The notes under the pieces are model-generated. The model had not been told where the DNA came from. It saw only the letters and a program-made list of their open reading frames with translations, and made no database searches. Both the position numbers and the translations under genes were made by a program. A DNA stretch of 43,759 nt from a virus. Taxonomy: Duplodnaviria > Caudoviricetes. The stretch spans positions 1 through 43,759 of IMG/VR virus record IMGVR_UViG_3300016263_000854; one strand, 5' to 3'. Of this stretch, positions 1 through 43,759 are shown in pieces; positions within the stretch are counted from its first letter, which is position 1; each line of letters opens with the position of its first letter.

Positions 1-22
1 GCGCTCATCCAGTCCTGCTTCT
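1..22. repeat. 22-bp terminal overlap identical to 43738-43759 (circular assembly)
   Basis: GCGCTCATCCAGTCCTGCTTCT is present at both ends, and the PolA frame is continuous across the join. Confidence 0.95.
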
Positions 23-416
23 GCAGGGTCTTATCGAGCGAGGTTTTGAGCACCCGCAGTGCGATGGCCTCCAGGGAGTTGGAGACGTTGGGCAGGCCGT
101 TGTTGAGCAGGGCCGACTGGATCATGGTGTCCTCCAGCCGGCCACGCAGCCTGATGCCGCAGCCCAAGAGGCAGCGGTAGTCAAAGGCGATGTTCTGTCC
201 GACCCAAGTAATGCTGGGGTCTTCCAGCACCACCGTCAGCTCCATCCAGTCGTATTCGGTGAAGGTGGCGAGGTCGTACCAAAGCTCACCTGCATCGGAG
301 TGGAGTTGGAGGAGACGCACATGCTCCCGCCCCTGGAAGGACAGGGGAGCCATGGCGGTCTCCATATCAATACAACAGACCTTTCCCAACGCCTTAATTT
401 CAGAAGTGAGGTTCAT
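1..416 (-). CDS. polA: Family A DNA polymerase, N-terminal 3'-5' exonuclease domain (continues across the join into 43745..42345)
   Basis: Manual translation from ATG 416 gives MNLTSEIKALGKVCCIDMETAM...WVGQNIAFDYRCL...LQKQDWMSA, with ExoI DxE and ExoII NxxFD. The ATG at 8..6 equals the ATG at 43745, in frame. ATGA overlap with the MTase stop. Confidence 0.93.
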   Translation of the reverse strand, partial: MNLTSEIKALGKVCCIDMETAMAPLSFQGREHVRLLQLHSDAGELWYDLATFTEYDWMELTVVLEDPSITWVGQNIAFDYRCLLGCGIRLRGRLEDTMIQSALLNNGLPNVSNSLEAIALRVLKTSLDKTLQKQDWMS

Positions 417-1222
417 GCCCCCACCTCCAGCAGACGTGCTTTTGCCATCTCGCAGTAGGCAGGATTTAATTCAACTCCGATGTAGTTTCTGTCGTTAGAC
501 AGAGCGACAAGCCCCGTAGTCCCCGCACCACTAAACGGATCAAGAACAGTGCCGCCGATAGGGCATCCAGCAAGGACGCAAGGCTCGATTAAATCGGGCG
601 GAAATGTAGCGAAGTGAGCTTCCTTGAAGGGCTTGGTGCTGACCGTCCAGACGCTGCGGCGGTTGCGGGTGCTGGAATCTGCGCGGTCCCTGTCGCTGCT
701 CCGCCCCATTTGATGCGTAGCCGTTTTGCCCTTGTTGAAAGATGAACCTGCTGCGCCCTTTACCGCCGGCTCTTTAATCGCCTCGCCATCAAAGTAATAG
801 CGAGGCGATTTAGTTAGCAAAAAAATGTACTCGTGTGCTTTAGTACAGCGATCACGAACAGACTCGGGCATCGGGTTGGGTTTGTGCCAAATAATGTCTT
901 GACGCAAGTGCCAGCCGTCTGCTTGCAGGGCAAGCCCCACGCGCCAAGGGATCCCGAGCAGCTGCTTCTCTTTCCCGTAGCTGTCTCCAAGATTGAGCCA
1001 TAGCGTCCCGTCATCGCGCAGGACACGCCGCACTTCACGGAACACCGCCACCAGCTCTTGCACAAAGGCGTCTGGGGAGCGTTCCAGTCCGATCTGTCCA
1101 GGGTGCCCGTAGTCCCTTAGCCCGAAATAAGGAGGGCTGGTGATGCAGCAGTGAACGCTTCTTTCAGGCAGCGTGGGAAGGATTGAGCGACAGTCGCCAG
1201 CAATAATTTGAGACTTACTCAT
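413..1222 (-). CDS. DNA amino-methyltransferase (N4-cytosine/N6-adenine, beta class)
   Basis: Catalytic TSPPY precedes the SAM-binding motif VLDPFSGAGTTG; HFATFP is also present. Start at 1222 is inferred from a TGATG overlap with the upstream ORF. Confidence 0.92.
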   Translation of the reverse strand: MSKSQIIAGDCRSILPTLPERSVHCCITSPPYFGLRDYGHPGQIGLERSPDAFVQELVAVFREVRRVLRDDGTLWLNLGDSYGKEKQLLGIPWRVGLALQADGWHLRQDIIWHKPNPMPESVRDRCTKAHEYIFLLTKSPRYYFDGEAIKEPAVKGAAGSSFNKGKTATHQMGRSSDRDRADSSTRNRRSVWTVSTKPFKEAHFATFPPDLIEPCVLAGCPIGGTVLDPFSGAGTTGLVALSNDRNYIGVELNPAYCEMAKARLLEVGA

Positions 1223-1392
1223 CAGTCCTCCAGCCACTCGGGCGAATTGAGGACTGAGATGACGGTCTCACCGGGGTACAGCTCTTTGGCGGTCAACATG
1301 GCCGCGGCCACGCTGGTGGCCATCACCACCACCGAACGGACCTGCGTGGTAACGCGGTAGGTACGTGGCGGCAGGGGTTTCAGAGGCTTCAT
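1222..1392 (-). CDS. Small hypothetical protein (56 aa)
   Basis: Not in the ORF track. MKPLKPLPPRTYRV...SPEWLED* fills the gap exactly, with ATGA and TGATG overlaps at its ends. Confidence 0.7.
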   Translation of the reverse strand: MKPLKPLPPRTYRVTTQVRSVVVMATSVAAAMLTAKELYPGETVISVLNSPEWLED

Positions 1393-1625
1393 GCCGCCTC
1401 CTGCCGCTGGCGGTACTCATTGAACATGCCCTCGTTGCAGGTGTAGAGGAACTCGGCGTTGCGCAAGACGCTTTTGATGTCGTCGCTTGAGAGGTGGCGG
1501 AACTGGTGCAGCAGTTCTTTGAGCACCACCTCCCTGCGATCCATGCAAAGCAGGGCCGTGCTGTGCAATTCGTCCTTGCCGTAGAGCCGACCAGGGAACC
1601 AAGGGTTACGAGGTGACGGGTTCAT
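1389..1625 (-). CDS. Hypothetical protein
   Basis: 78-aa ORF coupled by ATGA overlaps in the minus-strand operon. Confidence 0.65.
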   Translation of the reverse strand: MNPSPRNPWFPGRLYGKDELHSTALLCMDRREVVLKELLHQFRHLSSDDIKSVLRNAEFLYTCNEGMFNEYRQRQEAA

Positions 1626-1993
1626 TTGCTCAGCAGGTGGTCGAGCTGACTGCGGAGCGCGTCACGCTCTGCGGTAACTGAGTTGAGTTGATCAAGGATG
1701 TCCAGCACCGACGCCTTGCGCTGCCTGACGTGCTGCTCGCGTTCGATGGCATGAGCAAAGCGCCCGGAGGTGCGCAGGAGCTTTTCGATGGTGCCGAGAT
1801 CCGCTGTCTGGGACAGCCGCTTGCCAAGGGTTTGCGAGCACTCGGAGTGAAGACCATGCACCTCCGTTTCAAGGAGTGCGAGTTCGCGGTCCGACAGATC
1901 AGCCAGTTCGTCGAGGTAAACGGTGTGCCCGAGGTAGCGGCTGACGATGTAGGGGATGGTGGGCTTTGAGAGGGTCCTGGAGCGACCGTCCAT
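1622..1993 (-). CDS. Hypothetical coiled-coil protein
   Basis: 123-aa ORF in operon context, with the C-rich repeat directly upstream of its ATG. Confidence 0.7.
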   Translation of the reverse strand: MDGRSRTLSKPTIPYIVSRYLGHTVYLDELADLSDRELALLETEVHGLHSECSQTLGKRLSQTADLGTIEKLLRTSGRFAHAIEREQHVRQRKASVLDILDQLNSVTAERDALRSQLDHLLSK

Positions 1994-2049
1994 AGGGGAT
2001 AGGGGTAGCGGGCCTTATGGCAGACCCTTACTCAGATAAGTTACTGCCC

Positions 2050-2367
2050 TCACGCCTCCAGGTCAACCGACTCCAGCGGGCGGTGGCGTTCACGGGTCTC
2101 AAAGAAGCCTGCGAGGTCTTCCGGGTTGCGTTCCATCAGCATCCGGGCGTAGTAGGCCGTGAAATTGTTGTTAAGCCTGAAGCTGCCAACGGGCTCGCTG
2201 GTGTTCAGAGCCAGCTCGTAACGCAGCACCTCCCAGAGGGCTTTGACACCCCAGCGCTCGACGCCGCGGTTGCGCAGCTTGAAGGCCAGACGCTCCAAAG
2301 CCGTGTAGACATGCGGGTTTTCGGCGTGGAAGCGGCGAAAGTCGGCGTCGAGACGCGGGGTTGGCAC
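2050..2367 (-). CDS. Conserved phage hypothetical protein
   Basis: FH.ENPHVY...LNNNFTAYYARMLM pattern resembles a common uncharacterised phage family (recalled, not searched). Confidence 0.7.
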   Translation of the reverse strand: MPTPRLDADFRRFHAENPHVYTALERLAFKLRNRGVERWGVKALWEVLRYELALNTSEPVGSFRLNNNFTAYYARMLMERNPEDLAGFFETRERHRPLESVDLEA

Positions 2368-2467
2368 GGCAGTATCAGAGCCAGTCTCAAAATACTTAGG
2401 TAATTACCTTGCCAAGTCAAGAGGTCCCTGCGACCCTCCCTAGGTTGTAATTCCTTGGGTAAGGCAC

Positions 2468-4807
2468 ATGCCGTCTGGCGGGTTCGGTCAGGAGTACGAC
2501 CACGAGCTAGAGCGCCTGAAAGACGCACACCGAGAAATTGGTAGCCGTATTCCGGCCGTGCACCTACCCCAGTTAGCCGGGCTGCCGATGAGTTGGCGGC
2601 TTTGCGGCACTGGCAACCGCGGGTCAGTGAAGGACTGCTTTGAGAGCCAGTGGAACTCTGACCCCGATAAGCGGTACACGGCACTGCAGCTTTTGCAGCG
2701 CAACGGGACCTTTGTGCAGCAGTGCATCGGGGCTGGTGTGCTGACGGGACCAGCGAGCCAGGGCCTGTTGGTGTTGGATTTTGACGAGCCCGAGGAGCAG
2801 GAGCTGGACGGCTTATCGGAGGAGACGTTCCAACAGGTGTTTGGGCGGCCTTCATCGGAGTTGCCGACAACAGCCACCAACACCAGCGGGAGACGGGGGC
2901 GGCGAAAGGTGTTTTTGCGGGTGCCTGAAGACTGGTGGCCGGAGCTGGGTAACTGGAGCTTTGACGCGGGCCCCTATGCCGAGGGAAAGAAGCACGCCTT
3001 TGAGGCGCTGTGGCTCAACGGGACCGGCACTGCCAAGCAGGCAGTGATTGCCGGGGATCACCCTATGTCTAGTGAGTCTCACCCGCTCTGTTACCACTGG
3101 GTGGACGGGCTGCACCCAGCAATGGTGGGTGTGGCCACCGCACCGGCATGGGTTTTAGGCGGCTTTATCCGTCAGGTGCAGCGGGGACTGGCCCCCAAGG
3201 CCGCGGCGACTGAGGACAGCTTCGATTCAAAGCGTGCGGCTGGTGAGCCGCAGCCCTGTGATCTGCTGCTGCCGAAAGATCAGCGGCGGCTGCTCCTGCT
3301 GATGCAACGGCATTGGCCATACCGAGGAGCACCTGCCGACAGTCCGTTTGCAGCGAGCTACCAGACGGCGTTTCGACCGCTAGTGGCTGGTCTCTTGAAC
3401 GTGCTGGGTAAGGACACGGCGTTGGCGTGGCTTGGCGGACAGGAGTGGGACCGCAAGAACGACTGGGATGACGGGAACTTGGGATCGTTTGAAGCGTTAA
3501 TGGAGTCGCTGAGCCGTAGTGCCACCGACGCCGATAGCAAGTGCGGGTGGGGCTCGATTGTCACTGCAGCATTGGCGGGTGGGTTTGTCTGGCCCAAGTG
3601 GGCGTTGCCCCCGAAGCAGATCGACATCGAGGATTTCACCACCAACGCAGCCAAGAAGGTTCAGAAGCTCAGAGAGGCCCTGGAGGTGATCGACGCCATG
3701 GAGTCACCAGTGGACCGTTTGGCGACTTACCAAGAGCTGACAAAACTTGTGGGGTGTAAGGACAGTGAGATGGCTCAACTGGTGCAAGTAATGGCTGAGG
3801 AGGACGCAGCGAACGGCTTTACCAGTGGAACCACAGAGGAGCTGCTGGCCGCGGCGACACCAATCAAGCCGTGCATCGAGCGTCTCTTGGCGAGCGGTGC
3901 CGTGACCTTGGTGGCGTCTGAGGGAGGTGTTGGCAAAAGCGTTTTGATCTACCGGCTTGCGGAGGCGGTCGCCAACGGGAGCAAGTTTGGGGGTCAGCTG
4001 CAGGCGGTAAAAGGAGGCGTTGTGGTGGTGCAGAAAGACGAGAGCGCCAGCAACGCCGCCCAGAAACTCCGGTTGATGGGGATGAAGCACCCACCCAAGT
4101 CGATTCGGTGGGAGTTTCAGTTCTCTGCTGCGATGTACCCGGAGCTGAAGAAGTGGATCCGGGAGATGGATGCACGTCTGGTGGTGATGGACTCGTTTGG
4201 ATCGCTGTTTGGTGGCGCTGGGGCCGGGATGGGCGAGGCGGAGGTGGGTTTGCACCTGTACCGGCTTAACCAGATCGCCAGCGAGATGGACTGCGCGATT
4301 GTCCTGACCCATCACCTACGCAAGCAGGGAAAGGAGAAGGGAGGGGAGCGGAAGGACGTGTTCTTGAGCGACCTGTTTGGCAGCAGCTACATCGTCAACG
4401 GAGCCAGCGACGTGTGGGGGGTGATCAAGGACACGGAGAGCACTGAGCCCAAGTTCAAGCTGAAGGTCCTTAAGCCAAGGACGGGCATCACCGAAGCGGG
4501 TGACACCTACGAGTTGTGGGGTAGCCGTGAGGACTTGTCTCTGACGCTGGCTTCCCATAACGGGGATGAGGAGGGTGTTGAGAAGCTGCGGGGTCAGGCG
4601 AGACAGGTGGTCGCTGCCTTAGAGGGCAGGACAGAGGAGACAGCGCTGGAGATCGGTGAGATTGCGGCTGCTGTGAACGCCCACCCCACGGCAGTGTCTC
4701 GGGTGGTGAAGCAGCTTGTGAGCACCGACCACCCGGGTCTCAAGCGAGTCCCAGTAGACGCAGGGAAGCGTGGGAGACCGTCGTATCGGTACTGGGTGGA
4801 GGTGTGA
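2468..4807 (+). CDS. Primase-polymerase / AAA (RepA-like) helicase fusion with C-terminal HTH
   Basis: N-terminal GVLTG...LLVLDFD...SGRRGRRKVF (prim-pol), Walker A ASEGGVGKS, Walker B LVVMDS, LTHHLRK, and a C-terminal IGEIAAAVNAHPTAVSRVVKQL HTH. Confidence 0.85.
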   Translation: MPSGGFGQEYDHELERLKDAHREIGSRIPAVHLPQLAGLPMSWRLCGTGNRGSVKDCFESQWNSDPDKRYTALQLLQRNGTFVQQCIGAGVLTGPASQGLLVLDFDEPEEQELDGLSEETFQQVFGRPSSELPTTATNTSGRRGRRKVFLRVPEDWWPELGNWSFDAGPYAEGKKHAFEALWLNGTGTAKQAVIAGDHPMSSESHPLCYHWVDGLHPAMVGVATAPAWVLGGFIRQVQRGLAPKAAATEDSFDSKRAAGEPQPCDLLLPKDQRRLLLLMQRHWPYRGAPADSPFAASYQTAFRPLVAGLLNVLGKDTALAWLGGQEWDRKNDWDDGNLGSFEALMESLSRSATDADSKCGWGSIVTAALAGGFVWPKWALPPKQIDIEDFTTNAAKKVQKLREALEVIDAMESPVDRLATYQELTKLVGCKDSEMAQLVQVMAEEDAANGFTSGTTEELLAAATPIKPCIERLLASGAVTLVASEGGVGKSVLIYRLAEAVANGSKFGGQLQAVKGGVVVVQKDESASNAAQKLRLMGMKHPPKSIRWEFQFSAAMYPELKKWIREMDARLVVMDSFGSLFGGAGAGMGEAEVGLHLYRLNQIASEMDCAIVLTHHLRKQGKEKGGERKDVFLSDLFGSSYIVNGASDVWGVIKDTESTEPKFKLKVLKPRTGITEAGDTYELWGSREDLSLTLASHNGDEEGVEKLRGQARQVVAALEGRTEETALEIGEIAAAVNAHPTAVSRVVKQLVSTDHPGLKRVPVDAGKRGRPSYRYWVEV

Positions 4808-4827
4808 GGGGGGTGTGGGTAGAGCGG

Positions 4828-5036
4828 TTGATTAATTGATTAAATGCTCTGAGGGGCTGAGATCCCAGTCAGGGACAGGGTTTATTTAATCAACCGGGGG
4901 TCGGTTGATTTATTCAGGGGGTATTTAATCAACCGAGGGCTGGTTGAAAAAATCAGCCCAGTCGTACCAAGGGGTCTGGGTATTTAATCAATTAATCAAT
5001 CAAAATCCCCCCACCCCCTCGGGAGGTTGATTAATT
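4828..5036. promoter_or_regulatory. Putative replication origin (AT-rich iterons and inverted repeats)
   Basis: Perfect 18-bp inverted repeat TTGATTAATTGATTAAAT (4828-4845) / ATTTAATCAATTAATCAA (4982-4999). Direct repeat TATTTAATCAACCG at 4883 and 4922. Lies immediately downstream of the primase-helicase. Confidence 0.7.
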
Positions 5037-5148
5037 CCCACCTCCAGTAGTGCGTCTCACGAGTCCAAGCGACTCAGTGATGCAGCTCCCCTACCTGAGT
5101 GACGGCTGCACCCCACAGTGCTATGACTTACGTAGTTACGTAAGTGAC

Positions 5149-5817
5149 ATGGGTAAACCAAGCCAGTTCCCCCCTGGGCCTATCACCACCAGCTGCCTGG
5201 AAGGGCGCGAGCAGTTCCGCAAGGCTTTCAAGGCGTTCTCTAGGCAGTGGAGCCAGCCCCAGCTGATGAAGCTGGCCACCGCTGCCCTCAAGGACAACGT
5301 GATCCATTCCAGCCAGATCACAGGGTTTGCCACCGGCACCCTCAAGGATCCGGCCCCCAAGGTTCTCTACGCCTTGGGTCTCTTTAACGAGGCCCTGGCC
5401 AAGGGTGATCTCCCCCAAGCCATGGCAGAGGCGTGGACGGGGAAGGAGGTGATGCGCACCTCCAGTGGTGAGGTGATGGGCCCCGCTGAGATGTTCTTGG
5501 CGTTTGTGGGGGCTCTGGATCTGGGGCTTAGCAATGCCAAGGAGATCCCCCTGGAGCACGAGGAGAGCGTCTCAGCGGTGTTTGGTAAGTGGGTGAGGCT
5601 CACCCTCGCCAGCAAGGGAGTGGATTTTGTGGTGGAGGACCACCAACGCCTCGTAGATGCTGCCCCCAGCTTTCAAGGTCTCCTCAAGGGGAAGACGGTG
5701 AAGGGTGAGGAGCTGATCCGGGATCTCCCAGTGATCGCTGGAGAGCTGGGTGTTGAGGAGGGGGAGTGCTGGGACGTGATCCAAGAGCACCTGCACACCC
5801 TGACTAAGGCGGAGTAA
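5149..5817 (+). CDS. Hypothetical protein, possibly an HTH-type regulator
   Basis: Long ORF; WSQPQLMKLA...IHSSQITGFATG resembles a degenerate XRE helix pair. Start placed just after a palindromic operator. Confidence 0.65.
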   Translation: MGKPSQFPPGPITTSCLEGREQFRKAFKAFSRQWSQPQLMKLATAALKDNVIHSSQITGFATGTLKDPAPKVLYALGLFNEALAKGDLPQAMAEAWTGKEVMRTSSGEVMGPAEMFLAFVGALDLGLSNAKEIPLEHEESVSAVFGKWVRLTLASKGVDFVVEDHQRLVDAAPSFQGLLKGKTVKGEELIRDLPVIAGELGVEEGECWDVIQEHLHTLTKAE

Positions 5818-5864
5818 CTGTCTTAGGTATTTGCGTTAGACTCAGGTAAGTGAACCCATCAGCG

Positions 5865-6110
5865 ATGCCAGCACTGTCACGTCCCATGGGAGGCCGCACC
5901 CCCCACACACCGTGGGGGTCCAGCAAGGTGCAGCGCACCATCTCAATCACGGATGAGGCGTGGGAACTGTGGACTGCTGCTGCGATGAAGGCAGGGGTCA
6001 ACAGGAGTGAGCTGTTTGAGGTGATGGCCCGCAGCGTTGGTGGCCTGGATGTGCTGCACCTACGGACTGGGCTACTCAGCGACCTGATGCCCACCACCAG
6101 CCGTGGCTGA
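5865..6110 (+). CDS. Ribbon-helix-helix DNA-binding protein
   Basis: KVQRTISITDEAWELWTAAAMKAGVNRSELFE fits the RHH (CopG/Arc) pattern. Start uncertain. Confidence 0.7.
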   Translation: MPALSRPMGGRTPHTPWGSSKVQRTISITDEAWELWTAAAMKAGVNRSELFEVMARSVGGLDVLHLRTGLLSDLMPTTSRG

Positions 6111-6312
6111 GGTCCGCATTGTCGGGACCTGTGAGCACTGTCACTACCTCGGGTACGAGAACGAAAGACCTGTCTGTAGGTTCCACGCCCCTCAAGTGCC
6201 CAAGGTGTACCACCTACCTGATGGCAACTCATTGCTGGGGGGACGCTGGCCCCCTGTAGAGCTGAACGAGTTTTGCGGAGAGCTGGCTAGGAGGGTTGAC
6301 TTACCTAAGTAA
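6103..6312 (+). CDS. Small Cys-rich (putative Zn-binding) protein
   Basis: CxxC...CRFHAP...WPPV...FCGE. Confidence 0.7.
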   Translation: MAEVRIVGTCEHCHYLGYENERPVCRFHAPQVPKVYHLPDGNSLLGGRWPPVELNEFCGELARRVDLPK

Positions 6313-6348
6313 CTCACTAAGGTAGGTAGGTCATCGACGCCGCCCTTC

Positions 6349-6954
6349 ATGGCATTTGTCTCAGACCGTTTTGTCAGCACCCTCAAGGACAAGAAATCCG
6401 CAGGCAGCGGGGATCTTTACCTAAACCCTGGCTCTCTCTCAGACGGGGAAAGCGTCCGCTTCTCTCCCGTCGGAGAAGGTTCGCTGGACTACGCGGAGAT
6501 TTGGGGAAGAACAAGCGAAGGTAAGCCCAAGTGCCTTCGCTTTGCTGAGGAACCCACCACCAAGGAACTTAACGACCGTGCAGCAGATGAAGGGGTGCAG
6601 CTGATCGACCAGAAGGGTCAGCCCACCCGCTTAAAGACCGCTTTGGCGTTCTTCGTCTTCAATTACTCCACCAACAGCATTCAGGTCTTCCAAGCCAGCC
6701 AGGTCTCCATTCTTGAAACCTTGGCAGCGTTGTTCTCTGACGAGGACGTGTCCAGTGATCCGGGTGCATGGGACTTTGAGCTTCTGCGCACTGGCACTGG
6801 GATGGATACCAGGTACCAGATTGTCCTTAAGCCCGGCAAACGGAAAGGCACCGTCAAGGCTGAAGTGGACGCAGCGTGGGAGGAGTGCCTTAAGGAAGGA
6901 GCAAACCTGTCAGCTCTGCTGAGCGGTGGCGATCCTTTTCGCGCCCCGTTCTGA
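6349..6954 (+). CDS. Single-stranded DNA-binding protein (cyanophage type)
   Basis: YLNPGSL.DGESVRF, DFELLRTGTGMDTRY and C-terminal LLSGGDPF; located in the replication cluster. Confidence 0.75.
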   Translation: MAFVSDRFVSTLKDKKSAGSGDLYLNPGSLSDGESVRFSPVGEGSLDYAEIWGRTSEGKPKCLRFAEEPTTKELNDRAADEGVQLIDQKGQPTRLKTALAFFVFNYSTNSIQVFQASQVSILETLAALFSDEDVSSDPGAWDFELLRTGTGMDTRYQIVLKPGKRKGTVKAEVDAAWEECLKEGANLSALLSGGDPFRAPF

Positions 6955-7024
6955 CCTAACCCCGTAACTCCATAGGGGCAACGGGGTGGCAACCCCTTGC
7001 CCCACTAACCCAAAGGCCAAGCCT

Positions 7025-7516
7025 ATGCCTAGATATAACCAGCTCCCCTCTCAGGAGCACCTACAAGCCCGTTTCGCTTACTCACCTGTAACTGGGCAGC
7101 TGTTCCACCTTCAAGGCAGGTTCAAGGGGCAGCCAGCCGGGTGTAGGGCCGTTAATGGCTACCTCTATGTAGGCGGAGACAGCCTCCTGGCCCATCGGGT
7201 GATCTGGAAGCTGGTAACAGGCGAGGACCCGAACCATCTACAGGTGGATCACCTTGACGGTGACCGCACGAACAACGCTTGGCACAACCTCCGACTCGCT
7301 ACAAATACCGATAACGGCTTTAACCGGGGCCGACAGTCGAATAACAAAAGCGGTTTCAAGGGTGTAAGCCTCCATGTCCAGGGTCGCTGGGTAGCTCGCA
7401 TCCGCTCAAGAGGGGTCGATAAGCACATTGGTTTATTCGACACCCCTGAGGAAGCCCACGCTGCCTACGTAGAGGCAGCAGAGCGACTCCACGGTGAGTT
7501 TGCGAGGGTCCAATGA
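7025..7516 (+). CDS. HNH endonuclease with AP2 domain (free-standing homing endonuclease)
   Basis: AHRVIW...VDHLDGDRTNNAWHNLR followed by SGFKGVS...WVARI...HIGLFDTPEEAHAAY. Confidence 0.92.
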   Translation: MPRYNQLPSQEHLQARFAYSPVTGQLFHLQGRFKGQPAGCRAVNGYLYVGGDSLLAHRVIWKLVTGEDPNHLQVDHLDGDRTNNAWHNLRLATNTDNGFNRGRQSNNKSGFKGVSLHVQGRWVARIRSRGVDKHIGLFDTPEEAHAAYVEAAERLHGEFARVQ

Positions 7517-7818
7517 CTCAATTCCACACCCGCTACGCCCTGATGAGGGCAGACGGTCGGTGGTTCAAGCACCCTCACGATCTTGACCCCACTGAGTGGA
7601 CCTCCCACCTACAGGAGGCACACCTCTGGGTGGACCTGGACGCCTGTAAGGCCGCGGCTTACTTATACAGCCAACAGCCAGGGGCGCTTATCAAGCGCCC
7701 TTCGGCTGCTTCGCAGCCGTACGGGCAACTTCGCTGTGAGGACGTGCTTCCCATCGAGGTGCTCGTCCACCAGTCAGGGCAACGCATCCAGGCCACTTAC
7801 TCCAACGTGACGGCGTGA
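7513..7818 (+). CDS. Hypothetical protein
   Basis: 101-aa ORF with 4-nt overlaps on both sides. Confidence 0.65.
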   Translation: MTQFHTRYALMRADGRWFKHPHDLDPTEWTSHLQEAHLWVDLDACKAAAYLYSQQPGALIKRPSAASQPYGQLRCEDVLPIEVLVHQSGQRIQATYSNVTA

Positions 7819-8513
7819 TCAAGCCCACCCCCGGCACTGAACTCCCCCTGCCTAAGGGCTACGCCAGACGTTGTGAGGACAAGACCGGCTACATCACCCC
7901 CGTAGGCAAACTCCCCAGCGTCACCACAATCGTTGGGGAAACCAAGTCCGAGAAGGCCAAGAAAGCTCTCCAAGCGTGGTTGGATCGCCCTGGAGCAGAA
8001 CAACGCTCCCTCGCTGCCAGAACCCGAGGCACCTACCTACACACCCAAGCGGAGAACTGGATCCTCGGGAAGCCCACCACCAACCACTTGGTGTTCGGGG
8101 GGTTCTGGAGATCGCTTGAGGGGTGGCTACAGGCCAACTTCCATTCAGCGTTGGGGGTGGAGTTCCCCATCTGGCATCCAGCGGGGTTCAGTGGCACCGC
8201 TGACTGCATTGGCTGGACCTACGACTCCACCGACATTCAACTGATCGACTGGAAGACACGTAAGGGTACCGCTCCGATTGATCCGTCTTCAGAAATGATG
8301 AGAGATGGTTACTTTGTTCAACTGGCGGCCTATCGTGCGGGGATCCGGTGGACCTACGGAGTGGACGTGGATAGTGCTCTTCTTGTTGTTGCTCGTCAGA
8401 TTGGCCCAGCTCATGTTTTTCATCTCGATTCTCAACTTCTGGATGAGTGTGAGGCGGACTTTTTCCGTCGCCTACAGATTTATCAGGAGGCCCACCAACA
8501 TGTCGTGGCTTGA
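7815..8513 (+). CDS. PD-(D/E)XK exonuclease (Cas4/RecB-like phage exonuclease)
   Basis: LPSVTTI, RGT.LH, GTADC, IDWKT and QLAAY motifs. Confidence 0.88.
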   Translation: MIKPTPGTELPLPKGYARRCEDKTGYITPVGKLPSVTTIVGETKSEKAKKALQAWLDRPGAEQRSLAARTRGTYLHTQAENWILGKPTTNHLVFGGFWRSLEGWLQANFHSALGVEFPIWHPAGFSGTADCIGWTYDSTDIQLIDWKTRKGTAPIDPSSEMMRDGYFVQLAAYRAGIRWTYGVDVDSALLVVARQIGPAHVFHLDSQLLDECEADFFRRLQIYQEAHQHVVA

Positions 8514-8769
8514 GCGGGTGAATCGCCCAAAACCCCATTCATCACACCAATACACCACCATCGTTTTACATCGCAATGACAGCGACGACCCCATCATCCA
8601 CAATCTGCGAGGTCTGTGGGTCAACGAAGCCCTGCTTGGAGTGCTGGAGCCTCTCGTCCAAGAGTATTACGACCCGGAATTTGACCCCACCTGCGAGGTC
8701 CTCTGGCAAGACGGTGAGAAGCAATGGGGTGAAGAGATTGATCTGGTCCTCCACATCAATCGCCCTTGA
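8500..8769 (+). CDS. Hypothetical protein
   Basis: ATG 8500 preceded by GGAGG; MSWLERVNRPK... Confidence 0.6.
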   Translation: MSWLERVNRPKPHSSHQYTTIVLHRNDSDDPIIHNLRGLWVNEALLGVLEPLVQEYYDPEFDPTCEVLWQDGEKQWGEEIDLVLHINRP

Positions 8770-8902
8770 GATTGGGGTGTTGGTGGCGGTGTATGCAGCG
8801 GGTGTGCATGTAGGAGCCACCTACCAACAGGAGCAAAAGGCCATTCACCAGCGGGTGAGCCACCATCAACAGCCCCAAGGCCATTCATGGAGCCATTCAT
8901 AG
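8729..8902 (+). CDS. Small putative membrane protein
   Basis: GTG start; hydrophobic IALEIGVLVAVYAAGVHVG segment. Confidence 0.45.
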   Translation: MKRLIWSSTSIALEIGVLVAVYAAGVHVGATYQQEQKAIHQRVSHHQQPQGHSWSHS

Positions 8903-9069
8903 GGCCTCAAAATCCCATTCAAGTGGGACTGATGGCTTCGATCTACCGCACCCCTGAGGGGGAGTATCGGGTGCTCCTGGCGGGGACTGTGGGGGCGCTA
9001 TGGGCCACGTCCCTGGGAGACGCCATGGCGCTGGCCTATAGCCTCACCAGCACCCCCACGGTGGGGTAG
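8887..9069 (+). CDS. Hypothetical protein
   Basis: 60-aa ORF ending the plus-strand operon. Confidence 0.5.
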   Translation: MEPFIGPQNPIQVGLMASIYRTPEGEYRVLLAGTVGALWATSLGDAMALAYSLTSTPTVG

Positions 9070-9251
9070 GGGCCCGGGGGCACTGGTGGACTCTCAATAA
9101 GGGAGACTACTGAGAACCCCTGCAGCGCAGGGGTTTTGGGGGATTGCAGGAGAGAAGCCCAGTAGCCCCTAGGGGGTGCCTTAAGTAAGGGTGAAGGGGT
9201 AGGAGCCACCAGCACCAGGGCAGCCTTACAGGCGATCCTGACGGGGGCAGG

Positions 9252-9330
9252 GTGTGACATAAAAAGCACCCGCAAACGGCTGAAAACCCTTGGCACCACT
9301 GGGGCCTTTTATGACCGTGTGACATAAAAA
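9252..9330. repeat. 14-bp direct repeat GTGTGACATAAAAA
   Basis: Copies at 9252-9265 and 9317-9330. The second is part of the TTTTATG-N9-CATAAAA palindrome. Confidence 0.85.
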
Positions 9331-9381
9331 ACCCCCAAACCCTTACGGGCCGGGGGTAGTGGGATCGGTGGGGGTGAGCAG

Positions 9382-9807
9382 TTAGCGAGGCTCAGGGCCC
9401 TCTCGGGCACCAAGGGCAGCCAAGCCACCCTCAAACGCCGCACGGTTGATCAGATCAGAGTCGGAAAGTGAGGGGCCGTTACTCATCACCTCCCGTAGCT
9501 TCGCCAATGCCGTGATCAGCCGGGGAAGCTCACTAGGGGTAGCTTCCAACAACTGCAGCTGTAGGCGCTGGAGGGCCATCGCAGCAGTCTCACTGAAAGG
9601 ATCAGCAGCGGGGCCTATGCCATCCTCGCGGATCTCATCATTCGCTAGGGCCAAATACCGGCGGGCCTGACGCACCGACACGCCGTAATCAGTCACCAGC
9701 CGCGAGAGGATCACGCTAGGGGTGGCCCCCTGCAAGCGAAGCATGGCCGCAATGCTGACCCGCTCGATTAGTTCGGCGTTTGTGGCGCGGGGTGTGGTTT
9801 CAGTCAT
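9382..9807 (-). CDS. HTH protein, paralogue of the terminase small subunit-like protein at 11628
   Basis: RATNAELIERV...YGVSVRQARRYLALA aligns by eye with RASGAEIERRI...TGVDERTAWRYISEA. ATGA overlap at the start. Confidence 0.7.
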   Translation of the reverse strand: MTETTPRATNAELIERVSIAAMLRLQGATPSVILSRLVTDYGVSVRQARRYLALANDEIREDGIGPAADPFSETAAMALQRLQLQLLEATPSELPRLITALAKLREVMSNGPSLSDSDLINRAAFEGGLAALGAREGPEPR

Positions 9808-10196
9808 TCGGCGTCGATCTCCCCGTCTTGATTGATGAAACAGTGAAGCTCCCCAAACGCTTGTGCTAGTTGGGTGAGCTTGTCTCCCCAAGGTTCAGCC
9901 CACCGGCCGAAATCCCAAAAGCCAGTGCCGTGGCCGTTACGGGTGAGGATGAAATCGTGAGCGGCTGCGTTCCAGGCATCACCATCACAGTCGGGGTGAA
10001 GCATCCGGGCGCAGTGTTCCTCAGCATCAAAGCCAAGGCGCTCAGCAGTCTCCCGGAATTGATCCCACTCCAGAGCTAGGCGGGTTTGGAGGGATAGGGA
10101 GGGTTCAGCGTCGATCTCATCAAAAGGGCAGCCGGAGTCGTAATCCGTTTCGCTCCATAGGAGAGCGATCATTGCGTGATCAGCAGCGGCCATCAC
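9804..10196 (-). CDS. Conserved acidic phage early protein
   Basis: HDFILTRNGHGTGFWD motif, typical of an uncharacterised phage early-region family (recalled). Confidence 0.75.
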   Translation of the reverse strand: MMAAADHAMIALLWSETDYDSGCPFDEIDAEPSLSLQTRLALEWDQFRETAERLGFDAEEHCARMLHPDCDGDAWNAAAHDFILTRNGHGTGFWDFGRWAEPWGDKLTQLAQAFGELHCFINQDGEIDAE

Positions 10197-10399
10197 TGCA
10201 CCTCCCCAACGGGGGCCAGGGCGACCTCTAAAAGGAAGGCCGCAAGGTTGGACAGGGAGCGACCCTCAGCCATGGCGCGAGAGGCGAGCCGCTCAGCTGT
10301 AACCGCGGCGATGGTGATAGTGAGGCGTTGGGGCTTGCGTTGCAGCTGAGCCAGCCGCACCGACATACCGGAGGCAGAACTAGGGGTAGGGGTTCTCAT
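10193..10399 (-). CDS. Ribbon-helix-helix (CopG/Arc-like) protein
   Basis: PQRLTITIAAVTAERLASRAMAEGRSLSNLAAFLLE. Confidence 0.8.
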   Translation of the reverse strand: MRTPTPSSASGMSVRLAQLQRKPQRLTITIAAVTAERLASRAMAEGRSLSNLAAFLLEVALAPVGEVQ

Positions 10400-10441
10400 C
10401 ACTGAAAAGGGGTAGGGGGTTGGGGTAACGGGGTTGAGTGA

Positions 10442-11113
10442 TCAGACGGGGCGGAGAATCAGATAATCAGCACCAGCTCCGGGGTTGGGTTCTGCGGTGT
10501 AGCCGTCACCGATGCGAAGCTCGCGCCATGCACGCTCCCAATCCAGACAATTAAGGGGCCATTGCAGATCGTCTGGCACCATGCCGCAATCGACGGCAAA
10601 CTCCTCACACCATGCGGCGCCGGCTTGCTCCGGGTTCCATCCGTCAGCCTCACCAGCCAAACCGTCAGCGAGCGTGTCAGGCGTTAAACCGTGATCCTTA
10701 AACAGCTGCACAAGCTGAGCAGCAGTCTCCGGATCCTCCATTTCAAGGCCGCGCTCGCTCAGCGCTTCTGCCCAATCGTCAGCAAGCCAAAAGCCAAAGC
10801 ACGCACCATCACCCTCGTTTGAGCCGAAGTAGAAGCCTGCGGGAGCGTGCTCGCTCAGATAATCGCTCAGACCCTCTATGGCTTGCTGCGCTAGAGCATC
10901 ATCCCAATCGGACTCGCTGGCATCCTCACCGGCAAGCCTTACCAAAACGCTGGCAAGGTCCCGGCGATCAGCTGCAAACGGCTGGCCGCTGTAAGCGATC
11001 AAGTGCACTTGCTCAGCGGCTTGCCAAAAGCCGACCAGCAAATGCTCAGGCTTGAGCGTGTCAGTGCTGACGATCCAAGGGATCTCAGCGAGTTGGGAAG
11101 CGGTGTAACTCAT
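10442..11113 (-). CDS. Acidic protein with C-terminal ArdA-like antirestriction domain
   Basis: Very D/E-rich. EEFAVDCGMVPDDLQWPLNCLDWERAWRELRIGDGY resembles the ArdA C-terminus. The N-terminal part carries APAGFYFGSNEGDGACFGFW. Confidence 0.65.
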   Translation of the reverse strand: MSYTASQLAEIPWIVSTDTLKPEHLLVGFWQAAEQVHLIAYSGQPFAADRRDLASVLVRLAGEDASESDWDDALAQQAIEGLSDYLSEHAPAGFYFGSNEGDGACFGFWLADDWAEALSERGLEMEDPETAAQLVQLFKDHGLTPDTLADGLAGEADGWNPEQAGAAWCEEFAVDCGMVPDDLQWPLNCLDWERAWRELRIGDGYTAEPNPGAGADYLILRPV

Positions 11114-11151
11114 TGGAGGGAAGGGGTAGGGGTAACGGGGTTGGGTAGAAC

Positions 11152-11328
11152 TCAAACGAGGCGGTGGTTCAGCACCACACCACCGGGACCGATCAAGACT
11201 GCGTGGCCAAGAACGCGATCAAAAGCACGTTGAGCGGCTGCTAGCGATCTGTGCCGTGAGAGAAGCTGATCCTGCCTACCGATCGTGACGCTTTTGCGGA
11301 TGATCTGAAAGGGTAGAGGCTTGGCCAT
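11152..11328 (-). CDS. Small basic hypothetical protein (58 aa)
   Basis: Not in the track. MAKPLPFQIIRKS...VLNHRLV* fits exactly between two repeats. Confidence 0.65.
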   Translation of the reverse strand: MAKPLPFQIIRKSVTIGRQDQLLSRHRSLAAAQRAFDRVLGHAVLIGPGGVVLNHRLV

Positions 11329-11364
11329 AGCAGGTAGGGGGTAGGGGTAACGGGGTTGGGTTGA

Positions 11365-11496
11365 TCAGCGGCGAACCACACCGGCGGCCGCTTGCGTGAT
11401 CGGGCGAAGGATGGGGGAGCCGGGGGCCAGGGCATCTGCCCAGATCAGGGCAGCGCCAAACCAAACCACACCGGCAAGGGCAAGACGGGGGAACAC
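11365..11496 (-). CDS. Small membrane or secreted peptide (43 aa)
   Basis: Not in the track. MFPRLALAGVVWFGAALIWADALAP...RR* lies between two repeats. Confidence 0.55.
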   Translation of the reverse strand: MFPRLALAGVVWFGAALIWADALAPGSPILRPITQAAAGVVRR

Positions 11497-11593
11497 AGCA
11501 AAAGGGGTAGGGGTAACGGGTCACCCTTGCGGGCTTAACCCCATTGTGCCTTAAGTAAGTAAGGATGCACAACTGCAGCAGCCCTAAAAAGGT

Positions 11594-11603
11594 GGCAAAC
11601 TAG
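11594..11603 (+). promoter_or_regulatory. Late-gene motif GGCAAACTAG
   Basis: Member of the GG(C/A)AA..TAG family, 24 nt before terS. Confidence 0.65.
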
Positions 11604-11627
11604 ATCAGTGTTCCTTATGTACGTAAC

Positions 11628-11960
11628 GTGGCAGGGAGGCGAGCTAGCGGGGCCGAGATTGAGCGCCGGATCTGCCTCGCTGTAAAGATGCTCAGTGAGT
11701 GCGCAAGCGCTACCCGCGTTTGCCACACACTGACAGCAGAGACGGGGGTGGATGAGCGCACTGCCTGGCGCTACATCAGCGAGGCACGCAACAGGTTGGT
11801 GGAGATCTATCAGCAGGATCGAGATCAGTGCGTTGCCGGTGAACTGTTGAAGCTCGATCACATCGCAGACCGTGCAACAGCCACCGGCCAACTATCGGCG
11901 GCCGTTGGTGCAGTGGGCCTCAAACTGCGGGTGATAGGTGCCGACGCACCGCGGAACTAG
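11628..11960 (+). CDS. terS: Terminase small subunit (putative)
   Basis: N-terminal HTH plus helical oligomerisation region; upstream of terL and preceded by the late motif. Confidence 0.65.
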   Translation: MAGRRASGAEIERRICLAVKMLSECASATRVCHTLTAETGVDERTAWRYISEARNRLVEIYQQDRDQCVAGELLKLDHIADRATATGQLSAAVGAVGLKLRVIGADAPRN

Positions 11961-12415
11961 CACCAAGGCCGCTGGTGGTATGGGGCGGCTTTTAATCCGG
12001 GGATATGGGGTGAGGGGTAACGGGGGCAGGTTGCGCTGATCTCTCTCACATAACGCGACCCCCCGTCACCCCCGCAGTCCGGCCAAACCCGGACGGGGGC
12101 AGGGGGCCACGACATTACTTGCAGGGAGTAACGTCGCCACCCCTCCCACCCGGGGTAATCGCAGCCCTACCCCCTACCAAACGAGCGCAGGGGGAGCTGA
12201 CATACCCCGCGACTCCCTCATCGAACCACCTCAAACGGTACCCTTACGTAACATCTCCCTACCCCTAATCACCCTTACGTCACATCACCCAACCTCTAGC
12301 GCACCTACCCCCTATCCCCTACCCCCAGGTCTGGAGAAATGCTGAAGCACCTAAATAGGTAGGTAGGCTTGAGGTGCTCCGGGTGGAACGGGGCGCAGAG
12401 GACCAAGGGACACCG

Positions 12416-12436
12416 GGCCCCATTTGGGGCCTTTTT
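12416..12436 (+). terminator. Rho-independent terminator
   Basis: GGCCCC-ATTT-GGGGCC-TTTTT. Confidence 0.65.
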
Positions 12437-12478
12437 GTTGGGGTCGCTAACTTGGATAAGTAGCCCACCTCCCCCTGG

Positions 12479-13834
12479 ATGTCGATTCTGAGCGTGATCG
12501 CGGGCGGGAAGGTGCTGGAGAAGCCCCAACGCACCGCCACGCGCTGCACGGAGACCTACTCGGCCCTACGAAAACGCATCTACAAGGAACTCCTACCCCC
12601 ACAGAAGGAGTTTGTAGACGACACCGACCACAAGATTCTCGGTTATTGCGCTGGTTTCGGGGCTGGCAAAACTTTTGCTTTGTGTGCAAAAGCAGTGTTC
12701 TTGGGTATGGACAACCCAAACACGACTGCTGCTGTCTTTGAACCTACAAATATCATGCTAAGAGATGTTTGGATGCGTGCATTTGACGACTTTTTAGAAC
12801 AATTCGGGATCGAACATGACTTCCGCGTCTCTCCCCAACCAGAGTATGTCTTGCACCTACCCCGAGGTCCCGTCACGCTTATTTGTCGAGCAACGGAGAC
12901 GTTTAATAGGATTAGGGGCCAGACATTGAGCTACGTGTTGGCTGACGAGCTGGACACATCACCCGTTGAAATTGCACAAAAGGCGGCTGAGATGATGCTG
13001 GCCCGTCTGCGTGGCGGCACCAAACCCCAGTTGGCAGTTGCCTCCACGCCAGAAGGCTATAAATACTTCTACCGCACCTTCGTTGAGCAGGGAGACCGTG
13101 ACGACAGGCGGTTGATTAAAGCGAAGACCACCGACAACCCCCACCTCCCAGATGGATTTGTCGAATCGCTGTTCCGCAATTACGACAGCCAGTTAGTCGC
13201 TAGCTACATCAACGGTGAATTTACCAACCTGGCGAACACGACGGTGTATCACCCGTTCGACAGGGACCGGCATTGGTGCGACACGGAGATCGCTCCAGAC
13301 GACCGGGTGTTTGTCTCCATCGACTTCAACGTGGGTGCTTGCTTCTGCGAGGTGATGGTGCGGCGGGGCGACGAGTTCCACGTGGTGGAGGAGCACTATC
13401 CGAAGGACACACCTGCTGTGGTGGCGTTGTTGAGGGAGCGGTATGCGGACTTTGTGGAGCGCGGGGACTTGGTGGTGATCCCGGACGCGGCATCACGGCA
13501 GCGCACCACCACCAACGCCGCGGAGTCGGACCTCTCACTGCTTCGCAAGGGCGGGTTTGCGGTGAAGACCCAAAGCGCCAACCCTCAGATCGCAGACCGC
13601 GTGAATGCGGTGAACGTGTTGCTGTTGGCGGATCGGTTGAAGGTCCATAACCGCTGCAAGTACCTGATCAAGTCGCTTGAGCAGCAGACCTACGACAAGT
13701 CGGGCAAGCCCACCAAGGGGATCGGGGGTTTGGACGACATCTCGGGTCCCGTGGACGCCTTGGGCTACGGGATCACGTACTTGGCCCCACTCCGCCGCTG
13801 GGCAACCGGTGGTTCTTCCTTCCGCACCTACTGA
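12479..13834 (+). CDS. terL: Terminase large subunit
   Basis: Walker A AGFGAGKT, Walker B YVLADE, coupling motif STPEG, nuclease motifs SIDFN and DALGY. Confidence 0.95.
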   Translation: MSILSVIAGGKVLEKPQRTATRCTETYSALRKRIYKELLPPQKEFVDDTDHKILGYCAGFGAGKTFALCAKAVFLGMDNPNTTAAVFEPTNIMLRDVWMRAFDDFLEQFGIEHDFRVSPQPEYVLHLPRGPVTLICRATETFNRIRGQTLSYVLADELDTSPVEIAQKAAEMMLARLRGGTKPQLAVASTPEGYKYFYRTFVEQGDRDDRRLIKAKTTDNPHLPDGFVESLFRNYDSQLVASYINGEFTNLANTTVYHPFDRDRHWCDTEIAPDDRVFVSIDFNVGACFCEVMVRRGDEFHVVEEHYPKDTPAVVALLRERYADFVERGDLVVIPDAASRQRTTTNAAESDLSLLRKGGFAVKTQSANPQIADRVNAVNVLLLADRLKVHNRCKYLIKSLEQQTYDKSGKPTKGIGGLDDISGPVDALGYGITYLAPLRRWATGGSSFRTY

Positions 13835-14178
13835 TGGCAAAGCGCGACCGGCTCCACCTGAGCCCCCACCAGAACATCGAAACCGGCCGTGATTGGAACG
13901 GCCGTTATTACATCGCCTACTCAGGCGGTGCCAGCGTCTTTATCCGCGACCTCAAGGAGTTACGGCGGTTCCTGAAGGTCCCCAAGGGGATCCCATCGCG
14001 GGAGTCGCTGGATAGCTGGTTGGCATCGCTTGAGGCGATGGACAAAGAGCGTGAGGCCACGCGAGAGCACCTACCCCAGGAGGGGATGAGTGAGGAGCTG
14101 TTGGCGACGGGATTTGGCCCTGAGGTTCACGCCTTAGATGAGAGCGACCCGAACTTCGCTACGAAGACGGTTATCTAA
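13834..14178 (+). CDS. Hypothetical protein
   Basis: TGATG-coupled to terL; 114 aa. Confidence 0.7.
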   Translation: MAKRDRLHLSPHQNIETGRDWNGRYYIAYSGGASVFIRDLKELRRFLKVPKGIPSRESLDSWLASLEAMDKEREATREHLPQEGMSEELLATGFGPEVHALDESDPNFATKTVI

Positions 14179-14186
14179 GGGCCACT

Positions 14187-14196
14187 GGAAATCTAG
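14187..14196 (+). promoter_or_regulatory. Late-gene motif GGAAATCTAG
   Basis: 19 nt before the portal start. Confidence 0.7.
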
Positions 14197-14215
14197 GTGA
14201 CGCAAGGGATCTGAA

Positions 14216-15796
14216 GTGGTCGTCAACAACAGCAGCTACCCCCCACAGAGCCTTGGATCTGTTGGTGTGATGCCTGCGAGCACCAACACCGACGACCCAA
14301 GCATCGTGTCGAGCCAAGTGTTGGCGATGCGAACTGGGTGGGAGCCCATCGACATTTGTATGGATGGCACGCGGGGATTGCGTGCCCGTAGTCGTGTACT
14401 GATCCCTCAAGAACCTTCTGAGTCAGACGACGCCTACCAGCGGAGGATCTTTCACGCGACATTGCCACCGTTTTTGAGTCGTTTGGCGTCTCAAGCGGCG
14501 GGGATCATCTTGCGTAAGGGCGTCAAGGTTGAGGGGGACGCCTACTGGATGGATTGGATCCAGAACGTCTGCGGTGACGGCACCACCCTCGATGAGTACG
14601 CCCGGCGCCAACTGGTGACGGCACTGCTGTACGGGCACAGCAGTACGGTTGTTGACTTCACCAATGACACCTCACCGCGGACGCTGGCGGAGGAGCGGCA
14701 GTCAGGTCGTCGCCCCTACTTGGTGCCGATCCACCCGCGGCAGATCTTGGGATGGCGCACCACCAACGACAGCGCCAGCAGCGACTTGGCCCAGGTGCGA
14801 ATCCGCGAGCAGGTGGTGGTCGCCAAGGGGGCGTATGGAGAGGAGCTTGTCGATCAGATCCGGGTGTTGACCCCGGGCGGGTATGAGGTGTGGCGTTCCG
14901 CGCCGCTGCCGTACCGCCAGCTCACCACCTATCCGGTGCAGCCACCTCCGCTGCAGTGGGAGTTGGTGGAGTCGGGCAGCACGTCGCTGGGCCGGGTGCC
15001 GCTGGTGACGGTGTATTCCAACCGCACCGGCAATTTGATGAGCACACCTCCGCTTGGTGAGGTGGCAGCGCTGAATTTGGCGTATGCGCAGAGGTTCTGC
15101 GACCTGCATCACAGCATCCATGTGACGGCGAACCCGATGTTGGTGATGCGTGGCTTCGACCCGGACACCGACAGCCCCATCGGCATCTCAGCCAACACGG
15201 CGTTGCTGATGCCGGTGGATGGCGGTGCCGAGTGGATCCAGCCGACGACGGATGCGTTTGAAGCGCAGCTACGGACCTTGAAGGAGCTGGAGGACCAGAT
15301 CAGCCGGCTTGGCATCAACACGTTGAGCCAGGCCAACCTCACCAACGCCGCTGCTGAGGCCCGCCGGTTGGACCGCGTGGACAGCGACTCGATCATGGCA
15401 ATGATCTCGCTGGATCTGGAGCGGACGCTGGCCCAGATGTTTGAGCTGGCGTCGTCCTACGTGGGGATTGAGCCACCCACGGTGACGATCCCTCGGGACT
15501 ACGACAACCGGATGCTCACCGGCAACGAGGTGACGGCGTTGCTGCAGCTCTACATGCAGAACGCGATCAGCCAGCAGACGTTGCTGAAGGTGCTCCAGGA
15601 CGGGGAGGTGCTGCCCCACACCATCGACTTGGAGGCAGAGATCAGCCTGACGGCCGAGCGACTGGAGGAGCAGCAGGCGATGGAGCGCCTCGCCATGGGC
15701 GGCCCTGACATGGCGTTCCAGAACGCGGGCCAGGGCGAATCGCTCAACAGCCAGACGCTCCCGACGCCGATGCGTCCCGGCCGTAACGCCAACTGA
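14216..15796 (+). CDS. Portal protein (DUF4055-like)
   Basis: Position after terL, 526 aa, with E...AYQRR, RPYLV, ILGWR and PPL.EVA.LN motifs. Confidence 0.88.
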   Translation: MVVNNSSYPPQSLGSVGVMPASTNTDDPSIVSSQVLAMRTGWEPIDICMDGTRGLRARSRVLIPQEPSESDDAYQRRIFHATLPPFLSRLASQAAGIILRKGVKVEGDAYWMDWIQNVCGDGTTLDEYARRQLVTALLYGHSSTVVDFTNDTSPRTLAEERQSGRRPYLVPIHPRQILGWRTTNDSASSDLAQVRIREQVVVAKGAYGEELVDQIRVLTPGGYEVWRSAPLPYRQLTTYPVQPPPLQWELVESGSTSLGRVPLVTVYSNRTGNLMSTPPLGEVAALNLAYAQRFCDLHHSIHVTANPMLVMRGFDPDTDSPIGISANTALLMPVDGGAEWIQPTTDAFEAQLRTLKELEDQISRLGINTLSQANLTNAAAEARRLDRVDSDSIMAMISLDLERTLAQMFELASSYVGIEPPTVTIPRDYDNRMLTGNEVTALLQLYMQNAISQQTLLKVLQDGEVLPHTIDLEAEISLTAERLEEQQAMERLAMGGPDMAFQNAGQGESLNSQTLPTPMRPGRNAN

Positions 15797-16626
15797 TGAC
15801 ACCCGATGAGTACCTGCGCGAGTTAGCGCAGGCGATCACGCAGCAGGAAGACCTCAACGACGCCGAGGTGCGCGATGTGCTGTACGAGTTGGCGCTGCGC
15901 ATCTATGCGTTGCTGCTGAGCGACCTACCAAATGAGCGGTTGGAGCGGTATATGGCCTGGCGCCAGCTGCGCACCCGCAGCATCTTGAACCTGCTGGCGG
16001 TCAACGACCTAATCGCCCAGCAGCTCTACAACCGTCTTGCCACGACGGAGCTTTTGGTGAGTGAGGTGGCGCGGCGCTACTTCCAGCTTCCCAACGGCGC
16101 CGTTACGTCGAGGCCGCTGACCCAGGTTTTGGATGACACCCGCGTTGTTGGGGTCCAAGTGTCGAGGTTGTTTGTACCCAACCCCCGCACTGGGATCAGC
16201 CCGTTTGTGCTGCAGATGCTGCAGCTGCTTGAGAAGAGTGTGGTGGGCATGTTCTTTACGGACCCACCGACTGAGGAGATCGCGGCAAAGGTGATTGGTG
16301 TTCGCACCAGCGCTGGGGTGCAAGTCCCGGTGGCATCAAAGGGGACGGTGGCGAATAATTGGAGGGAGCGGGTGCAGTCGATTGTGGCCGCGGCCTTATG
16401 GGCGACGGTGCAGCCAGCGATTGACCGAGCGGCCGCTGCTGCCGCGGAAACGCCGCGTGCCCCGCAGCTTTTGCAGTGGCGTTGGAATGCGGTGCTGGAT
16501 CCGCGTACCTGCCCGGTGTGCCGCCCGTTGCACCGCAGGATTGAGGCCGCCCCCGAGGACTTCCCACAAGGCCCACCTCCACTGCACCCGAGGTGCCGGT
16601 GTGTATTGATCCCGGAGGTTGAGTGA
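15796..16626 (+). CDS. Minor head morphogenesis protein (Mu gpF / SPP1 gp7-like)
   Basis: WNAVLDPRTCPVCRPLH...PPLHPRCRC. Confidence 0.88.
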   Translation: MTPDEYLRELAQAITQQEDLNDAEVRDVLYELALRIYALLLSDLPNERLERYMAWRQLRTRSILNLLAVNDLIAQQLYNRLATTELLVSEVARRYFQLPNGAVTSRPLTQVLDDTRVVGVQVSRLFVPNPRTGISPFVLQMLQLLEKSVVGMFFTDPPTEEIAAKVIGVRTSAGVQVPVASKGTVANNWRERVQSIVAAALWATVQPAIDRAAAAAAETPRAPQLLQWRWNAVLDPRTCPVCRPLHRRIEAAPEDFPQGPPPLHPRCRCVLIPEVE

Positions 16627-16648
16627 CCCTTACGTGGGTATTTAGATC

Positions 16649-16658
16649 GGCAACCTAG
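16649..16658 (+). promoter_or_regulatory. Late-gene motif GGCAACCTAG
   Basis: 21 nt before the scaffold start. Confidence 0.75.
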
Positions 16659-16679
16659 ATCGTTCTCTCAGCCTTTTGC

Positions 16680-17414
16680 GTGTCCGAAAACGTAAGTGGT
16701 GTTCCTCCCGTGGAGGACACGAGTGCGGCGGTGCCGCCCTCAACCGCGACAGAAGCCACCGACTCTGAACTGCAGCGGCTCAAGGCCAAGTTGGACCTTG
16801 TGCAGCAGGACAAGTTGAGAGCTGGCGAGACTAACGCCAAGCTCAACACGAAGATCCAAGAGCTGGAAGAGACGGTCAGAGGTCTAACGACCCAACTGAA
16901 GACAGGCGAACAGCAACAACTTGAGGGCTCTGGTGAGTATCAAAAGTTGTGGGAGCAATCCAAGGAGACCAATAAAGCCTTGGAACGCAGGATCACGGAA
17001 CTAGAGAGCGAGCTTGACGCCGAGCGCCAAGCGAGGAAGACGGAGACACTCCGCACCCGCGCCCTCCAAGAGATCAGCGAGTCAAAGGCCCTACGGCCCG
17101 ACCAGCTGTTATCACTGATAGCCCCCAACCTCCGTGAGGCTGAAGGTTCACCAGTGGTGCTTGAAGGCGGGATGGAGATTCCGTTACGCGACCACCTTGC
17201 CCGACTACGCGCTCCAGAGTCTGGTTGGGAGCATCACTTTGCACCCAACGGAGCCACGGGAGTGGGGATGAAGCCTTCAGCAGCTGCAGCGAGCAGCTAC
17301 GGGGGTAGCAACCCATTCCGCTCTGAGACGCGGAATTTGACGGAGCAAGCGCGGCTATTCCGTGAGGACCCAGCGCTGTACGAACGACTGAAAGCAGAAG
17401 CCACTCGCGGCTGA
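16680..17414 (+). CDS. Capsid scaffolding protein
   Basis: Coiled-coil protein with C-terminal NPF...NLTEQARL..EDP.LYERLK, directly before the MCP. Confidence 0.82.
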   Translation: MSENVSGVPPVEDTSAAVPPSTATEATDSELQRLKAKLDLVQQDKLRAGETNAKLNTKIQELEETVRGLTTQLKTGEQQQLEGSGEYQKLWEQSKETNKALERRITELESELDAERQARKTETLRTRALQEISESKALRPDQLLSLIAPNLREAEGSPVVLEGGMEIPLRDHLARLRAPESGWEHHFAPNGATGVGMKPSAAAASSYGGSNPFRSETRNLTEQARLFREDPALYERLKAEATRG

Positions 17415-17451
17415 GAACAAAACCACCACCTGCACTTAAGGAGCACAGGCA

Positions 17452-18420
17452 ATGGCCGAAACTCTCCGCTCTAATGTCATCATCCCCGACATTTTTGAGC
17501 CGTACATCGAAGAGCAAACCACTCTTCGCAATGCCTTCATCAGCAGCGGCGTTGTTCAGCCCATGGCTGAGCTGAACGCTACTGAGGGTGGCGACTTCAT
17601 CAACATCCCGAACTGGGTAGCCAACCTGAGCGGCGACGCTGAGGTTCTGAGCGACTCTGGTTCGCTGACTCCTGGCAACATCACCGCCGATAAGCAACGC
17701 GCTGTGGTGCTGCATCGTGGGCGGGCCTTTGGATCTCGGGACCTCGCGGCCTTGGCAGCTGGCTCGGACCCCTTGGCCGCTATCGGTAACAAGGTGGCTT
17801 CCTACATCGCCAACCAGCAGCAGAAAGATCTGCTGGCTTGCCTGACTGGCGCCTTCGCAACCGCTCTGTCCACCCTGAGCGTTGCCACCACCGAGGCATA
17901 CCCCACCGCCGCCATGGTGTCGGGTGCTCGCGCCAAGCTTGGCGATCAGGGCGAGAAGCTGTCTGTGATGGCTCTCCACAGCTCGGCTTACTACAAGCTG
18001 GTTGAGCTGAAGGCCCTCGACTACGTGGCCGCTGGTGATCTGGGCCTGACCGCTGACAGCACCTCCGCTGTTGTCGGTGGCTCCCGCGCTGGCAGCTTCG
18101 GTGACGTTCGTGTACCCACCTACATGAACTGCCGTCTGGTCGTGTCTGACGACCTGGGCGCTAACGATGTCTGGTTCTTCACCCCTGGCGCAATCGCTAG
18201 CGGCGAGCAAGCCGGTCTTCGCAGCGAGCAGGACCGCGACATCCTGGCCAAGGCGAGCTACATCAGCTTCGACTGGCACAACGTCTTCCACCCCATCGGT
18301 GTGAAGTACGTGGGCACCGGTGCCAACCCCAACCGCACCACCCTTGAGACCGGTTCCAACTGGGAGCAGGTGTTCGATGACAAGAACATCGGCATCATCA
18401 AGGGTCTGCTGAACGACTGA
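17452..18420 (+). CDS. Major capsid protein
   Basis: IIPDIF.PY, GGDFINIP.W, AAGSDPL.AIG, EQDRDILAK and HP.G motifs; SD AAGGAG; strongly biased codon use. Confidence 0.9.
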   Translation: MAETLRSNVIIPDIFEPYIEEQTTLRNAFISSGVVQPMAELNATEGGDFINIPNWVANLSGDAEVLSDSGSLTPGNITADKQRAVVLHRGRAFGSRDLAALAAGSDPLAAIGNKVASYIANQQQKDLLACLTGAFATALSTLSVATTEAYPTAAMVSGARAKLGDQGEKLSVMALHSSAYYKLVELKALDYVAAGDLGLTADSTSAVVGGSRAGSFGDVRVPTYMNCRLVVSDDLGANDVWFFTPGAIASGEQAGLRSEQDRDILAKASYISFDWHNVFHPIGVKYVGTGANPNRTTLETGSNWEQVFDDKNIGIIKGLLND

Positions 18421-18590
18421 TGGGACTGACCGGGTTCAACCTGGCCCGGCGCAAGGAGGAGGCTGCTAACGCGGCCTCCCTTTCTTGCCCCGCACCGGAA
18501 GCGGCCGCACCTGCGGTTGAAGAGGAGAAGCCAAAGCGCAAGCGTCGCGTCAAGCAGGACGCTGACGAAGCTTTGGAACCGGAAATCTAG
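18420..18590 (+). CDS. Small hypothetical protein after MCP (56 aa)
   Basis: Not in the track. MGLTGFNLARRKEEAA...EPEI*, TGATG-coupled to the MCP. Confidence 0.6.
   Translation: MGLTGFNLARRKEEAANAASLSCPAPEAAAPAVEEEKPKRKRRVKQDADEALEPEI
18458..18486 (+). terminator. Terminator-like hairpin after MCP
   Basis: GGAGGCTGC-TAAC-GCGGCCTCC-CTTTCTT. Confidence 0.55.
18581..18590 (+). promoter_or_regulatory. Late-gene motif GGAAATCTAG
   Basis: 18 nt before 18609. Confidence 0.7.
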
Positions 18591-18608
18591 GGCGCACCTC
18601 CTTAGCTC

Positions 18609-19151
18609 ATGGCTGCCACGATCATCGCCACGGTCGGTGCTGCCGACGCCAATAGCTACATCACGCTGGCTGAGGCGCAGGCTTACGCCGATGGCGACAT
18701 CGACGCAGCGGAGTGGGATAACTCGACAACCGACCAGAAGACGAGGGCGCTGATCACAGCCACCCGCAACTTAGATCTGGTCGGTTTTGTCGGGGTGCGC
18801 AGCACAACGACTCAAGCGTTGGCCTGGCCCCGCAAGGACTTCACGACCAGCGAGAAGACCTACGAGGACGACGAGGTTCCAAGTGAGATCAAGGTTGCTA
18901 CTTGGGAGCTTGTCAAAGCTTTGCTGAAAGACATTGTGATCGCTGGGTCGGCGGCAGGTAGTGCGTCTTTGCTCCCAGGCATTCCCAACAGCGGCTTGCA
19001 AAGGGTGAAGCTGGACGTAATGGAGGTGGAATGGAAGAAAGACAGGCAGCCGGCGATCACGCCTTTGAACGCGCTGCCTCAACTCAAGGATCTCCTGCAA
19101 GAGCTGATCTTGAACACGCCCGGCCAGACGATTGCAGTCGTGCGCAGCTAG
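18609..19151 (+). CDS. Head-tail adaptor (DnaT-like family)
   Basis: ANSYITLAEA...ALITAT..LD...QALAWPR; position after the MCP. Confidence 0.8.
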   Translation: MAATIIATVGAADANSYITLAEAQAYADGDIDAAEWDNSTTDQKTRALITATRNLDLVGFVGVRSTTTQALAWPRKDFTTSEKTYEDDEVPSEIKVATWELVKALLKDIVIAGSAAGSASLLPGIPNSGLQRVKLDVMEVEWKKDRQPAITPLNALPQLKDLLQELILNTPGQTIAVVRS

Positions 19152-19202
19152 GTCACAACCCGAAGAAAACGTAACTGGGTTAGGTACGTCTACACTGAGC
19201 CC

Positions 19203-19757
19203 ATGGCTCAGGTTGCCGACCCACAGCCAAGGTCTACGTCGGCGCGGCATCGACCCCGTACCGGCTACTTGGCCACGCCGTTGTCTCGTGACGAGCAGCG
19301 GATGGTGGCGCGGATGTACCGGGAGCACCAAGGCTTGCTGAGGCTGATGGGGCGCAAGCTCTGCCGCAAGTACCCGTTTGTCAGTGCAGAGGATGTGTTC
19401 AGCTGCATTGATCAGGCGTTTATCAAGACGTGCCGTGCATGGGTGCCGGCTAAGGGCACCTTCTCAACGCTGTTGACGGTGTTTGCCGAGGGTGACGTGC
19501 TGCACTTCATCCGCGACCACAACTGGACGTTGAAAGCACCGGGAGCGGTGCGGCGTAACGGGCAGCTGGCGCGAAAGCTGATGGAGAAAGGCTGCAGCCC
19601 TGGCGAGGTGATGATGAAGCTGGGTTTGACGGACGAGCAGCTGAAGTTGGCGCTCACCGCGACCAGCCCCACGGACCACGACATCCGCGGCTTCGACTTA
19701 CACGTCTGCCCCAGACCCAACCCATGGGAGTTGCTGGAAGCAGAGGAAGCAGGCTAA
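19203..19757 (+). CDS. Truncated sigma-70-family factor (SigF/SigB-like regions 2-3, no region 4)
   Basis: EDV..CIDQAFIKTCRAWVPAKGTFSTLLTVFAEGDVLHFIRDHNWTLKAP parallels the group-3 sigma pattern eDL.Q.G..GL.kA..rFdp.kG..FstYA...IrGei.hylRD....ir.P. Only 184 aa. Confidence 0.75.
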   Translation: MAQVADPQPRSTSARHRPRTGYLATPLSRDEQRMVARMYREHQGLLRLMGRKLCRKYPFVSAEDVFSCIDQAFIKTCRAWVPAKGTFSTLLTVFAEGDVLHFIRDHNWTLKAPGAVRRNGQLARKLMEKGCSPGEVMMKLGLTDEQLKLALTATSPTDHDIRGFDLHVCPRPNPWELLEAEEAG

Positions 19758-19758
19758 G

Positions 19759-19768
19759 GGCAACTTAG
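19759..19768 (+). promoter_or_regulatory. Late-gene motif GGCAACTTAG
   Basis: 24 nt before the major tail gene. Confidence 0.75.
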
Positions 19769-19792
19769 GTCAATCCTCCAGAACGGATCACA

Positions 19793-20278
19793 ATGGCCAC
19801 GGGTGCCTTTTTTGCCGCACTGGGCTACAAGCTGTGGGTCAAACTTGGCACCACCGCTAGCGCCGTGCCCACCTCCAGCACGGGAATGACCCGCGTGTTT
19901 TCGCTCGACAACACGGGTATTCAGGCCCAGAGCGACAGCCAAGATGTGCTGGACTACGACTCTGAGCAAGGCTTCCAAGCAAGCCTGATCACGGGTCAGA
20001 GCTACAGCATCCCTTGCTCGATGAACCTGTCTGTAACCGACGCCGGTTACAAGATTCTCAAGCAGGCTGCTCTTGAGGCGGCCAGCGGCACCGTTGTGCA
20101 GTGGTATCGGGAAACTCCTGTCACCGACGACTCCGGTGACGACCCCGAAGTCCACGCTGGTCTTGCTCAGGTTGGCTCGTTCTCCGAGGACATCCAGGCT
20201 GGCAATATCGCCAAGGTGAATTTTGATTTGATCGGCTTTGGGGCGTATGACTGGGTGGCTCAAGCCCCCGGCGCCTGA
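19793..20278 (+). CDS. Major tail (tube) protein
   Basis: 161 aa, beta-rich, ending IAKVNFDLIGFGAY; located upstream of the TMP. Confidence 0.75.
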   Translation: MATGAFFAALGYKLWVKLGTTASAVPTSSTGMTRVFSLDNTGIQAQSDSQDVLDYDSEQGFQASLITGQSYSIPCSMNLSVTDAGYKILKQAALEAASGTVVQWYRETPVTDDSGDDPEVHAGLAQVGSFSEDIQAGNIAKVNFDLIGFGAYDWVAQAPGA

Positions 20279-20288
20279 GTTAGTTAGG

Positions 20289-20313
20289 GGCCCGAGGTTT
20301 AACGCCTCGGGCC
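20289..20313. terminator. Hairpin between convergent genes (possibly bidirectional terminator)
   Basis: GGCCCGAGG-TTTAACG-CCTCGGGCC. Confidence 0.6.
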
Positions 20314-20802
20314 TTACGTACCTCTGAAGCTTCGCCAGACATTGGCGAAGACTTTTTCTGGCGGCCTGGCTTCAAAGGCTGCTTTGATCCAGTTACGGCC
20401 TGGGCGGTTGCCAACGTTGACGATCTCCCCGCGCACATTGACGTAGGAGCCATAGACACCACCTTCCAGCACCCGCCGGGCGTAGGGCGCAGTCCAGGCA
20501 ATGCTGAGCGAGGCGGTGTTTCCACGCCGGACGATCAGCGGATTCGTGATTGAGTCCATGAGTTTGCCGGTGTCCACGATGTCGCGGCGACCTGCTCTGA
20601 CGATCACACCGGGCAGCCCGGGTTCTGTCTCGCCTCCCAGTAGAAGGCTCTCTTCCCTCAAGGTGTCCCAACTCCAGTTCCAGAGCGGGTTGGCGATCTG
20701 GAGCGTGGTCTCCTCTACGTAAGTCGGGGCGACACGCCCAAGGGTGCTAGCGACCTTGGCCTCAAGCCGTGAAGCGTTCCAGCTGGTGAACCTGACCGGC
20801 AT
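20314..20802 (-). CDS. HK97 gp10-like tail completion/neck protein
   Basis: RDIVDTGKLMDSI, WTAPYA..V.EG and RP.RNWI motifs. Confidence 0.7.
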   Translation of the reverse strand: MPVRFTSWNASRLEAKVASTLGRVAPTYVEETTLQIANPLWNWSWDTLREESLLLGGETEPGLPGVIVRAGRRDIVDTGKLMDSITNPLIVRRGNTASLSIAWTAPYARRVLEGGVYGSYVNVRGEIVNVGNRPGRNWIKAAFEARPPEKVFANVWRSFRGT

Positions 20803-20804
20803 GA

Positions 20805-21197
20805 CTACTCCTTGGCGAGGAGCGTGATCTTGGTGCCGAGGAGCGTTGATAGCGGCGAGCCAAGAGCACCTTGATCGCCATAGCCAAGGCGCGAGCGGAT
20901 CACTTCAAAGCCCATCGGCGCTGCGGTTCCGAAGCTCAGGGTGCCGGTGCTCCCAATGCCGACGCGGGGGTCAAGGTTTTGCGGGGACACCACGTAGCCC
21001 TCGTAGAGCAGGCTGTTGGCATCAACGCCGGGAAAGACGGCCGGATCGACGTTGACCGCTTTAAGGAAGGCGGTGTATTCGACCTCTGCCCAAGCCGGAT
21101 AGACGTTGCCTGTATCCGGGTCAGTGAGCACACCTTCACCAGCAACGCGGAAGGAAACAGTCGCGTTTGCCAGCGGCAGCAGGGCTGAGGTGCTCAT
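20805..21197 (-). CDS. Putative head-closure/neck protein
   Basis: 130 aa, beta-rich, containing DPDTGN; upstream of the gp10-like gene. Confidence 0.55.
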   Translation of the reverse strand: MSTSALLPLANATVSFRVAGEGVLTDPDTGNVYPAWAEVEYTAFLKAVNVDPAVFPGVDANSLLYEGYVVSPQNLDPRVGIGSTGTLSFGTAAPMGFEVIRSRLGYGDQGALGSPLSTLLGTKITLLAKE

Positions 21198-21200
21198 ACC

Positions 21201-21223
21201 CAAGGTTGCCCCGGGCAACCTAG
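21201..21223. promoter_or_regulatory. Back-to-back pair of late motifs (divergent promoter)
   Basis: Minus-strand GGCAACCTTG (21210-21201) and plus-strand GGCAACCTAG (21214-21223). Confidence 0.7.
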
Positions 21224-21245
21224 TCGCACAGCAGTAGGTGAGACG

Positions 21246-24200
21246 GTGGCGGAGGACCTGGGCCAAGCCCAATTAACGCTAACCGTCAATCTTGATAAGT
21301 TCCGGGAGGATCTTCGGAACGCCAAGCGACTCGTAGCAAGCGAGCTTGGCGACGCTGGTGTCGGCAACAGCAGGACTCGCCGCGGGGGCTCACAACAGTC
21401 CACAGCTGCCGCTGAAGCAAGGGCTGAGAGAGCCCGTGAACGCAGGGTTCGCAGCGAGCAACGTGAAGTAGCCCGTCGCGGGCGGCAAGGCGGGGCTAGG
21501 GAGAACACCCGCGCCCTTGAGATTGCGCAGGAAAAGCGATTCCGTATCGCTCGACGCATTGACGATTTAGAGGAACGCGGCGCTGACGTAGCGAGGCTGC
21601 GGAATCGCCTCGGCCAGCTAACAGAGGCGCAGTCCAAGCGTCAGTTTGGGACCTTTAGGCAGGTCAGTCAGGAGCTTGCAAGACAAGTAACTCTGGAGGA
21701 GCGCCGAGTTACAGCTCAGCGCAGTCAACAGAGGGCGCAGCAGCAACAGGCTCGAATTGGTGCGCAGAACGGCGGTGCTCGTGAGTCGATCAACGCACTG
21801 CAGGATGCGCAGGACCGTCGATTCCGCCTCAGCCAGCGTATTAACCGCCTTGAGGAGCGTGGAGTTCGCGTTGACAAGCTGCGCTCGCAGCTAGGCGACC
21901 TCACCACCTCCTATGCCAACCGTCAGTTCGGCAGTGCAAAGCAGCTGTCTCGGGAGCTGGGCCGCCAAGTCACGCTGACTGAGGCACGGGCACGGCGTGA
22001 GCGTGAGGCACAGCAGGCGGTTGATCGCCGGACCAGAGCTGAGCAGGCGGCCACCGCACGCAGTGCCCGTATTGGCGGTCCCCGCTCTCCTATCCAAGGA
22101 AGCAGGTCGATCCCGGACTCGCCTGCGTTTTTGGATGCTCAGCGCAAGCGGCAAGCCAGTGACCTAGCTCGGGCAGCGCGAATTGGAGGTCCGAGAGAGC
22201 CGATCCAAGGGCGCAAGAACCTTGAGGGCTCACCTGCGTTCATTCGTGAGCAGGTCAAGCGCAGCACCGACATCTACAAGAAGTTCGTCGAGCAGCAGGC
22301 CCGAGAGCTGACGAGGGCTGCGCGTGCTGGCGGTCCCTCTGAGCCGATTCGTGGACGTGCTGATCTACCAGGATCACCTGCTGCGATCCAAGCCGACCAG
22401 CGGGCAAGGGCTATTGCCGCTCGTGAAGAACAGCGCCGTCGCCGAGAGGATGCAGCTCGGGTACGGGCACAGCGGGCTGAGGAGCTTCGGATTGCGCGGG
22501 GCAACGCATCCCCCGTTTCCGGTTTGCTACCGGGTGGTATTCGCATCCCGGGCTCCCCGGCAGCCAAGGGACGAGAACTCAACATCCGCAACAACTGGAA
22601 GCTGTTTCTCGATCAGCTTGTTGAGACGAAAGAGGTCATTGATAAAGAGAGTGCAAAAGCTTCCAGCCGTTTGCGGGCAGGGGGCGCTGGTGGCACCAAA
22701 CGTCTAGGTCCTGCAAGTCCAATTAGCGGTCGTTTAGTCAACGGCAGCGCCCTACCGGGATCGCCTGCTGCACTTGCGGATAGCGAACGCAAGCTGGCGG
22801 AGGCGCGTCGCAAGGTTGACGCCGACACTCGGAGGCTGGCTAAGGAGGAAACCAAGCACACCACCGACCGCCGCAAAAAGGTTGGGGAAGCAGTAGGAAG
22901 CGGCATTATTGGCGGTGCGTTCCCTGCGCTGTTTGGGCAGGGTGCTGGTGCGAGCCTTGGTGGTGCGCTTGGCGGCCTTGGCGGTGGGGCTTTAGGGGGG
23001 CAGTTTGGCTTTGGCCTAAGCCTTGTGGGCACAGCACTGGGCCAAGCGTTTGACACCGCCCTGCAAAAGGGACAAGACCTAGCGAAGGGTCTAGACGACC
23101 CGATTGGCAACTTCCAGCTGTTGGCGGATGCAGCGCTGTTCTCTAGCAAGGCGGTCGAGAAAAATGTCGGCTCTCTGATTGCTGCAGGGCGTGAAGAGGA
23201 AGCTGCTATTGCTGCCAGACGCGATCTGTCTCAGCAGTTCGGCAGTGCTGAAAACGCAAGAGCGTTTACAGAAGCCACAGATGAGCTGAATCGAGCCTGG
23301 ACACAGGCAACAGTTTCGCTGACTGCGTTTGTGGCCGGGCCCTTGGCCGACTTCTTGAAGTCGCTGGCAGTTGGCCTTGGGGGCAGCTCCGAGCAAAAGA
23401 GAGCAGAAGCGGATAACGCCCGTGCGATGGAGCTGGTCAACAAAGACCCCAAGCTTCGTCAGCAGTTTGTTGACCTGGCAAAACAACGCGGAGTCTCCCT
23501 AGACAGCAACCTTCAAGTTGGTGCAGGCGATCTAACAAAGCGCGTGGAACTCGTCAAGGAGTTTCTGAAGCTTCAAGGTGAGCTGACTGGCGCCCAACGT
23601 GAGCAGCAACAGCTTGATGCTGCTTCTGCAGATGCAGCCAAGCGCCGTTCGGACATAGAGAAGCTGACGCTTGGAATCATTGAAGACCAGGCCAGCGGAA
23701 ATCGAACTGGAGAACTAGAAAAGACAAAACGATTGCTGGGATTGCAGCAAACTAAGGAGTTGAACATACTTCCTTCTAACGCAACCGCTGTTGACAGGCA
23801 GGCTGTAAGAGACAAGTTTGCAAAAGAGCTGTTGAAGGTAGACAAAGAAAGACTCGCCCTCCAGAGAGAGCTAAATCTGACGATTGATCAAGAGTCAGCA
23901 AAACGCAACGAGATCGCTCAGCAGTTAGGGGTAGCGACTGCTAAGCGTGACGCGGCACTGGCGGCCGCAGACTCAGCTGCAAGCCCGGGCAACAGCACAC
24001 TCGCTGCAAGGGCTGGCCAATTAGAGGGTGTTGCGTTCCTCTCGCAGAACCGGTTGCGGGAAGAGCAGGCGATCACCAACGAGCGTCAACTGCAGGCGCA
24101 GTACGCCCAAGAGAGCGACTCCACAAAACGCTCTCAACTAGCAGAGCAGCTCAAAACAGCCGCTGACGAGGTACGTCTTGCTGGTGAGGAAGCCGGCGCA

Positions 24201-24590
24201 GCGTTAGCGGAGCGCGCTGCTAGCGCCGCGCAGTCTCTGCGCAGCGCCCAAGACAGCCTGCGCAGCACCCTCCAGGGCAACTTCCGCCTGCTGCCTGGAG
24301 CCCAGCGCCAATCGCTGCTTGCCCAGGCCCAAGCCGATGTAGAGCGCGGCCGCAACACCGGCATCATCCGCGACACGTTCCGCACCGGCAGCCGCCGCCG
24401 CCTGTTTGAAACCGCGGACTTCATCCGCAACGTTGAGCAGCAAACGGCGCAGGTTGCTCAACAGCAAGCGCTCGTTGATGCGTTGAACCAGAACACCAAC
24501 GCGGAACGCAACATCCGCATCAACGTGACGATGAATGCGGACGGCACGTTCAACGTCAACCAAACCGAGCAGCAAGCCGCACTCCTCTAA
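21246..24590 (+). CDS. Tail tape measure protein
   Basis: 1114 aa, helical A/R/Q/E-rich, N-terminal LG.A.LTL.VN, and a Gly-rich GGAFPALFGQG..ASLGG.LGG segment. Confidence 0.88.
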   Translation: MAEDLGQAQLTLTVNLDKFREDLRNAKRLVASELGDAGVGNSRTRRGGSQQSTAAAEARAERARERRVRSEQREVARRGRQGGARENTRALEIAQEKRFRIARRIDDLEERGADVARLRNRLGQLTEAQSKRQFGTFRQVSQELARQVTLEERRVTAQRSQQRAQQQQARIGAQNGGARESINALQDAQDRRFRLSQRINRLEERGVRVDKLRSQLGDLTTSYANRQFGSAKQLSRELGRQVTLTEARARREREAQQAVDRRTRAEQAATARSARIGGPRSPIQGSRSIPDSPAFLDAQRKRQASDLARAARIGGPREPIQGRKNLEGSPAFIREQVKRSTDIYKKFVEQQARELTRAARAGGPSEPIRGRADLPGSPAAIQADQRARAIAAREEQRRRREDAARVRAQRAEELRIARGNASPVSGLLPGGIRIPGSPAAKGRELNIRNNWKLFLDQLVETKEVIDKESAKASSRLRAGGAGGTKRLGPASPISGRLVNGSALPGSPAALADSERKLAEARRKVDADTRRLAKEETKHTTDRRKKVGEAVGSGIIGGAFPALFGQGAGASLGGALGGLGGGALGGQFGFGLSLVGTALGQAFDTALQKGQDLAKGLDDPIGNFQLLADAALFSSKAVEKNVGSLIAAGREEEAAIAARRDLSQQFGSAENARAFTEATDELNRAWTQATVSLTAFVAGPLADFLKSLAVGLGGSSEQKRAEADNARAMELVNKDPKLRQQFVDLAKQRGVSLDSNLQVGAGDLTKRVELVKEFLKLQGELTGAQREQQQLDAASADAAKRRSDIEKLTLGIIEDQASGNRTGELEKTKRLLGLQQTKELNILPSNATAVDRQAVRDKFAKELLKVDKERLALQRELNLTIDQESAKRNEIAQQLGVATAKRDAALAAADSAASPGNSTLAARAGQLEGVAFLSQNRLREEQAITNERQLQAQYAQESDSTKRSQLAEQLKTAADEVRLAGEEAGAALAERAASAAQSLRSAQDSLRSTLQGNFRLLPGAQRQSLLAQAQADVERGRNTGIIRDTFRTGSRRRLFETADFIRNVEQQTAQVAQQQALVDALNQNTNAERNIRINVTMNADGTFNVNQTEQQAALL

Positions 24591-25348
24591 TGGCGATCAC
24601 CCTCGGCTCCTTCACCTTCAACACACTGACCGCCCAGCCCTACGGCTTCGAGGAGCTGGAGGGGTATAGCGGCCTCAGTGCCCGCGCCTGGCGTGTCCAA
24701 GGTCTCTGCACCGAAGCCCAGTGGGCCTCGATCACCACGACTTACAGCACCTGGCGCGACACCCGGATTACCGACGAGGACACCCTGAAGAGCATGGTGG
24801 TCGGCACCACCGTCAACTTCTCGGGTAGCGCCGCGGGCCTGACCTGGACAGACATCCCCTGCTGGTTCCTTGCCGCCCCCACCGGTGAGCAGACCGGCGC
24901 TTACATCAGCGTCAGCTTCAGCATCGTCGACGCCGCCGAATACCTCGAAGCTCTTATCGCGCAGGAGGAGAAGAAGGCCGAGCGCGACGACGCACTGACG
25001 CCGGATCTGGGCATACTCACGATCAGCTACGGCGAGCACACGGCTGTTCTGACGCTCACCAAGCCACCGGAGTCGTATAGCAACACGCCCACGGTGCAGC
25101 TGACCGCGACCGGCAAACCCTATATAAGCGGCCCGCTAGCCGCCACCCGCATCATGGACGTGGAGGGCACCTGCGATGAGAGCAACTGGATTGCCCTCCA
25201 GAGCTGGTACGAGGCGATTGTGATTGACACCCCAGATGCGGGTACGTGGTATCCGACCTCAGCGCCCACTGCCACCGCCACTGCTGAGATCCAAGACGGT
25301 GTGAAGACGACGGTTTATTCCGTCACCCTGCAACTGACGCAACTCTGA
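24590..25348 (+). CDS. Distal tail (Dit-like) protein
   Basis: Follows the TMP. Its two halves resemble each other (LTAQP..Y / LTKPPESY; W.SITTTY / WIALQSWY; AAPT / SAPT). Confidence 0.6.
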   Translation: MAITLGSFTFNTLTAQPYGFEELEGYSGLSARAWRVQGLCTEAQWASITTTYSTWRDTRITDEDTLKSMVVGTTVNFSGSAAGLTWTDIPCWFLAAPTGEQTGAYISVSFSIVDAAEYLEALIAQEEKKAERDDALTPDLGILTISYGEHTAVLTLTKPPESYSNTPTVQLTATGKPYISGPLAATRIMDVEGTCDESNWIALQSWYEAIVIDTPDAGTWYPTSAPTATATAEIQDGVKTTVYSVTLQLTQL

Positions 25349-28300
25349 TGACCCTCGACATCCGCGCCAAGGTCTTCTGTGACAAGGGCACCGTCATCAG
25401 TGGCGGCTTCAGTGACGATCACGTCCAGGGCACCGGCCTAATCCGCACCCGCGGCGAAGTTGTACTCGACGGGCTAGTCACCCTTCTACCGGGTGACACC
25501 ATCAGCCTGGGGTATGAGAAAGGCAGTTACGTCGTCAACATTCCCCGCGCCCTACGGGTGTTGAGCAGCTTTGCAGACCCGTTCCGCCGCCAAACCACCG
25601 TCAGCGTCGGGTGCAAACTCACCCTCCTAGAAAACCTAAGGGAGAACATAGTTCAATCGGCTGAGGACGACCCAGCCAACGAAGGCATCCCCTGCGAAGA
25701 GCTGGCGCGGATGCCGATCAACATGAGCTTTAACTTCATCGCCAGCACCTGCCTTGAAGCCTTAGGCATAGGAGCCGAAGCGCCGTTGAACCTCGAAGGT
25801 TCCGTTGCAATCGGAAGCTTCGACTACAGCACCGGCTATGTGCAAATCCTAAGCGATATTCTCTATAGCCAGTCGAAAGTCGGATACCTGAACGCCAGTG
25901 AGCAACTGGCCATCGTCGATTTGAGCTATTTCAGCGGAACCATCCCGGTTTACGACGAAGATGATGTAATCGACGTATCACCGATTCGCAGCGGTGACAT
26001 CCCTGCTGACGTAGTGCTGGTGGAGTACAGCTACAACCGGTACAAGAAACCCGACCCAGACGAAGTTCTTGACGAAGAAAAGCGGCAGATCCGGGATTGG
26101 GAGCTAGACATCACCCAAGGTGAAGTCGAGTACACCTACATCTGGTTTAACGATGGTGACGACCTTTACACCGTCGTCCATCACCCGCTTAGCACTTCCC
26201 GAACGACATACGACGCCTTCGACCGCGCCATTGAAAGAGTCGAGGAGCGAACCACCTACGGCGCCAAAATCAACTCTGCCTACGTTACGGAATTATTGGA
26301 AGAGACAGGCACCATCCGTGATAACACCGGCGTAGCGATTGAATCAACTGTCACAACGTGGGAATACCTGTACCCCGCTGCTGCCCTGTACGTCGAGGAA
26401 GAGACATCCCCCTGCTCTTACCGCATAGGCCCAAGTTACGGCCAACAGTATGACCCAGAGCGCGACGACCCGCCGACTGCCCAAGTAACTCTGACCTATG
26501 CGAGCGACCTAGCAGTCGCTGGCGCCATCGGTTTCCAGACGTACTTCTACCCTGACGGCGAACTACACCCAGGCAACGCTCAGTACGTTGTGCAGTCCGA
26601 CCGGATTGAATACCAATCTGATGAGTTTGAGGGTTTACGCAAGGAAGTCGCATACCACCAGAAGTGTTACGCGATGACCGCACCTGGCCAGCAGGGGCTG
26701 TCCCGCATGGCCGAGGAGATCGACAGCGTTTTCGACGCTGACGCGATCCTTTCAGCCGGCGCCCAGCTGGTGAACACCGGCATCAGTGTCTCCATCAAGT
26801 ACGACAGATACGCCGGCACCCAAAAACGCCCCAGCCTTGAAAACCGTGTCAAGGAGGAGTTCTATAAGGATCCTCGGGAGAGTGTCAGCCGGACGGAGTA
26901 CATCTACGGCAACGAAGGTATTGGCACCACAACGACCTACAACATGCCGTGGGCGCCTGACGATGAGATCGAATATCAGGCTGGACATGCCGATCCGTAT
27001 GTGCTGAAGGAATCCACCGCGGTGGAACTGGCTCGAAAGTTTGGGGAAGTGCAGCAGCAGCTGACCTACGGCCACCGCATGGGCTTTGCCGTCCAGACGG
27101 TTCCCGACAAGCTCCCGGCTTACGGCGCTTCTCTCGTAACGCTGAGCTTCGGCGGCATTTTGGCTGAGTACCTCGTCAACGGCCAGAGCTGGAGCTTCGA
27201 CAGCAACGGCATCGTCACCAGCGCGGACATGTTGTATTTGGGTGGGGTTGGCGCAACCACCGAGGAGTACCGCACCCCCAGCCCCTGGTCCCCAGTGCAG
27301 AGCGGCATCACCCAACTGCCGCTGGTCTCTGAGATCACCACCAACGCGGAGCCCGCCCCGGCCAACAGCATCGAGACCCCCGTCGACTTCGATGCCAACA
27401 ACCCAGGCGACATTTTTGAGTCCCTACCCAGGGACACCGCCCCTGTCTATGCAAAGGAAGTTGAGGTGACCGCGCTAGTGCCGCCGTACCAGACGGTCGT
27501 TGTCAACAACTTCACCACCTTCCTGCGGTGCGATGTGACCCGCACTTTGATCTTCCTTCCGCTTGAAGATCGTGAGGCAGCGCCCAGCGTCAATCTTGGC
27601 GTTGGTGCGGAGCAATACTCCTACGCGCCACGCGACACAGACCCCACAGTGATCTTGGGTACATCTGTGATCAAACCAGACCAGGCTGACCGCGCAGCGA
27701 ACCCCACCATCTACGCAAGGTCAAGCGTTGAAGTTGAAGCGGCGGTGCAGTTCTCATTGCAAACAACAACCGCCGCTCCCTTAGCAGGGGCCAACCAGAC
27801 AACGACTACCCCGGCCGGCTGGACAGAGGTGTTTAGCGGTTCAGTGAACAACGACTCTGCTGGCGCGACCCGCTGGGAGATGACAGGGTTGCCGTTCAAC
27901 TTTGTGATTGACAGCGGCAGTTACACCAGCTTCTGGCTGTATCCAAGCTTGACGTTGGGCTTCGGCAGCAACATCTCCTTTACGACACCCAGCACCACCG
28001 TCCCCGCCCAACCCAAGCTGCACGTCTATGCCCGCCGCGTGCAGTACGTCAAGAAGGTCTATTCCAAGATCACTGCCAACACATACCGGATCAGGGTAGA
28101 GGCCACCGAAACAAGCACCTCCTTCCCCCGAGTGGTAGAGATCGCCTTCTTTGACCCAGCCCTATTTTCTGGTCGGACAATCGTTGAAGTGCGTGTCGGC
28201 GTCAACGGTACGACAAGCGACTTCTTTAACGCCTACAGCGCCTCTGCCGCATTAGGCAGCGGCCTGGCGTCGAAGCCCAACAACAGCAGCTATGTGTTCG

Positions 28301-28368
28301 AGAGCCTGAACGGCACAGGCACCAGCTGGTCGTTGACAAAAGACCGTCACGTCACCCCAGTCGAGTGA
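25348..28368 (+). CDS. Tail tip / baseplate hub protein
   Basis: 1006 aa, in the position after the Dit-like gene. Confidence 0.65.
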   Translation: MTLDIRAKVFCDKGTVISGGFSDDHVQGTGLIRTRGEVVLDGLVTLLPGDTISLGYEKGSYVVNIPRALRVLSSFADPFRRQTTVSVGCKLTLLENLRENIVQSAEDDPANEGIPCEELARMPINMSFNFIASTCLEALGIGAEAPLNLEGSVAIGSFDYSTGYVQILSDILYSQSKVGYLNASEQLAIVDLSYFSGTIPVYDEDDVIDVSPIRSGDIPADVVLVEYSYNRYKKPDPDEVLDEEKRQIRDWELDITQGEVEYTYIWFNDGDDLYTVVHHPLSTSRTTYDAFDRAIERVEERTTYGAKINSAYVTELLEETGTIRDNTGVAIESTVTTWEYLYPAAALYVEEETSPCSYRIGPSYGQQYDPERDDPPTAQVTLTYASDLAVAGAIGFQTYFYPDGELHPGNAQYVVQSDRIEYQSDEFEGLRKEVAYHQKCYAMTAPGQQGLSRMAEEIDSVFDADAILSAGAQLVNTGISVSIKYDRYAGTQKRPSLENRVKEEFYKDPRESVSRTEYIYGNEGIGTTTTYNMPWAPDDEIEYQAGHADPYVLKESTAVELARKFGEVQQQLTYGHRMGFAVQTVPDKLPAYGASLVTLSFGGILAEYLVNGQSWSFDSNGIVTSADMLYLGGVGATTEEYRTPSPWSPVQSGITQLPLVSEITTNAEPAPANSIETPVDFDANNPGDIFESLPRDTAPVYAKEVEVTALVPPYQTVVVNNFTTFLRCDVTRTLIFLPLEDREAAPSVNLGVGAEQYSYAPRDTDPTVILGTSVIKPDQADRAANPTIYARSSVEVEAAVQFSLQTTTAAPLAGANQTTTTPAGWTEVFSGSVNNDSAGATRWEMTGLPFNFVIDSGSYTSFWLYPSLTLGFGSNISFTTPSTTVPAQPKLHVYARRVQYVKKVYSKITANTYRIRVEATETSTSFPRVVEIAFFDPALFSGRTIVEVRVGVNGTTSDFFNAYSASAALGSGLASKPNNSSYVFESLNGTGTSWSLTKDRHVTPVE

Positions 28369-28373
28369 CCCCA

Positions 28374-28383
28374 GGAAAACTAG
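28374..28383 (+). promoter_or_regulatory. Late-gene motif GGAAAACTAG
   Basis: 18 nt before 28402. Confidence 0.7.
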
Positions 28384-28401
28384 GTGTAACTGCCCACGGA
28401 C

Positions 28402-28809
28402 ATGGCGATCACAACGACGGTTAGCCAAGCGGAACTTGCTCGGGTAGGTGCCACCTCCTACGAAGGCAAGACGTACCGCATCAGCCTGGCGAACAACACC
28501 ACCAGCCTGACTGCCAACAGCACCGTGGCCCAGTGGGACGCTGCCAAGATCAGCGGGGGCGGCTATGCCGATGTCACCGGCACCATTGGCGCGGGCAGCT
28601 ACAGCGCGACCACTGCCCGCTTTGAGCTTCCCCAGATCTCGGTGACGTTCACAGCAAACGGCGGCAACTGGAACTACAACACGCTGTATGTCGTGATTAC
28701 GGACGGCGCTACCAGCACGCTGCATAGCGTGGTGGTCGAGAACCCCTCTGTGACTTTGGTGGACGGCGGTTCAATTACTTACCGCATCACTTTGAACACC
28801 GACGACTGA
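28402..28809 (+). CDS. Virion structural protein (beta-rich)
   Basis: T/S/G-rich, containing GGGYA; tail region. Confidence 0.65.
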   Translation: MAITTTVSQAELARVGATSYEGKTYRISLANNTTSLTANSTVAQWDAAKISGGGYADVTGTIGAGSYSATTARFELPQISVTFTANGGNWNYNTLYVVITDGATSTLHSVVVENPSVTLVDGGSITYRITLNTDD

Positions 28810-30293
28810 TGCCACGGCTCGGTCTGGACATCAACCTCGGCTTACAGCACCTGCTGGGCACCAATAAAGAGCGTGCAGCCGCCAACCGCTACGAGCTAGA
28901 GGACCGCAAGAAACGCAAAGCTGTCGCAGCGCGGAACGCCGAGGCAGCAGCTGCTGCAACGGCAGCTGCGGAGGAAGAGCCACGCGGCAGCGTCCCCGAC
29001 CTCTACAGCCCCGACGAGCCAACGGCTAGACGGCGCAAGAAAAAGGGGGTGGAGGTGTACGGCGTAGACCTGACCGCAAAGCGAGCAGTTGCCGGCACAC
29101 AAACAACCGGCTCAGAGAGCTGGACCGGCTACCGCCTCAGCTATGCGTACAACTACGCCACCGACCCCAACACGCTGATCTACTCAACAACAACGCCGTA
29201 CCAAGGGTTAAACCAATACACACTGCAAGACACAGTTTGGAAGCCGGAGTTCAACCAAGAACTAACGGGCACCCGCCGCTACTGGCTAAGCCCTGGCCAC
29301 ACAGTCACCGACCACCTACTCGCGTTTGACTGGACGTTCCGCCAAAAGTCACTTGGCACTTCGGGTGGCTTTAGCAGCCTTGAGCAGCAAGCAATCATAG
29401 GTTCACTGCCCTTTGACCTCACAGATACACGTGTAGTTGATGAAAGCGTGCGCTACGCCGGCACGTCAGACATCAACCGCACGTTCACAAGTTGCGACGG
29501 CACCTACATCTACCACTCACGCCTAATCCAGGTCCGAGATCCCCTGCCGGTAATTTTTGCAGGCAGGGTAGGTGCGGGTGACAGCCTATTTGACGCCGAC
29601 AACTACGAAACCTTCAAGCTAACCCCAGTCTCACGCCCCGGCACTGAGGAGGAATACCAAGACGCTGAGGCTTATAGCCGGCGGTTCATACGCAGCCACC
29701 CCACATACGGTGATCTTCTGTGGCGTGAAACAGCACCAACAATAGATCAAGGCTCGTACAGCACCGACACATGGGTGGGCTTGTACTGGAAGTTCAACAC
29801 GCGCACAAGGCAACCTGTGGAGTATCGGTCGGCCACCGTTGGCCTGCTAAACAACAGGCACAGCGATGCCATGCGGTCCGCTGCTGCAGTGCTCTTTTTC
29901 GGGTCTATGGACCCCGCTGATCCGGTTTACCTCTTATGGCAAAGCCACACCAGCAGTTACCCCGCCGTCAGCGATTCTGATCTATTGGATCTTTGGTTTG
30001 AGTTCGATAGCTTCTTAGGCCGGTGGCCTGCGGGGTTGGCATACGACACAGTGCGCGGGTGGCTAACGCTAGTAACAACCCCATCGGGAACTAGCACTCA
30101 ACGGGTGTTTTCCAAAAAAGTCACCACACCCCCTGCTGATTACGCAAGCATCCCACCACTGTTTCTACCCGCCGGCTACACGGAATCGCTGACAACCGTT
30201 GAGCAGTACGTTGCTAATGGTTGGACAGACGAGGGACAAGTACCGCAGAACTCTTTAGACCCTATGGAGCAGTATTTCGCTTTTAAGCCATGA
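28809..30293 (+). CDS. Putative tail/virion protein
   Basis: 494-aa ORF, TGATG-coupled. Confidence 0.6.
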   Translation: MPRLGLDINLGLQHLLGTNKERAAANRYELEDRKKRKAVAARNAEAAAAATAAAEEEPRGSVPDLYSPDEPTARRRKKKGVEVYGVDLTAKRAVAGTQTTGSESWTGYRLSYAYNYATDPNTLIYSTTTPYQGLNQYTLQDTVWKPEFNQELTGTRRYWLSPGHTVTDHLLAFDWTFRQKSLGTSGGFSSLEQQAIIGSLPFDLTDTRVVDESVRYAGTSDINRTFTSCDGTYIYHSRLIQVRDPLPVIFAGRVGAGDSLFDADNYETFKLTPVSRPGTEEEYQDAEAYSRRFIRSHPTYGDLLWRETAPTIDQGSYSTDTWVGLYWKFNTRTRQPVEYRSATVGLLNNRHSDAMRSAAAVLFFGSMDPADPVYLLWQSHTSSYPAVSDSDLLDLWFEFDSFLGRWPAGLAYDTVRGWLTLVTTPSGTSTQRVFSKKVTTPPADYASIPPLFLPAGYTESLTTVEQYVANGWTDEGQVPQNSLDPMEQYFAFKP

Positions 30294-30445
30294 GCACCAC
30301 CGCCCCGATCAGCCGTGAGCTACTGCAGGCCCTGCAGCTTCGTGCCAGCGCAAACCGGGCTGCGTTAGCGCGTCGTCAAGCAGACGCCCGCGCGGCGGCT
30401 ACCGCTGCCGCTAAAGCGAAAAGCGCCTCCCAAAACGCTAGCTAA
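30290..30445 (+). CDS. Small Ala/Arg-rich protein (51 aa)
   Basis: Not in the track. MSTTAPISRELLQALQLRASANRAAL...*, with an ATGA overlap. Confidence 0.55.
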   Translation: MSTTAPISRELLQALQLRASANRAALARRQADARAAATAAAKAKSASQNAS

Positions 30446-30473
30446 CATTTATATACCTACATAAACCAACTGC

Positions 30474-31103
30474 GTGGCAACGCTCCCCTTTCTGACGCCA
30501 CCGGCAGCGCCCACCACCCGCGATGTAGGCAATAGCGATTCCGGCGTCTTGCGTTTCCCCGTGCTCGGCGGACTGACGGTGCAGGAGAGCATCACCATTG
30601 ACGAACTGTTGGCCGAGCGCCCCAACGCTTTCGTCGAGGCCGCGAAGGTCGCCACCACGATCAGCACCGCCGAAAGCATCACCGCCGTCGAAGCGTTCAC
30701 GGTGATTGAACGCGCCGTGGGCACTCAAGATCTAGAGCCCGACGCTCAGGCCCTGCGCCTGAAATACGCCGAGCAGATCAACCACGTCATTCGCGTCTTT
30801 AGCACCAGCAACCAACACACCACTGACGCCGCGGTGACCGCTCTGATTCGTTGCCGTCTTGACCGCCCAGACTGGAGCGTGGAGGACACCCACCGCCTCC
30901 ACCGCCGGCTGCGCACCGACATTTACAACCTGTACCTCGACGAGCTGGACGCCGAGAACAACCCTGCGTCGCCGGTGACTGAAGAGGAGCTGGGAAAGCC
31001 GCTGCCGGCCTCTGGGCGCCGGCCAAAACGAACTGGGCCGAAATCGCCCACGACCTCTTCTACTTCTACCCCGGCCAATACAGCCGCAGCACTTTCCACC
31101 TAG
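30474..31103 (+). CDS. Tail assembly chaperone (lambda gpG-like)
   Basis: Ends EELGK followed by a low-complexity tail; in-frame slippery G GGA AAG at 30992-30998. Confidence 0.78.
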   Translation: MATLPFLTPPAAPTTRDVGNSDSGVLRFPVLGGLTVQESITIDELLAERPNAFVEAAKVATTISTAESITAVEAFTVIERAVGTQDLEPDAQALRLKYAEQINHVIRVFSTSNQHTTDAAVTALIRCRLDRPDWSVEDTHRLHRRLRTDIYNLYLDELDAENNPASPVTEEELGKPLPASGRRPKRTGPKSPTTSSTSTPANTAAALST

Positions 31104-31639
31104 AGCTGCGTCGCGCTGTGTTGTGCAGCTGGGAGCACCAGCAGCGCATCGAGGTTGAGCAGCTCCGCCGCATGGAGCTGCCCCTCGCCTGCTTCCAATC
31201 GCTGTTCGCCAACGCCAACCGCGACAGCAAGACCAAGCCGTTCACGCCCGATGACTTCACCGTCTTCAAGCGGGGCAGCAACGACGAAAGCCGCATCACC
31301 CCAGCAACTGCGGCAGCGCTGATTGCGCTCCAGGCGGACGGCGAGCTGCACCCGCTGTTACTGAGCTGCTGGTCGGATGCAATCAGCAGCCCGACCGCTG
31401 CACCCACCCCGGAAGTGCGTGCGCTGGTCTCCGACGACCGCACTGTGTGGGTCGTCGCGCCTGTCTGGGAGGGCAACAACGTGCGCGGACTTGTCTGCGT
31501 GGCCGACTTCGTATTCGGCCCTGTGCGCTTGCGCGACATTGACCGCCGCCTGATGAGCTACGAAGTAGTGCTACCCAAGCGCAACAACGCCGCTGCCGGC
31601 TGGATCGAAGCCGGCCACTTGCTTTTGGGGGCAACCTAA
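30992..31639 (+). CDS. Tail assembly chaperone gpGT extension (-1 frameshift)
   Basis: The -1 frame is open from the slippery site (AAAGLWAPAKTNWAEIAHDLFYFYPGQY...) and runs into track ORF 31118..31639. Confidence 0.78.
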   Translation, partial: GKAAAGLWAPAKTNWAEIAHDLFYFYPGQYSRSTFHLELRRAVLCSWEHQQRIEVEQLRRMELPLACFQSLFANANRDSKTKPFTPDDFTVFKRGSNDESRITPATAAALIALQADGELHPLLLSCWSDAISSPTAAPTPEVRALVSDDRTVWVVAPVWEGNNVRGLVCVADFVFGPVRLRDIDRRLMSYEVVLPKRNNAAAGWIEAGHLLLGAT

Positions 31640-31642
31640 GAC

Positions 31643-32053
31643 ATGGATTTGCTCACCCTGCGAGAAGAGCTGGAGACGCTTTTGGCGGATGAGCTGGGCG
31701 TCTACACGCTGGCGAACGGCATCACCACCCCAGCCATCAGCGTCCGCGCCGTTGGGGAGTTGACCCCCGCTCGAACCATGGTGAGCGGGCTGGAGTGCGT
31801 GATCCAAAAGCAACCCGACCTTACGCCTGTACGCCAGTACGATCCCGGTCCGGCGTTTCGTCGCTACACGCTGTACCTAATCAGCTGGGGCTCCACGGAT
31901 CTGAGCGCTGTGGCGCAGATGGTGGTCCGCCATTTCTACACAGCGGTTGCCGCAGAAATACGCCAGCTACAAGTCCCGCCTGGACTTGGGCCGCAAGACC
32001 AAATGCGCCTATCGCTCCAGTTCAACCCCGAACCTGAGGAGGTGGCCGCATGA
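31643..32053 (+). CDS. Putative tail terminator/completion protein
   Basis: 136 aa, LREELETLL...TPAISV pattern; function inferred from size and context. Confidence 0.5.
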   Translation: MDLLTLREELETLLADELGVYTLANGITTPAISVRAVGELTPARTMVSGLECVIQKQPDLTPVRQYDPGPAFRRYTLYLISWGSTDLSAVAQMVVRHFYTAVAAEIRQLQVPPGLGPQDQMRLSLQFNPEPEEVAA

Positions 32054-32388
32054 ACCCCAGCATTTACAACATCCGCCCCCAGCGCCGTGCTGACTTTGTT
32101 CTGAGCCTTGGCCTGAAGGACAGCGAAGGCGATGTGCTCAACATCACCGGTTGGACAGTCCTTGCCCAGGTATGGAATAAGGAGCGCACTACCAAATACG
32201 GCGACTTCACTGTCGCCATTACCGACGCAACGACTGGCGCGGTCACGCTCACGCTGCCTTACACCGTCACCACAGTGCTGCCTGCCGAGGCGCGGTACGA
32301 CGTGATGCTGATCAACCCCGCCGGCCTGCGCGAGTATTACCTCGAAGGAATCGTTCGCCCCAGTGAGGGCTACACCGCGCCGGCGTAA
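32050..32388 (+). CDS. BppU/LtfC-like beta-sandwich virion protein
   Basis: NITGWTV.AQV...TG.VTLTL...YDV.L......YYLEG. Confidence 0.7.
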   Translation: MNPSIYNIRPQRRADFVLSLGLKDSEGDVLNITGWTVLAQVWNKERTTKYGDFTVAITDATTGAVTLTLPYTVTTVLPAEARYDVMLINPAGLREYYLEGIVRPSEGYTAPA

Positions 32389-32391
32389 GCG

Positions 32392-32646
32392 ATGACTGTC
32401 AACATCCAGCCTCAGACCGTTGCCACAGTCGAGATCACCGAGGGTGACACGGTGCTTGTCACCGAGACTGTGCGAGAGGTCATTGAGGTAGCAATGCCTG
32501 GCCCAGCTGGGCCTGCAGGGGCAGACGGCGAAGCTGGCGTTGGCGTCCCCACTGGCGGTGACCCCGGCAATGTGCTGCTCAAAAGCGGCTACGGAAACTA
32601 CGAAAGCGAATGGAGCGCTGTTGTGGACGGCGGCACGTTTGCGTAA
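32392..32646 (+). CDS. Short collagen-like fibre protein
   Basis: GPAGPAGADGEAG, GVPTGG..G.VL.K and C-terminal DGGTF. Confidence 0.7.
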   Translation: MTVNIQPQTVATVEITEGDTVLVTETVREVIEVAMPGPAGPAGADGEAGVGVPTGGDPGNVLLKSGYGNYESEWSAVVDGGTFA

Positions 32647-32650
32647 GCGG

Positions 32651-32660
32651 GGCAACTTAG
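32651..32660 (+). promoter_or_regulatory. Late-gene motif GGCAACTTAG
   Basis: 22 nt before 32683. Confidence 0.75.
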
Positions 32661-32682
32661 GGACAACCAAAGCCGTGTAGTA

Positions 32683-33138
32683 ATGGCACGCCTCCAGCTC
32701 AAGCGTGGTCTCAAGGCCAACCTGCCCACCACCGGGATGCTGGCGGGTGAGCCGCACATCACCACCGACCGCGGCACGCTGCACGTCGCCACTGACGCCA
32801 CTACCAAGCTGCCGGTTGTCCCCGCGATTGACGACCTCAGCACTCTGGCTGCAGTTGACGGCGCAAGCGACCTGCTGATCATCCACGACGCCAGCGAGTC
32901 TGGCGCCCAGAAAGAGAAGAAGATCACCTTTGACTCTTTTAAGACAGCGCTCAACATCCCCGCTGCCAGCACTGACGAGAAGGTGGCTGTGGTGAGCGGC
33001 GGCACCGCCGGCTACATCTGGGGAACTGATGGCACCAACGGCGTGATCCGCTTGAACAGCTCCCTGAGCTGGACAAAGGACGCAGGCAATGGCTACGTCA
33101 CCATCGCGGTTGACACCGTGGATGGCGGAAGCTTCTGA
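32683..33138 (+). CDS. Fibre protein with Mtd_N-like N-terminus
   Basis: RLQLKRG...LAGEP..TTD...L.V; C-terminal DGGSF. Confidence 0.7.
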   Translation: MARLQLKRGLKANLPTTGMLAGEPHITTDRGTLHVATDATTKLPVVPAIDDLSTLAAVDGASDLLIIHDASESGAQKEKKITFDSFKTALNIPAASTDEKVAVVSGGTAGYIWGTDGTNGVIRLNSSLSWTKDAGNGYVTIAVDTVDGGSF

Positions 33139-33140
33139 TC

Positions 33141-33150
33141 GGCAACTTAG
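33141..33150 (+). promoter_or_regulatory. Late-gene motif GGCAACTTAG
   Basis: 35 nt before 33186. Confidence 0.75.
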
Positions 33151-33185
33151 GGCGTCCGGCTAGATAGCCACGCAAGGACTGCCTG

Positions 33186-33506
33186 ATGGCCAATCTGATC
33201 AAGCTGAAACGATCAGCGGTTGCCGGCAAGGCGCCGGCGGTCGGTGATTTGGAATTGGGTGAGCTTGCGCTCAACACCTACGACGGCAAGCTCTACACCA
33301 AGAAAGACAACGGCACCGCCAGCATCGTTGAACTATCAGGTGGCGGCGGCGGTGGTGGTGGGCCGATTGCTGAAACCGCGCAGGTGATCAGTCAGAACAT
33401 CACCCTGAACACCGGCAGCAATGGATTGTCTGTTGGCCCGGTTGAGGTGGCAGCAACTTATGCAGTCACCGTTCCTGATAACGCTACCTGGATGGTGCTC
33501 TCCTAA
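33186..33506 (+). CDS. Fibre protein
   Basis: IKLKRSAVAGKAP...LELGELALNTYDGKLY; C-terminal GP...VTVP..ATW. Confidence 0.72.
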   Translation: MANLIKLKRSAVAGKAPAVGDLELGELALNTYDGKLYTKKDNGTASIVELSGGGGGGGGPIAETAQVISQNITLNTGSNGLSVGPVEVAATYAVTVPDNATWMVLS

Positions 33507-33976
33507 TGGCTTACGGATCTGTCAAGGTTGACTCAATTGTCACCAGCACCAAGACGGTCACGGTTGACAATTTGCTGAGCACCAGCGCTGTCGGCAGCAG
33601 CGTGCAGGCGTATGACGCTGACACGGCCAAGACCGATGTAGTGCAGAGCTTCACCGCAGCCCAGCGTGGAGCCGTGACCGCGCTCACCAGTGCCTCAACG
33701 GTGACCGCCGATTTTGCTGTCGCCAACAACTTCAGCCTCACCCTCGCTCATAACATCACCCTCGCCAACCCCAGCAACCTCACTGCAGGGCAAAGCGGTG
33801 TGATTGTGATCACGCAGGGCTCCGGCACCGCCTACACCGTGGCCTATGGCTCGGCGTGGAAGTTTTCAGGCGGGACGCCAACGATGAGCACGGCGCTAAG
33901 CAGCGTTTCAACGCTGGCTTACTACGTCGAAAGTGCAAGCCGCATCACTGCCCAACTGATCACGAGCGTCGCCTGA
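33506..33976 (+). CDS. Tail fibre protein
   Basis: VQAYDADTAK.DV.QSFTAAQRG...NNFSLTL...LANPSNL.AGQSG. Confidence 0.75.
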   Translation: MAYGSVKVDSIVTSTKTVTVDNLLSTSAVGSSVQAYDADTAKTDVVQSFTAAQRGAVTALTSASTVTADFAVANNFSLTLAHNITLANPSNLTAGQSGVIVITQGSGTAYTVAYGSAWKFSGGTPTMSTALSSVSTLAYYVESASRITAQLITSVA

Positions 33977-34119
33977 TGACCGTCCCCGGCTCCGCTAATC
34001 CCCTGCTGCTGAAGAGCGCAGGTTCATCGCAATATCTCGTGGAGAGATCATTGAGATTCTCCTCAAGTGACAGTGGTTTCGACTGCCGCAATAACAACAG
34101 CAAGGAGGAGATCCAATGA
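33976..34119 (+). pseudogene. Orphan N-terminal stub of a tail-fibre/receptor-binding protein (47 aa)
   Basis: MTVPGSANPLLL...YLVERSLRFSSSDS followed by unrelated residues and a stop. Its N-terminus resembles that of the next gene (MSIPGAAIPLLL). Confidence 0.6.
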
Positions 34120-35659
34120 GTATTCCAGGCGCAGCTATCCCTCTGCTATTGACAACCACACAAGTAGAGAATCTCGTTAAGTTATACCTCTGGGGCGGTG
34201 GCGGTGGCGGCTCAGGCGGTACTGGAGGTGGCGGTGGAGCAGTTTACGCGCAGGCTGTATTGTCACCGGGGCAGCTTTACAACATTACGGTAGGCGGCGG
34301 TGGCCAAACAATGGCACCAAATGCGGGGACAGGCGGCACAGTAAGTGGCGGCGGCGGATTAGCTGGAAATACAGGATATGGAGGCCAGGGTGGTGGATAT
34401 TCTGGGATTTTTGTTGGTGCTGCTGCTACTCAGAATGCGGCAATAGTAATTGCTGGTGGTGGCGGCGGCGGTGCATATGAAGGTGCCGCTGGTGGTGCTG
34501 GTGGAGGGACAACAGGTGCTTCCGGTGGTTCAGGCGCAGAGGCCGGAGGCGGCGGTGGAACTCAATCCACCGGTGGCACTTCTGCTCATAGCGGAGTAGG
34601 CACCGCCCTTAAAGGAGGCGACTGCGGCAGCTCGGGCGATGGCGGTGGTGGCGGTGGCGGTGGCGGTGGATACTGGGGCGGTGGAGCCGGTTCAGGAGCC
34701 AACCCCGGATCTGCCGGTGGCGGCGGATCAAGTTTTATCAGCACTTTTTACACGCTGACGGGCACGTCATATGCAGGAAGTGGGACAACTCCTGGCGATT
34801 CAGGAAGCAGCTTTAGAGGCTCATACGGAAATGGTGGATCTGGAGCGGCCGGAACGCAGGGCGTTGTAATTATTCGCTATTTAGGCTCCCCTCGTTACAC
34901 TGGCGGAACTATTACGCAGTCCGGCGGATATACAACGCACACATTTACGAGTAATGGCTTCTTAAATATTTCTAGTGTTTTGTTGCTACCATTTAAGGCA
35001 TCTGCTACTCTTGATTATTCGCCAACAAATAAAAGTGTAACCATGAACGGCACTGTGTCAATCACCAGTGCCCAAAGCAAATATTATGGCGCTAGCGCTT
35101 ACTTCTCAAATGGGAACTGGCTGTCTGTCGCCGCATCCAGCGACTTTTTGTTTGGCAGCGAAGATTTTACTATTGAGTTTTGGATTTATCCAACAACTAC
35201 TGCCTATGATGTATTTGGCCAATACAATGGCGCAAATGTAATAAATGGTATAGCAGTTGGAAATTCGTATGGCTTCTCACCTGCTGCCAATACCATCGCG
35301 TTTATGAATGATGGATCTGGCGGTATTGTGCAAAATTTTCCAGGCTCAAACGGCGTTGGCGGTCCTATGGTCGTAAATACATGGCAACACCTAGCGTTTG
35401 TACGCAACGGGACAACGTTTGCCATTTACCGAGATGGAAACCAGTTGATAACACAAACAGTTTCCAGCAGCAACAACAATGTTGGCTCAAGCACATTACC
35501 AATGGGAATAGGAAGACTTGCCGGTATTCTAAATAGACCGCTAACTGGCTATTTAAACGATCTTGCCATGTATAAGGGATTCGCAAAATATACGGCCTCC
35601 TTTACGCCTCCTGGGGCGCTGACATAAGCACTATGTACTCGTAGTGAACACGACTTCCG
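34072..35659 (+). repeat. Pair of AGTG-N4-CGACT-N-CCG sites flanking the fibre gene
   Basis: AGTGgtttCGACTgCCG at 34072-34088 and AGTGaacaCGACTtCCG at 35643-35659. Confidence 0.7.
34116..35627 (+). CDS. Gly-rich tail fibre / receptor-binding protein with C-terminal LamG/ConA-like domain
   Basis: Gly-rich domain, then DFTIEFWIY...WQHLAFVRNG...IYRDG...GYLNDL..YKG.AKY. Visibly AT-richer codons; own SD AAGGAGG. Confidence 0.85.
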   Translation: MSIPGAAIPLLLTTTQVENLVKLYLWGGGGGGSGGTGGGGGAVYAQAVLSPGQLYNITVGGGGQTMAPNAGTGGTVSGGGGLAGNTGYGGQGGGYSGIFVGAAATQNAAIVIAGGGGGGAYEGAAGGAGGGTTGASGGSGAEAGGGGGTQSTGGTSAHSGVGTALKGGDCGSSGDGGGGGGGGGGYWGGGAGSGANPGSAGGGGSSFISTFYTLTGTSYAGSGTTPGDSGSSFRGSYGNGGSGAAGTQGVVIIRYLGSPRYTGGTITQSGGYTTHTFTSNGFLNISSVLLLPFKASATLDYSPTNKSVTMNGTVSITSAQSKYYGASAYFSNGNWLSVAASSDFLFGSEDFTIEFWIYPTTTAYDVFGQYNGANVINGIAVGNSYGFSPAANTIAFMNDGSGGIVQNFPGSNGVGGPMVVNTWQHLAFVRNGTTFAIYRDGNQLITQTVSSSNNNVGSSTLPMGIGRLAGILNRPLTGYLNDLAMYKGFAKYTASFTPPGALT

Positions 35660-35695
35660 TGCCCGCAGGGCACATGTAACACCGCACCACCCGCC

Positions 35696-36193
35696 ATGCC
35701 TTATCTCCTGCAGGGGCGCCCCATCAGCCCCGACGTTGCCTTCACCGCTGCGGTGAACGGCGATCAAATCCAGTTCCCCGCCAACTGGATCCGCCTCGCC
35801 ACCGAAGACGAGAAAGAAGCCATCGGTCTGACGTTTGAGCCCGATGCGCCCCAGGCCGATCAACGCTTCTACTGGGGATATGACGCCGAGGGCAACCTGC
35901 TGCCCAAGGACCACGCCCAGCTGGTGGAGCAGTGGGTTGCCACCACCAAGGTGACCGCCGGTTCGCTGTTGGCACCCAGCGATTGGTACATCACCCGCCA
36001 GGCCGAAACCGGTGCCGCCGTTCCGCAGGACGTGTTGGAGCGCCGCGCTGAGATCCGCGCTTTCAGCAACAGCAAGGAGCAGGCGATCTTGGCGACCACT
36101 AGCACCGATGAGCTGGCGGCCTTTGTCACCAGCGCTGAGTACAGCCGCTGGGAGCCAGAGGCGTCGGCAGAAGAAGCAGCGCCGAGCGAGTAA
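35696..36193 (+). CDS. Tail fibre assembly-like protein
   Basis: QFPANWIRL, DQRFYWG and LL.PSDWY..R..E motifs; follows the fibre gene. Confidence 0.7.
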   Translation: MPYLLQGRPISPDVAFTAAVNGDQIQFPANWIRLATEDEKEAIGLTFEPDAPQADQRFYWGYDAEGNLLPKDHAQLVEQWVATTKVTAGSLLAPSDWYITRQAETGAAVPQDVLERRAEIRAFSNSKEQAILATTSTDELAAFVTSAEYSRWEPEASAEEAAPSE

Positions 36194-36210
36194 CGCAGCG
36201 CATTAAGACC

Positions 36211-36450
36211 GTGGAACGTCACTTCGCTACTGCCGGTGCGGTGATCGCGGTGCTCACGGCCATTGTGGGCACCACCATTGCCGTCGAGTCACGTTACGCA
36301 AAGGCTGCGGACGTGAAACAACAGATGAATGAGCTGTACGCCAAACAGCTCAAGCTGAAGGTCTTGGAGATTGACCTCAAGGCTGACCCCACACCTGCGG
36401 ATCGGGCAATGCGCCAGTACCTGATCCAAGAACTACAGAAGAGCAACTGA
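36211..36450 (+). CDS. Small membrane protein (lysis region)
   Basis: N-terminal TM helix followed by coiled coil. Confidence 0.6.
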   Translation: MERHFATAGAVIAVLTAIVGTTIAVESRYAKAADVKQQMNELYAKQLKLKVLEIDLKADPTPADRAMRQYLIQELQKSN

Positions 36451-36454
36451 CGCC

Positions 36455-36464
36455 GGCAACTTAG
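36455..36464 (+). promoter_or_regulatory. Late-gene motif GGCAACTTAG
   Basis: 21 nt before the ATG at 36486. Confidence 0.75.
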
Positions 36465-36485
36465 GTAGAGCACCAACTGCACCTG

Positions 36486-36659
36486 ATGACGCCAGAAGAA
36501 ATCGCGGGGTTAGCCGTGGCGTTGTTAGCGGGCAGCGAGCTGCTGAGCTACCTCCCCGGCGTCAAAGCCAACGGCTGGGTTCAACTGATCCTCGCGGCCC
36601 TTCGGGGTATTTCGGCAGCGGCGCAGGAAGCCGAGAAGAACAAAAAGCGCCGCCGCTGA
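36486..36659 (+). CDS. Putative holin (57 aa)
   Basis: Not in the track. MTPEEIAGLAVALLAGSELLSYLPGVKANGWVQLILAALRG...KKRRR* is hydrophobic with a basic tail. Confidence 0.6.
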   Translation: MTPEEIAGLAVALLAGSELLSYLPGVKANGWVQLILAALRGISAAAQEAEKNKKRRR

Positions 36660-36664
36660 GGGCA

Positions 36665-36907
36665 ATGGTTGAGGTCTTAGCCGCAGTCACCGGCGCCGTC
36701 GTTGGCATTGCAGCCAGCGGAGTGGGGGCCTTCATCAAGCGGGATGACGAGGCATCTAAGGCAGTGATCCGCCTGACTGCCGCTGTTGAACACATTGCCG
36801 GTGAGGTCTCACTGCTGCGGCAGGAGATCAAGGACGACCGGCAAGAACTGTTCCCGCGGCTCAACTCGATTGAGCAGCGCCTGACAAAACTTGAGGCACG
36901 CATGTGA
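36665..36907 (+). CDS. Membrane-anchored coiled-coil protein (lysis-associated)
   Basis: TM N-terminus; RLNSIEQRLTKLE. Confidence 0.65.
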   Translation: MVEVLAAVTGAVVGIAASGVGAFIKRDDEASKAVIRLTAAVEHIAGEVSLLRQEIKDDRQELFPRLNSIEQRLTKLEARM

Positions 36908-38058
36908 GCCGGATCAAGCTGCGCGACTTCTTTCGTCACTACCAAGACGAGCCTCACCAGGCGGCGGCCATTGATCTTCTACAGAGTCAGATGCCGGAGT
37001 CGCTGTTGCAAAGCGACGCCGACTGGGTGGTGACGTATCGAGCCACCCCCAAACCGAAGCCAGCAGTTGCGGATAACAGCTGGACCGGAGTGATGGAGTG
37101 TGCTCGTCGAGCCGGTGCTCGCTACCCGGAACTGGTGGCGGCGCAGTGGGCTGTTGAAAGCGGCTGGGGCAAGCACACCAGTGGTGTGAACAACTACTTT
37201 GGGCTGAAGGGCCCAGGCACCAGCGTCAAGACGCAGGAGGTCGTCAACGGCAAGACGATCACGATCACTGCGGAGTTCCTCGACTTCCGCGACATTGAGG
37301 AGTGCATCACCTACTTGGTGGACCGCTGGCACCGCGATTGGAAGCAGCATCGGGGAGTCAACAACGCCCCTAACCGCGACGAGGCCGCCAGGGAGTTGGT
37401 GCGTCAGGGCTATGCCACTGACCCCAAGTACGCGGAGCAAAAACTGATCCCGATCATGAATCAGCAGGCGCCGCTGCCCAAGGCACCTGCGGTCAAGCAA
37501 AACGGCGTGCTGATCGAGAAGGTGCCGTACTTCAGCCAGCGCGACTCGACGGTCGCTGGCCAGGCGATGCGGATGTGCTTCAGCTCCAGCTGCGCGATGC
37601 TCGCGTCGTTCATGCGGCCCAACGAGCTGCGTGGCGTCAACGCCGACGACGTGTACCTAAAGCGAGTGCTGCAGTACGGGGACACCACCGACGCTTCAGC
37701 TCAGCTCAAGGCCCTGGCGTACTACGGCATTAAGGCCCGTTTCGTGCAGAACTGCAGCTGGGAGGACTTGGAGCGCCAGCTCGACAAACAGATTCCCGTG
37801 CCATGCGGGTTTTTGCATCACGGCACCAGCAGCACGCCCATGGGCGGCGGGCACTGGCTCACCGTGATCGGATACACCAAGCCAGCCGAAGGCACGGGAG
37901 CCGTCATCGTTCACGATCCCTTTGGCGAGATGGACGTGGTGGCAGGCAAGTACCTCAGCACCCGCGGTGCCCGTCAGGCGTACAGCCGTAAGAACTGGGG
38001 CCCTCGCTGGCTGGTCGAGGGGCCCAAATCAGGATGGGCGATCTTGGCGGATCGCTAA
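36904..38058 (+). CDS. Endolysin: GH73 glucosaminidase plus C39-like peptidase
   Basis: AQWAVESGWG, NNYFGLKG and GYATDPKY, then VPYFSQRD, CFSSSCAM, GGHW and HDP. Confidence 0.88.
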   Translation: MSRIKLRDFFRHYQDEPHQAAAIDLLQSQMPESLLQSDADWVVTYRATPKPKPAVADNSWTGVMECARRAGARYPELVAAQWAVESGWGKHTSGVNNYFGLKGPGTSVKTQEVVNGKTITITAEFLDFRDIEECITYLVDRWHRDWKQHRGVNNAPNRDEAARELVRQGYATDPKYAEQKLIPIMNQQAPLPKAPAVKQNGVLIEKVPYFSQRDSTVAGQAMRMCFSSSCAMLASFMRPNELRGVNADDVYLKRVLQYGDTTDASAQLKALAYYGIKARFVQNCSWEDLERQLDKQIPVPCGFLHHGTSSTPMGGGHWLTVIGYTKPAEGTGAVIVHDPFGEMDVVAGKYLSTRGARQAYSRKNWGPRWLVEGPKSGWAILADR

Positions 38059-38202
38059 GTGGGCGCAGTACATCATCCGGGCCAGCTCATAGACCCATAG
38101 CGCTTGCCAGTCCCGCCGGAAGTAGCGGGTCATCCCGGCATAGGTAACTGAATACACCAACCCACAGGAGGTGTTGTACTGCTCAAAAGTCGGGGCAGAC
38201 AT
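38029..38202 (-). CDS. Small hypothetical protein (57 aa)
   Basis: Not in the track. MSAPTFEQ...YAGMTRYFRRDWQALWVYE...; preceded by minus-strand AGCAACCTAG. Confidence 0.55.
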   Translation of the reverse strand: MSAPTFEQYNTSCGLVYSVTYAGMTRYFRRDWQALWVYELARMMYCAHLAIRQDRPS

Positions 38203-38210
38203 TAAGAGGG

Positions 38211-38238
38211 GGCAACCTTGTCATAGCGCTAGGTTGCT
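38211..38238. promoter_or_regulatory. Face-to-face pair of late-motif variants
   Basis: Plus-strand GGCAACCTTG (38211-38220) and minus-strand AGCAACCTAG (38238-38229). Confidence 0.55.
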
Positions 38239-38248
38239 CGGTGTATTC

Positions 38249-38617
38249 ATGACGTTCTCCGATTGGATGGTGCCGGAATTAAGTGTTAGCGCGGCACTGG
38301 AATTAGAGAACAGCAAACGGATCATCAGAAGTCACGCTTCGCACCATCCCGACAAGATCATCGAGCTGGCCTGTTCCGCAATGGAGCAGGCTTTTCTGTA
38401 TCAGTCGGTGATGCGGAAGGCGACTAAGCGGATAGCAGAGCTGGAGATGACCATGCTTCTCTCGCCTCCTGCAGCACCACCGGATCAACCTGCTCACACT
38501 TGCGGATTACAGGCTCTTCCACGACCTGTTCGACGGGCTCTTCAATGGGCGGTTCGACGGTGGGCTCCGGCCTGTGGGTCATGTGAAAACGGATCTTGCT
38601 CAAAGCTGTTTGAGTGA
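38249..38617 (+). CDS. Hypothetical protein
   Basis: MTFSDWMVPELS...A.KRIAELE pattern; its 3' part overlaps the sigma gene on the antisense strand. Confidence 0.6.
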   Translation: MTFSDWMVPELSVSAALELENSKRIIRSHASHHPDKIIELACSAMEQAFLYQSVMRKATKRIAELEMTMLLSPPAAPPDQPAHTCGLQALPRPVRRALQWAVRRWAPACGSCENGSCSKLFE

Positions 38618-39476
38618 TCTGCCGCACCCGCTCCCGGCTGAGGTGAACCTCCTTACCGAGATCTTTCCAGCTCACCGGCTCATTCCCGTCCAGACCAAAA
38701 CGGCGCGTCACGAAGAGACGTTCCTGCTCGCTGAGTTTGGGAAGGGCCTCCATCAGCAACTGCAGGTCGCTCTGCAAATCAAACGTCTCCAGTAGCTCGT
38801 CTTGTGTCGGCAGGTTGTCGTCGCGCAGCAGCTCCAGGAAGGTGCTTGTCTCCTGATCACCAGCAAAGCTGTCAAGCGAAACGCAGTGGGTGCCGCGAGT
38901 CGCCATGAGTTCCAACTCGGAACGCTTGACCCCCGTAACAGCGGAGAGTTCATCGAAGGTCGGTGCTCTACCGAGTCGAGCGGTCTCTTGGTGCAGCACC
39001 TTCTCAACCTTGCTGGCCAGCTCAGCAACGCTGACGGGCCGGCGAATGGCACGTTCCTGGGCGGTGTAGCTGCGATTGATCGCCTGACGACACCACCAGT
39101 AAGCGTAGGTCGAGAACTTGTAGCCGCGTTTGGGGTCAAACAACTCGACCGCACGGATCAGGCCGATGCTGCACTCCTGCACCAGATCGACCATCTCCAA
39201 GAAGGAGGTTCTGCGGTTGTTGCGTTTGACGATGTAGACCACGAGCCGCAGGTTGGCCTGGACAAAGCGGTTCTTGGCCCGCTCCCCCTTAAGCACCTCC
39301 CGTTTCTCTAGGCGAGTCAGCTCACGGCCGGAGTCACGCAGCTCCATCATCCGGCGAACCTGCTTCCCCAGCTGAATCTCCTCCTCCGGTGTCATCAGAG
39401 GGATCTTGCCGATGCTGTCCATGAAGCTGTCCAGCGCACTGGTGTTGCTGCTCCGGCGAGCTATTGGGCGTGGCAT
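38424..39476 (-). CDS. RNA polymerase sigma-70 factor (RpoD/group 2-like)
   Basis: IPLMTPEEE, ANLRLVV, DLVQE..IGLIRAVELFDPKRGYKFSTYAYWW and SRERVRQI. Confidence 0.95.
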   Translation of the reverse strand: MPRPIARRSSNTSALDSFMDSIGKIPLMTPEEEIQLGKQVRRMMELRDSGRELTRLEKREVLKGERAKNRFVQANLRLVVYIVKRNNRRTSFLEMVDLVQECSIGLIRAVELFDPKRGYKFSTYAYWWCRQAINRSYTAQERAIRRPVSVAELASKVEKVLHQETARLGRAPTFDELSAVTGVKRSELELMATRGTHCVSLDSFAGDQETSTFLELLRDDNLPTQDELLETFDLQSDLQLLMEALPKLSEQERLFVTRRFGLDGNEPVSWKDLGKEVHLSRERVRQITQTALSKIRFHMTHRPEPTVEPPIEEPVEQVVEEPVIRKCEQVDPVVLQEAREAWSSPALLSA

Positions 39477-39636
39477 TGCCGTTGTGGGTGTCGGTGTAGG
39501 TGTGAACGAGGAAAAGGGCGGCTGCAGAAACAGCCGCACGGATACGGGCGTGGGAGTCGAGGGTGTGCTCCTTGAACTCGTCTGCCCAAAAGGCAGCGAG
39601 GGCCTTGTCTTCCCAGGAGTCAGGCCGTGGTTCCAT
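39334..39636 (-). CDS. Hypothetical protein
   Basis: Fills the gap between 39620 and the sigma gene; its 3' end overlaps the sigma start. Confidence 0.4.
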   Translation of the reverse strand: MEPRPDSWEDKALAAFWADEFKEHTLDSHARIRAAVSAAALFLVHTYTDTHNGNATPNSSPEQQHQCAGQLHGQHRQDPSDDTGGGDSAGEAGSPDDGAA

Positions 39637-39793
39637 CACCACCTGCTGAGCATTTGCGGTGGTCGTTGATCAGATGGGTGCCGAAAGCGATGAAGTTCTC
39701 GCGGGTCTGCTTGTTGGCTGGTGCGAAGGGGAACGACTCCTTCCACCAGGCGTCAAACAACTCAGGGATTCGGTCGGCGTAGTCGCTGCTCAT
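39620..39793 (-). CDS. Hypothetical protein
   Basis: LFDAWWKESFPFAPANKQ...; ATGA-coupled. Confidence 0.65.
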   Translation of the reverse strand: MSSDYADRIPELFDAWWKESFPFAPANKQTRENFIAFGTHLINDHRKCSAGGDGTTA

Positions 39794-39948
39794 TTGGTGG
39801 ATTTGGGTTGGGTGTACTGCTGCCAAAGGCCCGTGTAGGTATTGCGCAGAGGGTGGCCGTAGGGGAGATCTGCCCGGCCGGACCTGCGGTAGAGGTCATC
39901 GAGCAGGTCTTGGCGAGCTTGCTGCTCAACCGGGTTGCACTCGCTCAT
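39790..39948 (-). CDS. Small hypothetical protein (52 aa)
   Basis: Not in the track. MSECNPVEQQARQDLLDDLY...TYTGLW resembles a recurrent cyanophage family. Confidence 0.7.
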   Translation of the reverse strand: MSECNPVEQQARQDLLDDLYRRSGRADLPYGHPLRNTYTGLWQQYTQPKSTK

Positions 39949-40023
39949 GTAACTGGGTGAGGTGGGCATGTGCCGTGAAAAGAGTTGGAAGATTGGGGGC
40001 TGCTGCCCCCATCGAGATTCCCC

Positions 40024-40881
40024 CTAAACAAGGGGCATGGCGTAGGTGTTGGTGGTGCCGGCGTAGTGCTCCCAGCAGGTCTGCGGGGTGTTGCCGGCCC
40101 ACTTGGCCACCTGCGTCACAGGGATGCCTTGCTCCAGCAGAGAGCTGATGAAGGTGTGGCGAAGGTCGTAGGGCCGGTAGCGGTGTTTGATCACCCCCTT
40201 CTCACAAAGACGCCGCATAGCGCTGCGGAACGATGTTTGGTAGGTCTGGCGCTTCCAAGGGAACACAAAAGGCTCGTTATGCAGCTTTTGCATTTCCGTG
40301 AGAATGCCAAAGGCGATGTCGTTCAGAGGCACCCATCTCTCCTTACCGGTTTTGGTTCGGGCTTGGAGGCCGTGGGTCAGGGTCATGTTCTGGTGGATCC
40401 GGCAGCGCCGGTTCTCCCAGTCCACGTCTTGCCACTGAAGGCCGAACACCTCCGCCGTCCTCAAGCCAAGCTGCAGCTGGAAGTTGGCCACCAGATGCCA
40501 TTTGGACTCGTGAATTGAGGTCAGGCGGAGAGAGGCCATCACGTCGTCTTGGTGGGCCTTGGGGATGACGACCGGCTCCGGCTTTTGCTCCTCCCTAGGT
40601 AGACGGAAGGTGGCAACAGGGTTGCGGCTAACTAGCGCTACGTCCTCGCTAGCGGCCCACCGGAACAAGGTTTTGACGTACTGAGCCACCGCCTTGGCCG
40701 ACTTGGGCGGCTGTTGCTTGAGGATCCAGACCAGAGCAAGCCTGGCCTGCTCGGGGTCTTGGAACGGACATCGCTCTAGGTAATGCGTCACCTGCGTCCA
40801 GGTGGAGGTGGTGCTAGTCGGAGCAACAGAAAGGGAGCGCTCAGTCTTAAACGCTTCCCACAATTCAAGAAGGGTCATCAT
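40024..40881 (-). CDS. Tyrosine recombinase/integrase without an obvious arm-binding domain
   Basis: GLRTAE (R), TKTG (K), YDLRHT (R), AGN and HY (Y); only 285 aa. Confidence 0.92.
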   Translation of the reverse strand: MMTLLELWEAFKTERSLSVAPTSTTSTWTQVTHYLERCPFQDPEQARLALVWILKQQPPKSAKAVAQYVKTLFRWAASEDVALVSRNPVATFRLPREEQKPEPVVIPKAHQDDVMASLRLTSIHESKWHLVANFQLQLGLRTAEVFGLQWQDVDWENRRCRIHQNMTLTHGLQARTKTGKERWVPLNDIAFGILTEMQKLHNEPFVFPWKRQTYQTSFRSAMRRLCEKGVIKHRYRPYDLRHTFISSLLEQGIPVTQVAKWAGNTPQTCWEHYAGTTNTYAMPLV

Positions 40882-41083
40882 TCAGCGAAACGAGTAAAGC
40901 AACAAGGCCATCCCGAACGTGTAATGCCTTTGTAGTCCTGACCCGGACCGCCATCTCGGGTTCGGGGTCCTCTTCAAAGTCCCCGTAGGAAGCGAGGGCC
41001 TCTGAGATCGCTGATGCCGCGTTGGTTGCTTCGTTGATGAGGTGGTGCAGGGTGCCCACCTGCTCTGGGGTTACGTGCGGCAT
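40865..41083 (-). CDS. Hypothetical protein
   Basis: 72-aa ORF upstream of the recombinase, following a palindromic operator. Confidence 0.55.
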   Translation of the reverse strand: MPHVTPEQVGTLHHLINEATNAASAISEALASYGDFEEDPEPEMAVRVRTTKALHVRDGLVALLVSLNDDPS

Positions 41084-41225
41084 TAGGAGCTGCGGCTACG
41101 GTCGGACAGATGTTATGAAGCACTTACGTAAGGGTCAACCCCTTCCTAGCGCATCCAGCGAGTCTCGTGGGACTAAGACAAGACCTGCTTATAGGTCTCT
41201 TCCGCTAGTGCGCTTAAGCCCAGCT

Positions 41226-41441
41226 TCACCCGCGGTCAGTGCCGTGATAGCCGTAGCGGTCAATGGAGCGCCGCCGATTTTCTGACTTAGACGCCGCACG
41301 AAGCCGGCGCTTGCCTGAGCGGACTTCACGTGCAAAGTCGAGGAACTCTGCTGCACGATGCAGCTCACCTGCAGTGGCAAAAGAGACGGCCGCCCGCAGC
41401 TTGGCCATCGCCTGCTGCCTTAGGTGAGCGGCGTCATCCAC
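41226..41441 (-). CDS. Hypothetical basic protein
   Basis: 71 aa; ATAGELHRAAEFLDFAREVR.GK. Confidence 0.65.
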   Translation of the reverse strand: MDDAAHLRQQAMAKLRAAVSFATAGELHRAAEFLDFAREVRSGKRRLRAASKSENRRRSIDRYGYHGTDRG

Positions 41442-41467
41442 TCGTTACTCAAGTAAGTAAGGCCAGT

Positions 41468-41701
41468 CTAGGCCCCCTCTTGGCGGATCAGCTCAGTTAA
41501 GTACCACTGGGCCTTACGCAGGTCCTCCAGGCCGTTCTTGAGGTTGGTGCGCCAGATGTACTTCATTACGGCACCACGGCAGTACGCCTTAAACCCCTCA
41601 TCGCCAAGGGCAGCGTGGATCGCATCAATGCACTCGACCGCACCTGCGGTGTAGTGGGGCGGGTGATTGACCAGATCGGGGGTGGTGTTGTCGTTAGCCA
41701 T
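41468..41701 (-). CDS. DUF3310 family protein
   Basis: VNHPPHYTAG.VECIDAI...KYIWR...KNGLEDLRKAQWYL. Confidence 0.9.
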   Translation of the reverse strand: MANDNTTPDLVNHPPHYTAGAVECIDAIHAALGDEGFKAYCRGAVMKYIWRTNLKNGLEDLRKAQWYLTELIRQEGA

Positions 41702-41744
41702 GACGCCTAATTTGGAGAAAATTTGAAGTTGGTTAGGAGTTGCC

Positions 41745-42326
41745 TCAGACCCGCGCCAAAGTGACGCGCTCGGGTTGGTTTTGGTATTTGCCGGAGCGGT
41801 GTTCGTAGGAGACGGCGCAAGGCTCACCTTCAAAGAACAGGGCCTGGACGATGCCCTCGTTGGCGTAGATGCGGCAGTCAGCGCCCGAGGAGTTGCTGAA
41901 CTCCAAGGTCAGATGGCCCTTCCAACCAGCTTCCCCTGGGGTGGTGTTGGCGATCACCCCCATGCGGGCGTAGGTGCTTTTGCCAATGAACAGGCAGGTA
42001 ATGCTGGTGGGGATGTCGAGGTACTCCATGGCGACCCCGAGGCCGTAGCTGTGGCCGGGGAGGATGAAGTAGCTGCCGCGCTCATCCTCGTGCAGAGCGA
42101 CAGACTCCAAGTTGGCGGGGTTGAAGTCCTTGGGGTCCATCACGGTGCCGGGCACATGACGGAACACCAAGAACTCAGAGGGTGAGAGGCGTAGGTCGTA
42201 GCCGTAGGAGCTGCAGCCGTAGCTGAGCACCTTCCGCTCATCCACTTGACGGATCAATGAGGGCTCAAAGGGTTGGATCATGCCGCCCGCAGCGCGGACG
42301 CGAATCCATACGTCGTTCTTCAGCAT
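41745..42326 (-). CDS. dcd: dCTP deaminase
   Basis: SYG.SSYGYDLRL, GKSTYAR.G, TP.EAGW.G.LTLE, YANEG and GKYQ.Q. Confidence 0.95.
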   Translation of the reverse strand: MLKNDVWIRVRAAGGMIQPFEPSLIRQVDERKVLSYGCSSYGYDLRLSPSEFLVFRHVPGTVMDPKDFNPANLESVALHEDERGSYFILPGHSYGLGVAMEYLDIPTSITCLFIGKSTYARMGVIANTTPGEAGWKGHLTLEFSNSSGADCRIYANEGIVQALFFEGEPCAVSYEHRSGKYQNQPERVTLARV

Positions 42327-42344
42327 TGGGTTGAGAGTTTTGGG

Positions 42345-43759
42345 TTACTTGGCCTGGCCCCATGACTTCGCCACGGAGCCCTCGCCAACCATGTCCACCG
42401 AGTCGCCAATGATGAGGCGACCCGCCAGCAGCAGTTGTTGCTGCATCATTTGCAGCACCTCCTCACCGCTGCCTTCAGGGGCCTCGACGATCAATTCATC
42501 GTGGACTTGGGCGACAAGCCGGGCTCCTTTGGGAAGCCGCGGCCATATACCGACCATGGCTTGCTTGACGATGGAGGCGGCGGTGCCCTGAACGATGTTG
42601 TTGAGGAGGACGGTGGGTCGAGCCATGTCGTTGACGAGCCACCTGCGGCGACCGTCAACCATCCGCACCTCGCCCTTCTCCACCTCACGTTTGGCCCAAG
42701 CGTGCCACTTAGCCATGCCGGGATAGGCGTTTAGCCAAGCGTTGCGGAAGTCCTTGGCCTCGTCTTCCGTGATGAAGTTGCCAAAGCTGGCAAAGTATTC
42801 CTTGAGGCCAGGGGCACCTGATCCGTAGAGCAAACCAAAGTTGCAGCTCTTTGCCCGCTGGCGTTGCTCCTTACCCACCTCCTCAATAGGGATGTGGAAG
42901 ATCAGGTGGCCAGTGAGTGTGTGGAGGTCGGTCTGATCACGCAGGGCGGTTTGCATGATCGTTTCGTCGGCAATGGGCTCTGAGCAGGCGACCCCCATCT
43001 CCATATTCTTCACGTCCATCACCACCAGCTCGTGGCCATCAGCGGCAACGAAGCAGTCCCGGATGTAGGACTCCCGAGGCACCTGCTGCAGGTTTGGAGA
43101 TGAGCAGGAAAAGCGCCCCGTACCCGTCTGGAGGGGTGCGAAGCGGGCGTGAATCCTGCCGTCGCCCTCGATGTTCTTGTCCAGCCACGACTGGATCATC
43201 GAGCGACGTTTCTCAGCCCGCTTGTAGGCCAGAAGGCTGAACACCACTGGGTTGTCAGCCAAGGGCCGCAGGATCTTTTTGTCGGTGGTGAGCTTGTCTG
43301 TCTTGGGGTCTCTGGGATCGAGGCCAATGGAAACCAAGTGACCGAGCACCTGCGTGGGGCTATTGATGTTGAAGCCCGCGGGGCGCCCACCGTCCCGCTT
43401 GGGTTCCTTCTTCGCACGAAGGTTGTAGCTGCCGTCGTCATCACGAGGTAGGCCGTCACCGTGGAGTTCCCGCAGTTGGGAATCGAGCAGCTCCAAGAAC
43501 TCGCCCTTACTGGCGCCGATCTCCTCCTCAAGCTGGGCAATGGCGGTGTGGGCCTGCTGCTGATCCACCAACATGCCGGTGTGCTCCATCTCCACGACGG
43601 AGGGAATGAGAGAGCACTCCAGGTCGTAGACCCGTTGGAGGCCGGCGTTTTTGATCTCGGCTTGCTGCTCCAGCCACGCCTGCCAAGTGACGCGCACGTC
43701 GCCCATGGCGTACTCAAGGTCGGCCTCGTTCAGCTCGGCGCTCATCCAGTCCTGCTTCT
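42345..43759 (-). CDS. polA: Family A DNA polymerase, ExoIII plus polymerase domain (about 602 aa together with 416..1)
   Basis: YAMGDV, TGRFSCSSPNLQQVPR, motif B RAKSCNFGLLYG, QGTAA and motif C VHDE. Confidence 0.95.
   Translation of the reverse strand, partial: KQDWMSAELNEADLEYAMGDVRVTWQAWLEQQAEIKNAGLQRVYDLECSLIPSVVEMEHTGMLVDQQQAHTAIAQLEEEIGASKGEFLELLDSQLRELHGDGLPRDDDGSYNLRAKKEPKRDGGRPAGFNINSPTQVLGHLVSIGLDPRDPKTDKLTTDKKILRPLADNPVVFSLLAYKRAEKRRSMIQSWLDKNIEGDGRIHARFAPLQTGTGRFSCSSPNLQQVPRESYIRDCFVAADGHELVVMDVKNMEMGVACSEPIADETIMQTALRDQTDLHTLTGHLIFHIPIEEVGKEQRQRAKSCNFGLLYGSGAPGLKEYFASFGNFITEDEAKDFRNAWLNAYPGMAKWHAWAKREVEKGEVRMVDGRRRWLVNDMARPTVLLNNIVQGTAASIVKQAMVGIWPRLPKGARLVAQVHDELIVEAPEGSGEEVLQMMQQQLLLAGRLIIGDSVDMVGEGSVAKSWGQAK
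43738..43759. repeat. Terminal overlap copy of 1-22
   Basis: Identical 22-mer. Confidence 0.95.

Follow-up and report, generated by a model that had tools for sequence, protein, structure and literature searches.

Putative recombination sites at the switch points of a fibre-gene cassette in a phage genome from a lake

Integrons are built from IntI, attI and attC, and their cassettes end in attC hairpins. Recombinase-mediated cassette exchange (RMCE) is obtained with the Int protein of HK022 and two incompatible site pairs; in its attB, as described in the relevant part of PMC7736782, the sequence of the 7-bp overlap is free as long as both partners share it, and the arms are reducible to 5 bp. 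In the Rin shufflon of Bifidobacterium prophages (excerpts of PMC6109161), the variable body of the receptor-binding gene is set off from its constant N-terminus by a site within the gene, another site lies past the 3' end and the recombinase is an arm-less tyrosine recombinase; the system comprises repeated identical 11-bp rix sites and silent variable genes, with inversion in one genome beside rin. In T4-type phages, modules are shuffled with PeSLs, i.e. short recurrent elements at gene borders which consist of repeated promoter plus stem-loop units (excerpts of PMC2839356). For the Synechococcus phage S-LBS1, an integrase was interpreted by its authors in terms of lysogeny, with mitomycin C induction and no evidence of integration; the excerpted passages of PMC6157547 contain no mention of the sites described below. 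In a full-text search of the literature, made on main texts with few subscription papers among them, no description of this site family was found.

Here, these systems are compared with the fibre locus of a virus from a lake, which likely has a cyanobacterial host, by inference Synechococcus/Cyanobium. The window, i.e. the whole stretch of DNA analysed, is a complete phage record of 43,759 bp with direct terminal repeats at its ends; its gene products include terminase, capsid, lysin, an RpoD-like sigma factor and a tyrosine recombinase. The sequencing run that covers it best is a freshwater metagenome, which may be its source, and no RNA run is among those listed as containing it. As in HK022 Int RMCE, two apparently incompatible sites with a 7-bp overlap and short palindromic arms flank a cassette. 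The HK022 system, as presented in the sections of PMC7736782 considered here, is engineered, whereas the present sites are natural, fall into at least 10 core classes and lie in several cases inside coding sequence. The geometry agrees with that of attB. In view of the stub, four-gamete and filled/empty results given below we favour a site-specific reading, in which the two sites, termed A and B, are probably incompatible sites of the tyrosine-recombinase type at which cassettes are swapped between phage genomes.

The fibre-gene cassette and site A

The locus lies between two plus-strand genes that are not part of the cassette, an upstream adaptor-like gene (33506..33976; phrog_4757), homologues of which precede LamG-type fibre genes in many loci, and a conserved downstream gene (35696..36193) which by its position may be fibre-assembly-like. 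Relatives were drawn from searches with these two genes, the 80 best of 89 loci being used for the downstream one and the 80 best of 518 for the upstream one. In most of them, an intact gene of the LamG/SPRY type, about 800 aa long, begins like the stub of the window and runs on past SLRFNxxDS; P-SS2, SS120-1 and S-CRES3 have homologues with an annotation as fibre or virion structural protein, and a receptor-binding role of these fibre genes is presumed.

In the window, a stub ORF of 47 aa (33976..34119, plus strand) carries, as far as site A, the constant N-terminal part of the LamG/SPRY fibre gene and then a 14-aa tail which is the translated leader of the cassette; its stop codon overlaps the next start (ATGA). 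This next gene, the cassette gene (34116..35627, plus strand; 503 aa), is preceded by the Shine–Dalgarno-like sequence GGAGGAG (34104..34110, plus strand), has an N-terminus homologous to that of the stub as well as a homologue in L306, and encodes a Gly-rich predicted fibre protein or adhesin with a ConA/LamG domain (PF13385 at residues 341-487, E 8e-15) and matches to virion-structural PHROGs. Its GC3 is 0.40, versus 0.63-0.80 in nine other late-gene ORFs. The arrangement of a stub and a self-contained fibre gene with its own ribosome-binding site, which the preliminary description had put forward, thus stands in all these points. A single-sequence fold of the cassette C-terminus (pLDDT 34) was unusable. 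Weak matches to the arm pattern are seen at both ends of the cassette gene (34165-34179 and 35622-35644).

Site A (34061..34083, plus strand) reads CCTCAAGT / GACAGTG / GTTTCGAC, with the core at 34069-34075 and arms that are degenerate in the window copy. A 7-bp core between inverted arms had been proposed before for either end of the cassette; this anatomy is retained here, but the register of site 1 had to be shifted, because what was taken for its left arm, AGTG, is the end of the conserved core. The arm score alone does not separate the two registers (rank 269 of 43,729 positions in the window, versus rank 352 for the earlier register), and since the bare pattern AGT-N7-ACT occurs six times in the window it is not significant by itself, so that the case rests on relatives. 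The 14-mer in the earlier register was rejected; it matched 121 viral sequences, none of them in a fibre N-terminus. The longer motif AGTG-N4-CGACT-N-CCG does occur, as reported, at 34072 and 35643, and nowhere else in the window; the extended CGACT-N-CCG likeness of the two sites was not borne out, CCG being present in one of 42 site-B contexts, the window itself.

Alignment of relatives confirmed the AGTG that follows SLRF..DS as the point of change between different fibre genes, and judged from such alignments this switch-point feature is real and widespread among relatives. In run X6, which belongs to another study, a lake contig of depth 4 agrees with 33972-34075 in all but two of 104 nt (98%) and, right after base 34075, continues as the intact fibre allele CCTACTTG, a switch seen in this one contig over the 20 nt that follow it. 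In L014, an independent phage family, the stub is broken at the same codon and another Gly-rich gene follows; L014 is near-identical to the intact-gene relatives L031, L035 and L071 up to GACAGTGCCTAC and unrelated beyond, the departure lying five bases past the GACAGTG core.

Short proteins searched with a profile yielded 446 matches, and the 120 listed ones examined comprised 26 stubs, 93 canonical continuations and one unparsed protein. Among these 120, the S-D-S allele is present in all 26 stubs versus 23 of the 93 canonical proteins (p 5e-13); nine of the 12 rows of the query alignment are S-D-S, and still 70 of the 93 non-stubs carry other alleles. Divergence sets in at most two codons past DS in every one of these 26 stubs. 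Asp at the first position past the core, which is found in nine of the 26 and in none of 47 DNA contexts from intact or stub loci, argues for a break at the core edge, and the first two tail residues, A/D/G followed by Y/F/L in 26 of 26, fit a retained right arm. Glu at position -4 of the tail (25 of 26) would be expected from the GAG of a Shine–Dalgarno sequence at fixed distance. About five tail families can be told apart, attached to 26 different N-termini, and the stubs may have fewer than 26 independent origins; as DNA scans for more stubs gave the L014-type phage family only, plus noise, most stubs are known just as proteins. From the X6 switch after 34075 and the stub breakpoints, the conserved unit of site A is AGT/GACAGTG/nYT, 6 nt to the left of the earlier register.

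The Ser codon of the site is AGT in 17 of 17 site-A genes and in 16% elsewhere. The site-free allele, however, is just as frozen in its spelling (TCG in 25 of 29), which speaks for a reading without a dedicated enzyme: homologous or microhomology recombination at frozen joints, with conserved coding blocks of 30-80 bp and a conserved gene-end motif as handles, where the stubs would go back to a single old insertion or a few of them and would have been spread by ordinary recombination. We regard this explanation as the main rival and a serious one, though on the unlikely side. It does not account for the restriction of stubs to the site allele, nor for DNA arms that stay constant while the amino acids vary (V/L, T/S/P).

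Site B and the relation between the two sites

Site B (35638..35660, plus strand) reads CTCGTAGT / GAACACG / ACTTCCGT, with the core at 35646-35652, and has the second-best arm score of 43,729 positions in the window, its class having been in the training set. In relatives the site, with the pattern TAG[TAG]GAACA[AC]G, occurs once per locus, after intact fibre genes and small cargo genes, and in fibre contexts always on the coding strand. Of 17 matches in an unbiased 17-mer scan, 10 were directly 5' of the conserved downstream gene and seven unrelated. Identity between relatives resumes at this site, as expected from the preliminary description, and B accompanies A: it is found in 20 of 24 genes with A versus seven of 36 without.

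The flanks of site B reassort almost freely; nine left types (10 bases) and 18 right types (12 bases) form 31 combinations and 15 complete four-gamete quartets around an 11-bp core, arguing for repeated crossovers within about 11 bp. Together with the switch at site A, these quartets correspond to the shared core with reassorting flanks of RMCE, single-base variants occurring. Sharp breakpoints between related loci lie at most 12 nt from a core edge in 45 of 595 cases, versus 9.7 +/- 3.1 in shifted controls (maximum 19 in 500 shifted sets), and eight of the 595 fall exactly on the first base of core B; the counts are pairwise and not phylogenetically independent, and the other 550 breakpoints are found at other places of the 16-kb loci. 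In L306, the Gly-rich gene is separated from site B by a small gene and by what is left of the old fibre C-terminus, and L014 is similar; in both, the Gly-rich module ends more than 100 nt 5' of site B. Other recombination thus also builds cassettes, and such 3' junctions upstream of B are in line with exchange through frozen joints, which on the other hand leaves the reassortment of flanks at a non-coding 11-bp core unexplained.

Of the two hairpins pointed out earlier at this site, one covers its left arm (35629..35646, plus strand; -3.4 kcal/mol) and a GC-rich one lies 3' of it (35659..35673, plus strand). Both fold in the window, but they are not conserved in the 42 contexts. Eight other contexts pair the arm, none stronger than -0.8, a stable arm-pairing hairpin being found in one of 42 contexts, the window; 3' stems of -4 kcal/mol or stronger are present in seven of 42.

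These data bear on the original proposal that the two sites recombine with each other, by integron-like hairpin excision or shufflon-like inversion, via the gene at 40024-40881. Recombinase homologues inside fibre loci of several backgrounds and one filled/empty pair at another core class would suit it. However, the cores differ at four of seven positions, the two sites seem not to be partners for excision or inversion, the hairpins are not conserved, a single, always coding-strand site B is present per locus in fibre contexts, the enzyme is not IntI and the loci of its closest orthologues are without site B. Moreover, no joints at A or B were found in contigs of four runs (X1, X2, X6, X7), assembled contigs in which rare variants are not visible, the joints listed in them belonging to Gly-rich repeats or other organisms. 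We therefore consider recombination of site A with site B very improbable. By the features tested, the locus is neither an integron nor a shufflon, the hairpins not being conserved and neither inversion nor excision being observed in the assembled contigs.

With integrons it shares a gene cassette with its own ribosome-binding site and the one filled/empty pair at a related site; unlike integrons, it has no conserved attC-type hairpin, no IntI (27.5 bits for the window recombinase against profile TIGR02249, cut-off 265) and no cassette array, only a single gene lying between A and B. Unlike Rin, with which it has the in-gene site, the site past the 3' end and an arm-less recombinase in common, it shows differing cores, no silent array and, in the assembled contigs, no inversion, and exchange would be intergenomic; repeated identical or inverted sites with silent genes are absent from the window, where core A and core B are each present in a single motif-flanked copy. 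PeSLs are similar as short recurrent elements at gene borders with shuffled modules, but the sites here have no conserved stem-loop, are non-identical within a genome and also occur inside genes, and a promoter plus stem-loop unit repeated in the genome was not found.

LexA-box, NtcA-box and -35 readings of site B, made by eye against consensus sequences, were rejected for inconsistent spacing. The possibility that site B is where the reading frame of a small gene ends (LVVNKT/PLENKT) was also rejected, because the sequence varies at second codon positions and is present without that gene as well. In two loci without site B, endonuclease-like genes (by eye) are inserted at the fibre 3' end, with the fibre C-terminus duplicated (L002:7429-7962, L037:52-594).

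A family of sites with 7-bp cores

A and B are members of a TAG-N-(7 bp)-N-CT[A/T] family with cores that are nearly fixed per class, which is concentrated in fibre loci of several Synechococcus-type phages. Comparison between loci shows the switch points, the shared arm pattern, the near-fixed cores and the reassortment of flanks. TAGT-N7-[AC]CT[AT] was found in 201 distinct contexts in 172 loci versus 81-145 at other spacings, and this 7-bp-specific excess corresponds to the inverted arms around an asymmetric core of 6-8 bp of RMCE and tyrosine-recombinase sites; 121 unrelated control loci gave no excess, with 21 contexts at 7-bp spacing versus 27-46 at others. Recurrent cores include GACAGTG, GAACAAG, CACAAAG, GAAGGAC, CGTTCCC, CTCCATC, CGGGTAC, CATTCCA, CCTGATC and CCCCTTC, with single-base variants such as GAACAAG/GAACACG and CACAAAG/CACGAAG. 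The 17 site-A fibre genes hold 85 further matches at 7-bp spacing versus 13-30 at others, and 29 fibre genes with other alleles hold 53 versus 17-51.

Among isolates, S-H1 (nine matches versus a mean of 2.6) and S-LBS1 (six versus 1.9) show an excess. In 30.9 kb of S-LBS1, the five best arm scores all lie within or just 3' of the fibre gene, and four of them belong to classes outside the training set. S-CBP1 and S-CBP4 have no overall excess and share TAGT-CCTACTC-ACTA directly 3' of a fibre-type gene. No clear excess was seen in S-EIV1, S-CRES3, two Prochlorococcus phages and three non-cyanobacterial phages. In L295, the core CCCCTTC occurs twice, 1,050 bp apart, and L296 has the corresponding empty site; this is the one empty counterpart among 18 listed direct duplicates. 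On the reverse strand of L295, a block at 2170-3830 consists of small cargo genes interspersed with at least six sites, with two cores duplicated, and ends in a recombinase remnant.

Homologous recombination clearly operates within these fibre genes. Recurrent sites are located where identity rises and falls, and identity switches near sites within genes (25 of 146 versus a control of 13 +/- 12; p 0.20) are not significantly enriched. This lack of enrichment, as well as long frozen DNA blocks of which just three of 43 contain the complete motif, would be expected if homology at frozen joints were sufficient. What this explanation does not provide is a reason for a single arm pattern and spacing at unrelated joints, coding and non-coding, in two unrelated fibre families.

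The palindromic arms would also suit a regulatory site, such as an operator, that is recognised by a dimeric protein and retained for its role in expression, nearby exchanges being secondary. Site B does lie just 5' of a conserved gene, and by eye a TAnnnT-like hexamer follows it in some cases at a distance of 16-17 nt. Yet the majority of motif copies sit within fibre coding sequence, cores are fixed per class, the best scores of S-LBS1 are confined to fibre loci, and 31 host-family chromosomes show neither excess nor deficit (7008/6707/6594 at gaps 9/6/12), all of which makes a regulatory origin of the motif hardly credible.

Proposed exchange and the candidate recombinase

In the site-specific reading, strand exchange at the core edges would be enzymatic and would require matching cores; A would then pair with A and B with B, and no deletion or inversion would arise inside one genome. 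A double crossover, A x A and B x B, between co-infecting genomes would replace the fibre body, and an incoming cassette with its own start would leave the old N-terminus as a translationally coupled stub. The weakest step is the enzyme, which would be supplied in trans, by the arm-less 285-aa family or by another host or phage enzyme; an effect on host range would be a presumed consequence. More tentatively, and with somewhat less than even confidence, we suggest that Synechococcus/Cyanobium phages of different morphotypes share a natural standard for cassette exchange, with at least 12 orthogonal sites with 7-bp cores, located within and around fibre genes, and one tyrosine recombinase supplied in trans, through which entire fibre genes, single receptor-binding domains and small cargo genes would be traded like standard parts.

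If true, the proposed exchange would account for the hypervariability of fibre loci in lake cyanophages, which nevertheless keep their reading frame in genomes that are unrelated otherwise. It would be the counterpart in nature of engineered cassette exchange and a shared way to change host range, and would give a new, testable role to the S-LBS1-type 'integrase', for which integration was not found. As a genetic tool, a recombinase that combines short arms with many orthogonal cores would be useful, too. With S-LBS1, S-H1, S-CBP1 and S-CBP4 as site-bearing cultured phages, the idea is directly testable.

The window encodes a 285-aa tyrosine recombinase without an arm-binding domain (40024..40881, minus strand; PF00589), XerA/XerD-like by sequence, 4.4 kb from the fibre locus. 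The preliminary description was correct in its assignment; the suggested tie to the sites looks doubtful, since the loci of the four closest orthologues (86-94%), which lie beside a sigma gene as in the window, have no site B and wholly different fibre blocks, with no motif excess in L293 and L294, and complete site-bearing phages exist without any PF00589 gene (no match in G028, G031, S-H1 and S-CBP4). R141, K177, R241 and Y273 are invariant in seven homologues; Tyr and Asn stand at positions where His residues are usual. Among 50,697 phage records, the sole match at E<1e-15 is the S-LBS1 integrase ATS93184 (45% identical), encoded about 80 bp past a site which follows the site-rich fibre gene.

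Homologues (42-52%) lie within fibre loci of the L014, L031, L039 and L297 families and of S-LBS1; in the L014 and L031 families the stop codon of the homologue coincides with the right arm of site B, and L295 retains a C-terminal remnant alone, directly 3' of a site. Such positions fit an enzyme next to its own sites, or a cargo gene. The family is absent from most records, being found in five of 50 (four of 22 site-bearing versus one of 28 site-free; p 0.16), and the lack of a recombinase in most site-bearing genomes is a point for recombination at frozen joints. A recombinase nearby in cis is not required. Judged by co-location and co-occurrence, the arm-less 285-aa family is the leading candidate for the enzyme acting on sites A and B, an assignment we nevertheless hold to be doubtful.

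A search of species genomes for a host-encoded homologue of the recombinase gave one close match, on a phage-like MAG contig. L330, a phage-like contig in a Synechococcus MAG, carries both a large serine-recombinase-like ORF (by eye) and the arm-less tyrosine recombinase near the sigma gene (86-1381 and 1966-2823). A TAGG-AGCTGCG-GCTA match is located at the start of a 72-aa gene upstream of the window recombinase (41084-41098), with a comparable match just 5' of the S-LBS1 integrase, and may reflect autoregulation or chance.

Elsewhere in the window, AT-rich nested inverted and tandem repeats directly 3' of the primase-helicase gene (4809-5018) are possibly an origin, with a high-scoring arm-pattern match nearby at 5052, and five copies of a GGGGTAACGGGG repeat occupy a region upstream of terminase without long ORFs (10404-12033). 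The motif GG[CA]AA[CA][CT]TAG, likely a late promoter, has eight plus-strand copies (11594, 16649, 19759, 21214, 28374, 32651, 33141 and 36455), mostly a short way 5' of late genes, and the copy at 36455 is the point where synteny with L294 and L295 resumes.
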